Assembly (NCBI GenBank): GCA_038891095.1
Contig: JAWAEV010000001.1
Coordinates: 132,468-196,467, forward strand
Direction of reading: 5' to 3'
Length of the DNA stretch: 64,000 nucleotides
Source: Candidatus Altiarchaeota archaeon
GTDB lineage: Archaea > Altiarchaeota > Altiarchaeia > IMC4 > QMZM01
Shown here: positions 1 to 64,000 of the stretch, in pieces
Layout of the letters: the number at the start of each line of letters is the position of its first letter
Position numbering within the stretch: the first letter of the stretch is position 1
Notes under the pieces: generated by a model
Seen by the model: only the letters and a program-made list of their open reading frames with translations
Database searches by the model: none
What the model was told of the DNA's origin: nothing
Made by a program: the position numbers and the translations under genes

Positions 1-279
1 CTTGCTTATGCCGACCCATATAACTCTAACATAACTTTCTGAGGGAAAAACACCTATTGAAGCTAAAGATAAGTTAAATCTTTTAAACTTTATACTTTCA
101 AGAGCCTCTATAACTTTGTTTTTTTCTTCATCAGAAATTTCTCCTAAAAATTTCAAAGTGAGATGAAGATTTTCCTTTTCAACTAATTTAAATTTTCCTA
201 TCTGAGAGAATTCACTTTGCAAATTTAGAAGTATGTCTTTTAATTCATTTGGTACAGGTATTGCTATAAAAACTCGCAT
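1..279 (-). CDS. thpR: RNA 2',3'-cyclic phosphodiesterase / 2'-5' RNA ligase (partial, runs off window start)
   Basis: Hand translation from ATG at 279: MRVFIAIPVPNELK...ENLHLTLKFLGEI, containing the HxT motif of 2H phosphoesterases. Not in the ORF track. Confidence 0.88.
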   Translation of the reverse strand, partial: MRVFIAIPVPNELKDILLNLQSEFSQIGKFKLVEKENLHLTLKFLGEISDEEKNKVIEALESIKFKRFNLSLASIGVFPSESYVRVIWVGISK

Positions 280-332
280 ATATTTAATTCATCTTTAATA
301 CTTAAATCTAATAATATAAGGATATAAGGAGA

Positions 333-677
333 ATGTTTCCTCGTGGCATAAATCCAAGGCAAATGCAGCAAATGATGAAAAAACTTGGAATTAAAACTGA
401 AGAAATTAATGCTGAAAGTGTCGTAATTCATTCAAGTGAGAAGGATATTATCATTGAAAATCCTCAGGTTGTGAAAACAGTGATGCAAGGACAAGAAATT
501 TTTCAGATTTCTGGAAATGTCAAAGAGCAGACAAAAAATTCTGAAAAGGTTAGTATCAGCGAAGAGGACATAAAAATTGTGATGGAGCAAGCAAAAGTTT
601 CTAAAGAAAAAGCAAAAGAAGCTTTAGAAAAAACTAATGGGGATATCGCTGAGGCTATAATAAATTTGAAAAGTTAG
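333..677 (+). CDS. nac: Nascent polypeptide-associated complex protein
   Basis: NPRQMQQMMKKLGI N-terminus; C-terminal UBA-like EEDIKIVMEQA...GDIAEAI; GGAG SD upstream. Confidence 0.95.
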   Translation: MFPRGINPRQMQQMMKKLGIKTEEINAESVVIHSSEKDIIIENPQVVKTVMQGQEIFQISGNVKEQTKNSEKVSISEEDIKIVMEQAKVSKEKAKEALEKTNGDIAEAIINLKS

Positions 678-697
678 CATCTCTCTTTTATGAGATG
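678..697 (+). terminator. Short hairpin immediately after nac stop
   Basis: CATCTC-TCTTTTAT-GAGATG, a perfect 6-bp stem. Function is inferred. Confidence 0.3.
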
Positions 698-778
698 AAG
701 TTGGCTTGAATTAGTTTGGATTACACTTTTGTTATTTTTACTCCAGTAGCTAGTATTAATTTATTCCCAGCCTTAAAA

Positions 779-2566
779 ATGTGTGGAATTGGAGGTTATA
801 TCGGTAAGAAAACAAATGGAAAAATTCTTTTTGATATGCTAAAAAGGTTAGAATATAGAGGCTATGACTCAGCAGGAATTGCATACATTTCTGCTGATGG
901 AAAAATTTTATTTGCGAAAGATAAAGGCAAGATAAACGAGCTTGAAAAGAAAGTTAATCTGGAGAAAATTTATTTTTCAGTTGGGGTAGCACACACAAGA
1001 TGGGCAACTCATGGTGTTCCCAGTAAAGAGAATGCACATCCACATTTTGATTGTAAGAAAAATTTTGCTTTGGTGCATAATGGCATTATAGAAAATTACA
1101 AAAATTTGAGAGAGGTGCTAAAGCAAAAAGGACATAATTTTTCATCAGAAACTGACACTGAAATTATTGCGCATTTAATTGAAGAATTTTACAAGGAAGA
1201 AAAAAATTTTGAGACAGCATTTGTAAAAGCAATGAAAGAGATTAAAGGAAGTTTTGCTATTGCTGCAATATCAACATTTGAAAATGACAAAATTTTAATA
1301 GCAAGGAATGAAAGTCCGCTCATAGTTGGTTTAGCCAATGGTGAAAATTTTATAGCATCTGACATACCTGCAATCTTGCCAAAGACAAAGAGGATAATAA
1401 TTTTAGATGATTTTGAGTATGGTGTGGTGACAAAAGATAGCATAAAGATAATGAGCATATGGAATAGAAGCGAAATTAAAAAGCAAATACATGAAGTGAA
1501 ATGGAAAATTGAAGATGCAGAAAAATCAGGCTATGAACATTTCATGCTAAAGGAGATTCATGAAGGGCCAACTGCTGTAAAAAATGCATTAAGAGAGAAA
1601 GAAAAAATATGGGAGATTGCTAAAAAAATTTCAAATAAAAAGAGAATTTACTTTATTGGCTGTGGAACAGCATGGCATGCTGCCTTAGCAGGAAAATACC
1701 TTCTTGAGAGATTTGGAATTTTTTCTGATGCAGTTGTTGGCTCAGAATTTAGGTACTCAACTGTAAATACAATTGATGAAGATTGCGCAGTTATTGCAAT
1801 TTCTCAATCAGGTGAAACAACTGATACGATAGCGTCAGTAAGAGAAGCAAAAAAGAGAGGAGCTTTTATTGTTTCAATAGTTAATGTTCTTGGCTCAACT
1901 TTAACAAGAATTTCTGATGAGAATATTTTCATTCATTCAGGTCCTGAAATAGCAGTTGCATCAACTAAGGCATATATAGGACAGTTAACATCTATAACTC
2001 TCTTATCACTTGAAATTGCAAGAGAAAATAAAAAAATTGATAGTGAAACCTTAGAAAAAAATTTAAATGAATTTGAAGAATTACCAAAAAAAATCGAGGA
2101 AATTCTAAATGAAAAAGAAAAAATTAAAAAACTTGCTGAGAAATTTTACAAGAAGAGAATATTTTTCTACATCGGCAGAAGATTGGGCTACGGAACAGCA
2201 TTAGAAGGTGCATTAAAAATTAAAGAGATAAGTTATGTGCATGCTGAAGCTTATCCTGCTGGAGAAATGAAGCATGGGCCAATAGCATTACTCGATGAAG
2301 GAGTTCCTGTTATAGCAATTTCTCCAATCAATGAACTAAATGAGAAAATGGAAAGCAACATACAAGAGGCAAAAGCAAGAAAGGCGTCAGTCATTGTAAT
2401 TTCAGAAAAAAATGGTAGTGACATAGAAATTCCAAAAGTAAATCCTTTGCTTTCACCAATTCTCTACATAGTACCACTGCATTTATTTGCTTATTATATC
2501 TCTACTCTAAAAGGTTTGGATCCGGACAAACCAAGAAATTTAGCAAAGAGTGTGACTGTTGAATAA
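779..2566 (+). CDS. glmS: Glutamine--fructose-6-phosphate aminotransferase
   Basis: True start MCGI at 779 (catalytic Cys); LEYRGYDSAG, HTRWATHG, SQSGET, KHGP, DKPRNLAKSVTVE. Confidence 0.97.
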   Translation: MCGIGGYIGKKTNGKILFDMLKRLEYRGYDSAGIAYISADGKILFAKDKGKINELEKKVNLEKIYFSVGVAHTRWATHGVPSKENAHPHFDCKKNFALVHNGIIENYKNLREVLKQKGHNFSSETDTEIIAHLIEEFYKEEKNFETAFVKAMKEIKGSFAIAAISTFENDKILIARNESPLIVGLANGENFIASDIPAILPKTKRIIILDDFEYGVVTKDSIKIMSIWNRSEIKKQIHEVKWKIEDAEKSGYEHFMLKEIHEGPTAVKNALREKEKIWEIAKKISNKKRIYFIGCGTAWHAALAGKYLLERFGIFSDAVVGSEFRYSTVNTIDEDCAVIAISQSGETTDTIASVREAKKRGAFIVSIVNVLGSTLTRISDENIFIHSGPEIAVASTKAYIGQLTSITLLSLEIARENKKIDSETLEKNLNEFEELPKKIEEILNEKEKIKKLAEKFYKKRIFFYIGRRLGYGTALEGALKIKEISYVHAEAYPAGEMKHGPIALLDEGVPVIAISPINELNEKMESNIQEAKARKASVIVISEKNGSDIEIPKVNPLLSPILYIVPLHLFAYYISTLKGLDPDKPRNLAKSVTVE

Positions 2567-2587
2567 GCTATTAAACTTCTTCATTTT

Positions 2588-4156
2588 TTAACCATAATAT
2601 TTCTTAACTTCATATTCATAGATAATTTCTTTCTTCTCCCATGCATTAAGTTTTAGATTATCCCACTTTAATGAGTAGAGTTTTATCTCTGTTGGCTTTA
2701 TTGTTGATGAAAGCAAATTAACTTCAGAACCTGATTGCATTTCATCTTTTATTAACATTGTTACATCAGAATCTTTATGGTTTTCAAGAGACAATTTAAC
2801 TTTATAATATGTTTTAGTTGCATATGTTCTACCATAAGTTGTAGAATATTCCTCAGGTAATTTTTCTTCTTTTCTTTCCAAAATTTCCTTCTTGACAATA
2901 ATATCTGGGGCTTTAGCAACTTTCACTTCAACACTTGCTTTTTTTGCAGTGTATTTTATTTTATCCTGTCCTTCAAATTCTCCCTTTAAGTAGACTGAAA
3001 ATACTCCCTCAGCAAGTGGCACATCTAAGGTATTATTTATCTCATAAATTTTATAAACTTCATTAGCTAAATTTGCATTCCATAAGTATTTTCTTTTGAA
3101 TTTTATATCTCTTGAAAAAATTGGTAAATTTTTACTTTCTGAGGCATTTATTGTTACTGGTTCTTCAAAAGAGTAAATACAAAACTCTCCTAAGGATTCA
3201 GGAACTAATTCCTCTTCAACAAATGGAGCTCCTACTTCTTCATATACAGCTGCTTCTTTTAGGTATTGAGCTCTATATGTTGGTGCTGGAGCATAAACTG
3301 GCCTATAGCTATAGTAAATTATTATATTTGGATAACCAACAACCAATTTTAATTCAATGTTATTCCAATTTTCATTTCCATTATTCTTAACAAATGCCCA
3401 ACTCTGTAAAGTCCCAAAGTCTTCATCCTTTTCTGAGTTAATATAAAATTTGTAATTTACATCCCAATTTATGCCTTCTCTGAGGTATGATAAGAAGAGA
3501 TTGTGCATACCTTTGTAAGTTGGAATTTCCTTTATTATAAGCGCAGGTATAATTATGCTATTATTTTCAGATTTTTCTCTTTTTTCAACATTTGCATTTG
3601 GAATTAAAAATTCTTTGACATCGTAAAGATTCAAAAATAGCACACCATCAAGATATTCAATTCCAATTTTATCTTTCTCTTTGCTCAGCCATACTAACTT
3701 TCCAATGAATGAACTATTGTCAATTTTAACTTTAATTTCTTTGCCTAAACTCTCATTTAAAATTTCTTCAAACTCAGGAGTAACATTTTCTTTAATCTCC
3801 TCTATCTTTTCAACATCTTTAAAGTAAAATTCCTTCAAGGAAGCTTTATCATCATAAATAAGTAAAGAGTCCTTAATTGGTTGAGTAAAATTTAAAATTT
3901 CTAAAACAATAACCTCTGCATTTTCATCAGAATTAAAAGTCCCATGTCTTTTAATAAATGCTATATTGTTGCTATAGGCCGTAACTGAAATTACTGGTGC
4001 ATTAATACTATAATTTTTTTCTTTTGCTAGAGATGTGTCTTTAACCTCAGGTTGACGCTTAACAAAATTAAAGATATCTCCAAAAGCTGCCATCACTGCA
4101 ACTGAAAAAATCAAGATAATAAAAAGCCAGATAAAAATTTTTTTTGTGCTTTTCAT
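2588..4156 (-). CDS. DUF4139/DUF4140-family exported protein
   Basis: N-terminal signal/TM; SVTAYSNNIAFI, LSYLREGINWDVNY, VKNNGNENWNNIELKLVVG, YSFEEPVTI motifs; AGGAGG SD. Confidence 0.75.
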   Translation of the reverse strand: MKSTKKIFIWLFIILIFSVAVMAAFGDIFNFVKRQPEVKDTSLAKEKNYSINAPVISVTAYSNNIAFIKRHGTFNSDENAEVIVLEILNFTQPIKDSLLIYDDKASLKEFYFKDVEKIEEIKENVTPEFEEILNESLGKEIKVKIDNSSFIGKLVWLSKEKDKIGIEYLDGVLFLNLYDVKEFLIPNANVEKREKSENNSIIIPALIIKEIPTYKGMHNLFLSYLREGINWDVNYKFYINSEKDEDFGTLQSWAFVKNNGNENWNNIELKLVVGYPNIIIYYSYRPVYAPAPTYRAQYLKEAAVYEEVGAPFVEEELVPESLGEFCIYSFEEPVTINASESKNLPIFSRDIKFKRKYLWNANLANEVYKIYEINNTLDVPLAEGVFSVYLKGEFEGQDKIKYTAKKASVEVKVAKAPDIIVKKEILERKEEKLPEEYSTTYGRTYATKTYYKVKLSLENHKDSDVTMLIKDEMQSGSEVNLLSSTIKPTEIKLYSLKWDNLKLNAWEKKEIIYEYEVKKYYG

Positions 4157-4249
4157 TTTAGTTGTAAACCTCCTTACTAATTTTTTCTCTAACTCGTTAC
4201 ATTTTTAAAAATAAAATTTTTGAGTTTACCTTTTGTAATACCTATTATT

Positions 4250-4813
4250 TCATCGCTTTAATACCTTAGTAATATTCTTTTTCTTTATTAAATATCCTAC
4301 ACAAATGCATATTATTAAAATTAAGATAGCAAGCCATGCTAATTCTAAGTAAGGAAATTTAAGGGCTTCTCCTTTTATAGTTTCTGTAGATGACATTAAT
4401 GCTTCTTTGTTGAAATACCTTAAAGTTTCAATTTCTCCCTTTTGAATTTCTCCAGTATGGGAGATAAATTCCCTGAAATTTAAAAATAGTTTATGTAATG
4501 CCACTATCATAGCAAAAAATGCAGTTGAGAGCACTATCCAAACTTTTGTTTCATATGGATTTAAAATTTTTTTGCCTTTTCTTGTTAGCTTATAGTATTT
4601 CCATTTCATACCTTTATCAACAATTTGGATTAAATTAGCCTCCAGTAATTTATCAAGATGCTCTTTTACTGTTGATGGCGACATTTCAAGCTCATTTGCT
4701 AAATCTGTTAAAGTTTGCTGATGCTCCTCAATTTTTCTTAAAATTAATATTCTTGTCTCTGATGCAAGAGCTTTAAAAGTTTTCCTATCTAATGTGATTT
4801 TTTCTTCAATCAT
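4250..4813 (-). CDS. Membrane-anchored ArsR-like winged-helix transcriptional regulator
   Basis: FKALASETRILIL...LTDLANELEMSPSTVKEHLDKLLEANLI...YYKLT followed by two hydrophobic TM segments. Confidence 0.85.
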   Translation of the reverse strand: MIEEKITLDRKTFKALASETRILILRKIEEHQQTLTDLANELEMSPSTVKEHLDKLLEANLIQIVDKGMKWKYYKLTRKGKKILNPYETKVWIVLSTAFFAMIVALHKLFLNFREFISHTGEIQKGEIETLRYFNKEALMSSTETIKGEALKFPYLELAWLAILILIICICVGYLIKKKNITKVLKR

Positions 4814-5991
4814 TTTTTTGATCTCTCAACAATACACCTCTCATCAACGCAAGAACATTTACCTGCGCCACAATCAATTGGTCCTTCACAAACCATAGTG
4901 CAAAAAATTCCTTCACAATTTGGAGCAAATTTTTTATTAACACAAGAGGTTGGATGGCAACATTGCTCTGGAATGCAATCTGAATCTTTCTCACAGAAAA
5001 GTTTCTCACAATTTTTTTGGCATTCCTCCAAAGTATCAAACAGTGCTACACCATCACAATAAATAAATTCCTTGCAAATTCCTTCATTTGAATCAAAATA
5101 ATATCCTTTAAAATATGCCTCACATGATCCACTCTCAGGTTTCAACTTACATCGGTTAATTGTATACAAACAACCTTCACTTCTTGTTCCAATAGCAACA
5201 CACTCATCCTCTGTTATATCAGAATTATCATCACAACCTTTTTCAGCACATTTTTCGTAACGGAAACAAGTATCATCTGTCTTCCTAATCCAATTTCCTT
5301 TTGGGCAGATATGCTCTAAACAAGGATCTCTAATAAAAGTTAAATTAACACATTTTCCAGATATGCATTTATGATAAGGGTCAACTCCATCAGAACACAT
5401 ACTTTCTTCTTTAGCACAATCAATATCATAAGAGCAAAATTTTTCTTTTTCTTCTTGTTTACATTCTCCTCTAAAAAAAGCCCATTCTTCACATTCAGTC
5501 CCATCAGAGAAAACACAAACACCGTATTCATTTCCATCTTGATCCTTTCTTATTTTTAAGATACCGCCTTGTTTTTCACAATAAACTGATGCAGGATTTT
5601 GAATTTCACTAATAAATTTTTTATTTAATTCATCCCATATATCATCTAAAATTGCTGAAGTAATTTTTCCTTCTTGAACTATGATCTTAGCTCTATGCTT
5701 AGTTATAACTTGCGCAAGAGTTTGCCCTGTTCTATTGCCATAGCTTTCATGCCTTGAGAAAAATTCAAAAGTAAAGGTCCAACAATGTGGACATTCCATA
5801 GTTATTGTCTCTAAATGCCTTAAATCAAAACCATCAAATTTATATGTCTCAGAATTAATTAGAAAATTTTCAGCTATTTTCAAACTTTCATTTTCATTAA
5901 ATTCAATTTTCTTTTCAATACAACTTAAAGCAAGAACAAGAAACAGAAAAAATCCAAAAGAAAAAATCCAAATTTCTCTTTCAAGTTTCAT
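4810..5991 (-). CDS. Cys-rich lipoprotein with DUF333 and Kunitz/BPTI-like domains
   Basis: Lipobox-like LALSC; DUF333 NPASVYCEKQGG...ECEEWAFFRGEC; Kunitz-like CKLKPESGSCEAYFKGYYFD...CKEFIYC...FDTLEECQKNC; C-terminal 10-Cys domain. Start is ATG 5991 or TTG 6003. Confidence 0.8.
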   Translation of the reverse strand: MKLEREIWIFSFGFFLFLVLALSCIEKKIEFNENESLKIAENFLINSETYKFDGFDLRHLETITMECPHCWTFTFEFFSRHESYGNRTGQTLAQVITKHRAKIIVQEGKITSAILDDIWDELNKKFISEIQNPASVYCEKQGGILKIRKDQDGNEYGVCVFSDGTECEEWAFFRGECKQEEKEKFCSYDIDCAKEESMCSDGVDPYHKCISGKCVNLTFIRDPCLEHICPKGNWIRKTDDTCFRYEKCAEKGCDDNSDITEDECVAIGTRSEGCLYTINRCKLKPESGSCEAYFKGYYFDSNEGICKEFIYCDGVALFDTLEECQKNCEKLFCEKDSDCIPEQCCHPTSCVNKKFAPNCEGIFCTMVCEGPIDCGAGKCSCVDERCIVERSKK

Positions 5992-5999
5992 CTTAAACT

Positions 6000-7262
6000 T
6001 CAATCAGTTAAAATTTTTTCTATAGGAGAAGCATAGTATCGTGGTTGCTGGAAAAATAAAACTCCAAAAATTAAAAAAGCAACTAAAAATATGAATAACC
6101 AAACTGCACTCATTATGAAAGTTAGCAATCCTTCTAAAACTCCATATTTCGCTCCAACATAAATACTTGGACCGAATAATACAATTGTCATTATTAAAAT
6201 TCCGAATAGCATAAATAAGGGAGTTATCATTATGTAGGAGCTATAATAAAACAAACCAAAAAACCAGCCACTTAAAAACATCAAAGCAAAGAAAGTTATG
6301 CTCACCAACGCTGCAGAAATAAAACCAAAAATTGTTGCTCTAATAAAAATTTTTCCATAGTCATGTGCTTGTTCTTCTCCCTTTGTGAAAACTTTTTTTG
6401 GAGCAAATGCATTTTTAATTTTTTTCCATAGGAAAAATTTTATTGATAATAAAAGAAGGGTTATCACTACAAAGACCAATAAAATTTCCCAAAAATAAAG
6501 TTTCCATGCGGCATTAGAAAATTTTCCTCTTACATGGAAACTTTCAAATGGGTCTAAATTATGTGCATTTCTCACTAAACCACTAGCATAAGTAATTCTC
6601 GAAGAAAAATCAGAAAGTGCACTACTTTGAATTCCAGATTCAGGAATTTTCATAGTTTCAAAAGTTGTGAAATAATCAGGTTTATACTCTACATTTGCTT
6701 TGCCTCCTTTCAAAATTAAACCTTCTTGAACATTTATTGCAACTCTGACATTCTGAATTAATGCAGCATTTTTATCAATAATTGTTTCAAAATCAAATTC
6801 ATGATTGCCAAGAAAATCAACTTTTGTTGCTTTTGGAATTTTATATAAAAGAATAATGCTAGTTTGATTTTGAATTCCAACAATCTCTGGTAATTTTAAT
6901 TTTAAAATTGTTGAAGAAGAAGTTTGCTCTTTCTCATATTTTATTGGATAAAATGTAGACCCATAGTAGTAATTATATTCATAGTAGGGATATCTTTTAC
7001 CTTCATAAACTTCTTGGACTAAGTTGTAAATTGAGATAAAAGCTGGAATTTCCAGAGTTATCTCCTTTAAATTCTCGTTCTTTGTGTTTAGAATTACCAA
7101 TTTTGCAGCAACTATCGCATCACCTTCTTCATCATAAATAATAGAATAGTAATCATATGTATGCAAATAGTTTTTACTTTCGATATAGCCACTAAGTGCA
7201 AATGAAAAACCCAAAATTCCAAAAATCAAAAAAATCCAAAATTTAGAAATTTTAGTTTTCAT
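6000..7262 (-). CDS. Membrane protein: signal peptide, extracellular beta-rich domain, several C-terminal TM helices
   Basis: 420-aa ORF; hydropathy pattern; no family recognised. Confidence 0.7.
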   Translation of the reverse strand: MKTKISKFWIFLIFGILGFSFALSGYIESKNYLHTYDYYSIIYDEEGDAIVAAKLVILNTKNENLKEITLEIPAFISIYNLVQEVYEGKRYPYYEYNYYYGSTFYPIKYEKEQTSSSTILKLKLPEIVGIQNQTSIILLYKIPKATKVDFLGNHEFDFETIIDKNAALIQNVRVAINVQEGLILKGGKANVEYKPDYFTTFETMKIPESGIQSSALSDFSSRITYASGLVRNAHNLDPFESFHVRGKFSNAAWKLYFWEILLVFVVITLLLLSIKFFLWKKIKNAFAPKKVFTKGEEQAHDYGKIFIRATIFGFISAALVSITFFALMFLSGWFFGLFYYSSYIMITPLFMLFGILIMTIVLFGPSIYVGAKYGVLEGLLTFIMSAVWLFIFLVAFLIFGVLFFQQPRYYASPIEKILTD

Positions 7263-7331
7263 TTTTTCATTTTTTGTTATGTTTTACACTTATATAATAA
7301 GAGTTAGATATATAAACAGTTTTCTGTTTTT

Positions 7332-8417
7332 TTAGGAAAAAACCGAATTAATTTTAACGATTTTCATATACCTTCTAAAAAAGATAAAAAACCCAAATGC
7401 TGAAAGAATACTTGCAAAATACATCAATTCCCTAAAACTAAAGACTTCAGATATAAAGCCGCCAAAAAAAGGACCAACAACACTAGAAAGAGCAGTTATT
7501 GAATTAAATATTCCTATAGATGTTGCCTTTTCAACATTTCTATCCATGAGATATATAAGAGAGCCAACATAAAGAAAAGCCCAAGAAATTCCAAGAAGAA
7601 TTTGTATTGGTATAACCTCAGTATAACTCTTTGTTAATGAGTAAAGAAAAAAAACAAATGTTGATAGTGCTAAACCAATATAAATAATTTTCTCACTCTT
7701 AAATTTATCTGAAATTCTCATGAAAATAAATTGAGTTAAATAGTTAACAACATAAAGCATTGCAATCCAAAATTTGTCAGCTCCTAAGCTAAACAAATAT
7801 AAAGGAAAGACAGCCCATATAGACATTGCTCCTAAATATCTAAAAAAGAATGCTAAATAGACAGAAAAATTTTTTCTTATTAACTTAACTGGGAAAAAAG
7901 GTACTGAAATTTTCTCATGAGTCATTTTAAGTTTGAATGAAAGGAAAAATGCTATGAAAAACAAAAAGGATGAAAGAATAAAAATGCCATGATAAGATGT
8001 AACAATTCCAGCAATAAAAGTTCCAAATGCCCAACCCAAGGAACCATATGAGCTAAATCTACCTATTTTTTTCTTCCTATCATGAACATGTGAAATTAAA
8101 GCTGAAGGATAAATTCCAATGCTAATGCCATTTAAAATTCTAATTATCAGGAGAGTTATTTTATCAACTATAAAAATTTGCATAAAAAAAGTTATTGCTG
8201 AAATAATTAATCCTGACCTTAAAATTAATTCTCTTTCGTGGATATCGGCAAATCTTCCAAAAACATATGATGAAAGAAGAAATGCAAGTCCATATACTGC
8301 GACAATTATTCCAACTTCAAATTTTGAGGCATTTAGTTCATTAGCAAGTAGTGGTATGAAAGTATAGGACGCCATTGATGCAGCATAAGTTAGAAATTGA
8401 ATTGTACTAGCTCTCAT
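7332..8417 (-). CDS. MFS transporter
   Basis: ~12 hydrophobic helices; motif A-like FGRFADIHER and RISDKF; GPFFGG. Confidence 0.9.
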   Translation of the reverse strand: MRASTIQFLTYAASMASYTFIPLLANELNASKFEVGIIVAVYGLAFLLSSYVFGRFADIHERELILRSGLIISAITFFMQIFIVDKITLLIIRILNGISIGIYPSALISHVHDRKKKIGRFSSYGSLGWAFGTFIAGIVTSYHGIFILSSFLFFIAFFLSFKLKMTHEKISVPFFPVKLIRKNFSVYLAFFFRYLGAMSIWAVFPLYLFSLGADKFWIAMLYVVNYLTQFIFMRISDKFKSEKIIYIGLALSTFVFFLYSLTKSYTEVIPIQILLGISWAFLYVGSLIYLMDRNVEKATSIGIFNSITALSSVVGPFFGGFISEVFSFRELMYFASILSAFGFFIFFRRYMKIVKINSVFS

Positions 8418-8418
8418 T

Positions 8419-9198
8419 TTATATTAACTTAAGTTGTTCGCTTTCTTTTGATTTAAATTTTTCTAAATCTATACTCAATCCATCTCTTGCTGCAATTGTT
8501 CTTATCCCAGAATTCTCCTCAATTAATTTTGCTTCTTTTTCAGGTGATGAATTCAAGAACTGCATCCCAAAATGAGTAATTATTGCAACTTCTGGGTTTG
8601 CTTCTTTAATTAGTTTAATAGCATTTTTTGTATTTAGATGAGTTTCAATTTCTTTTGAATAGGGAAAGATTACATTTAAAATCAAAATTTTAGAATTTTG
8701 ATAGTATTGAGCAAGTTCTTCTGAATATGCAGTATCTGCTGAGTAAGTTACAATTCCTTTTTCAGTGAAAAATTTAAAGCCAATTGCATTACTATGCCTG
8801 TAAGTTGGCAATGCTACAATTTTTAAATTTTTTATGTTGAACTCTGAATTTGGCTTTAAAGATAAAACCTCAACCGCTTTCTTATGGTATTCTGAAATAT
8901 AAGGCAATGTTTCTTCATTAGTAGCAAAAATTCCACGATTTTTTTTCATTCCATAAGTCATTGCCTCAATTAAAACTTCTGCGTCGTTATAATGATCCAA
9001 GTGATTATGTGAGACAAAAATAGCATTAAGCTTTTGTGGAGATTTACCAAATTGTAATGCCCTTATCAATGCTCCTGGACCTGGATCAAGGGAAATTGTT
9101 ACATTATCAAACTCGAGCCATATACCACCAGAATATCTCCTTTGAGTTAAAATTACAAATCTACCACCTGCAGTTCCAAGGAAAGTTATTTTGTGCAT
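8419..9198 (-). CDS. Metallo-beta-lactamase-fold hydrolase
   Basis: Start MHKITFLGTAGGR at 9198; DPGPGA; SHNHLDH metal motif; ADT; THFG. Confidence 0.9.
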   Translation of the reverse strand: MHKITFLGTAGGRFVILTQRRYSGGIWLEFDNVTISLDPGPGALIRALQFGKSPQKLNAIFVSHNHLDHYNDAEVLIEAMTYGMKKNRGIFATNEETLPYISEYHKKAVEVLSLKPNSEFNIKNLKIVALPTYRHSNAIGFKFFTEKGIVTYSADTAYSEELAQYYQNSKILILNVIFPYSKEIETHLNTKNAIKLIKEANPEVAIITHFGMQFLNSSPEKEAKLIEENSGIRTIAARDGLSIDLEKFKSKESEQLKLI

Positions 9199-9263
9199 TT
9201 TAATTATATATAAACTCAAAAAGGGAATATAATAAAGAGTATATAAAGGGATAATTAGTAAAA

Positions 9264-10484
9264 ATGAAAAGCAGGCTATACTTCTTTTTGGCATTAATTC
9301 TTTGCTTAGCTCTTTTTATTGCAAATTGCTCAGCAAAGGTTGTTCTTTTCTATGAAACTGGTAAAATTTCAGGCCAATATAAGATAGATTCTGGTTATAA
9401 AGAATTCAAAAAAGCGCTTGAGAAAAGAGGTTATACTGTTTCAAAAGTTGAGATAGAACTTTCAAAGGCAGTATTACAACGCTATGATCCTGATGTTCTT
9501 GTCATTGCAGGATTATCAAGTCCATTAACTCCACAAGAGCAAGCAGCAGTTTTCGAATTTGTTATGCAAGATGGCAGAGGGCTTTTTATATGCGGAGGCA
9601 CTCCAGCTGCAAATCAACTCTCAATACCTTTTGGAATGACAATTGACGATGCTCCTTTAGAAGATGAAGTACATCCTATAAGAGATTACTCAACAGGTCA
9701 AGTTATAGCAGACAAAAGTAAATTTTCTTTGACATTAAGCAATATTATTACTGACCCTGTAACTAAGTCAATAACACAAGGAGTTTCACAACTTGGTTTT
9801 TTCGGAGGTAATGGAATTGCTCTTTCTGGAAATGCAAAAGCGATATTAATTGGCTATCAAGACACATATGCTCCAAAATCATCTACAGGACTTTTTCCAA
9901 AGGGCAGTAAACCACCAGTAGCAGCATATTCAATAGTTGGCAATGGACTTGTATTTTTGCTCTCAGATGCTTCAATGCTCTTAGATAGTAATCTTGATCC
10001 TAGCAGATATAGGCATGATAACCTGAGATTTGGAACTAATATAGTTGAGTGGTTAAGTATAAAAAGAGAACAAACAGTTAATGCCTCATTGGATGAACTC
10101 TATGTTATTATTGGTGATTTGAAGTTAAGGTTAAATGAGACTTTGGAGGAATCAGCAAAAAAAGATACATTGATAAGTGAATTAACAAATGATAAAAACA
10201 CTCTTGCTGCACAGCTTGATAACTGCAATAAAGAGTTAGAGAAACTAAAATCTGAGAAATTTATGGGAGTTTCCCATTGGATAATTGCAGTTGGATTTTT
10301 AGGATTTGCAATTTTAGTTGCTTCTGCAATATATGCAAAAAAAGCAAAAACAAAGAAAGAAGAAGCGCATGAATTAGGTTATGAATTTGAAGAAAAGGAA
10401 GAAGAGAAAGGAGAGCTTAATATTGGCGGCGGAAAATTTGATGATTTTCTTGAGGAGAAAACAGAGAAAGGGAAGAAAGAATAG
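9264..10484 (+). CDS. Exported GATase-like (DUF4350/GldG-like) domain protein with coiled coil and C-terminal TM anchor
   Basis: Signal peptide; DVLVIAG, FVMQDGRGLFICG, GNGLVFLLSDASM...DNLRFGTNIVEWL; coiled-coil stretch; TM; acidic tail. Confidence 0.65.
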   Translation: MKSRLYFFLALILCLALFIANCSAKVVLFYETGKISGQYKIDSGYKEFKKALEKRGYTVSKVEIELSKAVLQRYDPDVLVIAGLSSPLTPQEQAAVFEFVMQDGRGLFICGGTPAANQLSIPFGMTIDDAPLEDEVHPIRDYSTGQVIADKSKFSLTLSNIITDPVTKSITQGVSQLGFFGGNGIALSGNAKAILIGYQDTYAPKSSTGLFPKGSKPPVAAYSIVGNGLVFLLSDASMLLDSNLDPSRYRHDNLRFGTNIVEWLSIKREQTVNASLDELYVIIGDLKLRLNETLEESAKKDTLISELTNDKNTLAAQLDNCNKELEKLKSEKFMGVSHWIIAVGFLGFAILVASAIYAKKAKTKKEEAHELGYEFEEKEEEKGELNIGGGKFDDFLEEKTEKGKKE

Positions 10485-10513
10485 CAATATTCTTTCTAAA
10501 ATTCATCATAGGT

Positions 10514-10849
10514 TTATTTTCTTATTCTAATTTCTTTTTTACTTTCTTTTAATTTTAGCAAGATTTCTTTTAGCATTGAATCATCAACTTGACTTGGAAG
10601 CCTACCGGCTTGATAGAGTTGTATAAGAAAAATTTCAACACCTCTTGCAAATTCAGGCATTGCAACCCTTATGTTTCCTAACCTTTGTCTTGCTTCAGGA
10701 GTTAAAATTTTATTTATTATGGTTCTTATTTGAGCATTAATTTGCTCTTCTTGCAATTGTTGTTGTATTCTCTCCTGTGCTGCTTGTTGAATTTGTCTTT
10801 GTAATAATTCTTGCATCTTTCTTTTTCTTATCTCCTCTAATTCAGACAT
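10514..10849 (-). CDS. PDCD5-family DNA-binding protein
   Basis: ELEEIRKRKMQEL...ILTPEARQRLGNIR...LIQLYQAGRL; usual position after rps19e. Confidence 0.93.
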   Translation of the reverse strand: MSELEEIRKRKMQELLQRQIQQAAQERIQQQLQEEQINAQIRTIINKILTPEARQRLGNIRVAMPEFARGVEIFLIQLYQAGRLPSQVDDSMLKEILLKLKESKKEIRIRK

Positions 10850-10873
10850 TTTCAGCAAATTAAGTTAGAAGAA

Positions 10874-11296
10874 CTATGACGCCAAAAGCCTATCTGAAAT
10901 TTTATTAAGATATTCGGCACCTTTTTTTGTTATAACTCTGCCCTTTTTATCTTTTTTTTCTGTGAAGCCTAAAGCGTCAAATTCTTGCAAAATTGTTCTT
11001 ATAATTTTACCACTAGCTTTATAGAACTTTTCTGGTTTAACTCCTCTGTGTTTCCTACCACCATATGCAACTCTAAGCCTTTGAACACCAACTGGATTTT
11101 TGCTAATATAAATTTTTCTTAATATTGAGGCTGCTCTTGTCCACCACCAGTCATTATCATTTGGCGCTCTCTCTTTGTCAGCTCCCGTCTTGACAAAAAT
11201 TGCCCAATCAGGTCTTTTGAATTTTATCCTATCTTTTAGATCTTTTGCTACTTCATCAATTAGCTTTTTTGCAGGTATGTCTTTTGGAGTTGCCAT
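10874..11296 (-). CDS. rps19e: 30S ribosomal protein S19e
   Basis: PDWAIFVKTG...WWWTRAASILRKIY...YGGRKHRG...SGKIIRTILQ. Confidence 0.96.
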   Translation of the reverse strand: MATPKDIPAKKLIDEVAKDLKDRIKFKRPDWAIFVKTGADKERAPNDNDWWWTRAASILRKIYISKNPVGVQRLRVAYGGRKHRGVKPEKFYKASGKIIRTILQEFDALGFTEKKDKKGRVITKKGAEYLNKISDRLLAS

Positions 11297-11297
11297 T

Positions 11298-11726
11298 TTA
11301 TAGATCTAAAATTTCATCTTTTTTGAAAAAAATTTCTATCTCCCTCTTTGCATTTTCAATTGAGTCAGCAGCATGTATCAAATTTTCAGAAATACTAACT
11401 GCAAAGTCACCTCTTATGCTACCCATCTCAGCCTCTAAAGGATTTGTCTTTCCAACAATTTTTCTAACAAGAGTTATAGCTTCACTATCAGGAAGATCAA
11501 TTCCTAAAACCATTGCAACTATTGGACCAGAAGTTATATATGAAATTAAGTTATTATAAAATTCCTTTCCTTTGTGCATCTCATAATGCTTTTCTGCAGT
11601 TTTTTTATCAATTTTCATAGCTTTTATAGCAAGAATTTTAAATCCATAATTTTCAAATCTCTCTATAATCTTTCCAACTAAGCCTCGCCGTACTCCATCA
11701 GGTTTTATCATGACAAATGCCTTCAT
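11298..11726 (-). CDS. ndk: Nucleoside diphosphate kinase
   Basis: MIKPDGVRRGLVG; GSIRGDF; NLIHAADS catalytic His. Confidence 0.96.
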   Translation of the reverse strand: MKAFVMIKPDGVRRGLVGKIIERFENYGFKILAIKAMKIDKKTAEKHYEMHKGKEFYNNLISYITSGPIVAMVLGIDLPDSEAITLVRKIVGKTNPLEAEMGSIRGDFAVSISENLIHAADSIENAKREIEIFFKKDEILDL

Positions 11727-12031
11727 TTTTTCTTTTTTATTTTTTTCTTGCTATCATCTTTCTCTTTTACTTCTTCTCCAACTTTTGACTTTTCTTCCTT
11801 AGCTTCTTTTTTCTTTTTTACTTTAATTTCTTCCTTTGGCTTAACTTTTATTCTTATTTCTTTTTCTTCTCTATATGCCTTTGTCCATTTAACTTCTCTT
11901 GGCTTTCTTTTTAGTTTTAGTAAATTTTTCTCACATTTTCTTGAGCAAAAATGAAATACTTTACCCTTTGCACTAACAAAAATTTTTTCCTTTCCGTGAG
12001 GAATTTCATTACCACAAAAATTGCAGTTCAT
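11723..12031 (-). CDS. rpl24e: 50S ribosomal protein L24e with Lys/Glu-rich tail
   Basis: CNFCG...FCSRKCEKN...RKPREVKWT. Confidence 0.95.
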   Translation of the reverse strand: MNCNFCGNEIPHGKEKIFVSAKGKVFHFCSRKCEKNLLKLKRKPREVKWTKAYREEKEIRIKVKPKEEIKVKKKKEAKEEKSKVGEEVKEKDDSKKKIKKKK

Positions 12032-12056
12032 TCTAAATTTTAAAACAAAAACGAAT

Positions 12057-12248
12057 TTATGATAAAGGTCTGGCTTCTCTTTCTGCTTCTCTTAAGTCAA
12101 TAATATCACCTTCTCTTACAGGAGTTCTAACATTTCTTCTGAGAACTCTACCCTTACTTTCACCTTCTAAAATTTTACACATTACTTGAATAACTTCACC
12201 ATAAATTCCAGTTCTACCTATAATTTTTACCACTTGCGAAGCGACCAT
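12057..12248 (-). CDS. rps28e: 30S ribosomal protein S28e
   Basis: [19 protein letters not shown]...[12 protein letters not shown]...EREAR. Confidence 0.95.
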
Positions 12249-12260
12249 CTTCTTTATTTA

Positions 12261-12620
12261 TTAACTTTTTATCTCATTTACTTTTTTCACTATCTCTGCT
12301 ATAACATCTTTGGCTTTGCCTTCTTCAACAATGCATGCAGAAGCAGTTGGAATATTTATGCCAACGGCATTGCCAATTTCAGCTTTTGTTAGATAAACAT
12401 AAGGTATCTTTTTCTCTTCACACAACATTGGTAAGTGCATCACTATTTCTGGAGGCTGAACATCAGTGCCAATAACTACAAGTTTTGCTATACCTCGCTC
12501 AACAGCTTTTGTAACTTCATTTGTGCCTTTCTTTATTTTTCCTGTTTCTCTTGATGTTTCCAATGCCTCAACTATCTTAGCAGATAACTCCTTTGGAATT
12601 TCAAATTTTACATATGTCAT
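12261..12620 (-). CDS. rpl7ae: 50S ribosomal protein L7Ae
   Basis: [16 protein letters not shown]...[12 protein letters not shown]; GGAGGT SD. Confidence 0.96.
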
Positions 12621-12717
12621 TTTTTACCTCCTTCATCTTTTAATAGGTCATTGGTTTTATAGAATCCCAAATATATTTTAGTTAATAGAAGTTCTCATAT
12701 ATAAATAATATTGTTGG

Positions 12718-14172
12718 TTATCTATGCCCAAAGCAAAATTTCAGTACAGAATTTTTTTCTTCAAGAACTACAAACCCAAAGCGTTCAAATTGTATTATCT
12801 CACCTAAGCGAACATTTTTGCAATTTTCTTCACATATACCTTTGATTATGCCATCAGGAGTTAAAATTTCTGTTGGAATTCCCAACTGAATCCAGTGAAT
12901 TTTTTTAACTTTTAAATTTTTTTCTTTTAAGCATATTGCTGAAATTTTTTCTGAAATCTCCTCAATTTTTACATTACAAAGATTCATTAATCTCACTTCC
13001 TCATTAACTTTAAGTTCTTTTGCATCCTTTTCTTCAATGAATATTTTCCTTTTTGGATCTACAAAAATTTCTCTTTGTTCGCCCTTTGGAAAATTTGGAT
13101 GTAATGGTAATCTAACAGTTGTCGGCTCTAAATTTTTAATTTCTATTTCAATTGGTTTAGCTATGAAAAAATATCTCCTGGCTTTTGGATCAATTATCTT
13201 CCTATTCTCAGAAAATAAATTCTCCATTGAAATTGAGACAAAATTTTCTGTTATACCTAAGTTAAGAATTACTTTTATTATAGCTTCAGCAGTAATACCT
13301 CTTCTCCTTAGAGCACGAATTGTTGGAAGTCTTGGATCATCCCAACCAGTATATAGTCCTTCAGCAATTCCTTTCTTTATAGCACTTGTTGATAATTTCC
13401 CAAATTCTTCAACTTTTACTCTGCCCCAGTGAATTACCTTAGGATAATTCCAACCAAAGTAATCATAGATAAATTTCTGTTTTTTCTCAGAGTTCTCTAA
13501 ATCTTTACCTCTAATAATATGCGTAACTTTCAGCAAATGATCTTCAATTGCCGATTCAAAATCCAAAAGTGGCCATAAATGATATCTATCTTTAACCCTT
13601 GGATGTTTGGCATAGAGAATCCTAAAACCAACCCAGTCTCTCAACGCTGGATTTTTGTGTTGTATATCTGTCTTAATCCTTAAAACAACTTCGCCCTCAT
13701 TGTATTTCCCTCTCAACATATCTTTCCAAATTTCCAAATTTTCTTTTGCATCAGTGTTGCGATGTTTACATGGCATTTTTGCATCTTTCAACTTTTTAAA
13801 TTCATCAGGATTACAAAAACAAGCATATGCCTTTCCCATCTGTATAAGTTTTTCAGCATAAGGATAGTATAGGTGAATTCTTTCTGATGCATAGTAAATT
13901 TCATCAGGCTCTGCATTTAAAAATTTACAATCTTCTAAATACCAATCATAAGCCTCAATCATAGGGGCCTTTGTTTTTGGATCAGTATCATCAAATCTAA
14001 GAATAAATTTTCCATTATATTTTTTTGCAAGATAGGAATTTATTATTATGCCACGAGCAGAACCCAATGTAGGTGGCCCATTTGGATTTGGGGCAAACCG
14101 CATTCTAACATTCTTTGGGTTATCAGCTAATTTCAGAGAATGATCCTTTGCTTCCTCTGTCATTGCATCCAT
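12718..14172 (-). CDS. gltX: Glutamate--tRNA ligase (archaeal type, short N-terminus)
   Basis: RFAPNPNGPPTLGS, LRFDDTDP, THIIRGKD, KLSTS, GWDDPRLPT, QFERFGF. Confidence 0.95.
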   Translation of the reverse strand: MDAMTEEAKDHSLKLADNPKNVRMRFAPNPNGPPTLGSARGIIINSYLAKKYNGKFILRFDDTDPKTKAPMIEAYDWYLEDCKFLNAEPDEIYYASERIHLYYPYAEKLIQMGKAYACFCNPDEFKKLKDAKMPCKHRNTDAKENLEIWKDMLRGKYNEGEVVLRIKTDIQHKNPALRDWVGFRILYAKHPRVKDRYHLWPLLDFESAIEDHLLKVTHIIRGKDLENSEKKQKFIYDYFGWNYPKVIHWGRVKVEEFGKLSTSAIKKGIAEGLYTGWDDPRLPTIRALRRRGITAEAIIKVILNLGITENFVSISMENLFSENRKIIDPKARRYFFIAKPIEIEIKNLEPTTVRLPLHPNFPKGEQREIFVDPKRKIFIEEKDAKELKVNEEVRLMNLCNVKIEEISEKISAICLKEKNLKVKKIHWIQLGIPTEILTPDGIIKGICEENCKNVRLGEIIQFERFGFVVLEEKNSVLKFCFGHR

Positions 14173-14251
14173 TTATAATTTAATACAAATTTACTTACTT
14201 TAATATTCTGTTCACATATTATTATAATTGCAATAAGAAAAAAGAGGTAAA

Positions 14252-14872
14252 ATGCGGCCAATTGTTATTTGGAACATAGAAATGAGTGCTGATGGAAAAA
14301 TAGGTAAAAAAGATAAAGAAATTTTACTTTCAAATAAGTTAAATCAGAGCAGGATTGAAAAGATGCGAAGTGAAGTTGATGCCTTAATATTTGATTTTAG
14401 AAATGCTGAAAAATTTGCTGAAAATAGAAAAGTCCCGGAAAAAGGTCCAAAGATAGTTATCATAGACCCAAAAGCAGAATTGCCAAAAAATTCAAAAATT
14501 TTAAATTTTAATCCATTGCTAATTGTTGCTGAAGAAGCAAATGCGGAGAAAGTTAAAAATTTGAGGAAAAACTTTGAAGTTATGGTCATTGGTAAATATG
14601 CTGTAAATCTTCATGAATTGCTTGCTAAGCTTTATAGAAGAGGTATAAGAAAATGTATTGTAGAGGATAAAGAGCATTTAGCTAATAGAATGCTGAATGA
14701 AAACTTAATTGATGAAATTTTCATTCTTGTAAATCCTTTGCTGATAGGTAATGGCAAAAGTTTCATTGAAAAAGTTAGTAAGGAGATCAATTTCTCTCTG
14801 AAAGGAATTGTACAGTATGGGGATGCTGTTCTTTTACATTATATAGTAGCAAAAGAGCAAGAGCAAAAATAA
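14252..14872 (+). CDS. RibD C-terminal/DHFR-like reductase homolog (divergent)
   Basis: MRPIVIWNIEMSADGKI and LIDEIFILVNPLLIG motifs; the EGG motif is replaced by EDKE. Confidence 0.75.
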   Translation: MRPIVIWNIEMSADGKIGKKDKEILLSNKLNQSRIEKMRSEVDALIFDFRNAEKFAENRKVPEKGPKIVIIDPKAELPKNSKILNFNPLLIVAEEANAEKVKNLRKNFEVMVIGKYAVNLHELLAKLYRRGIRKCIVEDKEHLANRMLNENLIDEIFILVNPLLIGNGKSFIEKVSKEINFSLKGIVQYGDAVLLHYIVAKEQEQK

Positions 14873-14879
14873 TTTTAAA

Positions 14880-15728
14880 ATGCCAACTCAGGCAATTTCA
14901 TATGCAACAGCAAATATTGTCTCTACAGAAAAAAAAGGTGCTGCATTCACAATTAATATTCCTGTAAAAGTCACAACTGAATTAACAAATGATGGAAAAA
15001 TTTTAATAACTAAAAAAGAACTGAAAAAAATCGCAGAGAAAACACTTTTACTTTTAAAACACAAAGAATATGGATTAAAGATAAAGATTAAGAATGAAAT
15101 TCCAGATGGCTTAGGCAGAGAAGAAGCTACTTCCTTAGCGTTAACATTTTCAATTGCTGGAGAAATAGCAAAAAAATATGGCAGTATAAATGAATTGAAA
15201 ATTGATAAATTTCTGAGTGAGCAATTTTTAATAATTGAGAAAAAATTTTTTGACAAGAAAAAACTTTTGGAATTATGTATTAAAGAGAATGAAAAATTGA
15301 AATTTGAAAAGTTGGCTACTAGCTTTTATGGAGGATTTTCTGTTACAGATAATAGCAAAAGAGAAATTTTGCGTAGAGGCGACATTGAAGAACTCTTTCT
15401 GAAATTGCACAAATTAAGGGTAAGAAAACAATTAAAAATTTTTGAAAGTGAATTAGAAAAGGCATGGGATGAAGCACTTAAAGGCAACTTGTATACTGCA
15501 ATGAAAATAAATGCTCTTTTGCTAAATGAAAACTCAAAAAAATTTGTTAAAAATGAGGTTATAGCAATTTCATATTCGCCACCCTATCTTATAGAAATTT
15601 CAAGAGAGAAAAAATATGGAATTTCATCCATAAATTCTCCAACAAAAATTCTTGAAAAACCAATGAGAATCTATAAAGTGAAAGATTTTTTAAAGATAGA
15701 AAATTCAGATGAATTTAATATTTTTTAG
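14880..15728 (+). CDS. Archaeal shikimate kinase-like GHMP protein (divergent)
   Basis: AISYATANIV, KGAAF, IKNEIPDGLG, SFYGGFSVTDN resemble archaeal AroK; the ATP loop is degenerate. Confidence 0.6.
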   Translation: MPTQAISYATANIVSTEKKGAAFTINIPVKVTTELTNDGKILITKKELKKIAEKTLLLLKHKEYGLKIKIKNEIPDGLGREEATSLALTFSIAGEIAKKYGSINELKIDKFLSEQFLIIEKKFFDKKKLLELCIKENEKLKFEKLATSFYGGFSVTDNSKREILRRGDIEELFLKLHKLRVRKQLKIFESELEKAWDEALKGNLYTAMKINALLLNENSKKFVKNEVIAISYSPPYLIEISREKKYGISSINSPTKILEKPMRIYKVKDFLKIENSDEFNIF

Positions 15729-16397
15729 CTAAAGATATTCCTTTTCACCTTTTATCGCATACATTGTTTTATTTGCAATATTAACTGAATGGTCACCTAT
15801 CCTTTCTAAGTACCTTGCTATTAACAGAAAATTTATTGCAACTATATAAGCACTTTCTCTTTTATTTTTTTCACCATTCAAAATTGCATTAGATATGAAT
15901 TTATAAAGTTCTGAGAACATGCTCCCATATAACTTGTCTATAGCTTCTTCATTTTCCAATACAGACTCTACCTTCTTTTCATTTTTATTTATAAATGCAA
16001 ATGTTGAATCAATTATCATTTTCTCAGCAATTTTAGACATCTCAAAAACAGTCTCAATATTCTCCTTTTCATTTTCAACATATTGGATAATTTTTGCTAT
16101 ATCAATAGAGTAATCAGCAATTCTTTCTAAACAAGCACCAACTGTCATAGAAGATGTTAAAAATCTCAGATCAGAAGCAACTGGTTGATAAAGAGCAACC
16201 ATTTGTATAGAGCGTTCCTCTATTTTTAAATATATATTGTCAGCAATTTTCTCCAAATGAAAAACTTCTTTGGCTTCTGTATCTCTCTTCTTGAGAGCTA
16301 AAATAGCTTCATGCAAGCTTCTTTGGGAAATTTTTGACATTTCCATTATATCCTGCCTTAAAAGATCCAAGCTCTTGAGATATTTTTTGCTTATCAT
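15729..16397 (-). CDS. phoU: Phosphate signalling protein PhoU
   Basis: QPVASDLR, LERIADY, YLERIGDHSVNI. Confidence 0.95.
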   Translation of the reverse strand: MISKKYLKSLDLLRQDIMEMSKISQRSLHEAILALKKRDTEAKEVFHLEKIADNIYLKIEERSIQMVALYQPVASDLRFLTSSMTVGACLERIADYSIDIAKIIQYVENEKENIETVFEMSKIAEKMIIDSTFAFINKNEKKVESVLENEEAIDKLYGSMFSELYKFISNAILNGEKNKRESAYIVAINFLLIARYLERIGDHSVNIANKTMYAIKGEKEYL

Positions 16398-16403
16398 TTT
16401 ATC

Positions 16404-17168
16404 TTATCCAAATCTACCTGTTATATAATCCTCAGTCGCTTTTTCTTTTGGGTTTGAAAATAATTCTTTTGTTTCGTTGAATTCTATTATCTCCCCTAAA
16501 AGGAAGAATCCTGTGAAATCTGATACACGAGCTGCTTGTTGCATGTTATGTGTTACAATTACTATTGTATAATTCTTCTTTAATTTATAAATTAGGTCTT
16601 CTATTTTTGCTGTCGAGATTGGGTCTAAAGCAGAGCATGGTTCATCAAATAATATAATCTCTGGTTTTACTGCAATTGTTCTTGCTATACAAAGTCTTTG
16701 TTGTTGGCCACCAGATAATTCAAATGCATTTGCATGGAGCCTATCTTTAACTTCATCCCAAAGTGCAGCTGCTTTTAAACTTTCTTCAACTATTTCATCT
16801 AATTTTTTTCTATCTTTCACACCATGAATTCTTGGCCCATAGGCAACATTATCATATATACTCATAGGAAAAGGATTTGGTCTTTGGAATAACATGCCAA
16901 CTCTTTTTCTTAGTTTTATAGTATCAATATCTTTGTCATATATATTTTTTCCATCTATCTTAACTTCTCCAGTTATTTTAACTCCTTCTATAAAATCATT
17001 CATTCTGTTTAGACATCTAACAAATGTTGATTTTCCACAGCCAGATGGTCCAATTAATGCAGTTACACAGTTCTCTCTTATATCAATGTTGTTATTCTTA
17101 AGTGCTTGAAAGTCTGTATACCATAAATTAAGATTTCTCACCTCTATTTTATTTCTCTTGCCTTTCAT
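16404..17168 (-). CDS. pstB: Phosphate ABC transporter ATP-binding protein
   Basis: [41 protein letters not shown]. Confidence 0.97.
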
Positions 17169-17169
17169 T

Positions 17170-18012
17170 TTATCTTGAAAAACTAGTAGAAAATTTTCTT
17201 TTTATAAATCTCGTGATTGTGTTAAGTATTAAAATTATAATTATGAGAGTTAGGGATATGCCAAATGCAACTTTAAGTGAAATACCTTCCATTGTGAGAT
17301 AATAAAGTTGGGTTGTTAATGTATTTCCACTATCAAATACTGAGGTAGGTATAGTTGGATTCAAAGCAATCATAAATATTATTGGTGCTGTTTCACCAAT
17401 TGCTCTACCAATGCTAAGAATTATTCCAGTGACTATTCCAGGCATTGCTCCAGGTAGGACTATATTCCATATTGTCTCCAATTTTGATGCACCTAAACCA
17501 TAACTTTCCATCTTCTCAGCGAATGGAATTGTCCTTATCGAAACCTCTGAAGTTCTGATTATTGTTGGCAATATCATAAAACCTAATGTTAAACCTGCTG
17601 ATAACAAAGATGGGCCACCAGTATAATCTTTTAAGTAGAATACAAATAAAGCCAATCCAAATAGTCCAAAAACAATTGATGGCACAGCATTTAATGAATC
17701 TGCAGACATTCTAATTAACTTACTCATCTTCCCTTCTCTTGTGAACTCTGTCAGATATAGTGCTGTTCCTATACCTATAGGTGCTGCAAAGATAATTGCA
17801 ATTCCAACAACAATTAATGAACCAAGAATCGCAGGCATTATGCCACCAGAACGCCAATTATCTTCAGGTATGTTTATTATAAAAGAGATATTAAGAGTAT
17901 CTATGCCCATAATGAAGATATATCCAAGGATAGAAAATAAAATTAGTAATATCATAAATGCTGAAAACCAAAACCATAAATTTGAGATTTTATCAATTGT
18001 TTTTCTCTCCAT
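17170..18012 (-). CDS. pstA: Phosphate ABC transporter permease PstA
   Basis: [29 protein letters not shown]. Confidence 0.95.
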
Positions 18013-18013
18013 A

Positions 18014-18889
18014 CTACGCAAACCTCTCCTTTGTCTTTAAGATTAATCTATTTGAAATGAAGCTAAGAATTAACACTATTATAAGAGGTATAAGACCAAG
18101 AGAGAATAATGCACTATAATGTAGGCTTTTAACTGTGGACTCCCCCATTTCAAGAAGTATAGCAGATGTGAGAGTCTCCCCAGGATCAAGAAAGCTCATT
18201 GGAATTTTTTCAACATTTCCAATAACTAAGACAACGGCCATAGTTTCACCAATTGCCCTTCCAATGCTTAAAATTATTGCAGCTATAATCCCTGGTTTTG
18301 CAGCTGGTAAAACAACTTTACTTATCACCTCCCATCTCGTTGCACCCATAGCATAGGCACCTTCCCTATAAATTTTAGGAACAGATTCAATTGCATCTTG
18401 AGAAATTGATATTATTGTTGGGAGAACCATTATCGCAAGAATTATCGCAGCTGAGAATATTGTTTCCCCCGTAGCAAGATTAAGAGATACTTTAACAAAA
18501 TTCACTATTATAACAAGTGCAAATAATCCATAGATAACTGAAGGGATTCCAGCAAGTAATTCAATAGCAGGCCTTACTATTTTTTTACTCCAACTTGGTG
18601 CAATCTCAGAAAGGAATATCGCACATGAAACCCCAAAAGGTATGGCAATTGCCATCGCAGAAATTGTTACAAATACTGTTGATAAAATAAAGGGGAAGGC
18701 TCCAAATAGATTTTTTCCTGGTATCCATTTATCTCCAAATAAAAAATCGGCTAAATTCACTCTTGAGAAGGTTGGTAATGCGCTATCTAATATAAACACA
18801 ATAATCAAAAGTAGGATAGATATCGCGGTAATACTAAAGACTGATAATAAAGCCGAAACAATTTTTTCTGCATTAATGTTAATTTTCAT
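18014..18889 (-). CDS. pstC: Phosphate ABC transporter permease PstC
   Basis: ELLAGIPSVIYG, GRAIGETMAV. Confidence 0.95.
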   Translation of the reverse strand: MKININAEKIVSALLSVFSITAISILLLIIVFILDSALPTFSRVNLADFLFGDKWIPGKNLFGAFPFILSTVFVTISAMAIAIPFGVSCAIFLSEIAPSWSKKIVRPAIELLAGIPSVIYGLFALVIIVNFVKVSLNLATGETIFSAAIILAIMVLPTIISISQDAIESVPKIYREGAYAMGATRWEVISKVVLPAAKPGIIAAIILSIGRAIGETMAVVLVIGNVEKIPMSFLDPGETLTSAILLEMGESTVKSLHYSALFSLGLIPLIIVLILSFISNRLILKTKERFA

Positions 18890-19707
18890 TTTTTAATTCT
18901 CACAAAGCCCTCTTTCTTTACTATCTCTTGACCTTCATCAGAAAGTATAAAATCTATGAAATTTTTAACTTTACCCGTTGGCTGGCCCCTTGTTATCAAA
19001 TATAAATTTCTTGCAAGGGGGTATTTTCCATTTTGGATATTTTCTTCAGTTGGCATAACACCATTTATTGCTATTGGCTTAATTGTTCCATCTAAATATC
19101 CAATGCCAACATATCCAATAGCGTTCTCATTACCAGACACAGTAAATCTAACAGCACCACTTGATGGTTTTTGAAGAGCGCCTACAAAAACCTCTGTATG
19201 ATTCATAACAAGTTCATTGAAGCTTACTCTTGTACCGCCACCATCTTCTCTTTGCACAACAACAATTTTCTTATCTGGACCACCAACTTCCTTAAAATTT
19301 GTTATTTCCCCAAGAAAAATTTTTCTTACTTGTTCTAAGGTTAAATTTTCTATTGGGTTTGATGGATGCACAATAATTACTATGCAATCTAATGCAATTT
19401 TATGCACTATCAGCTCAGGATGTTTTCTCTTTTCTTCTTCACTTAATTCTCTTGAAGATGCTCCAATATCAATAGAGCCTTCACTAATCATTCTTATACC
19501 TGTACCAGAGCCACCACCTTGGACACCAATTTTTATTTCCGGATATTTCTTAGAAAAAATTTCAGCTGCTTTTATTATGATTGGTTGAACAGTTGTTGAA
19601 CCTGCTATAACTAGCTTATCTTTAACTTCTTCACTTTCTTTTTTTACGCAACCCAAAGAGAAGATTAAAGCAATTAAACTACAATATAGAAAAATTTTTT
19701 TCAACAT
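18886..19707 (-). CDS. pstS: Phosphate-binding lipoprotein PstS
   Basis: Lipobox SLGC; AGSTTV, GGGSGTG, DIGASSR, YPLARNLY. Confidence 0.93.
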   Translation of the reverse strand: MLKKIFLYCSLIALIFSLGCVKKESEEVKDKLVIAGSTTVQPIIIKAAEIFSKKYPEIKIGVQGGGSGTGIRMISEGSIDIGASSRELSEEEKRKHPELIVHKIALDCIVIIVHPSNPIENLTLEQVRKIFLGEITNFKEVGGPDKKIVVVQREDGGGTRVSFNELVMNHTEVFVGALQKPSSGAVRFTVSGNENAIGYVGIGYLDGTIKPIAINGVMPTEENIQNGKYPLARNLYLITRGQPTGKVKNFIDFILSDEGQEIVKKEGFVRIKK

Positions 19708-19769
19708 TTTTAATGAAAGGTAAAAATCCATGAATTTAGATAATAAGTTTTTTGGCTATAAAAAGTATT

Positions 19770-19813
19770 GTTCATAATAATAATGGGAAAAGTTCATAAT
19801 AATAATGGGAAAA
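19770..19813. repeat. Exact 22-bp tandem duplication GTTCATAATAATAATGGGAAAA x2
   Basis: Read directly: 19770-19791 = 19792-19813, overlapping the kbl start region. Confidence 0.9.
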
Positions 19814-20995
19814 ATGGAAAAATTTTATTTCATTGATCAGGAAATTTCTGATCTAAAGGAGAAAGGTCTTTTTAATATTATAAGAACTATAGAAAGTGCA
19901 AAAGATGCGTGGATTGTTGTAAATGGCAAAAAAGTTTTTGATATGTGTTCAAACGATTATCTTGGAATGGCAAATCATCCAGAAATTAAGAAAAAAGTTA
20001 AAGAGACAATAGATAAATTTGGTATAGGCCCAGCCGCAGTAAGAAGTATCGCTGGAACAATGTCACTACACTTAGAGCTTGAAGAAAAATTAGCAAAATT
20101 TAAAGGTGTTGAAGCTTGTATATCTTTTCAATCAGGACTCCTTGCAAATTTAGGAACTATTCCTGCAATAGTTAGTGAAGGTGATGCTATTTTTTCAGAT
20201 GAATTAAATCATGCTTCAATAATTGATGGCTGTAGACTAACAAAGGCAACAAGACATATCTACAAGCATAGAGATGTAAACTCCTTAGAAGAAGAAATAA
20301 AGAAAGAAAAAAATGCAAGAAGAAAATTAATTGTGACTGATGGTGTTTTTTCAATGGATGGGGACCTTGCTCCTTTGCCTGAAATTGTAGAAATTGCTGA
20401 GAAATATCAAGCTATAGTTATGGTCGACGATGCTCATGGAGAAGGTGTTCTTGGTGATCATGGTAGAGGTATAGTTGATCACTTTAAGCTGCATGGAAAA
20501 ATCGACATTGAAATGGGCACTATGTCAAAAGCATTCGGTGTTATTGGTGGCTATATAGCAAGTAATGAAAAAATTGTTTCCTATCTTAAACAGAGGGCAA
20601 GACCATTTCTTTTTTCTTCTGCTGCAACAGTTGCAGATGTTGCTGCATGCATTGCTGTTGTTGATCTATTACAACGCTCTGATGAATTAGTGAAAAAACT
20701 TTGGGATAATGCAAAATACTTCAAAAAAGAAATGAAATCATTGGGCTTTGATATAGGACAAAGTGAAACTCCTATAACGCCAGTAATGCTAAATGACGAA
20801 AAATTAACAAGAGAATTCTCAAAGAGATTATTTGATAGTGGAGTTTTCGCGATTCCGATAACATATCCAACAGTTCCATTAGGAAAAGCAAGAATAAGAG
20901 TTATGCTCTCAGCAAAACAAGAAAAAAAGGACCTTGACTTCGCTTTAGGAGTTTTTGAAAAAGTTGGTAAAGAGATGAAAGTTCTGTTATCTTAA
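19805..20995 (+). CDS. kbl: Glycine C-acetyltransferase / AONS-family PLP enzyme
   Basis: [46 protein letters not shown]. Confidence 0.88.
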
Positions 20996-21044
20996 TAATT
21001 TTAAGATAATTTAGATTTTAATAAAAGAAGAGTAATAAATTTAT

Positions 21045-21488
21045 ATGAAAAAAGCACAGGCATCTTTGGAATATATGATAATGTTAGCTATTTCTCTTGG
21101 AGTTTTTGCTGCAATTTTATATGTTAGCACATTTTTGATTTCAACCTCAACAACTCAAGTTGGCTTAGATACAGCATTTAGAGCAGTTCAAACTATTAGA
21201 GAAGCTTCTGACTTCATATATATTCATGGACACCCATCAAAAATTCAAACGCAGATAAGAATTCCAACAAATGTTGAAGAATTGAAAATTGCAAATAGAT
21301 CAGTTAAGTTAAGTATAACATCTTATAACTCATATACTGACATCTATGAGGTAACAAAGGGTAATTTAACTTCAGATATCTCTTTAATTTGCCCAACAAC
21401 AAGGTCTTGTAAATCTGGCAATTATGTATTTGTTTTTGAATCTTTAGCTCCAGGAACAGGATATGATGTGAATGTAACAACTCTATGA
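21045..21488 (+). CDS. Class III signal peptide (type IV pilin-like) protein
   Basis: MKKAQ-ASLEY followed by a hydrophobic stretch. Confidence 0.85.
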   Translation: MKKAQASLEYMIMLAISLGVFAAILYVSTFLISTSTTQVGLDTAFRAVQTIREASDFIYIHGHPSKIQTQIRIPTNVEELKIANRSVKLSITSYNSYTDIYEVTKGNLTSDISLICPTTRSCKSGNYVFVFESLAPGTGYDVNVTTL

Positions 21489-21736
21489 AGATGGTTTTAA
21501 ATTTTTTCAATCTGTTGGTAAATTTACATTCCTAAAAGGAAAATTTCAGAGAGAAAAAGGAATTGAATCTTTAGCTCATTTGCAAAGATACTCTGGGAAA
21601 AGCAGTTATAAAAAACGAACTTACTTAGTTTCTACACTATCTCTAAGAGGAGGCACATATTATAAATCCATCATATTTTATTAGATTTATCTTATGGCAG
21701 ATTGAAATTTAAAGCTATATTAGTTTTTGCATGGAA

Positions 21737-21832
21737 TTAAATCCATCTAATTTCTTTGCTACCGCATCTTGGGCACTTTATATCTTTCTTAAATTCTGCT
21801 ATTAGCTCAGAGCAATTTTTACATATCCCCAT
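21737..21832 (-). CDS. Putative 31-aa CPxCG zinc-finger microprotein
   Basis: Hand translation MGICKNCSELIAEFKKDIKCPRCGSKEIRWI*; below the ORF-track cutoff. Confidence 0.55.
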   Translation of the reverse strand: MGICKNCSELIAEFKKDIKCPRCGSKEIRWI

Positions 21833-21840
21833 TTTTGTAA

Positions 21841-21913
21841 TGGGACCGTGGAGATTTGAACTCCAGTAACCAGCACCCCAAGCTGGTAGGATCCCAGGCT
21901 ACCTCACGGTCCC
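21841..21913 (-). tRNA. tRNA-Pro(GGG)
   Basis: GGGACCG/CGGTCCC acceptor; CCAGC-TTGGGGT-GCTGG anticodon arm; TTCAAAT T-loop; no encoded CCA. Confidence 0.95.
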
Positions 21914-21965
21914 AGTTTTCTTTTTTCATCAACCTTTTTCTCTTTTGAAAAAGAAAAGATTAAAA
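21914..21965 (-). repeat. tRNA-associated hairpin element, copy C (Ala-Pro spacer)
   Basis: AATCTTTTCTTTTTCAAAAGAGAAAAAGGTTGATGAAAAAAGAAAA; same architecture as the Ala intron and the Ser trailer. Confidence 0.6.
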
Positions 21966-22108
21966 TGGACCCGTCGGGATTTGAACCCGAGGCCTCTCCC
22001 ACTTTGTAGCTTTTTATTTTCTTTCTCTTTCGCCAACATCTCTCTTTCTTCTTAAGAAAGAGAAAGGCTATGCCAAGGGAGCAATCTACCAGACTGATCT
22101 ACGGGCCC
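21966..22108 (-). tRNA. tRNA-Ala(GGC) with 69-nt intron at canonical 37/38 position (intron 22002-22070)
   Basis: GGGCCCG/CGGGTCC acceptor with G3:U70; CTCCC-TTGGCA^T-GGGAG anticodon arm after removing 22002-22070; GGTTCAAATCC. Confidence 0.93.
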
Positions 22109-22137
22109 ATTTAAATTAATTCCACCATAAAAATAAA

Positions 22138-22470
22138 TTATAGCATTTCTTTAATTTCAGATATTTTTTTCTTTTCAATTTGTTCCCTTATAATTGCCTT
22201 TATAACTAAATCATCAGTCAACCCACTTCTATTTGAAATTTCTTTCAAAATTTTATATGTTTTATCATGCATCTCAAATGAAACTATTTTGCCTTCTCTT
22301 GAGATTGTTGTCTCTGGTAGGTAATCTAATGTAACTTCAGAATCTTTTGCTTTAGCACATATAAAATTTTCTAATATCTCACTCTCAGTAAATTCTTTAT
22401 ATTTCTTCTTTTCTTTGTTTAAGAACTCCATTTCCTCTTTGGATAGAAAAACGAGAACTATTCTTGTCAT
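22138..22470 (-). CDS. Small protein with two putative ribbon-helix-helix (CopG-like) units
   Basis: RIVLVFLSKEEMEFL...ESEILENFI and KIVSFEMHDKTYKILKEIS...DDLVIKAIIRE beta-alpha-alpha patterns. Confidence 0.5.
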   Translation of the reverse strand: MTRIVLVFLSKEEMEFLNKEKKKYKEFTESEILENFICAKAKDSEVTLDYLPETTISREGKIVSFEMHDKTYKILKEISNRSGLTDDLVIKAIIREQIEKKKISEIKEML

Positions 22471-22651
22471 TATTATTCTTTTAAGTTTCCTAAAATAAAA
22501 GGAATAACATAAGTAGCGTAACAAACAAGCTATAATATTCTTAGAGAGCTCTCTTATTTTTAAAGTAAAGAAGAGATTAGCAGAGTGGATTTAGAACCAA
22601 CCTTTTTAAATTGATCAAATTATCTACCGGTCAACTAAATTCTTATTCATG

Positions 22652-22710
22652 TAATTTTTCTTTCTCTTTCGTGAACGTTTCTATTTCTTTTTCTAAAAAA
22701 GAGAAAGGTT
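22652..22710 (-). repeat. tRNA-associated hairpin element, copy B (directly 3' of tRNA-Ser)
   Basis: AACCTTTCTCTTTTTTAGAAAAAGAAATAGAAACGTTCACGAAAGAGAAAGAAAA; about 45/55 identity to the tRNA-Ala intron by hand alignment. Confidence 0.8.
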
Positions 22711-22797
22711 CGCCGAGGTTGGGATTTGAACCCAAGCCCCCCAGTTGGAGGACAAGCTTAGCAGGCTTGCGCGTTAACCGGACTCCGCCACCTCGGC
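22711..22797 (-). tRNA. tRNA-Ser(GCT)
   Basis: GCCGAGG/CCTCGGC acceptor, G73; CAAGC-CTGCTAA-GCTTG; long variable arm; GGTTCAAATCC. Confidence 0.95.
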
Positions 22798-22819
22798 ATT
22801 TGTCATTACTCTTTACTTC

Positions 22820-22981
22820 CTAAAATTTTTCTGCTTCATCAATTAGCATAATTGGGATTTCATCATCAATGCGATATTTTAACTTACATTTATAGCATAT
22901 GAGCTTATTTTCTTTTTCTTTAAATTCTAAATCCCCTTTGCATTTTGGGCATACAAGTATCTTTAATAGTTCCCTATCCAT
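22820..22981 (-). CDS. Trm112-family methyltransferase activator
   Basis: Hand translation MDRELLKILVCPKCKGDLEF...LICYKCKLKYRIDDEIPIMLIDEAEKF (53 aa); not in the ORF track. Confidence 0.9.
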   Translation of the reverse strand: MDRELLKILVCPKCKGDLEFKEKENKLICYKCKLKYRIDDEIPIMLIDEAEKF

Positions 22982-23023
22982 TCTCTCTTTAATAATCTCT
23001 GTACAAATTTATATATGCTTTCC

Positions 23024-24004
23024 TTATTTCTCCTTCAAAAATTTTGGATATGTGCCAAGTTTCATTACAACTCTCTTAGGAGTTGCAACAATTCCTGAGT
23101 TTGCATTTAAAATTTCATCACTTGACATCTCTGCCCTTGCAATAGCAACTAATTCATCTTTCAAAGACATTATCGCAACTATTTTTCCTTTTTCAATTTT
23201 TTTTGTTATTTTGCAAACTCCTGGAGCATATAAACTTGAGCCATGACATATCGCATTAACTGTGCTATCACTAATCCAAATTTTTTCAAAACTTTCAACT
23301 GCTTTCTCAAAAGGTAAAATTATCTCTCTCAGAAATTTATCATTGCCTTGAAGATAAAGTGCATATGCATCACTAAGTTCATGAAGTGTAGTTATAGAAT
23401 TTTCATCAAAATTTCCAACTTGAATCCTTCGTAATTTTTGCATGTTTGAGTTAACACCTAAGAAAACACCAATGTCATGGCATAACTTTCTAATATATGT
23501 GCCAGATTCGCATTCAACTTCAAATAAAATTTCTCTGCCCTCTCTTTCAAGAAATTTTAGCGAGTAAATTTCTCTGATACGAGAAACTCTTTTAACTGCA
23601 GATTTTCTTGGTGGCATTTGATAGATTTTACCAGTAAAATGATCAAAAACTTCTCTTAGAGCATTATCTGAAACATCTTTATGTAATCTTAAAATTCCAA
23701 CATATTTCCTTTTTAAAAATTTAAAAATAGGGCTAAGTTTTGTTGAATTTTCCAAAAGTATTGGAAGAACCCCAGTAACATTGCTATCCAAAGTTCCAGT
23801 ATGGCCTGATTTTCTCAAATGTAAAATCTTTTTCACAATCTCAGAAACACTATGCGATGTAAAATTTTCTGGCTTGTCGATTACCACAATCCCATTGTTG
23901 ATATGCTCAGTAATACCTCTATCTTCTGGTTTTTTACCATATGAGAAATCAGTTTCTTTATCTCTGATGATTAACAATTCTTTTTCAGAATTGCAAAATT
24001 TCAT
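23024..24004 (-). CDS. cbf5: H/ACA RNA-guided pseudouridine synthase Cbf5
   Basis: IDKP, GHTGTLDS (catalytic Asp), CESGTYIRKLCHDIG, C-terminal PUA domain. Confidence 0.94.
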   Translation of the reverse strand: MKFCNSEKELLIIRDKETDFSYGKKPEDRGITEHINNGIVVIDKPENFTSHSVSEIVKKILHLRKSGHTGTLDSNVTGVLPILLENSTKLSPIFKFLKRKYVGILRLHKDVSDNALREVFDHFTGKIYQMPPRKSAVKRVSRIREIYSLKFLEREGREILFEVECESGTYIRKLCHDIGVFLGVNSNMQKLRRIQVGNFDENSITTLHELSDAYALYLQGNDKFLREIILPFEKAVESFEKIWISDSTVNAICHGSSLYAPGVCKITKKIEKGKIVAIMSLKDELVAIARAEMSSDEILNANSGIVATPKRVVMKLGTYPKFLKEK

Positions 24005-24240
24005 TTAAATCCTTCCTTTTCAAGTTCTTTTATAATCTCTTCTGATTTTGAATTTTTCTTTATATTAATTATCTTTGGTAATGGCTCAAGATGTGCAGAA
24101 TTAATCTTGCGCCTTTTTACTCCTTTACCTTCCACTATCACAAAATTTTTCTCTCCTGAAACTCTGTCAACTACCACAACATATTTTCCAGCATTTTTTC
24201 CAGAAACAACCATGCAAACTCTACCTGTAGTGAGGATCAT
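24001..24240 (-). CDS. rpl14e: 50S ribosomal protein L14e
   Basis: GRVCMVVSGKNAGKYVVVVD...VKRRKINSAHLEP. Confidence 0.94.
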   Translation of the reverse strand: MILTTGRVCMVVSGKNAGKYVVVVDRVSGEKNFVIVEGKGVKRRKINSAHLEPLPKIINIKKNSKSEEIIKELEKEGFK

Positions 24241-24363
24241 TTTATTTAAATTTTTATAATTTATGGATTATTAATTTAGATTTTCCCTATTTTAATTAAA
24301 TTTAAATTATCCATTCTAATTATTCTATTCATTGTTAGAATTAGTGCAAATCATAAAGTGAAT

Positions 24364-24436
24364 GCCTCGGTAGCTCAGTTGGTAGAGCGTCCGACTGTTA
24401 ATCGGATGGTCGCAGGTTCAAGTCCTGTCCGAGGCG
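24364..24436 (+). tRNA. tRNA-Asn(GTT)
   Basis: GCCTCGG/CCGAGGC acceptor; TAGCTCAGTTGGTAGAGC D-arm; TCCGA-CTGTTAA-TCGGA; GGTTCAAGTCC. Confidence 0.96.
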
Positions 24437-24440
24437 TTTT

Positions 24441-25016
24441 ATGTTGGCAATAATTATGGGTATTCCTGGAAGTGGAAAGACAACAGTTATAAATGAAGCA
24501 ATAAAAATTCTTGAAAAAGAAGATAAAAAATATGAAAGAGTTGTCTTTGGTGATGTAATTTTTGAAATAGCAAAGAAAAAAAAATTTGTAAAGGATAGAG
24601 ACGAAATAAGAAAGCTACCTTTTGGAATACAAAAAATATTGCAGAAAGAAGCAGCGAAAAAAATTGAGGATATGACAAAAGGAAAAAATTTTATAATTGA
24701 TACTCACTGCACAATTTCAACCCCAAAAGGTTATATTCCTGGTTTACCTGAATATGCCCTAAGAGAATTAAAGCCAGATGTTTTAATTATAATTGAAGCA
24801 GATGCTAAAGAAATTGAAATTAGAAGGTCTACTGATCTAACAAGAAAAAGAGATGATGAAAATGTTTCAGAAATTGAGCTTCATCAGCAATTGAATAGAG
24901 CAATTACAATGGCTTATTCTGCTTTAACAGGAGCATCAGTTAAAATTATAAAAAACTCACAAGGAAAGGTTAATGATGCAGTAATGCAATTAGTAAAAAT
25001 TTTATCAAACAATTAA
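24441..25016 (+). CDS. adkA: Archaeal adenylate kinase
   Basis: GIPGSGKTT, DRDEIRKL, IDTH...TPKGYIPGLP. Confidence 0.94.
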   Translation: MLAIIMGIPGSGKTTVINEAIKILEKEDKKYERVVFGDVIFEIAKKKKFVKDRDEIRKLPFGIQKILQKEAAKKIEDMTKGKNFIIDTHCTISTPKGYIPGLPEYALRELKPDVLIIIEADAKEIEIRRSTDLTRKRDDENVSEIELHQQLNRAITMAYSALTGASVKIIKNSQGKVNDAVMQLVKILSNN

Positions 25017-25017
25017 A

Positions 25018-25440
25018 ATGAATTTTCTAATAACAGAAGCTGGCCAAATTATAGCATTGATTTCAATCGCATTGTCAGTTTTCAGCATATTTGCAAGAAT
25101 TTTAGTCTTAGGTAAAGACAAAATAAAGGAGATGAAAGAACAAATAAAAAAAAGTCAAAAAGAAATGAAAGAAGCAACAAAATCTGGAGATAAAAAAAGA
25201 GCATTACAAGCTCAAGAAGCATACATGAAAATAACAATAGAGAATATGAGACACTCATTCAAGCCATTAATTATAACCTTTATACCCTTTGTTCTGGTTT
25301 TTGGATGGTTAAAAGAGAATTATGGAAATTCAGGTAATGTTGCTATTATTTTTGGCATAGGATTTGATTGGTTTTTATGGTATCTTGCATGTGCAATGCT
25401 CTTCTCAATTTTAATATCAAAAATTTTAAAATTAGATTAA
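25018..25440 (+). CDS. EMC3/TMCO1 (DUF106) Oxa1-superfamily membrane protein
   Basis: TM, coiled coil, FKPLIITFIP, WFLWY; canonical position after adk. Confidence 0.9.
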   Translation: MNFLITEAGQIIALISIALSVFSIFARILVLGKDKIKEMKEQIKKSQKEMKEATKSGDKKRALQAQEAYMKITIENMRHSFKPLIITFIPFVLVFGWLKENYGNSGNVAIIFGIGFDWFLWYLACAMLFSILISKILKLD

Positions 25441-25441
25441 A

Positions 25442-25792
25442 ATGCCAAAAGTAAAAGTAAAAACACCATCTGGTAAATTGGTGATAAGGGAGAAAAAGAA
25501 AAAGCCAAAAAGAGCACATTGTGGTAGATGTGGAAAACAACTTGGTGGAGTTGAAAGTAAAAGTGTTGCAGAGATGAGAAAATTAGCAAAGAGTAAGAAA
25601 ATTCCAACAAGACCATATGCAGGAGTTCTTTGCAATAATTGCTTAGAAAGTTTGCTTAGGTATAAAGTTAGATTTGAAGCAAAATTTTCAAATCCTGAAT
25701 TTAAAGATTTAGAGTTGCATAGAGATTTAACAATTGAAAAATTTTTGCCAAGAGGGTGGTTTGCATCTCTGCAAAATTTACAGGAGAAATAA
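25442..25792 (+). CDS. rpl34e: 50S ribosomal protein L34e with C-terminal extension
   Basis: KTPSGK, AHCGRCGKQLGGV, PTRPYAGVLCNNC. Confidence 0.92.
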   Translation: MPKVKVKTPSGKLVIREKKKKPKRAHCGRCGKQLGGVESKSVAEMRKLAKSKKIPTRPYAGVLCNNCLESLLRYKVRFEAKFSNPEFKDLELHRDLTIEKFLPRGWFASLQNLQEK

Positions 25793-25799
25793 GGGAGAT

Positions 25800-26873
25800 A
25801 TGACATTTGAAATTCCAACAAAAATAATTTTTGGTGAAGGTTCTTTTTCAAAAATTTCAGAGATTATCTCTAAGGATGAAAATTTTCTGCTGATTTGTGG
25901 AGCTCATTTTCTCGAGACTAAAGAATTTTCATTTCTGAAGAAAAATTTTCCGCAGATGGAAATCCTTTCAGGAGTAAAACCTGAGCCAAAGTTGGATGAA
26001 ATTGAAATTTACTGGAATAAAGTAAAAGGTAAAAAGCCAAGATTCATTCTTGCTATTGGTGGTGGTTCAGTAATTGATACAGCAAAAGTTTTAGCTGCAA
26101 AATTTACAAACAAAAAAGAAAACTTTAGAGATTTTTTTGGAAAAGAAAAAATTAAGAAAAAATGCTTAAAGTTAATTGCAGTTCCAACAACTTCTGGTTC
26201 TGGAAGTGAAGTCACTAAGTATTCAGTAATAAAAGACTCGGGAATAAAAAAGGTTATAATCTCTGAGAAAATCTATCCTGAGATTGCAATTGTTGATCCT
26301 ATGCTAACATTAAGTACATCAAAAGAATTAACAGCTTATGCTGGCTTAGATGCTCTTTCTCATAATCTTGAATCATATATGTCAAAAAAAGCAAATTTAT
26401 TCTCAGAAATTTACTCAATTGAAGGAGTCCGTCTTTGTTTGAAATGGCTTGAGAAAGCTTATGAAAATGGAAATAACATAGAAGCAAGAAGGGGTATGTC
26501 ATTAGCATCACTATTTGGAGGAATTGCAATCACTAATGCTCCTACAGGAATAGTACATCTCCTCAGTAAAATTCTTGATAGTTTTGTTGAAATTCCACAT
26601 GGTTTAGGCAATGCTATTTTTCTTCCTTATGCAATTAAATACTGCAACTCTGAAAAATTGCAGAAATTGGAAAGAGAACTTAAAATTGAAAATCTTCCAG
26701 AACATTTGGTAAAGTTAAATGAAAATTTAAGAATTCCGAGATTAGGTGAATTTAAAATTTCTCAAGAGGATTTTATAAGAAAAACAAAGGAGAATATTAC
26801 ACTTGTCGTTGATCCTTCCAGCACAGCCATAGGGGATGAAAATTTAATTAACATAATTTTAGAGTCAATGTAG
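25800..26873 (+). CDS. Iron-containing alcohol dehydrogenase
   Basis: GGGSVIDTAK, PTTSGSGSEVT, DALSHNLES, H...HG metal ligands; start ATG 25800. Confidence 0.92.
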   Translation: MTFEIPTKIIFGEGSFSKISEIISKDENFLLICGAHFLETKEFSFLKKNFPQMEILSGVKPEPKLDEIEIYWNKVKGKKPRFILAIGGGSVIDTAKVLAAKFTNKKENFRDFFGKEKIKKKCLKLIAVPTTSGSGSEVTKYSVIKDSGIKKVIISEKIYPEIAIVDPMLTLSTSKELTAYAGLDALSHNLESYMSKKANLFSEIYSIEGVRLCLKWLEKAYENGNNIEARRGMSLASLFGGIAITNAPTGIVHLLSKILDSFVEIPHGLGNAIFLPYAIKYCNSEKLQKLERELKIENLPEHLVKLNENLRIPRLGEFKISQEDFIRKTKENITLVVDPSSTAIGDENLINIILESM

Positions 26874-27485
26874 TTAAATCAGATATTTCAAAATCAGAAA
26901 GCCGCCAACAACTAACAAGAAAACTAAAATCGTAGATATGTTAAAGTATCTATCAATTAATTCTCTTACTCTTCTTCCAAAGAGGTAAATTAAAGTTGCA
27001 ACTAAGAAAAATCTTCCACCTCGGCCTAAAATTGACGCAATAATTAATATTTCTAAGCCAACATCCCAAACTCCTGCTGCGATTGTAAAAACTTTATAGG
27101 GAATTGGTGTAAATGCCGCTCCTAATATTGCCAAAAAAGCATATTTGCTATAGTAACTACCAACAATTTGAAAATATTCTTGATAGTGAAAAAATTCTAT
27201 AATTGCTCTTCCAATTGTTTCAAATAGGAATAAACCAATGAAATAGCCAAAAATTCCTCCAATTACTGATCCAACAGTTGAAATTAAAGCATAGAAAAAA
27301 GATTTTTTAGGTTTTGAAATTGACAATGCTATTTGAAGGACATCAGGTGGCACTGGAAAAAAAGATGATTCTGCGAATGCTAAAGTAAATAAAGCGCAAT
27401 TTGCGTATTTTTTATTAGCTAAGGATAAAACCCAATCATATAACTTTCTCAGTAAACCAAATGTATAGTTATAGAGAAATTTCAA
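26874..27485 (-). CDS. YqaA/DedA (VTT) membrane protein
   Basis: FAESSFFPVPPD, FTPIPYKVFTIAAG, RGGRFF. Confidence 0.93.
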   Translation of the reverse strand: MKFLYNYTFGLLRKLYDWVLSLANKKYANCALFTLAFAESSFFPVPPDVLQIALSISKPKKSFFYALISTVGSVIGGIFGYFIGLFLFETIGRAIIEFFHYQEYFQIVGSYYSKYAFLAILGAAFTPIPYKVFTIAAGVWDVGLEILIIASILGRGGRFFLVATLIYLFGRRVRELIDRYFNISTILVFLLVVGGFLILKYLI

Positions 27486-27493
27486 TTTTCACA

Positions 27494-28774
27494 TTAGATA
27501 ACTTTTTCCCATTTTTTTAGTTCTTGAACTTCTGAAAGTGTCTCTCCTCTGTGGATTTCTTCTCTAATTCTATTCTCTTTTTCATAAATATCTAAGGCTC
27601 TATTTGCGATCTCAATTGCTTTTTCCTTTGGAATTACAATAACTCCATCGCTATCAGCAACAATATAGTCCTGAGGCCTAATCAAAACTCCTGAAATTTT
27701 TATTGGAATGTTTATCTCACCAAAACCTTTGGGTTCGCCAGCATTTGAACAGACTAACTTAGAAAATGCATTAAATTTAATTTTCTTTATCTCTTCTAAA
27801 TCACGAATAGCTCCCCAAACTACAACACCTGCAATTCCCTTTCTCTTTGCTGAGTGAGAAGCTAATTCGCCCCAAACTGCAGGACCAACACCACCAGCAT
27901 CTATAACAATTACATCTCCTTTTTTTGCAATTTCTAAAGCCTCTACAGGCTTAGCCCAATCTCCAGGATAAGTTCTCACTGTAATAGCCCTACCAACAAT
28001 TTTCTTTCCAGAGCAAAGTTTTATTTCTTCAAGACTTGATGTTCTGTGCATAGCATCTGAAATGTTCGGTGTTGAGACTATTTTGAAAACTTCTAAAGGA
28101 TTGAGATATTTCTTGTAGAGCTTTGTTTTAATTTCTTTCCTTAGCATAATGGCTCTCTTTATTTTCTTTGTTTCAATAGTGGCATTTTCTGACTTTGTTA
28201 TTGCTCCGCCAACAATTATTATAGATGCTCCTGCTTTTACTGCTTTTGCAGCTGTTTCAGAATTTATGCCACCTGCAATCGCTAAAGGAATCTTTACCTT
28301 ACGAGAAATTTTTTTTAATTCTTCTATTGGATCTAAACCAAGCATTTGCTGGTCTATACCTAAATGAATACAAATATAGTCAACACCCAAATTTTCAATT
28401 TCTATTGCTCTTTTTTCTATGTTAGGAACATTCAACAGATCTACCATAATTTCACACCCATAATTTTTTCCTGCTTCTACAGCTTCCTTTATTGTTGAGT
28501 TATCTGCAACTCCAAGAATTATAGCTATGTTAGCTCCTGCCTTTGCAGCAGCTTCGACCTCATATCTACCAGTATCCATAACTTTTAAGTCTGCAACAAT
28601 TTTTTTATTTGGAAATTTTTTCTTTAACTCTCTCACTGAATTTAAACCTTCGGATTTTATTAGAGGTGTTCCAGCTTCTAACCAATCAGCTCCACCTTTA
28701 ACTGCTTCCTCTGCTACTTTCAAAGCCCTTTTCAATTCAACAAAATCTAATGCTATTTGGAGCACTGGTTTCAT
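27494..28774 (-). CDS. hps: 3-hexulose-6-phosphate synthase fused to RraA-like domain
   Basis: LQIALD, LEAGTPLIKSEG, ADLKVMDTG, HLGIDQQ; C-terminal STPNISDA, AVWGEL, GAIRD, ADSDGV. Confidence 0.9.
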   Translation of the reverse strand: MKPVLQIALDFVELKRALKVAEEAVKGGADWLEAGTPLIKSEGLNSVRELKKKFPNKKIVADLKVMDTGRYEVEAAAKAGANIAIILGVADNSTIKEAVEAGKNYGCEIMVDLLNVPNIEKRAIEIENLGVDYICIHLGIDQQMLGLDPIEELKKISRKVKIPLAIAGGINSETAAKAVKAGASIIIVGGAITKSENATIETKKIKRAIMLRKEIKTKLYKKYLNPLEVFKIVSTPNISDAMHRTSSLEEIKLCSGKKIVGRAITVRTYPGDWAKPVEALEIAKKGDVIVIDAGGVGPAVWGELASHSAKRKGIAGVVVWGAIRDLEEIKKIKFNAFSKLVCSNAGEPKGFGEINIPIKISGVLIRPQDYIVADSDGVIVIPKEKAIEIANRALDIYEKENRIREEIHRGETLSEVQELKKWEKVI

Positions 28775-29031
28775 TTTTTATATCTAAGCATATATTTTTG
28801 AAAAATTGAAGTGTCAATTGATAGAAAAAAGGCAAAAGCAGGAACTATTGAATTTAACCATGGATTTGAAACATTTATCGCACTTAAATAAAAACCAATT
28901 GAGATATATGTAAAGAAAATTAATAAAATCTTCCTTGTGTAACTTGTTTCCCACGCATTATCAGCTTCAACCTTTCTATTTCTCTCCTCTATATTTCTAA
29001 TCCTTTTCTCTATGTCTTCTAAATTAGCCAT
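28771..29031 (-). CDS. Small conserved membrane protein, possibly frameshifted near C-terminus
   Basis: IEERNRKVEADNAWETSYTR...NPWLNSIVP; the family-like tail LTLQFFKNI lies in another frame after ~28818. Confidence 0.6.
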   Translation of the reverse strand: MANLEDIEKRIRNIEERNRKVEADNAWETSYTRKILLIFFTYISIGFYLSAINVSNPWLNSIVPAFAFFLSIDTSIFQKYMLRYKK

Positions 29032-29114
29032 TTAAGGACTGTATTAACAAATAGTTGATAAAATTAATAATATAAGTTTATTTCTTTTTATTAGATAAAA
29101 CAAAGCTTAGAAAT

Positions 29115-29522
29115 CTAAAAACTACACTCCAAGGAGCAACCATCTAAGAAAGTTGTTGGGTCTAATATTTGAGTGGCAGAAACGCCAGTAACAACCCACT
29201 CAACAAGAAAAGCAGAGATTATGACAATTACTAAGCCTACAATAGCATGTATTATACTACTCTTCGCAGAACCTCTTGCTGATGCATCATCACCGGAAGC
29301 AATCCATTTTATGCCTGCAATGATAATAACTAATGCAGCAACTGCTGTTGATATATAATAAAAAAAATTGAAAAGTCTACAAAAAATGCAGGAAAAGATG
29401 GCTGGCACTCGCACAGCATCATAGGCTTGAGCAGAAACACTTTGTATGAATGTGATAGAAATAAGCAATGCTATAAGAAAAATTTGGGCATTATTCAAAT
29501 TTTTTTTCATTGTTTTGTTCAT
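29115..29522 (-). CDS. TrbC/VirB2-like pilin
   Basis: Signal peptide ending VSAQ; IIIAGIKWIASGDDASARGSAKSSIIHAIVGLVI two-helix pilin motif. Confidence 0.75.
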   Translation of the reverse strand: MNKTMKKNLNNAQIFLIALLISITFIQSVSAQAYDAVRVPAIFSCIFCRLFNFFYYISTAVAALVIIIAGIKWIASGDDASARGSAKSSIIHAIVGLVIVIISAFLVEWVVTGVSATQILDPTTFLDGCSLECSF

Positions 29523-29584
29523 TGTGATTATTTTATTTAAGTATATATGTATATTCTTAGATTGCAGCATTAAAAATTACAAAG

Positions 29585-30856
29585 ATGGGAATTTTCAATG
29601 GATTTTTTGGTAAGAAAGACAAGGAAGAAAAAGTAAGAAGAGAAAATTTGACCTTATCTGAAATTCCGATATTCTTAGAAAAAAAGCAAAGAGAAAGGAG
29701 CAGGGAGAAATATAAAATTGCAAAGCCAATTGTGGATAAAATTTCTTTAGCTTTAAAAGACATAAAAAAAATTGCTGAGGAAATTAACAAAAAGGAAATT
29801 CCTAAAGAAATACCAGAACGGGAAAGAAAAGTTATCGCGATATCAAAACCAATTTTTGTTAAGGAGATTCTTGAAAGTGTCACTATTAACTGTAATACTA
29901 ACGAAATTGATAAATTTAAAAAAGAGGTAGATATTTGTGTTGATAGACTTGGGAAACTACTTTTTAGTAAAGGGAGATACTTGCCAATAGCATTTTCCGA
30001 CGAAATTGAAAAAATTGGTAAAAAAGCAAAGGAAATTTTAGAGTATAGTGCAAAATTATCAAATGTCTTAGGCAAAAATGATGAAAACCAAATTAATGAG
30101 ATAATGGGTTACTACACAAAAATCAAAAAATTTCTTGATGATATTGAAGAAATGAAGCAAAGGAGGAAAAATCTAAGAGAAGAAATTGAGAGGATGACTA
30201 AGAAAAAGGAGACTCTTGAGAAAAATTTAAATGAGATTGAAAGCGGTAATGAATTTTTAGAATTTTTAAGGAAGAATGAAGAGATGCAGAAAATTAACTC
30301 TGAGATTGAAGGTATTAGAAGTAAAATTTCTGAGAGCCTAACTTCGTTGAAAAGGCCATTAAAAAAATTTAAAAGATTTTTGGCTGAAAGAATAGCTTCT
30401 GATAAGATTGATTCCTATATCGAAAATCCTGTTGATGCTTTTATTCTTGATGAAAATTTTGAAATTTTTCAAATTCTGAAAAGTTTAAAAGATGAAATTT
30501 CTGCAGGAAAATTCATTCTAAAACAACAAGAAAAAAGAAAGATTTTTATTGCTTATGATAACATTTATGAACTGAAAAATTTAAGAGCCATATTCAAAGA
30601 AAAAATTTCAGATCTAAAAACAATTAAAGATGAGATTGAAAGTTCTGAGATAATAAGAAGAAGGAATGACATAACAAAAGAAATAGAACTAATAAACAAG
30701 AATATTGAATCTTATGAGCAGGATATAACAAAATGCAATGAGAGGATTTCAGAACTCAAAAAGCAAATTTTACAGGAAAAGAAAAATCTTGAATATAAGT
30801 TATGGGCTTTAAGCAAAAATGAAAAAAAGGAATTTTCAATACTCATAGATTTTTAG
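29585..30856 (+). CDS. Long coiled-coil hypothetical protein
   Basis: 423 aa, K/E-rich heptads, amphipathic MGIFNGFFGK N-terminus; no catalytic motif. Confidence 0.7.
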   Translation: MGIFNGFFGKKDKEEKVRRENLTLSEIPIFLEKKQRERSREKYKIAKPIVDKISLALKDIKKIAEEINKKEIPKEIPERERKVIAISKPIFVKEILESVTINCNTNEIDKFKKEVDICVDRLGKLLFSKGRYLPIAFSDEIEKIGKKAKEILEYSAKLSNVLGKNDENQINEIMGYYTKIKKFLDDIEEMKQRRKNLREEIERMTKKKETLEKNLNEIESGNEFLEFLRKNEEMQKINSEIEGIRSKISESLTSLKRPLKKFKRFLAERIASDKIDSYIENPVDAFILDENFEIFQILKSLKDEISAGKFILKQQEKRKIFIAYDNIYELKNLRAIFKEKISDLKTIKDEIESSEIIRRRNDITKEIELINKNIESYEQDITKCNERISELKKQILQEKKNLEYKLWALSKNEKKEFSILIDF

Positions 30857-31735
30857 ATTTAACTCCTTTGCAATTTCTAAAGCTTCATTAAATTCCTCAA
30901 ATGATAACTTCCTTGAAATTTCTTTTATAGAAAAAGCCTTATATTCCGGTCTATATTGATCCATTAAATTAAGCCTGAAATTTTTCATATTTTTTGAAAG
31001 CCACTCAAGTATTGGCTTAGTGCAACATTCAATATGTCCTGGCAAAACTAAATGCCTTACTATAACTTCTCCTTGCTTTTCTGCTATAAGATGATTTCTT
31101 TTAACTATAGCTGTGTAATTTTTAACATTTGATAGTTTCTTAGCACAAGAATCATTACCATATTTAAAATCTGTTAGGTAAATGTCAATAATTCCATCAA
31201 GTAAACTCATTGCTTCTAAGCTAAGATACATATTTGAATTCCATATTTGTGCAATGTTTGAATTTAAATTTTTTAAAATTTTCAAAACTCTTAAGATATA
31301 AGCTAAGTTAGGAGTTGGTTCGCCACCAACCCAATTTACATTTTTTGCGCCTTCCATTGCTCTTTTAGCTATCATTCTTGCGATTATTTCCTCTTTTATC
31401 GTAGCTCCAGAATCAGGAAATTGCGAGATATCCCAATTTTGGCAGAATATACAAGAAAAATTACAACCAGAGAAAAAAATTGTATATGAAGGAATTAACT
31501 CTTGTTCTTCACCAAAATGTAAAAACTCGGATGCAATTTTTGCTTCTAAAACTTTGCAATAACCTTTTTCTTTTCTAAAGCGATTAATTTTGCATTTTCT
31601 TTCACAAAGTTCACAATCTTCAATAATTTTTTCAGCTTTTTCTATTTTCTCATCTAAATTTTCACAAGAAAGAAATTTTGCCTTTTCTTCTCCTTTAAGA
31701 ATTTTGAAGTATCTTGCTAATGGTTCATCATTCAT
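30836..31735 (-). CDS. Radical SAM protein, PflX family
   Basis: CELCERKC, HFGEE, GCNFSCIFCQNWDISQ, GGEPT, DFKYGND, RHLVLPGH. Confidence 0.92.
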   Translation of the reverse strand: MNDEPLARYFKILKGEEKAKFLSCENLDEKIEKAEKIIEDCELCERKCKINRFRKEKGYCKVLEAKIASEFLHFGEEQELIPSYTIFFSGCNFSCIFCQNWDISQFPDSGATIKEEIIARMIAKRAMEGAKNVNWVGGEPTPNLAYILRVLKILKNLNSNIAQIWNSNMYLSLEAMSLLDGIIDIYLTDFKYGNDSCAKKLSNVKNYTAIVKRNHLIAEKQGEVIVRHLVLPGHIECCTKPILEWLSKNMKNFRLNLMDQYRPEYKAFSIKEISRKLSFEEFNEALEIAKELNLKIYEY

Positions 31736-31790
31736 CTTCTCTTTTAGTAATTAGTGTAATTTAAACATAGAAATGAAAGTATAAGATAAA

Positions 31791-32558
31791 ATGGATGAGA
31801 TTGAAGTAAAAATTATAGAAAGACCAAAGCTAAAGAAATCAATTTTGATTGAGGGGCTTCCTGGAATTGGATTGGTTGGAAAACTTGCTGTGCAACATAT
31901 GCTTGATGAACTAAAAGCTAAGAAATTTGTAGAGATATACTCCTCATATCTACCGCCACAGGTTTTTGTTCAGAAAGAAGGGACAATAAAACTTGTAAAT
32001 ATGGAATTGTACTATTGGAAAAATAAAAAGAAGGATTTAATACTTCTCATTGGTGATTTCCAAGGCATAACTCCAAGATCTCAATATTTATTATCTGACA
32101 AAATAATTGAAATTTGTAAAGAATTTGACCTTGAGAAAATTTTTACATTAGGCGGATTAGGCACAGGAAACATGGTTAAAACCCCAAGAGTTTTTGGAGC
32201 AGCAACAAACAAAAAATTAGTTGATGATCTAAAGAAGTATGGTGTTGTTTTCAGAGGCGGTGGTGCTATTTTTGGTGCAGCAGGTTTACTTATTGGCTTG
32301 GGTATGCAAAAAGGCTATGAAGGCATATGCTTAATGGGTGAAACTCATGGTCAAATAATTGATGCGAAGGCAGCAGAAGCAGTTCTTAATGTTTTGACAA
32401 AAATTTTAGATATTAAAATTGATATGACAAAACTCGCTAACAAGGCAAAAGAAACTGAAGAGCAAATAGATAAACTGCAAAGGATGATATCTGAGGAAGA
32501 AACCGCAGAAAAAATCAATGAAAAATTCATGAGAGAGACACCGACATATATAAGGTAA
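31791..32558 (+). CDS. PAC2-family proteasome assembly chaperone homolog
   Basis: IEGLPGIGLVGKLA, TLGG, CLMGET, C-terminal YIR. Confidence 0.9.
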   Translation: MDEIEVKIIERPKLKKSILIEGLPGIGLVGKLAVQHMLDELKAKKFVEIYSSYLPPQVFVQKEGTIKLVNMELYYWKNKKKDLILLIGDFQGITPRSQYLLSDKIIEICKEFDLEKIFTLGGLGTGNMVKTPRVFGAATNKKLVDDLKKYGVVFRGGGAIFGAAGLLIGLGMQKGYEGICLMGETHGQIIDAKAAEAVLNVLTKILDIKIDMTKLANKAKETEEQIDKLQRMISEEETAEKINEKFMRETPTYIR

Positions 32559-32562
32559 TAAA

Positions 32563-33786
32563 ATGCAATTTAACATTGATTTTCATATTCATTCAAAGTA
32601 CTCTGGAGCTTCTTCAGTTGATATGGAACTGCCTGTAATAGCAAAACAGGCGGAAATTAAAGGCTTAGATGTTGTTGCCACTGGCGATTCATTAAATCCT
32701 AAATGGCTTAATCACATAAAGGAGAATTTACATGAAGAACACGAAGGTATTTATGGAATAAAAAATTCAAAGACAAAGTTTCTCATAACAACGGAGGTTG
32801 AAGATTCAAAGAGAGTTCACCATATTATTCTCTTTCCTGAAGTTAGCTCAGCAGAAGCTTTATTTGAAAAATTAAAAAGACATTCAATTGATATTGAAAA
32901 AGATGGCAGGCCACACTTGAAAGTTGATGCTATTGAGTTGGTTGATCTCGTTAGAGAAGTTTCAGCACTCATAGGACCAGCGCATGCATTCACACCATGG
33001 ACAGCGATTTACAAAGAATATAACTCATTGCAAGAATGCTACAAAGATAATTCAAGGGAAATTAAATTTTTAGAGTTAGGACTTTCTGCTGATACTTATC
33101 TTGCTGATAGAATTCCCGAGCTACAAGAAGTTACATTCATGTCAAATTCAGATACACACTCGCCTTGGCCTCACCGCTTAGGGAGAGAATTCAATAGAAT
33201 TGAAATTCCTGAATTAAAATTTTCAGAGATAAAAAAGGCCATATGTCATGAACAAGGTAGAAAATTTTCTTTGAATGTAGGTCTTAACCCGAAGGAAGGA
33301 AAATATCATTTGACTGCTTGCACAAAATGTTTTTTAAGATTTAAAATAGAGGATGCAAAAAATTTAAAATTCAAATGCCCTGAATGTAATGGAACAATAA
33401 AAAAAGGTGTTCTTGATAGAATAGAGGAATTAGCAAAGTTTAAAGAGCCAAAACATCCATGGCATAGACCTAAATATTTACACATAATTCCTTTAGCTGA
33501 AGTGATAGCATTAGCCCTTAACATAAGAGCTCTGCCAAATAAGAAAGTTAACGAACATTATAATGGCCTTGTAAAAAAATTTGGCACAGAGATAAATGTT
33601 TTAATAGACGCCAATATTGAAGATATAGAAAAATTTAACAAAGAAATTGCAAGTATAATAGAAAAATTTCGCAATGGGAAAATTCTTTACATTCCTGGTG
33701 GTGGTGGCCAGTATGGTAGACCTACATTAAAAGAAGAAAAACCAATGTTTTGGAACTATGGGCAGAAAAAATTACAAGATTATTAA
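32563..33786 (+). CDS. Endonuclease Q-like PHP-domain protein (TIGR00375 family)
   Basis: DFHIHSKYS, PAHAFTPW, ELGLSAD, SNSDTHS, GKYHLTACTKC...CPEC, PGGGGQYG. Confidence 0.9.
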   Translation: MQFNIDFHIHSKYSGASSVDMELPVIAKQAEIKGLDVVATGDSLNPKWLNHIKENLHEEHEGIYGIKNSKTKFLITTEVEDSKRVHHIILFPEVSSAEALFEKLKRHSIDIEKDGRPHLKVDAIELVDLVREVSALIGPAHAFTPWTAIYKEYNSLQECYKDNSREIKFLELGLSADTYLADRIPELQEVTFMSNSDTHSPWPHRLGREFNRIEIPELKFSEIKKAICHEQGRKFSLNVGLNPKEGKYHLTACTKCFLRFKIEDAKNLKFKCPECNGTIKKGVLDRIEELAKFKEPKHPWHRPKYLHIIPLAEVIALALNIRALPNKKVNEHYNGLVKKFGTEINVLIDANIEDIEKFNKEIASIIEKFRNGKILYIPGGGGQYGRPTLKEEKPMFWNYGQKKLQDY

Positions 33787-34460
33787 AAATCTGCAATCTT
33801 TTTCTGTTTTTTTGCCTCAATTTCTCTTGTTATAGTCCTCCAAGACTTTCTTAAGTAGCATGGCAACTTCTCCTCAGAGAAAATTTTCTCAAGAAATTTT
33901 TTAGTTTTCTCATCTGAGGGATATCCTGAACCACAATCTATGCTAAATTTTTCTTTCAAATTTTCAATTTCCCTATCGCGCTCAACTTTTGCAAGTATTG
34001 ACGCAGCAGAAACTTCAATATAACGAGCATCTGCCTTGTTCTCAGAAATAATTTCAGGAATTTTTCCATTCTCAAAGTAATGTGAGGTTATATAACTTTT
34101 AACTTTCTCTCTAAAATTTTCCTCTATACTATCAGGTGAATCTAAAATTACTCTATCAGGTTTTGATTTTAATGAAAGTATTAACTCAGCTATGTGCACT
34201 GCTTCAACTAAATTCAATGAAAATTTTTTCCTTAATTTGTCAATATCCTGAGGGTAGATCTTCACTAAGTTAAACTCGATTGCAATTTCTTTAATTTTCT
34301 TTTCAAGCTCTTCTCTTTTTTTCTTTGAAAGTTTTTTTGAATCTCTAACATTAATTTTTCGCAGTTCTTCTCTACCTTTTTTATCAAAAACTGCAGCTGC
34401 GATAACCATTGGTCCAACAACAGGACCACGCCCAGCTTCATCAATGCCACATATTTTCAA
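33783..34460 (-). CDS. rnhB: Ribonuclease HII
   Basis: GIDEAGRGPVVGP, DSKKL, SAASILAKVERD, GSGYPSD; C-terminal PIP-box-like QKKIADF. Confidence 0.96.
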   Translation of the reverse strand: MKICGIDEAGRGPVVGPMVIAAAVFDKKGREELRKINVRDSKKLSKKKREELEKKIKEIAIEFNLVKIYPQDIDKLRKKFSLNLVEAVHIAELILSLKSKPDRVILDSPDSIEENFREKVKSYITSHYFENGKIPEIISENKADARYIEVSAASILAKVERDREIENLKEKFSIDCGSGYPSDEKTKKFLEKIFSEEKLPCYLRKSWRTITREIEAKKQKKIADF

Positions 34461-34466
34461 TTTAAT

Positions 34467-35930
34467 TCAATAAAATTTCAAAGTTCTTTCTCTGAGCCAT
34501 TTAATATCAGAAATGTAGATATCACGAATATCCTCCATATTCAATGAAAGCATGATAAGTCTTTCTAAACCTAACCCCCATGCTAAAACTGGGCAGTCAA
34601 AACCAAGCAATGCATTAACCATTTCAGGCCTGAAAATTCCAGCACCTCCAAGTTCAATCCACTCTTTTTTATTTTCAAGGTAAATCTCACATTCTAAACT
34701 TGGTTCTGTGTAAGGAAAGTATCCTGGCCTAAATCTAACCTTAAATCCAAGCTCATCATAAAATCTCTTTAGTATTCCTAAAAGATTTCTGAAATTTGCA
34801 TTTTCGTCAACTATAATGCCATCAACTTGATAAAATTCTGGCAAATGCTTATAATCCAAAGCTTCATTTCTGAAAGTTTTACCTATGCAGAAAACCTTTT
34901 TTGGTAGATCCTCCCTTCTCAAAGTTGACAGATAATGGGCAGTAACTGAAGTTGTGTGTGTTCTGAGTAAAGTCTTCTTTGCAATTTCCTCATTCCAAGA
35001 ATATTTCCAGCTTTTTTCATGGGCGTCTCTTACAGCATTCTTCAATTTATCCCAAAAATCTATCTTAATTTCCTTTGGTGTTTTTAGATAGAATGTATCT
35101 TGCATCTCCCTTGCAGGATGATCCTGCGGTTGAAATAACGCGTCAAAATTCCAGAACGCACTCTCAACCAGGCTCCCAGAAATTTCATTAAAGCCAAGAG
35201 TTATAAAAATTTCTCTGATTTTTTCTATCATCAAAGTTAATGGATGTTTTTTTGCAGGATATTCTGGAAAAACAAAAATATTTACATCATATTCGCGAAA
35301 TTTTTCACCTTTCCATCTACCTGTTTTTAGTAATTCAGGGGTTAATTGCGAAATTCCAAATGAAAACTCTTTCTCTGAAAGTTCAAGTCCTTTTTTTGTC
35401 GGTATTGCATAGAGAATTCTTCTTTCAGAAATTTTTATAATATCCTGTCTTTTCTTTAGAAATTCAACAGCTTGCTTAAGCTCATCATTAAGCTCTTCAA
35501 ATTTCAGGATTTTTTTCTTTTCAAGTAATTCTAAAAGTTTTTCATCTGATGTTTTCTCACTACTTATGATCTTAATAATTCCATTTTCTATTTTCGCAAG
35601 ATTTTTTCTCTTTAGCCAAGAAATTCCTATAGAGGTAATTTCTTTGCCAAATTTCTTTTCAACTTCAGATATTTTCTTATTATTTTTAACAAACTCAATA
35701 ATCTGTCTCTCTGGCAAGCCTTTTTTAAGGTAAATTTTTCCTTCATCTGCAATTGAGATTTCCTTTTGAATCTTTTCTTCTAATTGCACTAAATCCTTTG
35801 AGAATAACCATGATAAAGCGCGCATTACAGCATCCACTGGAATTTCTGCTCTTTCTGAAATTTCTTTTGGTGTTAGCCTTCCTTTCAAAACAGAAAGGAT
35901 TTTTATTTCATGAGGATGCAAATTTTCCAT
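34467..35930 (-). CDS. pheS: Phenylalanine--tRNA ligase alpha subunit
   Basis: WNFDALFQPQDHPAREMQDTFY, LRTHTT, YFPYTEPS, WGLGLERL. Confidence 0.97.
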   Translation of the reverse strand: MENLHPHEIKILSVLKGRLTPKEISERAEIPVDAVMRALSWLFSKDLVQLEEKIQKEISIADEGKIYLKKGLPERQIIEFVKNNKKISEVEKKFGKEITSIGISWLKRKNLAKIENGIIKIISSEKTSDEKLLELLEKKKILKFEELNDELKQAVEFLKKRQDIIKISERRILYAIPTKKGLELSEKEFSFGISQLTPELLKTGRWKGEKFREYDVNIFVFPEYPAKKHPLTLMIEKIREIFITLGFNEISGSLVESAFWNFDALFQPQDHPAREMQDTFYLKTPKEIKIDFWDKLKNAVRDAHEKSWKYSWNEEIAKKTLLRTHTTSVTAHYLSTLRREDLPKKVFCIGKTFRNEALDYKHLPEFYQVDGIIVDENANFRNLLGILKRFYDELGFKVRFRPGYFPYTEPSLECEIYLENKKEWIELGGAGIFRPEMVNALLGFDCPVLAWGLGLERLIMLSLNMEDIRDIYISDIKWLRERTLKFY

Positions 35931-35970
35931 TTTGGATATAAAAATCTATGAATTTAAAGATATAAACAAT

Positions 35971-36582
35971 ATGAATGTGAACGAAGTTAAATTTTACAAA
36001 ATTAAAAATGAAATAAGAATTTTAGGCATAGACGATGCTCCATTTAACTTTAGAGAAAAGAAAACTATGTTAATAGGCACAATTTTTCGTGGTGGTAGTT
36101 GGCTTGATGGTATTTTGAAAACTGAAATTGAAGTAGATGGTATAAACGCAACAAAAAAAATTATCTCTATGGTAAAAAAAACAAAGCACAAAGATCTGAG
36201 AGTTATAATGCTTGATGGTTTAACTTTTGCTGGTTTTAACATTGTTGACATTGAAGAGATTTTCAAAAAAACAAAATTGCCAGTAATTGTCATAATAAGG
36301 AAAATGCCCGATTTTAAAAAGATAAAAATAGCGTTAAAAAAAATGAACGATAAGGAGAATTATTTTTTCAGGCTAAAATGCATTGAAAAGGCATCTATCC
36401 CAAGAAAAATTGAAATTCGTAAAGGAAAAAATATCTATATCCAATATTATGGAATAAATTTTTCTGATGCTAAAAAAATTGTCAGGTTATCAGCAACAAG
36501 AAGTTTAATTCCTGAGCCGTTAAGAGTTGCACATTTAATTGCAACTGGTATTTCCTTAGGTGAATCAAGAGGTAGAGCCTAA
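35971..36582 (+). CDS. DUF99 family (endonuclease V-like) protein
   Basis: ILGIDDAPF, VDGINAT, MLDGLTFAGFNIVD, PEPLRVAHLIA. Confidence 0.92.
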   Translation: MNVNEVKFYKIKNEIRILGIDDAPFNFREKKTMLIGTIFRGGSWLDGILKTEIEVDGINATKKIISMVKKTKHKDLRVIMLDGLTFAGFNIVDIEEIFKKTKLPVIVIIRKMPDFKKIKIALKKMNDKENYFFRLKCIEKASIPRKIEIRKGKNIYIQYYGINFSDAKKIVRLSATRSLIPEPLRVAHLIATGISLGESRGRA

Positions 36583-37268
36583 CTAAACTTTTTCTTTATA
36601 ATAAAACTCAAAACAAAGAGGATTATAGAAAATGCTATTAATAAAATTCCAAAGTCATTTACAGGTTGAAAAATATCGCTTAGAATTTTCATGAACATAT
36701 CGGAACTAATTGGGAGATTTTTTAAATTCTCAGTTATCTGAAATTTCTCAGATAACATTGAAAAAACCATTGGTTTTAAAATTAATGCTGAACTCCCAGT
36801 GATAAAAAAGGCAATTCCGATTTTTAGAAGAATTTTTTCAATTTTCCTTGAGATATAAACAAGGATTAAAGCAAAGAGAATTGCTCCAAAAATTGAAGCA
36901 TAAAAAAGTGTATTGACAAAGCCAACAGATTTTCTTAACTCAAATGCTGCCTTTTCAATTTCAGCCCTCTTCTCTAAATCTAAATTTTCCAAAATATCTT
37001 GTTCTTTGCCGTTATAATAAATTTTTAGTGATAATTCAGAAGTTTGTGAGTTTATATAAGATAAAAAATTCTTTATAATTAAGTACAGGACTTCTTTCTC
37101 TTCAGAAGTTTTAAAAAAATTACTCTCATCTAATTCCTTAATATAAAATTCAGGATTTAATACTGTTGACCTGATAGCATTCAAAAAAATAATTGTCTGT
37201 AAATTTAAGATAAGCAGTAGAGAAACAAAAGCTATTAAAATGCCATTCAAAATTTTTTTTATTTCCAT
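36579..37268 (-). CDS. Hypothetical membrane protein
   Basis: Four hydrophobic segments; no family recognised. Confidence 0.65.
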   Translation of the reverse strand: MEIKKILNGILIAFVSLLLILNLQTIIFLNAIRSTVLNPEFYIKELDESNFFKTSEEKEVLYLIIKNFLSYINSQTSELSLKIYYNGKEQDILENLDLEKRAEIEKAAFELRKSVGFVNTLFYASIFGAILFALILVYISRKIEKILLKIGIAFFITGSSALILKPMVFSMLSEKFQITENLKNLPISSDMFMKILSDIFQPVNDFGILLIAFSIILFVLSFIIKKKFS

Positions 37269-37269
37269 T

Positions 37270-37518
37270 TTATTCAACAAATTCAAATTCCAAATTCAAT
37301 TTTTTTGCAGCATTTTGCAAAAAATTTTTTAATGTATCAATATTATCTTTTGCGACTAATACATTATTAAAATAGTGGAATTTATATTTCTTTTGCTCTT
37401 CAATTTCAGTTACTTGAAAAATTGCTATTATATAAGCAGGATGTGGGAATTCAACCCTTGCATTTGGACCATATTCACCTTTTCTAATACCGAATTTTAC
37501 TTTAACTTTTCTAAGCAT
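37270..37518 (-). CDS. Hypothetical protein
   Basis: Tightly packed ORF between apgM and the membrane protein on the same strand. Confidence 0.55.
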   Translation of the reverse strand: MLRKVKVKFGIRKGEYGPNARVEFPHPAYIIAIFQVTEIEEQKKYKFHYFNNVLVAKDNIDTLKNFLQNAAKKLNLEFEFVE

Positions 37519-38734
37519 TTTCAAGAAAAATTTTCATGAAGTTTTTGGCTTTAATTAAGCCGTATTTTTTTGCTGTTCTTTCACAATATTTCTCAATATT
37601 ATTTTTCACCTTTTTTTTGCTTGAATAAATTAAGAATGGTACTGGGTCTAATGTATGTTTTCTTAGCTCAGTTGAAGTTGTATGATCTGCTAAAACAGCA
37701 ATTTTGAAATTTTTAAATTTTATCTTATTTAGTATTCTGCCAATAACTCTTTTGTCTATAAATTCAATTGCCTTTATTTTACCTTTGAAATCTCCATTAT
37801 GACTTAGATCATCTGGCGCTTTTAAATGCAAATAAACAAAGCCCTTTCTTTTCAATTCTTTTAATGCAAAATCTGCCTTTCCTTCATAATTCGTATCTAA
37901 GGAAGCATTTGCCCTTGGAACAGTCGGAACTGAAAGTTTTATTGCTTTAGCAATTCCTTTTAGCAAAGGAACAGAAGAAATTAATGCTCCATTAATTTTA
38001 AATTTTTCTTCAAAACTTGGCATTCTCCTGTATTTTCCAATACCCCAAAACCATACCATATTTGCTTTTAGCTTACCTTCTTTAACTCTTTTTTTATTTA
38101 TCCAGTGTTCTGATAAAATTTTTTCTGATTTTAAAGTTAATTCCCTTAGAATTTTTTCAGTTTTTTTTGCACTCTTGGTAAGAGCTTTTGGTAGATAATC
38201 ATCCACTTTTTTATTAATAATTTCATGTGGTGGCCAGCACTTTACTTTTTCTGAGTATTTCTTTCTTAGGATAAGGACGCCTCTATAGCCCTCACCTTGA
38301 TAAAATTTTAATTTTTCATTGCTAAAATTTTTGTTTAGAGCATCTATTAAAATTTTTCCCTCTTTTGTGCTTATATTTCCAGCGGAGTAATGCACTAAAA
38401 TTCCATTCTCAACATTGACAAAATTCGTTCTTATAACAATTTCTCCATTTTTAAGCTTTAAATCGATAGCGTGAGCTTCTAAAGGTCCTCTACCATTAGG
38501 AAAATACTTCTTGGGAGAGTAACCTAAAATTGATAAATTTGCAATTTCGCTAGTTTTAGGCATATTCCCACTGAGAGTTTTCAATAACCCAACTCTTCCA
38601 TTACTTGCTAAAAAATCCATATTTGGAGTTGAAGCAACTTCAAGAGGGGTTTTATAATTTAACTCCTTCAGAGGAAGATCAGCCATGCCATCAGCAACAA
38701 TAACAATATACTTCATTTTAATACTTTTCGCCAT
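37511..38734 (-). CDS. apgM: Cofactor-independent phosphoglycerate mutase (ApgM family)
   Basis: ADGMAD, KTPLEVASTPNMD, SEIANLSILGY, GRGPLEA, PDDLSHNGD, ADH, HT. Start is 38716 or 38734. Confidence 0.88.
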   Translation of the reverse strand: MAKSIKMKYIVIVADGMADLPLKELNYKTPLEVASTPNMDFLASNGRVGLLKTLSGNMPKTSEIANLSILGYSPKKYFPNGRGPLEAHAIDLKLKNGEIVIRTNFVNVENGILVHYSAGNISTKEGKILIDALNKNFSNEKLKFYQGEGYRGVLILRKKYSEKVKCWPPHEIINKKVDDYLPKALTKSAKKTEKILRELTLKSEKILSEHWINKKRVKEGKLKANMVWFWGIGKYRRMPSFEEKFKINGALISSVPLLKGIAKAIKLSVPTVPRANASLDTNYEGKADFALKELKRKGFVYLHLKAPDDLSHNGDFKGKIKAIEFIDKRVIGRILNKIKFKNFKIAVLADHTTSTELRKHTLDPVPFLIYSSKKKVKNNIEKYCERTAKKYGLIKAKNFMKIFLENA

Positions 38735-38748
38735 TTAATTATTATATT

Positions 38749-39240
38749 ATGGTAAATTTAACAAATTTTAGCTCAGAAAATTTTAAGATAAGAGATTTTC
38801 GCATTTCTGATGCCAACGAAATTTTTCAGATACATAAGGAGAATGAAAAATTTTTTGAGGACTTTTCATTTTCAGAAGAATTTATAATTGATATTTCTCA
38901 AAGAAGCGACTTCAAATTTTTTGTTTGCGAATATAACAAAGATAGAAAAATTCTTGGCTTTTCAGGAGTTCTTTTCAATCAAAATACCGGGAGAGCAGAA
39001 ATTGGTCCAATAGCGGTAAGGAGAGAATTTCAAGGGATGAAAATTGGAAGTGAACTTTTAGAGCAAACACTAAAATTTTTAATTGAAATTGGTATTAGAA
39101 GATCAACTGCAAGAATAAAAGTAAAAAATACTAATGCCATAAAATTCTTTGAAAAATTTGGTTTCTCTATTGAAGGTTATTTCAAAGAATACACAAAAAA
39201 AGGTGAAGATATTGTTCAAGTTGTTAAATTTCTATATTAA
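38749..39240 (+). CDS. GNAT-family N-acetyltransferase
   Basis: IAVRREFQGMKIGSELL, NTNAIKFFEKFGF. Confidence 0.9.
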   Translation: MVNLTNFSSENFKIRDFRISDANEIFQIHKENEKFFEDFSFSEEFIIDISQRSDFKFFVCEYNKDRKILGFSGVLFNQNTGRAEIGPIAVRREFQGMKIGSELLEQTLKFLIEIGIRRSTARIKVKNTNAIKFFEKFGFSIEGYFKEYTKKGEDIVQVVKFLY

Positions 39241-39306
39241 AATTGCTTTTTATTAACTTTAATATAAAGTATTATATTTATAAAATTTTGAAAAGGAAAA
39301 GTAAAA

Positions 39307-41175
39307 ATGTTAAGTAAAAAATCTGTTGTTTTTGGATTGATAATAGTATTTTTGGTTTTTTCTTTTATAGATTTAGTTTTAGCAATACCAAGTGTGAGTG
39401 ATGAATTCAACTTGAAAGTAATTCCAGAACAGCCAAAACCATATGAAACTATAACGCTTAAGATAACAAACAAAACAGGTGATACGATAAAGAGAATGAG
39501 AATCACAGTTTATAACCCAAAACATGAGACTGTTTTTAGTGGTTTTATTTCTGAGGGTATTCTAACATTAAGTTCTTTAGACACGAAAAGTGTAGGAGTG
39601 TATAAAATTGGTATTGAAGATTATGCCGGTTTTCTTAACTTTTCAGTGAAGAATGAGTTGTGGTATGCTGGTCCAAATCCTTCTATGCCGGTAGTAGGAG
39701 AAAAAATAACCTTAGGTGTTCCACAAGGAGTTGGAGTTAAAATTTATGACTCTAAAGGGGAATTATACCTTGCATGTAAGACCCTTTTAGATGTCTTAGG
39801 TAAAGGTGTTGTAGAATTTACAATTGATACACCGGGAATTTACGAATTGAGAATTGCAGAGATTAGCGTAGATTACTGGCAGAAAAATTTATCTCTAAGA
39901 GTTTACGAAAGGAAAAAATTTGATATTGAGATAACTCCTGAAAACCCTAAAATAGAGGAAATTCTAACAATAAAAATTAGCTCTGAAGCAAATGCCGTTG
40001 AAAATGCAGAAGTTGAGATCACTTACCCATCAGGAAAAATAGAAAAGAAGATTACTGAGAAAGAAGGTAAAGTAACTGCAGTTCCCACAGAAATTGGTGA
40101 ATACCTACTAAAAGTTAGAAAAGATAAATTTGAGACTGCTGAGAAGAGATTTTCAGCATATGATTCATTCAGAGTTAAAGTAATTCCTGAGGAGATTAGT
40201 ACTGAAGACATCATAACAATTAAAGTTAGAGACAACAAAAACAGACCAGTTACTGATGCAGAATTTTCAATAAGTAATTTAATAACAGAAACAACAGATA
40301 TTGATGGTGAGTTAAGATTTCAGATTTCTAATCCTGGTAATTATAAATTTAAAATTGAAAAATTTGGTTTTTGGACATTAGAAGATAGCTTAGTTGTTTT
40401 GCCGTTATCAACACTTAACTTACCAGAAGTGGTTGAAGTTGGAATGCCAATTAAAATAGAAACTCTCAATCTCGCTAAAGAAAAAATTTCATCAACAAAG
40501 ACGATACTTAAGCCAAGTGGTGTTTTTGAGAGTATAACCTCTGATGAATATGTGCCAAATGAGATTGGGACTTATTATGTTAATGCAAAAAATCCAAGTT
40601 ATAAATCTATAAATGGAAGTTTCAAAGTAATCTCAAGGCCAATAGATGTTAGAAATGAAATTTCTGGGAGGAATATTAGAATCTTTACAAGTAGCCATTC
40701 AGTGCCAGTGTCTGGGATTGTTATTTTTGTTGAAACACCAAAAGATGAAAAAACTTTTGTTACTAATGATAATGGTACTGTTGAATTTGAAGTAGAAGAG
40801 GGCGAATTTAAAATTTATGCAAATTTAAATAAGAGAAATTTGTTTTATGAAGAGAAGATAATTCATGGCTTTGTAAGAAAACAATATTCTTTAGTCGCAT
40901 TGTTAATACCGATTTTTGTGATAATTCTATTAGCAACAATCGCGATATTAAAGCCATGGAAGAAAGAAAAAGCTTTAATGAGACTCTTTATCCAAGAGAA
41001 AGAAGGTACTTCACTTGGAAGAGTTGGTAAATTTAAAGCAAAAGAAGAGAAGGTAAAAGGAACTACCAAAACAATTATAGAAAAAGAGCCAACAAAAGAA
41101 GAAAAGAGCAAAAAAGAAGAGCCAAAGAAAGAGGAAGTTAAAAGTGAAACCCAAACATCTCTTTCATCAGTATAA
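39307..41175 (+). CDS. Surface protein with repeated Ig/carboxypeptidase-regulatory-like domains and C-terminal TM anchor
   Basis: Signal peptide; repeated PVxxA...TDxxG...PGxYxxxxxK units; TM then charged tail. Confidence 0.8.
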   Translation: MLSKKSVVFGLIIVFLVFSFIDLVLAIPSVSDEFNLKVIPEQPKPYETITLKITNKTGDTIKRMRITVYNPKHETVFSGFISEGILTLSSLDTKSVGVYKIGIEDYAGFLNFSVKNELWYAGPNPSMPVVGEKITLGVPQGVGVKIYDSKGELYLACKTLLDVLGKGVVEFTIDTPGIYELRIAEISVDYWQKNLSLRVYERKKFDIEITPENPKIEEILTIKISSEANAVENAEVEITYPSGKIEKKITEKEGKVTAVPTEIGEYLLKVRKDKFETAEKRFSAYDSFRVKVIPEEISTEDIITIKVRDNKNRPVTDAEFSISNLITETTDIDGELRFQISNPGNYKFKIEKFGFWTLEDSLVVLPLSTLNLPEVVEVGMPIKIETLNLAKEKISSTKTILKPSGVFESITSDEYVPNEIGTYYVNAKNPSYKSINGSFKVISRPIDVRNEISGRNIRIFTSSHSVPVSGIVIFVETPKDEKTFVTNDNGTVEFEVEEGEFKIYANLNKRNLFYEEKIIHGFVRKQYSLVALLIPIFVIILLATIAILKPWKKEKALMRLFIQEKEGTSLGRVGKFKAKEEKVKGTTKTIIEKEPTKEEKSKKEEPKKEEVKSETQTSLSSV

Positions 41176-41258
41176 AATTTTGCTATTTTTAACATCTGCT
41201 AACTAAATTATATTGTTATTTAGTTCCTAAAAAAATTTAGAAAATTGGAGGGGTTAAA

Positions 41259-43427
41259 ATGAACTCAAAAAATTTTATATCTTTGGCTATGGTAATCTTC
41301 TTGTTTGGATTTATTAGCCTTAACGTAAATGCAGCAAAGGACATAAAGCTAAATGTTGATGTAGTCCCAAGTTCTATAATAGTAGGTGAAAATTTTAATG
41401 TTTTAATTACTCTTGAATATGATGGTGATGACATTGAAACAAGTGATGATATTACAATAAAAATTTATAAGGAAGGTGTTCTTGTTCATGATAAAGAATA
41501 CAATTTGCCATATAGATTAAATAGCACTAATACAACTTACACATTTAATATCAGTTCAACAAGTTTTAGGGTTGATAATGCCGATGTTTGGAATAAAAAT
41601 TTAATGAACTATGAATGTGGTGATAATCAAGAAATAAAAGTTGAAATTTCTGGCGATGTTAAAAGTAGAGATGATACAGATGATATAGATATTAACCCAT
41701 ACAAGGAGGATTATGAACTCTCATTTACAATTTCTCCTGAAAACCCAAATGTTGATCAGAAAATAGTTGTGCATGTTGTTGATGAGGATAATGATGATCT
41801 TAAAGATGCAAAAGTAAAATTTACAAGGCTTGAAGATAACGATGCTTGGGATTATGACGATACCTACTTAATAAAAACAACAGATAGCAAAGGTGAGGTT
41901 ATCCTAACAAATGGGCTATCAGGAGAAAGCAAATTTAGAAGTGCGCCATATTCTAAATATCAGGTTGATGTTTATAAAGAAGGTAAATACTGCAAAGTTA
42001 CAAAATTCTTTGATACAAGAAGAAGGCTAAACATTACAGAAATTCCTTCTCCTATTTTCGTTGGAAAAGCGATAAAATTAAGGATTGTTGATGATTCTGG
42101 TGTTCCTGTTGCAAATGCAAACTTAATGGTAAGTAAAACCGGATTTAGCCAAAAATTTACAAGCGATAATAGTGGTTATGTAATTTTCACACTAGAGGAG
42201 GAAGGCACATATAATTTAATTGCTTCAAAAACAGGATATGGCGATAGTGATATAAAGAGTATTGCAGTTAATGTTCGTGGTAATCTTGGTGTTTCTATAA
42301 CTCCAAAAGATGCTATTCTTGGTAGCTCTGTTAAAATAGTTATTACCGCATCTGATGGCTCTTTACTTTCTGGAGCAAAAATACAAATAACAAAACCTGA
42401 TGGAACAAAAGAAGCATTATTAACAACACCTGAAACTGGTCAGGTTTCATACATACCTTCAATTCCTGGAACTTATACTTTGAGAGTAGAAGAAGCTTCT
42501 CATCTGCCAAGAGATGACTCCTTTATTGCTCTGAATGAATTTACTTTAACTTTACCACAGGAGATAACTCTTTACCAAGATATTGAGATTGTTGTTAGAG
42601 ATCAAAATGGATTAACAGTTGGTGGAGCTTCTATTACAATTGATTCAATTACAGGCACAACAGATAATGAAGGTAAATTTAAATTTAAATTAGAAAATCC
42701 AGGTAGCTATACAATAACTGTAAAGAAAGCAAATTTCAGAGATAAAACACAGACAATTACTACAATAGGAAATTTAAAGTTAGAGTTAAGCTCAAAAGAA
42801 ATTTTCATTGATGAACCTATTACAATTAAAGTCACAGACCAATTAGGAAAAGAGATCACAGACGCAACTATAGAGATAACAAAGCCAGACTCAACGAAAG
42901 AAAGTTCAGGAAGGGAATATAAACCTCAAACAGATGGAAATTATATCGTAACAGTTTCAAAGGCAAATTACAGACCTGCAACTGAAAATTTCACAGTAAG
43001 GAGAATTCCATTAGAAATGAAGGTTGATGTTATTGGAAATAGAATAGTAGCAACTCTCTCAAAGAATGGTGAACCACTGCAAAACATTCCTGTGAAAATT
43101 GATACAATATTTGGTGGTGAAGAAATACTAACAGATGAGCTTGGGAAAGCAGAATTTGAAATTGTAAACATAACTGAAAAAATAAATGTTACTATAAGCG
43201 TGAATTCACCAAAATATGAAAAGTTGAGTGTTGAAAGACAGGTAGTGCCAACATCGCCTTTGACAAACATTGCAATTGGAATTATTGTTGTGATAATACT
43301 TGTTCTCCTTGTGTATATACAAATAAGGAGAAGAAAACCAAAGAAAGAAAAGAGTTTAGTAGGGACTAGTTTATTACAGAAAGAAAAAAGAAAAGGTAGT
43401 AGTTTAAGTGGTTTAAGTAAATTATAA
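41259..43427 (+). CDS. Surface protein, paralog of upstream gene
   Basis: Signal peptide; TTDSKGEV, TSDNSGYV, TTDNEGKF, TDELGKA repeats; TM plus basic tail; GGAGGG SD. Confidence 0.82.
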   Translation: MNSKNFISLAMVIFLFGFISLNVNAAKDIKLNVDVVPSSIIVGENFNVLITLEYDGDDIETSDDITIKIYKEGVLVHDKEYNLPYRLNSTNTTYTFNISSTSFRVDNADVWNKNLMNYECGDNQEIKVEISGDVKSRDDTDDIDINPYKEDYELSFTISPENPNVDQKIVVHVVDEDNDDLKDAKVKFTRLEDNDAWDYDDTYLIKTTDSKGEVILTNGLSGESKFRSAPYSKYQVDVYKEGKYCKVTKFFDTRRRLNITEIPSPIFVGKAIKLRIVDDSGVPVANANLMVSKTGFSQKFTSDNSGYVIFTLEEEGTYNLIASKTGYGDSDIKSIAVNVRGNLGVSITPKDAILGSSVKIVITASDGSLLSGAKIQITKPDGTKEALLTTPETGQVSYIPSIPGTYTLRVEEASHLPRDDSFIALNEFTLTLPQEITLYQDIEIVVRDQNGLTVGGASITIDSITGTTDNEGKFKFKLENPGSYTITVKKANFRDKTQTITTIGNLKLELSSKEIFIDEPITIKVTDQLGKEITDATIEITKPDSTKESSGREYKPQTDGNYIVTVSKANYRPATENFTVRRIPLEMKVDVIGNRIVATLSKNGEPLQNIPVKIDTIFGGEEILTDELGKAEFEIVNITEKINVTISVNSPKYEKLSVERQVVPTSPLTNIAIGIIVVIILVLLVYIQIRRRKPKKEKSLVGTSLLQKEKRKGSSLSGLSKL

Positions 43428-43447
43428 TTTTTCTTAATTCTTTAATA

Positions 43448-44509
43448 ATGGCAATAGAGTTAACAACAAATGCATTTGGCGTTTTTGCTTTAAAGAACGG
43501 TAGAGTTATAGAGAAAATTTTATTTCCTAAAAATGCAAGTTTTGTTGCATTAAAGTTAGTAGAGGTAGAGAACTCAGTTTGTGAAGAAGAAAAAGAACTT
43601 GTTCTATTGCTTAAAAAATCTGGTGTAAAGGAACTCTCTGTTGATAATCCAGGAAGATTTAGAAAATTAAATTTAGGTATTGAATTTAAAAAGAAGGAAA
43701 AGTTAAGTGCTCCTGATGCTGAGCAGCTATCAATCCAAGAAGATGAATTTATGAATTTTCTCAGGGAAGTTCAAATTGAAATAGCAAAGATTAAATTAAA
43801 AGAGAGTTCATGGGATAGGATTCTAATTCAAAGCATAAACACATTGCAGGATTTAGAAAATAACAACAATATTATGGCTGAACATCTTAGGGAGTGGTAC
43901 TCACTAAATTTTCCAGAATTAGAAAAATTTTTAAAGGACCAGAAGAGTTATGCAATTGCAATAGCAAAGGAAAATGAACTTGATAAAGGCTTGAGAGAGA
44001 AAATTTCTGCAGAAAAAGCTAAAAGTTTTGGTATGAAATTTTCAACTCATGATATGGAAATTGTTAAAAAATTTGCAGAATATGTCTTGGCAGGAGAGAA
44101 AACAAAGGAAGATATTGATGCTTACATAACTTATCTTATGGAAAAAAATGCTCCAAATATAACTGCTCTTGTTGGTGCATTACTTGGAGCAAAATTGATC
44201 TCTTTAGCAGGTAGCTTAGAGAAGCTAGCATTAATGCCATCATCAACAATACAAATTTTAGGAGCTGAAAAAGCATTTTTTAAATTTCTAAAAACAAGAA
44301 AAAAACCACCAAAACATGGCATCATCTTTCAACTACCAGAAATAAGGAGTGCTAATAGAAAAATTCGTGGAAAAATTTCAAGAACATTGGCTGCAAAGTT
44401 AAGTATTGCAGCAAAAGCAGATTACTATAAAGGCGATTTTGTTGGTGATAAATTAAGAGAAGACTTTTTAAGGAGAATTGAAAGTCTAAAAAATATGGAA
44501 AGTAAATAA
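43448..44509 (+). CDS. nop5: C/D box sRNP subunit Nop5 (Nop56/58)
   Basis: LREWYSLNFPEL, APNITALVG, PSSTIQILGAEKA, PPKHGIIF, RGKISRTLA. Confidence 0.95.
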   Translation: MAIELTTNAFGVFALKNGRVIEKILFPKNASFVALKLVEVENSVCEEEKELVLLLKKSGVKELSVDNPGRFRKLNLGIEFKKKEKLSAPDAEQLSIQEDEFMNFLREVQIEIAKIKLKESSWDRILIQSINTLQDLENNNNIMAEHLREWYSLNFPELEKFLKDQKSYAIAIAKENELDKGLREKISAEKAKSFGMKFSTHDMEIVKKFAEYVLAGEKTKEDIDAYITYLMEKNAPNITALVGALLGAKLISLAGSLEKLALMPSSTIQILGAEKAFFKFLKTRKKPPKHGIIFQLPEIRSANRKIRGKISRTLAAKLSIAAKADYYKGDFVGDKLREDFLRRIESLKNMESK

Positions 44510-44512
44510 TAG

Positions 44513-46033
44513 CTATACTTCCTCAATAAAAAAATTTTTTATCCTTCTAAAGATTCCTTTTTTGCTCTCTTTAACTTTGTCTTTTAAGAAGATTGGTTTT
44601 ATCTTTGCAACTAAGCTATTTTGCTTTTCTTTTTTTATTTCCTCAGTAAGTGCTTTAGCAATATGCTTTGTTTCTCTAACTCTTATATTCACAACTATTG
44701 GTTGTTCAACACACTCGCCAACAATTAAAGCCTGACCAATAGCTAACTCTTTTATATCATTTTCCATCCCAGAAGTAAATCCTTCAATTGATTGAGCTAT
44801 TGCCTTTAAGTCATTTGGATTTGTAACTTTAAGAATTATTTGTGTGTTACATTGCGAAAGCACATTCTTATCAATTCTTGCTGGTCTTTGCGAAACTACG
44901 CCAAGGTAAAACCCAAATTTTCTGCCTTCTGAAGCAATTGTCCTTAATATATTTGAAGAGAGTGCATCTCCAAAACCCTTTTCAGGACAAAAATTGTGTG
45001 CTTCTTCAACTAAAAAAAAGAAATCTGGAAGTTCAGCTAATTTTTTTGCATTAAATAAATCCCTTGCAATTTTTCCAACAATAAGTTCTTGAATTTCTTG
45101 CTCACATCCCTTTAAATTTATTATAGATGCTTTTCCGTATTGCACAAGTTCTCCATTGCTTATAGGCAAACCATCAAAAACACCACTATTTCTTAAATTT
45201 TCTAAACCATTAATAATTTTCCATTTAGCACTACTTGAATCCAAATGAACAACATTTATCAAATCTTGCAAGGTATAGTCTCTACCTTCAAGTCTTTTAA
45301 GAGCATCATATAAAATTCCTTTTTGCTTGTCGTTGAGTTGCATTGGCATTGTCCTTATTAACTCCTCTAAGGAAAATTTTGGCTTTAGAGTTAATTTCTT
45401 TGCATCTGCATTTACAATAATGTTTGGAGCATATTCCTGAATTTGGTTTTCATAGCTATGTGGTGATACATTAAATTTTAGCATTGTATCATAGTCATCA
45501 TTCTCATATTTTAAAGAGGAATATTCACCATGAGGATCAATTATAACTACAGGAAATTTTTGTTTTAACAACTCCTCAATTAGAACAGCAACGGCATAAC
45601 TCTTTCCAGCTCCTGTTTTCGCAATAACCGCTACATGCTTACCTATCGTTTTCTTCAAATTTAAATAAACAGGAAGATTATGTCCTTCCAAAGTTCCAAG
45701 ATAAAGATTGCCTTCCTTTTTGCTCTTTATTCCTATAACTTGCATTATAATTTCTTGATCAGCAAGATAAACTTTTTGATCAGGCTTAAAGGGCATTCTT
45801 GGCATTAAAATTTGCTGTTCATGTGAATAGCCAACTGGTCTTGCACTTGCTATCATAACCTCCTCAGAATTTTGATTTATAAACCTTCTTAGATCATAAA
45901 TTCTCGCTAAGACCCAACCATATTGCTCATGGTAAACCTTCACATATGTGCCTCTCTCAACTTCTGTTGTTGAAAGTGCTATTTCAAATTTTGTTGGTTT
46001 GACTTCTCCAAAAATGCTACCTATAAGTTTCAT
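44513..46033 (-). CDS. HerA/DUF87-family ATPase
   Basis: HAS-barrel-like N-terminus, HVAVIAKTGAGKS, IIDPHGEY, EEAHNF, EGRKFG, SQRPA. Confidence 0.9.
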   Translation of the reverse strand: MKLIGSIFGEVKPTKFEIALSTTEVERGTYVKVYHEQYGWVLARIYDLRRFINQNSEEVMIASARPVGYSHEQQILMPRMPFKPDQKVYLADQEIIMQVIGIKSKKEGNLYLGTLEGHNLPVYLNLKKTIGKHVAVIAKTGAGKSYAVAVLIEELLKQKFPVVIIDPHGEYSSLKYENDDYDTMLKFNVSPHSYENQIQEYAPNIIVNADAKKLTLKPKFSLEELIRTMPMQLNDKQKGILYDALKRLEGRDYTLQDLINVVHLDSSSAKWKIINGLENLRNSGVFDGLPISNGELVQYGKASIINLKGCEQEIQELIVGKIARDLFNAKKLAELPDFFFLVEEAHNFCPEKGFGDALSSNILRTIASEGRKFGFYLGVVSQRPARIDKNVLSQCNTQIILKVTNPNDLKAIAQSIEGFTSGMENDIKELAIGQALIVGECVEQPIVVNIRVRETKHIAKALTEEIKKEKQNSLVAKIKPIFLKDKVKESKKGIFRRIKNFFIEEV

Positions 46034-47184
46034 CTCAAAACAGAAATTTCCCTTAGCTCATTAACAATTTTTGGTAAAATTTCAAGAAAATAGTTAATTT
46101 CCTGCTCAGTGTTATCCTTTCCAAGAGTTATTCTCAAGCTACCATGAGCATCTTCTGGCTTTAAACCAATTGCAATTAAAACATGACTTGGCTCAAGAGA
46201 ATGGGAAGAGCATGCTGAACCTGTAGAAGCTGCAATTCCATATGCATCTAATTTTAAAACAAGCGCTTCACCTTCAACTCCATAAAATGAGAAATTTGCA
46301 TTGTTAGGCAAACGAATTTTTTCATGTCCATTCAAGCGAACTTCTTCTATATTGTTTAAAACTTCTCTTATAAGCTTATCTCTCATTCTCTCAATTCTTT
46401 CTGCTTCACCATTTCTCATTCTCTCATATGCTAATTCAAGCGCCTTTGCTAAGCCAACTATACCAGGAACATTTTCTGTTCCAGATCTCAAGCCATGTTC
46501 ATGGCCGCCACCATGAGCAATTGCTTCTATCTTTGTGCCCTTTCTGATATATAATGCTCCAACGCCTTTTGGGCCATAGAATTTATGTCCTGATATACTC
46601 AAAAGATCAACATTTAGCTTTTCAACATTGACTGGGATTTTACCAACAGTCTGAACAGCATCACTATGCAATAGAACATCTTTTTTCTTTGCAATTTCTC
46701 CAATCTCAGCTATTGGTTGAATTGTTCCTATTTCATTATTCGCGTGCATTACTGAGATTAGCAAAGTTTTCTTGCTGACTAACTTTTCAATTTCATCTAT
46801 GCAAACAATACCTTCGCTATTAACAGAAGCGTAACTAACTTTCCAGCCATTTTTCTCTAAATATTCACAAGGGTGTAAAACAGCATGATGTTCTATCTTA
46901 CTTGTTATAATATGCTTTTTCTCTTTATTTGAAAATGCCACTCCTTTTATTGCTAAATTATTACTTTCAGTTCCGCCAGAAGTAAAATAAATTTCTTCAG
47001 AAGAAGCACCGATAATTTTTGCAATTTTTTCTCTTGAATTTTCTACAGCCTCACGAGCTTCTCTTCCAAATAAGTGCAAAGAGGATGCATTGCCATACTT
47101 ATCTGAGAAATATGGCATCATTGCTTCAAGAACCTCTCTATCAAGAGGAGTTGTTGCAGCATGGTCAAAATAAATTCTTCTCAT
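46030..47184 (-). CDS. nifS: Cysteine desulfurase (NifS/IscS)
   Basis: YFDHAATT, FTSGGTESNN, SGHKFYGPKG, RSGTENV, STGSAC. Confidence 0.95.
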   Translation of the reverse strand: MRRIYFDHAATTPLDREVLEAMMPYFSDKYGNASSLHLFGREAREAVENSREKIAKIIGASSEEIYFTSGGTESNNLAIKGVAFSNKEKKHIITSKIEHHAVLHPCEYLEKNGWKVSYASVNSEGIVCIDEIEKLVSKKTLLISVMHANNEIGTIQPIAEIGEIAKKKDVLLHSDAVQTVGKIPVNVEKLNVDLLSISGHKFYGPKGVGALYIRKGTKIEAIAHGGGHEHGLRSGTENVPGIVGLAKALELAYERMRNGEAERIERMRDKLIREVLNNIEEVRLNGHEKIRLPNNANFSFYGVEGEALVLKLDAYGIAASTGSACSSHSLEPSHVLIAIGLKPEDAHGSLRITLGKDNTEQEINYFLEILPKIVNELREISVLR

Positions 47185-47192
47185 TTTTACAA

Positions 47193-47969
47193 TTAAATTT
47201 TTAATAATTTTAATGCAACCTCAGCTGCTTTTTCTCCTGAAAGTAACATCGCTCCAAAAGTTGGTCCCATCCTTGGTAAGCCAAAAATCTCAGCAACAGA
47301 CATTCCACAAGCAATTAAACCTGGGAAAATTTCTTTTGTATAGGTAAGAACTAAATCCTCTGACTCATTAATATTCATAGCCCCAGTTCCTTTAATCTTT
47401 ATTAAATTTCTCTTTTCTAATGCTCTCATAACAACTGCCTCATGACCTGAAGCATCAATAACAATTTTAGCTTCAAGAGCAATAGGATCAACACAAGTTA
47501 TCTCTTTTGGCAAGTGAGAGACTGCATGCCAATTAGCCACAACACCAGAAACTTTTCTTTTTTTAATTATAACATCTTCAAATTTAACACAATTTAAAAT
47601 TTTTGCTCCAGCATCACATGCTGCTGAAATTAATTTTGAGCATGTTCTTGGACCATCTGATACAAATAATCCCTCTTTAATTTCCTTATAAGGTGCTTTA
47701 ATTTCATCAAGAATTTTCTCTGCTGGTTGTCGAAAAGTTAATTTATTCATTAAAAACCCTCCGATCCAAAAACCACCACCAATGTAATTATTTGCTTCAA
47801 TTAATAATGTTTTAACTTTTTTCTCAGAAAGTTTCTTTGCCGCAGTTAAACCAGATGGGCCTCCACCTACAATTATTACATCGCTTTCAGTATATTCTAA
47901 AAAATCCTCCAAAAATTCAGAAACAATAGCTCTTGTAATTTCACTCTCATTTACTTGTTTAAAAACCAT
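47193..47969 (-). CDS. thi4: Thiazole synthase Thi4 (Cys-containing type)
   Basis: GGGPSG, GGGFWIGG, ITCVDP, DASGH, PRMGPTFGAMLLSG. Confidence 0.94.
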   Translation of the reverse strand: MVFKQVNESEITRAIVSEFLEDFLEYTESDVIIVGGGPSGLTAAKKLSEKKVKTLLIEANNYIGGGFWIGGFLMNKLTFRQPAEKILDEIKAPYKEIKEGLFVSDGPRTCSKLISAACDAGAKILNCVKFEDVIIKKRKVSGVVANWHAVSHLPKEITCVDPIALEAKIVIDASGHEAVVMRALEKRNLIKIKGTGAMNINESEDLVLTYTKEIFPGLIACGMSVAEIFGLPRMGPTFGAMLLSGEKAAEVALKLLKI

Positions 47970-48002
47970 TTTATATCTTATTATTGATTTTGAATAAAAA
48001 AC

Positions 48003-49172
48003 CTAAATTTTTCTTAATGCCTGCTCCAAATCAGCTATTAAATCATCTGAATTTTCTATCCCAACTGATAGTCTTATTAAGCCATCACTAATTCCTTTGG
48101 CCTCTCTCTCCTCTTTTGTTAGAGATGCATGAGTCATTGTCGCAGGATGCGTTATTAATGATTCAACACCACCTAAACTCTCTGCTAATGACCACAACTT
48201 TACTTCCTGCATAAGTTTTTTTCCTGCTTCTAAGCCACCATAAAGCTCAAATGAAATCATACCACCAAAACCAGACATCTGCTTTTTCGCTAATTCATAT
48301 TGTGGATGACTTTTAAGGCCAGGATAAATTACTTTTTTTACTTTATCATGTTTCTCTAAGTATTCAGCAATTTTCTTTCCATTTTCATTATGTTGTTTCA
48401 TTCTCAAAGCTAAGGTTTTTATTCCTCTAATGGTAAGCCATGAATCAAAAGGGCCTAGTAAAGGACCGGTGCTCATTTCTATAAATTTTAAATCTTCAAT
48501 AAGCTGTTTATCTTTTGAAATTATTGCCCCTGCAATTAAGTCATTATGACCTGCTAAATACTTTGTTAAGCTATGAACAACTGTATCTGCTCCGAGCTCT
48601 AATGGCTTTTGAAAATATGGCGTCATGAATGTATTATCTACAACTAAATGTAATTCATTATTATGCGCAATCCTAGAGATCTTTGATATGTCATAAATTT
48701 TTAATAATGGATTTGTTGGTGTTTCTATAAAAATCATTTTAGTGTTTTCTTTTATATTTTTTTCTATGTTCTGTAAATTAGTCATATCAATAAAACTGCT
48801 TTCTAAATTAAATTTTCTCAGGATCTTAGTTAATAGCCTATAAGTTCCTCCATAGATATCTTCACAGAAGATAACATGATCATTTGCTTTTAAGGTAAAC
48901 ATCAACGCAGTGATAGCAGCCATTCCAGAGCTAAATGCAACCGCACCATTACCACCTTCTAAAGCATTTAACTTGTTTTCAAGAATAACTCGTGTTGGAT
49001 GTGCCGTCCTTGAATAATCAAAACCTTCTTTTCTAATTTCTGTTCCTTTTAACTTTCCAACTTCATCCAAAACATAAGTTGCTGTTTGATATATTGGCGT
49101 GATGAGAGCTCCTGTTACTTTTTCTGGATTTTCTCCTGCCCTCACAACCTTAGTTTCAAATTTCATTTTCAT
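48003..49172 (-). CDS. Cystathionine gamma-lyase/synthase (trans-sulfuration PLP enzyme)
   Basis: PIYQT, YSRT, FSSGMAA, ETPTNP, DNTF, HSLTKYLAGH, SLGGVESL, RLSVGIE. Confidence 0.93.
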   Translation of the reverse strand: MKMKFETKVVRAGENPEKVTGALITPIYQTATYVLDEVGKLKGTEIRKEGFDYSRTAHPTRVILENKLNALEGGNGAVAFSSGMAAITALMFTLKANDHVIFCEDIYGGTYRLLTKILRKFNLESSFIDMTNLQNIEKNIKENTKMIFIETPTNPLLKIYDISKISRIAHNNELHLVVDNTFMTPYFQKPLELGADTVVHSLTKYLAGHNDLIAGAIISKDKQLIEDLKFIEMSTGPLLGPFDSWLTIRGIKTLALRMKQHNENGKKIAEYLEKHDKVKKVIYPGLKSHPQYELAKKQMSGFGGMISFELYGGLEAGKKLMQEVKLWSLAESLGGVESLITHPATMTHASLTKEEREAKGISDGLIRLSVGIENSDDLIADLEQALRKI

Positions 49173-49179
49173 TAAATTT

Positions 49180-50148
49180 TCATAGAAATTTATTTTGTTG
49201 CATCCAATCATCATCAAAAATTTTGCTTAGATAATTTCTACCGGTATCAGGGAATAATGTAACTATTATCGCATCCTCATCCAAATTTTCTGCGACTCTT
49301 AGAGCTGCAACCATCGCTGCTCCTGATGAACTCCCAACAAGTAATCCTTCTTCTCTTGCTAATCTTCTAGCCATGATCATAGATTCTTTATCTTCAACAA
49401 CAATTATCTCATCAATTATACCCATATCAATTGTCTTTGGAATGAAATCTTCGCCAATACCTTCAATTTTGTATTGATGAATTTCACCTTCGGTTTTATA
49501 AAATTTGTGATGAAAGATTGAACCTTCAGGATCAACGCCAATTATCTTTATATTTGGATTTTTTTTCTTTAGATATTTAGCAACACCAGTTATAGTTCCT
49601 CCTGTTCCCATCCCACAAACAAAATGAGTTACCTTACCGTCAGTATCGTTCCAGATTTCTGGTCCAGTTGTTTCGAAATGTGCTTTAGGATTATTCTCAT
49701 TATAATATTGATTTGGACAAAAGGAATTTTCTATTTCATTTGCTAATTTTTCAGCAACTTTATAATAACTTCTAGGATCTTCTGGTTTTACATCAGTTGG
49801 TGTTCTTATAACTTTAGCACCATAAGCTTTAAGCAAAAGCTCTTTTTCTTTACTCATCTTATCAGGCATTGTAAAAATCATTTTATAACCCTTTACAGCT
49901 GAAACTAATGCTAAACCAACACCAGTGTTACCAGATGTTGGCTCGATTATTGTAGCTTCTTTTTTAATCAGCCCTTTCCTTTCAGCATCTTCAATCATTT
50001 TAATTCCAATTCTATCTTTTACACTACCTCCAGGATTTAAAAATTCAAGTTTTGCAAGTATTTCTGGTTTTATACCTTTTGTGATATTGTTTATTCTAAC
50101 TAACGGTGTGTTTCCGATTAGATCAAGAATGTTATTAGCAACTTTCAT
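49180..50148 (-). CDS. Cystathionine beta-synthase / cysteine synthase family (catalytic core only)
   Basis: NPGGSVKDR, EPTSGNTG, MPDKMSKEK, NQY, GMGTGGT, EGIG, DTGRNYLSK. Confidence 0.92.
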   Translation of the reverse strand: MKVANNILDLIGNTPLVRINNITKGIKPEILAKLEFLNPGGSVKDRIGIKMIEDAERKGLIKKEATIIEPTSGNTGVGLALVSAVKGYKMIFTMPDKMSKEKELLLKAYGAKVIRTPTDVKPEDPRSYYKVAEKLANEIENSFCPNQYYNENNPKAHFETTGPEIWNDTDGKVTHFVCGMGTGGTITGVAKYLKKKNPNIKIIGVDPEGSIFHHKFYKTEGEIHQYKIEGIGEDFIPKTIDMGIIDEIIVVEDKESMIMARRLAREEGLLVGSSSGAAMVAALRVAENLDEDAIIVTLFPDTGRNYLSKIFDDDWMQQNKFL

Positions 50149-50154
50149 ATCATT

Positions 50155-50174
50155 AAATTAACAATTGTTAATTT
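50155..50174. promoter_or_regulatory. Perfect 20-bp palindrome AAATTAACAATTGTTAATTT (putative operator 1)
   Basis: Read directly; 6 bp upstream of the CBS start codon. Confidence 0.75.
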
Positions 50175-50207
50175 TTAAGTATTATATTATGTCGTTTCGC
50201 ATTTAAA

Positions 50208-50219
50208 TAACAATTGTTA
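50208..50219. promoter_or_regulatory. Perfect 12-bp palindrome TAACAATTGTTA (putative operator 2)
   Basis: Same core as operator 1; 11 bp upstream of the regulator ATG. Confidence 0.72.
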
Positions 50220-50230
50220 AGTTATTTACA

Positions 50231-50590
50231 ATGAAATTTCCATGTGAGATAAAACTTTGGTATGTTCTCCCAAGCATAAGGTCAGAACTGGCTAGAGAGC
50301 TTCTAAAGTTAGGACTAACGCAAAGAGAAATCTCGAAAAAATTAAATTTAACTGAAGCATCAATTTCTTATTACATCAGAGAGAGAAGGGGCTATGAAAT
50401 AAAATTTAGAGACAATATAAAAAAAGAAATTAAAAAATTGGCAAAAGATGTTATCGCTGGTATACCAACAACAGAAATAACCTCTCGTATTTGTGGGATA
50501 TGCAAATTAGCTGAAAGACAAAAAGCTGTTTGTGAAATTCATAAAAAAATTGAGAAAGTTCCTAAAAGATGTGATATTTGCTTAAGTTAA
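50231..50590 (+). CDS. HTH transcriptional regulator (COG2522-like) with Cys/His-rich C-terminus
   Basis: PCEI...VLPSIRSELAREL...LTQREISKKLNLTEASISYY...RG; CGIC, CEIH, CDIC. Confidence 0.85.
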   Translation: MKFPCEIKLWYVLPSIRSELARELLKLGLTQREISKKLNLTEASISYYIRERRGYEIKFRDNIKKEIKKLAKDVIAGIPTTEITSRICGICKLAERQKAVCEIHKKIEKVPKRCDICLS

Positions 50591-50699
50591 TTTATCTATC
50601 TTCAAGATTTTTCACCTATTTTCACACTTGTTTGTTTGAAAGCATTCAGAAATTAGAAGAAGATTTTATTTTTGTTATCAGTAAAAAATAAGAGAGGTC

Positions 50700-51113
50700 G
50701 TGCATATGATTAATGATAAAAAAATCAGAAAAATTTTAAATGAATCCAAAACGATAGCAGTAGTGGGCTGTTCAAGAGACCCAGAAAAAGATGCTCACAA
50801 AATTCCAAAATATTTGAAAGAAAGGGGCTACAAAATTATTCCTATAAATCCATTCGCTAAGGAAATTTTAGGAGAAAAATCTTATAAAACACTTTCTGAT
50901 ATTAAAGAACCTATCGATATTGTAAATATTTTCAGACCAAGTGAAGAATGTCTGCAAATTGTAAAAGAAGCCATTAAATTAAAACCTAAACCAAAAGTAA
51001 TTTGGATGCAACTTGGAATAAAAAATGAAGAAGCTAAAAAATTAGCTGAGAAAAATAAAATCAAAGTTATTATGGATAGATGCATTATGACTGAACACAA
51101 AAATTTAATTTAG
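50700..51113 (+). CDS. CoA-binding protein (YccU family)
   Basis: TIAVVGCS, IIPINP, DIVNIFRPS, IWMQLG, MDRC. Confidence 0.92.
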   Translation: MHMINDKKIRKILNESKTIAVVGCSRDPEKDAHKIPKYLKERGYKIIPINPFAKEILGEKSYKTLSDIKEPIDIVNIFRPSEECLQIVKEAIKLKPKPKVIWMQLGIKNEEAKKLAEKNKIKVIMDRCIMTEHKNLI

Positions 51114-51250
51114 ATAGCATGTTTTATTATCTCTAAATTGCAAGAGTTATGTTTCTTACACCATTCTTCGCATTTTTTTGCAAAATTTTTTTCTTTATAA
51201 AATAATTTACATTCCTCGCATTGCCACAAGCCATTAACTTTTTTAACCAT
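51110..51250 (-). CDS. 46-aa Cys/His-rich putative zinc-binding microprotein
   Basis: Hand translation MVKKVNGLWQCEECKLFYKEKNFAKKCEEWCKKHNSCNLEIIKHAI*; ATG 3 nt after the ThiI-like stop. Confidence 0.7.
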   Translation of the reverse strand: MVKKVNGLWQCEECKLFYKEKNFAKKCEEWCKKHNSCNLEIIKHAI

Positions 51251-51253
51251 TTT

Positions 51254-52264
51254 TTATATCCTAAATTTTTCTATTTCTGAATTTTTCATTGGCTTTACTT
51301 CTATTTTTTTATCCATTTTATCTCTTCCGTATCTCACTAAAACTTCTTTTTCATTTTTTGCATCAGAGTAATGCGCTGTTATTTTGGCAGCAATTTCTAC
51401 AGCTTTTTTTGTTTTTTTACCTTGCAACAGAGTTATCGGACTTCCAAAATTTGGAACCTCGAAGCAATAATCTTTAGCTTCTTTCATATTTAGCAATTTT
51501 TCATTCTCTTCTTTATTTCTGCCAACTATAATTTTGTTATTTTCAAAACGGAAGTGCCTACCAATTTTCAACAAATTTATGTCTCTTAAAGAAATTTTCT
51601 TCTTATGATTGAAAAGGTCCCTAAGCTTATTTGAAAATTCTTTATAAGTTAGCAAACATCCTCCTGATGGGCAGGGATAATCTATCTGAAATTTATTTGC
51701 TAATTCCATTTGTTTTTTTCTTGACCTTCCATGTATGCTTAGTAATTTTTCTCTATCAACCAAACCTTTTATCTCTGCTTCAGTTTTTGGCAATAACTTA
51801 GCTGATAATGGCCTTAGAATTTTTCCTTCGAGCTTAGATTCCTTTTCAATAATTTTAAAAGCTCTCATATGTTGAGACATTGGTCTTTCTCCAAGAACTT
51901 CACCAGTAAAGATGAAATCTGCTTTTATTTCTCTTGCAATTTTTTTAGCTTTTTTGAATATATATATGCGACAATCAATGCACGGATTCATATGTCTACC
52001 ATAACCATATTTTGGTTTTCTTATTAGCCTAAGGTAATCTTCACCTTTACTTACAACCTTTATAGGAATGCCAAATTTCTTTGCTGTAGTAATTGCATTG
52101 CAGCCATGAGAACCACATAAGCAGAAAGGCGAAGTAAAATTCAAAGCAACAACATCTATTCCTTGATCTAAAATTAACTTTACTGCTAAACTTGAATCTA
52201 AACCGCCTGATAACAATGCTAATGCTTTAATTTTTTTATTATTCTTACTTTTGTTATTGCTCAT
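51254..52264 (-). CDS. ThiI/MnmA-like PP-loop tRNA thiolation protein with C-terminal NFACT-R-like domain
   Basis: ALLSGGLDS, NPCIDCR, TGEVLGERPMSQ, PSGGCLLT, GRHFR, IVGRNKEEN. Confidence 0.85.
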   Translation of the reverse strand: MSNNKSKNNKKIKALALLSGGLDSSLAVKLILDQGIDVVALNFTSPFCLCGSHGCNAITTAKKFGIPIKVVSKGEDYLRLIRKPKYGYGRHMNPCIDCRIYIFKKAKKIAREIKADFIFTGEVLGERPMSQHMRAFKIIEKESKLEGKILRPLSAKLLPKTEAEIKGLVDREKLLSIHGRSRKKQMELANKFQIDYPCPSGGCLLTYKEFSNKLRDLFNHKKKISLRDINLLKIGRHFRFENNKIIVGRNKEENEKLLNMKEAKDYCFEVPNFGSPITLLQGKKTKKAVEIAAKITAHYSDAKNEKEVLVRYGRDKMDKKIEVKPMKNSEIEKFRI

Positions 52265-53199
52265 GGTATCATCAATAATAACATTGATAGCATTAATGTT
52301 AAAAAAGTTCCTATAAAAAGATAAGCAATCGTGGCTTTCTTTCCAATTCTTTTCCATACAACAAGGATTTCTGTTAGGTCAGTTGCTACTCCAGCCATAG
52401 TCATCACAAAGACTACACTCAAAGTTGCTCCCATATAATAAAGTTGTCCTGCTATTATTGCAAAACCCTCTGAGCATGCTTCTATTATCACAGCAAAAGG
52501 TAAAGCAATAAAAATTGCCATAACTCCTCTTTCTTTTCCAAGATAGCTATAGACAATTTCAGTTGGGACAAAGGCTTTTAAGAATGCTGCTAAAAATAAG
52601 CCTATTACTATGTATTTTCCAATATCAAAAAAAATTTCTTTCATGTTTTTTGGAATACAAATGAAAATTCTCTTAAGTATTGATTCCTGTTTATGTTCTT
52701 CTTCCTTTTCTTTCTCGCATTCAAGACATTTTTCTTTTTCATTATCTTTATGCATCGAGTTAAATTTTTGTTCTATGATATCTCTATTCTCTAACTCCGC
52801 TAAGATTAAGCCAGATAAAAAAGCTGTGGATAAAGCTAAAATCATCAAAATTATTGTGTTAAAAAAACCAATGAATCCAAAAAAGATAAAAATCATTGGC
52901 AAACCAGCCCATGGAGAAGCTAAAAGAAAAGTTAAAATTGTTGCTGTTGAAGCTCCTTTTTTCCTGAAAATTACAGCTAATGGAATTGCTCCACAAGAAC
53001 ATGAGCTAACAAGAAAACCTGCAAATGTTGCTCTTAATAAAGAGGAGATGTCATTTTTTCCAAAGTATCTCAATAATCTTTCAGTTGAAACAAATTCTTG
53101 GATTATTGCAGCTAATAAAAAACCTAAAAACATGTAAGTAAATAAATCCTTAAATAAATCCAATAATGCTTCCAAATACTGGAATATCAGTTCAATCAT
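52261..53199 (-). CDS. ArsP/DUF318-type permease
   Basis: SCSCGAIP, FLLASP, ACSEG; two hydrophobic halves with a charged His/Cys linker. Confidence 0.85.
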   Translation of the reverse strand: MIELIFQYLEALLDLFKDLFTYMFLGFLLAAIIQEFVSTERLLRYFGKNDISSLLRATFAGFLVSSCSCGAIPLAVIFRKKGASTATILTFLLASPWAGLPMIFIFFGFIGFFNTIILMILALSTAFLSGLILAELENRDIIEQKFNSMHKDNEKEKCLECEKEKEEEHKQESILKRIFICIPKNMKEIFFDIGKYIVIGLFLAAFLKAFVPTEIVYSYLGKERGVMAIFIALPFAVIIEACSEGFAIIAGQLYYMGATLSVVFVMTMAGVATDLTEILVVWKRIGKKATIAYLFIGTFLTLMLSMLLLMIP

Positions 53200-53208
53200 T
53201 TTTCCTAC

Positions 53209-53892
53209 TCACACTTGTTGATTAGTAATTTTTCCATCCTTAATATAATAAATCTTGTGTGCATGATTTGCAACTTCTATGTCATGAGTAACTATAACAA
53301 TTGTTTTACCATTATCGTTTAGTTTTTTTATATAGATGAGAAGCTCATGTCTTGATGCTGAATCTAAGTTTCCAGTAGGTTCGTCCATAAGTATTATCTC
53401 TGGGTCATTTGCCAATGCTCTAGCAATCGCAACTCTTTGTTGCTGGCCTCCACTTAATTCTGATGGTTTTGCATCTTTTTTATCCTCAAGCCCCATAAGT
53501 TTTAATAATTCCATTGCTCGTTTTTCCTGTTCATTTTCAGGAAGTCCAAGAAACATCATTGGGACTTCAATGTTCTCTCTTGCTGTAAGAGTTGGTATTA
53601 GATTGAAAAACTGAAAAACAAAACCAATCTTCTTACATCTAAAATCCGTAAGTTCATTCTCTCCCAATTCACTTAAGTCAACATTATCTATGATTATGCT
53701 CCCATTTGTCGCTCTGTCAAGCCCACCAATTAGATGCATAAGTGTACTTTTTCCATGTCCAGATGGTCCAACAATCGCTATGAATTCTCCCTTTCTAATT
53801 TCAAGATTTATGCCCCTTAATGCTTTTGTCTTTATTTTATCACCATAAGTTTTACTTATGTCCTTGATTTTAACTATAGTACTCTTACTCAT
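53209..53892 (-). CDS. ABC transporter ATP-binding protein (LolD/MacB type)
   Basis: [36 protein letters not shown]. Confidence 0.95.
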   Translation of the reverse strand: MSKSTIVKIKDISKTYGDKIKTKALRGINLEIRKGEFIAIVGPSGHGKSTLMHLIGGLDRATNGSIIIDNVDLSELGENELTDFRCKKIGFVFQFFNLIPTLTARENIEVPMMFLGLPENEQEKRAMELLKLMGLEDKKDAKPSELSGGQQQRVAIARALANDPEIILMDEPTGNLDSASRHELLIYIKKLNDNGKTIVIVTHDIEVANHAHKIYYIKDGKITNQQV

Positions 53893-55051
53893 ATCTCATC
53901 GCCTCTAAAGGTGTTAATTTAGATGCTCGCCATGCTGGATAAAGTCCTGAAATAATGGAGATGGATAATGAAAAAAATAATGTTATGACAAATATAGTTG
54001 GGTCAAATACATTACTTGATTGAGAGGAGGAGCCAACAAATGCCATAAATTCATTAGAGCTCATGTATGGTGCAGAAATGTATGTTGCCAAAAATCCAAT
54101 AACTGCTCCTAAAATACCTCCAGCTAAGCCTAAGACAACTGCTTCCAGAACAAAAATTTTAAAAATAGAAAAATTTCTCCCGCCAACAGATTTAAGTATC
54201 CCGATTTCTCTTTTTCTTTCATATACGGCAGTCATCATTGTGTTCATTATCCCAAAACAGGCAGTTAGAATTGCAACAGTTGCTATAATCTGCATAGAAT
54301 TTTTTACTGTAGAAACTATACTCAAAACCGATGCTACAAGTTGTTTGTCTGATGTTACATCAACATTAGCGACATCTTTTATTTTGGTTGAGTAGTAATC
54401 CAATTTTGATACATCATCTACTTTAACAGCAATGAAAGAAACTTTATCTTTTATTTCATATACTTCCTGCGCTATTTTAAGTGGAATGAACACAGAGACA
54501 TCATCTTTTGTTCCTGTTTCTGTTAAAATTCCCTTAATTCTAAATACTTTACCGCGTATTTTTATTTCATCCCCAACATTAAGCTCAAACTTATCGGCTA
54601 TACTAACACCTATCAATGCCACAAAAGTGTCGTTATCTTTCAGATAATTTCCTTCACCTACTTTCCACCCCTTAAAAAAATTCATTTGGCTTGGAATAAT
54701 TCCGATAACTGTAACAGGATTATTTTTTATTGCCATTGCTTCTGTCAGAAAAGGAGCTATAACAATTCCTTCAATTTTTGATATTTTTTCAACATCAGAA
54801 TTATCTATCTGTTCTGGAACTGACTCTCCTAACAAAACAGAAATTTGCTCATAGGCACACCATCCCTTTGGAGTGACAATCAAATTTGCACCTATGCTTC
54901 CTGCTTGTTTGTTTATCTCCTGCTCCAATCCGCCACTTATGGAGAGAAGTGCAACTAAAGAAGCTATTCCAACTACAATTCCAAGTAATGTAAATACAAA
55001 TCTGCTCCTCCTCCTAATCATATTTCTTAGAACTAGCTTGTAAATATTCAT
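53885..55051 (-). CDS. ABC transporter permease (MacB/FtsX type)
   Basis: RSRFVFTLLGIVVG, ERKREIGILKSVG, YPAWRASKLTPLEAMRYE. Confidence 0.93.
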   Translation of the reverse strand: MNIYKLVLRNMIRRRSRFVFTLLGIVVGIASLVALLSISGGLEQEINKQAGSIGANLIVTPKGWCAYEQISVLLGESVPEQIDNSDVEKISKIEGIVIAPFLTEAMAIKNNPVTVIGIIPSQMNFFKGWKVGEGNYLKDNDTFVALIGVSIADKFELNVGDEIKIRGKVFRIKGILTETGTKDDVSVFIPLKIAQEVYEIKDKVSFIAVKVDDVSKLDYYSTKIKDVANVDVTSDKQLVASVLSIVSTVKNSMQIIATVAILTACFGIMNTMMTAVYERKREIGILKSVGGRNFSIFKIFVLEAVVLGLAGGILGAVIGFLATYISAPYMSSNEFMAFVGSSSQSSNVFDPTIFVITLFFSLSISIISGLYPAWRASKLTPLEAMRYE

Positions 55052-55512
55052 ATTTTTTTAACCTCTTTTGCTTTGAATAAAACGTATTCCCCAGATGTTC
55101 CAGAAACTTCTCCAATAACAAGGACTTTATCCCTCATTTTTGGTAGTTCTCCAGAATATGATACCTGTACATGATTAATAGCACAAGTAACCTTACCACA
55201 AAGTTCATATTCTCTCAAATCTATTATAATAAAACTTGATTCTGAAGGATAAACAAAAGAGACCGCTCCTCTAACAGCAATCGTGCCTTCGTAAGCTTCA
55301 GGGTCCTTTGCAAGATTATCCACATCAATAGTAATAATAGGGCTATATGTTTTTTCTTTAAGATTTGTTGTGCCATTCTCTTGGTAAGGAATTTTATCCT
55401 CGGTTTGTTCTTTGTTTGTTTTTTCTTGCTGAACACATCCACTTATAAGAATAATCCCCATTATTGCTACAACTCCTACTCTTAAAACAAATTTTCTTAT
55501 ATTTATGTTCAC
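55048..55512 (-). CDS. Lipoprotein with putative OB-fold
   Basis: Lipobox ISGC; VDNLAKDPEAY...VRGAV...LPKMRDKVLVIG; CxxxxC. Confidence 0.65.
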   Translation of the reverse strand: MNINIRKFVLRVGVVAIMGIILISGCVQQEKTNKEQTEDKIPYQENGTTNLKEKTYSPIITIDVDNLAKDPEAYEGTIAVRGAVSFVYPSESSFIIIDLREYELCGKVTCAINHVQVSYSGELPKMRDKVLVIGEVSGTSGEYVLFKAKEVKKI

Positions 55513-55856
55513 TTTCCTTCTATTGTCTTCTTACACTCACTTAAGAGGTTTAATATATGACTATTATTTAAGGAGTAGTATCTATTTCTACCTTCTTTTT
55601 TAACTTTAACTAAGTTAAGATGTCTTAATGCTCTCAATTGATGAGAAATTAAAGATTGAGATTTTCCTAATGCCAATACAATTTCACAGATGCACAATTC
55701 ACCATGTGATAAAGCATTGAGTATCTCTATCCTTGTTGGATCTCCTAAAACACTAAAGAGTTCGGACATCTTCAGCACTTTATTTAGATTTATCTTTTTT
55801 GATTTTGCAATTTTAACTTTTTTTAAATTAGCGGTTTCTGGTTGGCATATCATCAT
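55509..55856 (-). CDS. ArsR/SmtB metalloregulator
   Basis: FSVLGDPTRIEIL, ELCICEI, SQSLISHQLRALR, EGRNRYY. Confidence 0.93.
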   Translation of the reverse strand: MMICQPETANLKKVKIAKSKKINLNKVLKMSELFSVLGDPTRIEILNALSHGELCICEIVLALGKSQSLISHQLRALRHLNLVKVKKEGRNRYYSLNNSHILNLLSECKKTIEGK

Positions 55857-55886
55857 TTTTCTTAATCATACCTATATAAACTATAA

Positions 55887-55906
55887 ATATGAATGCTCAT
55901 TCATAT
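55887..55906. promoter_or_regulatory. ArsR/SmtB-type operator, 9-2-9 inverted repeat ATATGAATG-CT-CATTCATAT
   Basis: Read directly; 30 bp upstream of the ArsR start; resembles SmtB/CzrA TGAA-n-TTCA boxes. Confidence 0.75.
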
Positions 55907-55978
55907 ATTCATTTAGTATTCAAGTATAAAAATCAGTAGAGAATATCCCTCATTTTCTCCTTAACATGCTTTAGACAC

Positions 55979-56215
55979 TCAAATCCAAATGCCGAAAATA
56001 TAAGCTAATATAGCCAAAGTTATGTGAACAATTCCTGTGATTAATGTTAACCAAGCAAAAGGATTATGAAGTTGGCATATTAACTTAGAACTATTTATTT
56101 TGCAAGTTTTTGCCCATGGCATGCTATAACAGGTAGCATAATTCAATACGAAAAATACCCCAGTAACCACACCTGACCAAAATACAGTTGTTTGTCCTAA
56201 TAATATAATTGCCAT
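55979..56215 (-). CDS. Small two-TM membrane protein with H-x13-H motif
   Basis: HNPFAWLTLITGIVH in TM2; three Cys. Confidence 0.65.
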   Translation of the reverse strand: MAIILLGQTTVFWSGVVTGVFFVLNYATCYSMPWAKTCKINSSKLICQLHNPFAWLTLITGIVHITLAILAYIFGIWI

Positions 56216-56218
56216 TTC

Positions 56219-56866
56219 CTAACACAACTCTTTTAAAAAATATTTTTTCAACAGACGCTCAGCATCTTTATTATGCGCACCTTCATTGATAGTTTTTGCA
56301 TCGTAAATTTCTCCACAATAATGCTTTCCTTCATGACCACTTAACGACCATTTTTTAGCATCTGTTAGATCATATACATTGTTATTAAAAACAATCAAGC
56401 ATCTATCTGCTGAATTTTTGACCTCATTTAAGCTGATACAATCTTTTTTAACACATGAATTATTTTTGCATTCATAACTTTCTGGACAGTTAACATCAAT
56501 ACAACAATTTTGACTCGTTTCTCCAATATCAATCTTACCATTGCCGCAGTAAGCATTTATTTTTTGTTCGGGTATCGTGGTTATTTGCTCAGAAGTAGTT
56601 GTAAGAGTTATTGTTTTTTGCTCTTGAATTGTTGAGGTTGTCTTTTTTTGTTCAGTTGTAGAGATGTTTGTTTTTATATTCTGGTTTTTGACATTTCCAA
56701 TATTTTTTGGATTATTCGTTTTATTTTGAATTTGGATTATTTTAGCACTATGGTCAGTTGAGTCTTTAATAAATGTCTTGTAGGAGCTATTGATCATCAG
56801 TACAGTGAACGCTGTCAAGCCTGAAATTAATAAAATTATTGTTATGTATCTCCACATATTTATCAC
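56219..56866 (-). CDS. Membrane-anchored protein with Thr-rich linker, Cys-rich module and cytochrome b5-like domain
   Basis: ISLNEV...CLIVFNNNVYDLT...W...GHEGKH...GAH...LLKKY. Confidence 0.75.
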   Translation of the reverse strand: MINMWRYITIILLISGLTAFTVLMINSSYKTFIKDSTDHSAKIIQIQNKTNNPKNIGNVKNQNIKTNISTTEQKKTTSTIQEQKTITLTTTSEQITTIPEQKINAYCGNGKIDIGETSQNCCIDVNCPESYECKNNSCVKKDCISLNEVKNSADRCLIVFNNNVYDLTDAKKWSLSGHEGKHYCGEIYDAKTINEGAHNKDAERLLKKYFLKELC

Positions 56867-56923
56867 TCCCTAAAGAGTATTGCACTATTATTAAAAAAGA
56901 ATTTACAAAAAAGATAAATTTTG

Positions 56924-57784
56924 TTATTTTCCCATCATAATCCTGACTATCTCACAAGCCTTGCAAATTTCTTTTCTTGAAGGCTCTCCGCAAATTTTGC
57001 AATATTTTAGCTTTTCATCGCTCTTATAGTACTCTTTTATCTTAGGCAAAATTTTTATAAAATTATAAACAATTTTTTCCTTTACTCCAGGATTTTCTTT
57101 CTCTATTTCATTTAAATATCCTTTAATTTCTAATCTAAATGTATCTATCGCACAAGGGCATTTCTCATATAGCACAGGAAATTTTTTTAGCATTGAGTAT
57201 TTTCTTATTTCTTCTTCAGGGCAGAAATATAACGGCTTAATTCTTGGCACAAATTTTTCATCCTTGATAAAACCAGTTTTTGGACCTAATTTTGCACATA
57301 AACTCAAATTTCCCTGAAGGAAATTCATAAAGATTGTTTGAGCTTCATCATCTAAGTTATGGCCAGTTGCCATCTTTGTTGCATTAAGTTCACGAGCTTT
57401 TCTGTTCATTATACTTCTTTTCATTACTCCGCAAATTGTACAATTTTTTATGCTGTAACCTTTAGATTTCAGAATTGAATTTATATAGCAAATTTTATAG
57501 CCAAATTCATCCCTTATTGAAACAGTATGCAGATTTATTTTATTTTCATTACAAAATTTTTTTATATTCTCAAAATTTTTTTCTGAATATCTACCAAGTA
57601 ATAAATCTATAAAAAGCGCCTCAACTTTATAGCCAAATTTTTTCAGTAAGTATAACGCAGTAGTTGAATCCTTGCCGCCAGAGCAAGCAACAAGTATTTT
57701 ATCTCCTTTAGCAATTAATTCAAAATCATCAATTGTCTTTTTTACTTGCTCTTCAAAATGTTCTAAAAAATTTTTCTCATCCAT
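56924..57784 (-). CDS. TtuA/Ncs6-type tRNA 2-thiolation protein (TIGR00269-like)
   Basis: ACSGGKDS, CTICGVMKR, ATGHNLDDE, RIKPL, CP, C-terminal CKICG...CKAC. Confidence 0.92.
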   Translation of the reverse strand: MDEKNFLEHFEEQVKKTIDDFELIAKGDKILVACSGGKDSTTALYLLKKFGYKVEALFIDLLLGRYSEKNFENIKKFCNENKINLHTVSIRDEFGYKICYINSILKSKGYSIKNCTICGVMKRSIMNRKARELNATKMATGHNLDDEAQTIFMNFLQGNLSLCAKLGPKTGFIKDEKFVPRIKPLYFCPEEEIRKYSMLKKFPVLYEKCPCAIDTFRLEIKGYLNEIEKENPGVKEKIVYNFIKILPKIKEYYKSDEKLKYCKICGEPSRKEICKACEIVRIMMGK

Positions 57785-57840
57785 TCTAATGAATTTGCAG
57801 TATACCTATAAAAAAGGGGAAACAAATAAAAAATTTCAGA

Positions 57841-58293
57841 TTATGCTTGCTCTACAGTGCCGAAAATTTTCCCAGAACTTCTATAAGTTTCAGATGTGCG
57901 GTCATCAATGTAATCGACTGATATAAAAATCTCAAATTTTGAGCCTGCTGGAATTTTCAATGAGAAGGTATTGCTCCACTGATAAATGGCTCCGGAATTT
58001 ACAGGTATGTTTAAATTGCTATCACATCTATTTTCATCCTGAAAAGTTACATTGACTTTTGTAATGTTAACTCTTGATCCAATTTGGTTTTCAAATGAAA
58101 TCAATAAAAAGCTATTTGATGTAAATTTAAAGTCTCCCGGAACAATACCCCAAAAACCAGCTGAGCCCTTTCCAGTATCTTTTGGATTAAATAAGCCAAA
58201 TTGCCACATTACAACAATTATGACAAGAATTATGACTAATGCCCAGCCATATGTCATTAAAAATTCTAATGCGGTTTGAGCTTTATTTTTCAT
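57841..58293 (-). CDS. Class III signal peptide (type IV pilin-like) protein
   Basis: MKNKAQ-TALEFLMTYGWA plus hydrophobic helix; start 58293. Confidence 0.87.
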   Translation of the reverse strand: MKNKAQTALEFLMTYGWALVIILVIIVVMWQFGLFNPKDTGKGSAGFWGIVPGDFKFTSNSFLLISFENQIGSRVNITKVNVTFQDENRCDSNLNIPVNSGAIYQWSNTFSLKIPAGSKFEIFISVDYIDDRTSETYRSSGKIFGTVEQA

Positions 58294-58813
58294 TCTTAAT
58301 TTTCTCAACAATTGCTGAGACAATATCAGCAAGTTTTTCTTTTGTGAAATTCTTTGTATTTATAATTATGTCATACTTACTAAAATCATCAAAATCTATA
58401 CCATAAATTTTTTTGTATCTCTTACGCTCGCTTTCTTCTCTTTCTTTTATCTGGATTATTGCTTTTTCAATTGTACTTAAATTGTCTCTTTCCATAACTC
58501 TTTTAGCTCTTATTTCTAAGGGAGTAATTAGAAAAATTTTTAAATCTGAATCCAAGAAATGCGCAGAAATTCTACCTTCAACAACACAGTTGCCATTTTT
58601 AGCAAGTTCCTTTTGCTTTTTATCAATTTCTCTATCAACTGAAGAGTTTAACTCTGCAAATTTTGAAAATTCCATGAGTGACATTCCCTTCTCAGTTGCC
58701 ATAGACCTCATTATCTCTCCTGCAGAAATGTACTGCAAATTAAAACGCTTTGCAATTTCTTTTGCAAGCGTTGACTTACCAGAGCCTATTTGACCTGAAA
58801 TTGTTATTATCAT
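58283..58813 (-). CDS. cmk: Cytidylate kinase (archaeal)
   Basis: ITISGQIGSGKST, SAGEIMR, DREID, VEGRIS, RYKKIYGID. Confidence 0.94.
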   Translation of the reverse strand: MIITISGQIGSGKSTLAKEIAKRFNLQYISAGEIMRSMATEKGMSLMEFSKFAELNSSVDREIDKKQKELAKNGNCVVEGRISAHFLDSDLKIFLITPLEIRAKRVMERDNLSTIEKAIIQIKEREESERKRYKKIYGIDFDDFSKYDIIINTKNFTKEKLADIVSAIVEKIKNEK

Positions 58814-58941
58814 CTAGCTATTAATAAAATATAGAGTGGGAATATTTATTTAGGCAAAAACCAAAATAAACCGAATAGAAAAGTATTTATATTGGTAATA
58901 ATTAAATTTTAATACTACAGAAGATATTAGAGGTGAGAAAC

Positions 58942-59433
58942 ATGAAAATGAACAAAAAAGGTCAGGGTGCTATGGAGTACCTCATGACCTATGGATGGGC
59001 AATTTTAGTTGTGCTTATTATTGGTGTTGCACTTTGGTATATGGGTGTTTTTAATGTTGGTACTGGTGGAGTTAATAGAGCATCTGGATTTTCAAAGATG
59101 AAAGTTGCAGATCCAACAATACAGTATTCTGATTCTGGAAATTTCTTTAAATTTATGATAATTAATGGTGCGGGTACAGGTGTAGAGAATATTAATGCAA
59201 CTATTATAGGTGGTGACTATGGTTGTAATACTACTGGAATTGTTAATAAAACAATTTTAGTTGAAGGTGAAACAACAGAGATATGGTTTGGTAAATGCAC
59301 TGGCTGTAGTTGTACAAAATCCCGTGGCTCAGCATTTCTTGCTCAGGTACAGATAAATTATACTCAGTCAATTATGGGTACTGTTTATCAGAGATCTGAC
59401 ACTGGAATAATCTCAGGAACAGTTGAGCAATAA
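58942..59433 (+). CDS. Class III signal peptide (type IV pilin-like) protein
   Basis: KKGQ-GAMEYLMTYGWA; GAGGTGA SD; several N-x-T sequons; ends GTVEQ like its paralog. Confidence 0.88.
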   Translation: MKMNKKGQGAMEYLMTYGWAILVVLIIGVALWYMGVFNVGTGGVNRASGFSKMKVADPTIQYSDSGNFFKFMIINGAGTGVENINATIIGGDYGCNTTGIVNKTILVEGETTEIWFGKCTGCSCTKSRGSAFLAQVQINYTQSIMGTVYQRSDTGIISGTVEQ

Positions 59434-59536
59434 ATTTAGGCAACTTCTCCTTATTTTTTTATTTTTAGAGAAAAAAGGGGAAAATAGATAGAGAGATTAA
59501 ATTCTTTAGATATTTTCCTCTGCATTATTCTCTCTT

Positions 59537-60175
59537 TTAAAAATACTTCAAGATCAGCCTTAAATCTTTTTCTTTTATAACAACATTTGCAATTTTTTCA
59601 ATTTCTGGAATTTTTGGATTAAATGCTATTGAAAAACCAGCAAATTTGAACATAGGTATATCATTGAAAAAATCTCCAACCGCTGCACATTCCTCAGCAA
59701 GGATATTAGCTTCTTTTGCAATTTTCTCAAGAGCTGTTCCTTTGCCATTCATATCAATAATATTCTTTATTCCAGCAACTTTTCCATCATCAACAATAAA
59801 TTCATTTGCAGCAACAAAATCAATTCCAAATTTCTTTGCTATGATATCTGCTAAGATTTTCAAACCTCCAGAAACAATAGCTAACTTATAGCCTCTCTCT
59901 TTTAAAATTTTTAGAGTCTCTGTTGCGCCTTTCATTAGCTTAGTCTTACTGAAAATTTTTTCTATTCTTTGAATTTCAATTCCATGCCATAAAGCAACAT
60001 CTCTTTTAGCCCATTCATCAAATGTTATCTTTCCAGAGTAGAATAAAGCTTCATTTATTTTAGAAAATTTTTCTGTACCAAGAGCATAATGTAGCTCAGT
60101 CCAACTACCTCTACCATCTACAAGCACACCATCAAGGTCAAATGCTATGAGTCTTATTTTTCTTTTATTTTTCAT
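59537..60175 (-). CDS. HAD-IB phosphoserine phosphatase-like hydrolase
   Basis: FDLDGVL, VSGG, K, GDFFND. Confidence 0.9.
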   Translation of the reverse strand: MKNKRKIRLIAFDLDGVLVDGRGSWTELHYALGTEKFSKINEALFYSGKITFDEWAKRDVALWHGIEIQRIEKIFSKTKLMKGATETLKILKERGYKLAIVSGGLKILADIIAKKFGIDFVAANEFIVDDGKVAGIKNIIDMNGKGTALEKIAKEANILAEECAAVGDFFNDIPMFKFAGFSIAFNPKIPEIEKIANVVIKEKDLRLILKYF

Positions 60176-60188
60176 GTTTTATAGTGCT

Positions 60189-60917
60189 TCAACCATACAT
60201 CGGAGGTGATAAATCCTCCATATCTTCATGATGTTCCTTGCTTCTTTTGACTTCTTCTGTAATTCTCTTGAATACTTCCTCTATTTCTTTACCTTCACGA
60301 GAAATTCTCTCTGTGTCTATATCTAAGCCAAGAATTTTATTCATGACCTTTAACATTGAAACTGCCGCCATCGGATCTGGTGAATATTCAGTCTCAGCAA
60401 TTAAAGCCATCGCTGGAATTTTGTTATCAGAGCAGAAAAGTATAAGGTCACTTGAAATTCCACTGAGCATTCCTTCTTCAACATGAATTACATCTGCATT
60501 TCTTAGCTTATCCCTCAACTCTTTATTTGTTGCAATGCCTAATATCTCATGCTCCTTTTCTGTAAATCTACCAGAAATTCCAGCAAGAAGAATAACTTCT
60601 TTTGGTTTTATTTCAGATAGCCATTTTGAGATAGCATCAGAAATTTCATGCATTTGCCTTATCGGAATTATAATCTCAGAGAATATCAGCAGAATGTTTC
60701 CCTTAGCATAAATCCTTATTGGATAATGAATTTCAGAATTATGGATTATTGCAAAACTTCGTAGTTTATCACAAATTATATGTCCAACAACTTTCATGTC
60801 TAATTCTTCTATCAAATAGCGTGTTGCTATAGTTGAAACAAAACCCTTTGATGGAAAACCCTCAATCACAATTGGCTCCTTTGGTAGCTCTCCAGTGATT
60901 ACAATTTTTGTTGTCAT
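60189..60917 (-). CDS. PAC2-family proteasome assembly chaperone homolog (second copy)
   Basis: IEGFPSKGFVSTIA, YPIRIY, PDPMAA; C-terminal MYG (HbYX-like). Confidence 0.88.
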   Translation of the reverse strand: MTTKIVITGELPKEPIVIEGFPSKGFVSTIATRYLIEELDMKVVGHIICDKLRSFAIIHNSEIHYPIRIYAKGNILLIFSEIIIPIRQMHEISDAISKWLSEIKPKEVILLAGISGRFTEKEHEILGIATNKELRDKLRNADVIHVEEGMLSGISSDLILFCSDNKIPAMALIAETEYSPDPMAAVSMLKVMNKILGLDIDTERISREGKEIEEVFKRITEEVKRSKEHHEDMEDLSPPMYG

Positions 60918-60983
60918 TTTCTCTCTACTTTTATTTAATCATTTATCTTCTTACTTATTAAAATTAATTCTTTTTTTCTTTTT

Positions 60984-61454
60984 ATGAACATATTAATAGG
61001 AATTGGAAATCCTCTCAAAGGAGATGACGCTATTGGAATTTATATAGCTGAAAAATTCAAAAGTGAAATTTCGAAGGATAAAACTCTGCGCAAAAAATGG
61101 TTTGTGCTTAGCTGTGAAACTGCTATAGAAAATTTCTCAAAAGTAGTAAAAAAGAAAAAGCCTGAAAATTTGATAATTATTGATGCAGCAGAATTCTCAC
61201 TAACTGCAGGAAAGTTCAGAAAATTTCAAACTGATAAGATTTCCTCTAAAGGCTTAGGAACTCATTCTATGCCAATTTTTTATTTTATAGAATATATTAA
61301 GCCTTATGTTAAGAATAAAATTTTTTTCATTGGAATACAAATAAAAAGAAGTGATTTTGGCACGGGGATTAGCAAGGAATTAAAAAAATCATCTAAGGAG
61401 ATTATTGAAATTTTAAAGGATGAAAAATTTGACGAGATTAGAGACTTAGATTGA
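60984..61454 (+). CDS. hycI: Hydrogenase maturation protease (HycI-like)
   Basis: GIGNPLKGDDAIG, ETAIEN, IIDAA, THSMP, IGIQ. Confidence 0.88.
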   Translation: MNILIGIGNPLKGDDAIGIYIAEKFKSEISKDKTLRKKWFVLSCETAIENFSKVVKKKKPENLIIIDAAEFSLTAGKFRKFQTDKISSKGLGTHSMPIFYFIEYIKPYVKNKIFFIGIQIKRSDFGTGISKELKKSSKEIIEILKDEKFDEIRDLD

Positions 61455-62024
61455 TTTCCCTAAAAAAAGAATTGCGAATATTCCTGCAGTATTTAGAAAA
61501 TAGGAGATCAAAGAAAATTTTTTTATTGATATAACTCTTGAGGAAGCAAGTAAGGAAACACCAATTTCATCTGGTAATGGTGATGCTATAATAAAACCCG
61601 CTAGAATTGTTGTTATATACTTACCAAGATATCTTCTGAATAAACTTGGTGTCTTCTCAGATATTTTTTTGTGTATGGCTATTAAGCCTCTCTCTCTTGA
61701 CAATTTTTCTATCTCATCAGCAAATGAGTATCGGATCATGCTAAATATTATCAAATCTCCAACTAAAGATCCAAAACCAGCAATAATTCCTGCTAAGAAA
61801 ATATTTTGCTCCTTTGAGAGAATTAGTAAGATAGCGGTTGCAGGTGCTGCTGTAAAACCATATGTGAATAACACTCCAGAGATAAATGCGCCAATATACC
61901 CTAAAGAAATTAAGAAATCATGAAATGGTTGATAAGTCTTGCCATAAAAAAGAATATAAGCAAAAATAAAGGTCAATAATAGCAAAAGTAATTTTGGGTA
62001 TTTTATTTCTTTAATTTTCATCAT
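61446..62024 (-). CDS. Hypothetical membrane protein (VTT-like)
   Basis: Multiple TMs; GFTAAPA, IIASPLPDEIG. Confidence 0.7.
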   Translation of the reverse strand: MMKIKEIKYPKLLLLLLTFIFAYILFYGKTYQPFHDFLISLGYIGAFISGVLFTYGFTAAPATAILLILSKEQNIFLAGIIAGFGSLVGDLIIFSMIRYSFADEIEKLSRERGLIAIHKKISEKTPSLFRRYLGKYITTILAGFIIASPLPDEIGVSLLASSRVISIKKFSLISYFLNTAGIFAILFLGKSI

Positions 62025-62097
62025 TTTAAGCTAATTGACTTATTTATATATTGAATCTAATATCTAATAGATAAGATATGAATTATGGAGGTGATAA

Positions 62098-62427
62098 ATG
62101 ATGATTCCATGGGGTAAAATAGGTGCTTGGTCTTTTGTTGTTGGTTTAGTGATTTCGATTTTGGCTGGTTTGGGTATATCAGCTGAATGGGTGCCTTTTG
62201 TCTTAGTAGTCTTAGGTGTTTTAGTTGGAATTTTGAATATTGCTGACAAAGAAGTTGTACCATTTTTGGTTGGAGCCATTGCACTTATGTTTTCTACATA
62301 CAGCTTAGGTTATCTTCCATTGGGGAGCATAATAACAGCAATTTTAAAGAACATTAACACATTTGTAGCACCAGCAGCAGCAGTTGTTGCCCTAAGAACA
62401 ATATACGACTTAGCAAAAGAGAAATAA
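62098..62427 (+). CDS. Small four-TM hypothetical protein
   Basis: GGAGGTGA SD; GILNIADKE, FVAPAA; followed by a T-tract. Confidence 0.75.
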   Translation: MMIPWGKIGAWSFVVGLVISILAGLGISAEWVPFVLVVLGVLVGILNIADKEVVPFLVGAIALMFSTYSLGYLPLGSIITAILKNINTFVAPAAAVVALRTIYDLAKEK

Positions 62428-62613
62428 ACTCTCTTTTTTATTTTTTTATTTTGAATATAAATTTTAATGGCTAATAACTGGTATATATTTTATTAAAATT
62501 TAGAGAGTAAATAATGAGCTTGCAGATTAGTTTCTAAATTCTAACAAGATTACACTAATTACAACAAACAACTTTTAATCTCTTTTTACCTAAATATTAA
62601 CCTAGGTTTAGAA

Positions 62614-64000
62614 ATGAACTACATTGTTGTTACTGGTGGAGTATTATCAGGCTTAGGAAAAGGGGTAACAACTGCATCAATAGGTAGAATTCTCAAGGAT
62701 AAAGGATATGAGGTTTTGCCAATAAAAATTGATGGTTATGTAAATGTTGATCCAGGAACAATGAATCCCTATGAGCATGGAGAAGTTTTTGTTTTGGATG
62801 ATGGCTCTGAAACAGATTTGGATTTAGGACATTATGAACGCTTTCTTAATATTTCACTTACAGGTGATTCAAATTTAACAACAGGGAAAATTTATCAGAC
62901 TGTTATAGAAAAGGAGAGACGAGGCGACTATCTTGGTAAGACCGTGCAAATTATACCGCATATAACTGATGAGATAAAAAGAAGGATAAAACAATTTAAG
63001 GCAGATATTATTCTTATAGAAATTGGTGGTACTGTTGGTGATCTTGAGAATATGATCTTCATTGAAGCTTTAAGACAAATGCGACAAGAGCCACAAAACA
63101 AATTTTGTTTTATTCATCTTTCATATGTCCCTGTGATAGCTTCAGGAGAACAAAAAACAAAGCCAACACAACATTCAGTTAAAGAATTGTTAACTTTAGG
63201 CATTCAACCTGATATTATTATTGCTCGATCTAAAAAACCACTTGACCAAAAAAACAGAGAAAAAATCGCACTCTTTTGTGGTGTTCCTGTTGAGAATGTT
63301 CTCTCCGACCCAGATGTTGATGACACTTACCTGATACCTATAATTTTCAAAAAACAAAATTTGGCAGAAATTATAATAAAAAAATTAGAACTTGAAAGAA
63401 AACCAATGTATACATTAAAATGGGAAAATTTAATTCAGAAGATGCACAGTTATAATGAAATTGTAACAATTGGTATAGTTGGCAAATATACTGCCTTAGA
63501 AGATGCTTATCTTTCAATTAAGGAAGCATTTAAACATGCAGGGCTTGTAAATTCATGTAGAGTGAATTTGAAGTGGATTGATTCTGAAAATTTATCATTT
63601 GAAGAGTTAAATTCAGTTGATGGAATTCTTGTGCCAGGCGGCTTTGGTAGCAGAGGCGTGGAAGGCAAAATTTCAGCAATTCAATATGCAAGAGAAAAGA
63701 AAATTCCTTTTTTAGGCATATGTTATGGCTTTCAATTAGCAATTGTTGAATTTGCAAGAAATGTTTGTGGTCTTCATGGAGCAAATACTACAGAGAATGA
63801 TCCACAGACTCCACATCCTGTGATAGATATTTTACCAGAGCAAAAATCTATAAAAAATATGGGAGGCACAATGAGACTTGGCGCTTATCCTTGTGATCTT
63901 GAGGAAGATAGCCTTGCTTTCAGACTTTATAAAGAGAAAAAAATTTATGAAAGACACCGCCATAGATGGGAAGTTAATCCAGATTATGTAGAAATTTTAA
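62614..64000 (+). CDS. pyrG: CTP synthase (partial, runs off window end)
   Basis: Hand translation MNYIVVTGGVLSGLGKG, DPGTMNPYEHGEV, KTKPTQHS, VPGGFG, GICYG, RHRWEVN. Confidence 0.97.
   Translation, partial: MNYIVVTGGVLSGLGKGVTTASIGRILKDKGYEVLPIKIDGYVNVDPGTMNPYEHGEVFVLDDGSETDLDLGHYERFLNISLTGDSNLTTGKIYQTVIEKERRGDYLGKTVQIIPHITDEIKRRIKQFKADIILIEIGGTVGDLENMIFIEALRQMRQEPQNKFCFIHLSYVPVIASGEQKTKPTQHSVKELLTLGIQPDIIIARSKKPLDQKNREKIALFCGVPVENVLSDPDVDDTYLIPIIFKKQNLAEIIIKKLELERKPMYTLKWENLIQKMHSYNEIVTIGIVGKYTALEDAYLSIKEAFKHAGLVNSCRVNLKWIDSENLSFEELNSVDGILVPGGFGSRGVEGKISAIQYAREKKIPFLGICYGFQLAIVEFARNVCGLHGANTTENDPQTPHPVIDILPEQKSIKNMGGTMRLGAYPCDLEEDSLAFRLYKEKKIYERHRHRWEVNPDYVEIL

Follow-up and report, generated by a model that had tools for sequence, protein, structure and literature searches.

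A structured polypyrimidine/polypurine repeat in a tRNA-Ala(GGC) intron, tRNA trailers and intergenic DNA of an altiarchaeal genome

A cluster of three tRNA genes, all on the minus strand, lies within a 64,000-nt stretch (positions 132,468 to 196,467 of contig JAWAEV010000001.1, assembly GCA_038891095.1) of a Candidatus Altiarchaeota archaeon; this whole stretch is the window, and we number positions from its first letter. The intronless tRNA-Ser(GCT) occupies 22711..22797 (Rfam tRNA model, 61.5 bits; ARAGORN), with its discriminator G at 22711, and tRNA-Pro(GGG) occupies 21841..21913 (Rfam tRNA model, 51.5 bits). Between them is tRNA-Ala(GGC), the whole gene running from 22108 to 21966 on the minus strand: as read from the sequence, exon 1 (tRNA positions 1-37) is at 22071..22108, a 69-nt intron at the canonical 37/38 position is at 22002..22070, and exon 2 (positions 38-73) is at 21966..22001. 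The joined exons make a complete tRNA-Ala(GGC), with the G3:U70 pair present and the 7-nt anticodon loop restored by intron removal, and are almost identical to those of the intronless tRNA-Ala(TGC) at C1:67545-67618.

The intron resembles canonical archaeal introns with a bulge-helix-bulge (BHB) motif in its 37/38 site and in the presence of a splicing endonuclease gene in the genome (PF01974, 113 bits, in a 188-aa open frame, C2:41212-41472). It departs from them in that its interior is a copy of a genome-wide repeat. Its putative junction structure is BHB-like by eye, with two 3-nt bulges (CA|T and AG|T) beside a short anticodon-loop helix, one mismatch in that central helix (3 of 4 pairs) and a closing helix of AGC with GCT; this structure is absent from the minimum-energy fold.

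Within the intron, the repeat (copy A) reads, on the minus strand, as a pyrimidine arm (Y; 22054..22067), an AAG loop (22051-22053), a first purine arm (22039..22050) that is the Watson-Crick partner of Y and pairs with it in the minimum-energy pre-tRNA fold, a linker of TGTTGGC type that includes the 3' strand of an outer helix (22032..22038; the same type is found in relatives L038 and L039), and a second purine tract (22017..22031) that mirrors the first (longest exact match 10 as mirror, 8 as direct repeat). The remaining 3' tail of the intron (22002..22016) is tRNA-specific and lies outside the repeat, as judged by eye and by comparing orthologous introns; by eye it pairs with intron nucleotides 2-4 and with anticodon-loop nucleotides 32-34. 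Copy B (22661..22712, minus strand) lies in the tRNA-Ser(GCT) 3' trailer, its outer helix beginning at the discriminator, and has a linker of GTTCACG type. Copy C (21917..21963, minus strand) is a weaker element filling the 51-nt Ala-Pro spacer, which comprises the Ala trailer and the Pro leader.

The first-pass annotation, whose coordinates and quoted sequences were correct, had aligned the intron with the Ser trailer by hand at about 45 of 55 positions. Exact alignment of A and B gives 43 identities in 53 with one 2-nt gap, and in a whole-genome BLASTN search (word size 7) A finds B at 53.6 bits (E 2.4e-9), the runner-up scoring 31.0 bits. Shuffled sequence gave no equal scores, which that annotation had named as the mark of a low-complexity artefact: when the genome was shuffled 10 times in blocks of 60 nt, A reached best scores of 26.5-33.7 bits, and B scored 36.5 bits at best. 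Chance likeness among low-complexity purine/pyrimidine sequences would find ready material in this genome, which has 31% G+C, is rich in A/T runs and yields 93 pyrimidine/purine hairpins, mostly unrelated to tRNAs, in a relaxed scan; copy C, moreover, scores by BLAST no better than shuffled genomes. We built a covariance model, R2, from 10 other copies, with A, B and C all left out. R2 nevertheless recovers the three, all in one orientation: A at 37.8 bits (E 1.6e-4), B at 34.8 bits (C1:155128-155179, E 6.9e-4) and C at 29.3 bits (C1:154384-154430, E 0.0096), the last bearing out the claimed third copy in the spacer despite its BLAST score. This recovery, the shuffled controls, and the outer-helix covariation and mirror rule described below, which stand up across 44-57 distinct copies in about 30 genomes, refute chance resemblance. 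R2 replaced a two-sequence seed model, R1, that was too narrow, missing the Ser trailer and finding only the hairpin core of the Ala intron; MAFFT alignments lost the stem register and were not used for modelling.

Across the family the element is about 45-55 nt long and consists, from 5' to 3', of a 4-bp outer helix, a 1x1 mismatch, a hairpin, a linker and a second purine tract. The outer helix is of GAAC/GTTC type and co-varies, its commonest closing pair being G-U; the hairpin is a polypyrimidine/polypurine stem-loop of 8-13 bp, with stems of T/C and A/G that form mostly A:T pairs; and the short linker is of two conserved types. Covariation in the hairpin is strong, with 99.3% of cells paired, 12 of 13 pairs changed on both sides, and 0 of 500 shuffles reaching the observed value. 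The second purine tract follows the hairpin base for base in the mirror sense. By longest exact match, 30 of 52 elements favour a mirror and 2 a direct repeat, with 20 ties; the Y arm's first run of T is as long as the second tract's first run of A in 42 of 44 elements; and among 39 elements with asymmetric arms, run lengths agree with the mirror in 37 and with the direct-repeat prediction in 1. The earlier proposal that the one pyrimidine arm can pair with either purine arm is right for this locus, because the arms here are nearly mirror-symmetric, but does not extend to the family, where the second tract, being a mirror copy, cannot pair with the pyrimidine arm in Watson-Crick fashion. These tests reject such pairing as a general rule, and it holds for three copies whose distal tract is the direct complement: the 23S rRNA insertion, the Ser(TGA) trailer and the Ala trailer of one relative (G021).

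Mirror symmetry would imply selection on structure, since DNA copying yields direct or inverted repeats. The order of one pyrimidine and two purine arms, together with the mirror rule, points to a fold-back purine-motif triple helix; the opposite strand of the element would give the pyrimidine-motif form, with two pyrimidine arms and one purine arm. Purine-motif triplexes rich in A/T are the weakest kind and, to our knowledge, are poorly documented for RNA. We consider it unlikely that a true three-stranded helix, made of A.A-U and G.G-C triples, forms in the transcript or in single-stranded DNA and enables the element to copy itself beside sites of RNA processing, where it would seed BHB introns of tRNA and rRNA genes or make them larger. 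Were it so, the family would represent archaeal mobile repeats of a class that is driven by structure and independent of proteins, and would be a concrete source of donors from which tRNA genes gain introns; a real triple helix would in itself be a rare natural purine-motif fold-back triplex under selection in archaea.

This architecture has a bacterial counterpart in the TMECO and ITxF repeats, which the accessible text of Holder et al. (2015, PMC4666352) describes as intrastrand (fold-back) triplex DNA repeats, with the triplex shown in vitro for TMECO; TMECO is there proteobacterial and intergenic, with G/C-rich 9-nt stems of CCCTCNCCC type, and that text has 0 occurrences of tRNA. As in the class II purine motif outlined there, a single strand carries in order a pyrimidine stem, a loop, a purine stem, a loop and a second purine stem, and the third segment mirrors the second (run lengths in 42 of 44) and could lie antiparallel on the purine strand, G on G and A on A. 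Like TMECO as portrayed in that text, the element is short and multi-copy, differs in copy number among relatives and is linked with local sequence variability. Unlike it, the element comes from archaea, is rich in A/T, adds a co-varying outer helix and conserved linkers to the three stems, and is located for the most part within introns and trailers of stable RNAs, where it keeps one orientation; its triplex is a predicted one. On this comparison the element is TMECO-like in architecture only, and is not a TMECO member.

In this 0.96-Mb genome, R2 makes at least 17 sense matches at E<0.01, and the antisense matches listed score at most 29 bits. The 17 matches listed include four tRNA introns (Ala, Arg, Trp and Asp), all at 37/38, a 64-nt insertion in 23S rRNA, and copies in tRNA trailers, spacers and leaders; 7 other sites among them are intergenic (6) or within an ORF (1). 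Enrichment at tRNA ends and introns, a test suggested by the first-pass annotation, is evident: 10 of the 17 matches listed fall in the 1.7% of the genome made up by the 23S rRNA gene and the DNA no more than 200 nt from a tRNA gene (P about 3e-14), and the same enrichment measured against non-ORF DNA only has P about 3e-4. Strict tRNA targeting, as that annotation envisaged, is contradicted by the copies in 23S rRNA and between protein genes. Placement is precise, with intron copies beginning 0-1 nt past the 5' splice site and trailer copies 0-4 nt past the discriminator; tRNA-adjacent copies are almost always in sense orientation, whereas those beside protein genes occur in both. Most tRNAs are without the element, which is found at E<0.01 in at least 4 of 14 introns and at least 2 of 26 trailers, as well as behind a third tRNA at a distance of 125 nt. 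The hairpin of the 41-nt tRNA-Met intron is, by eye, simply the helix adjoining the splice-site bulge. Copies joined to a D-loop exist as truncated 5' tRNA fragments, not as introns. The flanks of A, B and C hold no tRNA-end copies; flanking tRNA-end copies are confined to tRNA-Met on C8 (a 5' fragment, twice) and, weakly, to a site behind tRNA-Ile on C4. A tandem pair at C2:52435-52549 was considered as a CRISPR array and rejected, as it has only two copies, of the same family as the intron elements.

The family is widespread among relatives: within the order, at least 28 of 30 related genomes have R2 matches, with 0 to at least 74 copies per genome, many of them at contig ends. A tRNA lies within 300 nt of 16 of the 26 best-match loci of relatives, on the same strand at 15 of those 16. 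In a complete relative genome, unrelated intergenic loci share at least 5 copies that are nearly identical; in the relative G023 the copies have a stop codon on one side and, on the other, a promoter-like stretch leading to an ATG. There are tandem units, too, in which 23, 33 or 59 nt from the end of the adjoining gene recur on the flanks of the element. At the orthologous Ser(GCT) trailer, one linker subfamily is present here and the other in G005, whereas G014 and G018 are without an element: their Ser-Ala spacer is only 23 nt, and the element has been lost without visible replacement. In 10 of 14 genomes, which represent several families, a hairpin with the same GAAC...GTTC outer helix stands, by eye, behind Ala(GGC), even where the type of inner stem has changed; its constant place is suggestive of conservation more than of random insertion. 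Viral contigs did not contain the exact 21-nt linker motif of one subfamily.

Comparison of Ala(GGC) genes among relatives, another check that had been suggested, shows that the intron varies. Among 14 orthologs in the conserved Ser-Ala-Pro cluster, 9 are intronless, 2 have a mini-intron of 13-14 nt and 3 have an element-bearing intron. The mini-introns (G007 and G014) contain no element, and their 3' ends, CTAA and CCAA, pair with the anticodon loop as ACAA does here; an element-bearing intron is also found in G028, from another family of the order, and in G026 the intron is a derived form that keeps this outer helix and linker. Because orthologs show three states and the 3' tail is tRNA-specific and outside the element, the element looks like an occupant of the tRNA-Ala(GGC) intron, not a new-born intron. 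The first-pass annotation had seen here a direct snapshot of intron birth, in which a trailer or processing hairpin was newly captured as an intron, or a tRNA-targeting element became one by insertion. Several observations would suit such a birth: the nearest relative of the Ala intron in the genome is a trailer copy and not another intron, most orthologs are intronless, and the way in which archaeal tRNA introns arrive and grow is stated as open in the accessible text of two sources (PMC4090602; bioRxiv 10.64898/2026.10.13.758758, a 2026 preprint on Asgard archaea). We nonetheless find it improbable, as an intron needs a tail complementary to the anticodon loop and the element carries none, the mini-introns have the same pairing with no element, and the introns of G028 and G026 mean that the intron is old or was gained more than once, either direction of change being compatible with these data. 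Contigs from four DNA runs of one study, with patchy cover of the region, likewise carry the intron (X4) and the Ser trailer (X3 and X4) unchanged, and within that cover yielded no allele lacking intron or element. Two joints over the intron were considered as intronless alleles and rejected: they differ by 19 or 25 replacement letters, and are the Ala(TGC) paralogue and a foreign Ala(CGC).

Sequence-related families of tRNA introns are known from Thermoproteales, for which "large-scale intron transposition" has been described (Fujishima et al. 2010, as cited in the accessible text of PMC4090602; bioRxiv 10.64898/2026.10.13.758758). As in those families, to the extent that these sources portray them, similar introns occupy tRNAs for different amino acids (here Ala, Arg, Trp and Asp), a pattern read as spread at the DNA level limited by the BHB requirement. 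Unlike what these sources relate, the shared part here is a structured module found also in trailers, leaders, 23S rRNA and intergenic DNA, the intron copies of this genome are at 37/38 only, and the lineage is another one. A search of the main-text literature on tRNA introns of Altiarchaeota and DPANN and on archaeal triple-helix tRNA introns yielded no description of such an element.

We suggest, with a probability of roughly 0.55, that the family is a non-autonomous, REP/MITE-like structured repeat of this Altiarchaeota-type order that persists mainly where RNA processing removes it, in introns, trailers and spacers, or between genes. The repeat would multiply and turn over at the DNA level; inside introns its hairpin would supply the helix beside the splice-site bulge; and it may have enlarged, or come along with, an Ala(GGC) intron that had a tRNA-specific, BHB-forming 3' tail. 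The flanking duplications suggest that structure may provoke template switching or recombination. Like REP, BIME and REPIN sequences and MITEs, the element is short, non-coding and hairpin-forming, with near-identical dispersed copies in variable number between co-directional genes or at gene ends. It differs from REP and REPIN sequences with a RAYT in that no RAYT/Y1 transposase was found in this genome: the Y1 (HUH) family PF01797, the only one searched, had no match at E<=0.01 in a genome 93.65% complete, and no transposase from that search is linked to the element. It differs from MITEs in that no fixed-length target-site duplication was found, the flanking repeats of 23, 33 and 59 nt being copies of a gene end, and in that the search for Y1_Tnp found no autonomous partner. 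The third, mirror arm and the residence in introns are features of the element, not of REPs or MITEs. The MITE/REP-like label of the first-pass annotation thus fits in copy-number variation, gain and loss at sites and near-identical dispersed copies, and not in target duplication or in a Y1 transposase.

It is possible, if rather doubtful, that the host keeps the element for a function, as a stable self-contained fold between genes and directly 3' of endonuclease cuts, made by tRNase Z after the discriminator and by the splicing endonuclease at the 5' splice site. There it could mark or assist cleavage, stop introns and trailers from misfolding with exons, protect 3' ends, or act as a terminator or punctuation. 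Such a role would agree with the tight spacing from discriminators and 5' splice sites, the shared strand at 15 of 16 tRNA loci, the tolerated G-U pairs, the retained hairpin behind Ala(GGC), the position of the G023 copies and the tRNA-Met intron hairpin that serves just as the helix at the bulge. It sits poorly with the many tRNAs that have no element, with orthologous sites that lose it unreplaced (the 23-nt Ser-Ala spacer; the 9 intronless Ala(GGC) genes), with both orientations beside protein genes, and with a copy number that ranges from 0 to at least 74. The Y arm, moreover, contains T runs of 5-6 within essential introns, and such runs are expected to terminate archaeal transcription. 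The sense bias beside tRNAs and the frequent G-U pairs point to a constraint on RNA, which would be as natural for a functional module as for a parasite.

A single structurally constrained repeat is thus found in introns, behind tRNAs, in a 23S rRNA insertion and between protein genes, with orthologous loci both with and without it. The family makes it possible to map gain and loss on trees, to examine covariation across three arms and to compare splicing with and without the element. There is also a practical side, as such tRNA genes are missed or miscalled by standard tRNA finders: ARAGORN with introns allowed miscalls tRNA-Ala(GGC) as Phe(aaa), and the Rfam tRNA model misses the Ala(GGC), Arg, Trp and Tyr tRNA genes of this genome.

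The genes for tRNA-Ser(GCT), tRNA-Ala(GGC) and tRNA-Pro(GGG) follow one another on the minus strand (window positions 22797-22711, 22108-21966 and 21913-21841), and the second carries a 69-nt intron (22070-22002). ARAGORN labelled the Ala gene Phe(aaa) and the Rfam tRNA model missed it; judged on sequence it is a genuine gene, as its exons form a complete tRNA with the G3:U70 pair and differ little from the tRNA-Ala(TGC) gene found elsewhere in this genome, which has no intron. The first-pass annotation described the Ala intron as a copy of a tRNA-targeting hairpin element that also starts directly behind tRNA-Ser, with about 45 of 55 positions matching by hand. The resemblance is real: intron and Ser trailer agree at 43 of 53 aligned positions with a single 2-nt gap and score 53.6 bits (BLASTN, word size 7; E = 2.4e-9 in the 958,546-base genome), against 31.0 bits for the second-best match of the intron in the whole genome and only 26.5-33.7 bits for its best matches in ten genomes shuffled in 60-nt blocks.

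This element has many relatives within the genome. Inspection of all tRNAs and their flanks revealed the same layout in the introns of tRNA-Arg(TCG), Trp(CCA) and Asp(GTC), a shorter form in those of Cys, Met and Thr, and the layout again in the trailers of Ser(TGA), Leu(GAG) and Ile(GAT). We built a covariance model over two rounds; the second, R2, was made from 10 copies, excluding the three originally flagged, and gave at least 17 sense matches at E < 0.01 in the whole genome (150 of about 3,790 first-look candidates scored). These lie in the introns of tRNA-Asp, Arg, Trp and Ala, in the Ser(GCT) trailer (34.8 bits), in the Ala trailer, 125 nt behind tRNA-Ser(TGA), twice ahead of tRNA-Met on contig C8, once within the 23S rRNA gene, and at seven other sites (two on C7, two at C2:52.4k, and one each at C1:3.7k, C2:92.9k and C3:80.7k, the last within a 443-aa ORF and doubtful). 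The Ala trailer, the Ala-Pro spacer proposed earlier as a third copy, is weaker: R2 matches it at 29.3 bits, and its BLAST score is no higher than those of shuffles. Antisense matches reach at most 29 bits, the common part being the symmetric hairpin alone. Enrichment near tRNAs is borne out, with 10 of 17 matches in the 1.7% of the genome comprising DNA within 200 nt of tRNA genes and the interior of the 23S gene (P about 3e-14, or about 3e-4 against non-ORF DNA only); strict tRNA targeting is not, given the matches in 23S rRNA and at the seven other sites. Perfect 8-bp pyrimidine/purine hairpins, sought across the genome with a strict scan, occur at 11 loci: seven tRNA introns or trailers, two in a tandem pair on C2, and two in coding sequence. 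The C2 pair (C2:52435-52549, minus strand, locus L009) comprises two copies 68 nt apart between co-directional genes, with a TATA-like stretch and then the ATG of the next gene downstream; a two-repeat CRISPR array was rejected here, as both copies belong to the intron-element family.

All good copies share one anatomy. The 5' end forms a 4-bp outer helix (GAAC...GTTC, GAGC...GCTT, CAAC...GTTG, CAGC...GCTG or AGAC...GTCT), inside which lie a 1x1 mismatch, mostly C opposite T or C, and a hairpin with a polypyrimidine arm, a 2-6-nt loop and a polypurine partner arm; a linker of one of two types follows (TGYTTCAYCCC, or YGYTGRCG as in the Ala intron and Ser trailer), and after it, in every good copy, a second purine tract. 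In an alignment of 57 distinct matches drawn from about 30 genomes, which was fitted to the model and so is biased toward the structure, the paired fraction of cells is 99.3% and two-sided change affects 12 of the 13 pairs; neither any of 500 shuffles nor any shifted register approached this pairing and covariation.

The second tract mirrors the first purine arm. The pyrimidine arm had been thought able to pair with either purine arm, which holds where the arm is palindromic in reading, as CTTTCTCTTTC, but not family-wide, and mirror tests led us to reject the second tract as a regular alternative Watson-Crick partner. We compared 52 elements, no two of them identical, of which 37 came from relatives and 15 from this genome: the reversed first purine arm gave the longer exact match to the downstream tract in 30 and the unreversed arm in 2, with a tie in the other 20. 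In 42 of 44 elements, the T-run that precedes the first C in the pyrimidine arm is as long as the A-run that precedes the first G in the second tract, with lengths of 3, 4 and 5 all represented; where arms are asymmetric (n = 39), the run length predicted by a mirror was found in 37 and that predicted by a direct repeat in 1. The correlation is not made by the model, because R2 scores tract columns independently of the stem. Since DNA copying yields direct or inverted repeats and not mirrors, the symmetry is likely kept by selection on structure, which implies that the second tract would lie antiparallel on the first purine arm and points to a putative fold-back purine-motif triple helix, the opposite strand giving the pyrimidine-motif form. 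Three copies depart from this rule in having a genuine complement as their distal tract, namely those in the 23S insertion, behind Ser(TGA) and behind Ala in the relative G021. The arm order is that of class II intrastrand triplex repeats described in bacteria (TMECO; PMC4666352), but sequence, host and location each differ from those given there.

The element is placed closely against RNA-processing sites, its outer helix beginning 0-1 nt past the 5' splice site in introns and 0-4 nt past the discriminator in trailers. By eye, the hairpin of the 41-nt tRNA-Met intron is the helix adjoining the splice-site bulge; in the Ala intron, also by eye, the first nucleotides pair with GCT of a 15-nt 3' tail, which pairs with anticodon-loop nt 32-34 (a 4-bp helix with one mismatch) and terminates in the 3' bulge. 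This tail is tRNA-specific and outside the repeat. The 23S rRNA copy (C1:64883-64929, minus strand, 43.8 bits; gene C1:64455-67373) belongs to a 64-nt insertion (L011:1912-1975) in domain V, a place (model position about 2571) for which the Rfam model predicts 2 nt. The flanks of the insertion are predicted to fold into a helix, a 2-nt bulge, a 5-bp helix and a 3-nt bulge, resembling a non-canonical bulge-helix-bulge splice site, which makes the insertion probably a mini-intron. The splicing endonuclease gene (PF01974, 188-aa open frame; C2:41212-41472, L075) precedes the intron-bearing tRNA-Trp (C2:41531-41739) on the same strand by 59 nt; the 136-nt intron of the latter has the element at its start and, by eye, box C/D-like motifs in the remainder. 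ARAGORN called only 26 tRNA genes in the whole genome, 14 with introns, and did not find Val, His and several other isoacceptors there; the Rfam model missed Arg, Trp and Tyr as well as Ala(GGC), and more tRNA genes of this disrupted kind have probably escaped detection.

The Ser(GCT)-Ala(GGC)-Pro(GGG)(-Thr) cluster keeps its synteny in relatives, and its introns and trailers vary. Among 14 Ala(GGC) genes called by ARAGORN, nine are intronless and two, both from one genus, carry a mini-intron of 13-14 nt that lacks the element; beside the 69-nt intron here, G028 of another family has a 48-nt intron with the element and the same linker type, and G026 a 60-nt intron with outer helix and linker as here and a G/C stem. 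All introns compared end in a tail able to pair with anticodon-loop TTGG. By eye, the Ala(GGC) trailer holds a pyrimidine/purine element in 5 of the 14 genomes, a miniature TTT/AAA version in 3, the shared outer helix with a different inner stem in 2, and nothing evident in 4; behind Ser(GCT) lies the element in this genome, a member of the other linker subfamily in G005, and just 23 nt of empty spacer in G014 and G018. Such differing occupants at orthologous positions indicate that the sites are reused and their occupants turn over. The idea that the Ala intron is a snapshot of intron birth is not upheld: the orthologue states (none, mini, element-bearing) show no new-born intron and, on sequence, would fit gain or loss alike, and no allele without intron or element was seen among DNA contigs mapped over the locus.

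Including this genome, 29 of 31 genomes of the order have an R2 match (E <= 0.01), among them 16 of 18 of the same family and all 12 from six other families. At 26 best-match loci, an ARAGORN tRNA lies within 300 nt in 16, on the same strand in 15 of these; seven matches fall within called introns, and four directly adjoin the 3' end of a tRNA. Exact matches to a 21-nt linker motif turned up in 29 stretches of a species-level genome collection, titled Altiarchaeales or Altiarchaeota (11), other archaeal (16: Methanobacteriota 7, uncultured archaeon 6, Euryarchaeota 3), Micrarchaeota (1) and bacterial MAG (1), and none in the viral collection. We did not find such a repeat of archaeal tRNA genes described in the literature searched.

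Beside tRNAs the orientation is almost always sense, G-U pairs are tolerated, and the hairpin behind Ala(GGC) keeps its position; these features favour a constraint acting on RNA. A selfish repeat is favoured by the patchy distribution, by copy numbers from 0 to at least 74 R2 matches per genome, by T-runs within essential introns, and by dispersed identical copies: the complete genome G023 has at least five near-identical copies at unrelated loci, each with a stop codon on one side and a promoter-like stretch, then ATG, on the other. Duplicated flanks favour it too. At C8:2596-2781 (plus strand, L005), a 23-nt fragment from the start of the tRNA-Met gene, made up of one leader base and tRNA positions 1-22 as far as the D loop, is repeated twice in tandem directly before the intact, intron-containing gene, each 93-nt period holding the fragment, a short-stem element copy and 32 nt of leader. 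At C1:3640-3860 (L013), a duplicated 59-nt protein-gene end flanks an 81-nt segment with an element antisense to the gene; the final residues encoded by the gene are not those that the downstream copy implies, which suggests that the insertion altered the C-terminus. At C7:44150-44427 (L012), a 95-nt unit consisting of the final 33 nt of a gene and an element forms at least 2.3 tandem copies that reach the end of the contig, and G023 has a similar tandem; many matches in relatives are also at contig ends, so the element probably breaks assemblies. The repeated flanks vary in length and always copy the neighbour, a misfit with a fixed-stagger transposase, and no Y1 transposase was found in this genome; we suggest that structure-provoked template switching or recombination may generate them. 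A longer array of this tandem type occurs in another relative (G019:C185:2232-2941, L041), where six identical-scoring copies recur with a period of about 132-135 nt.

By eye, the 5' outer strand and C-run of the element (for example L017:1501-1553) resemble an antisense copy, and its linker (GG-TG-TTTCA-T-CCCC) a sense copy, of a tRNA T-arm of the GGGGTTCAAATCCCC type, a likeness hinting at a possible origin of the element from the 3' ends of tRNAs. A 17-nt near-copy (16/17) of the tRNA-Ile(GAT) T-arm lies about 135 nt behind that gene, beyond a weak element copy (C4:1085-1245, minus strand, L008), and represents either a decayed copy of that tRNA's end or a piece of a tRNA that escaped detection.
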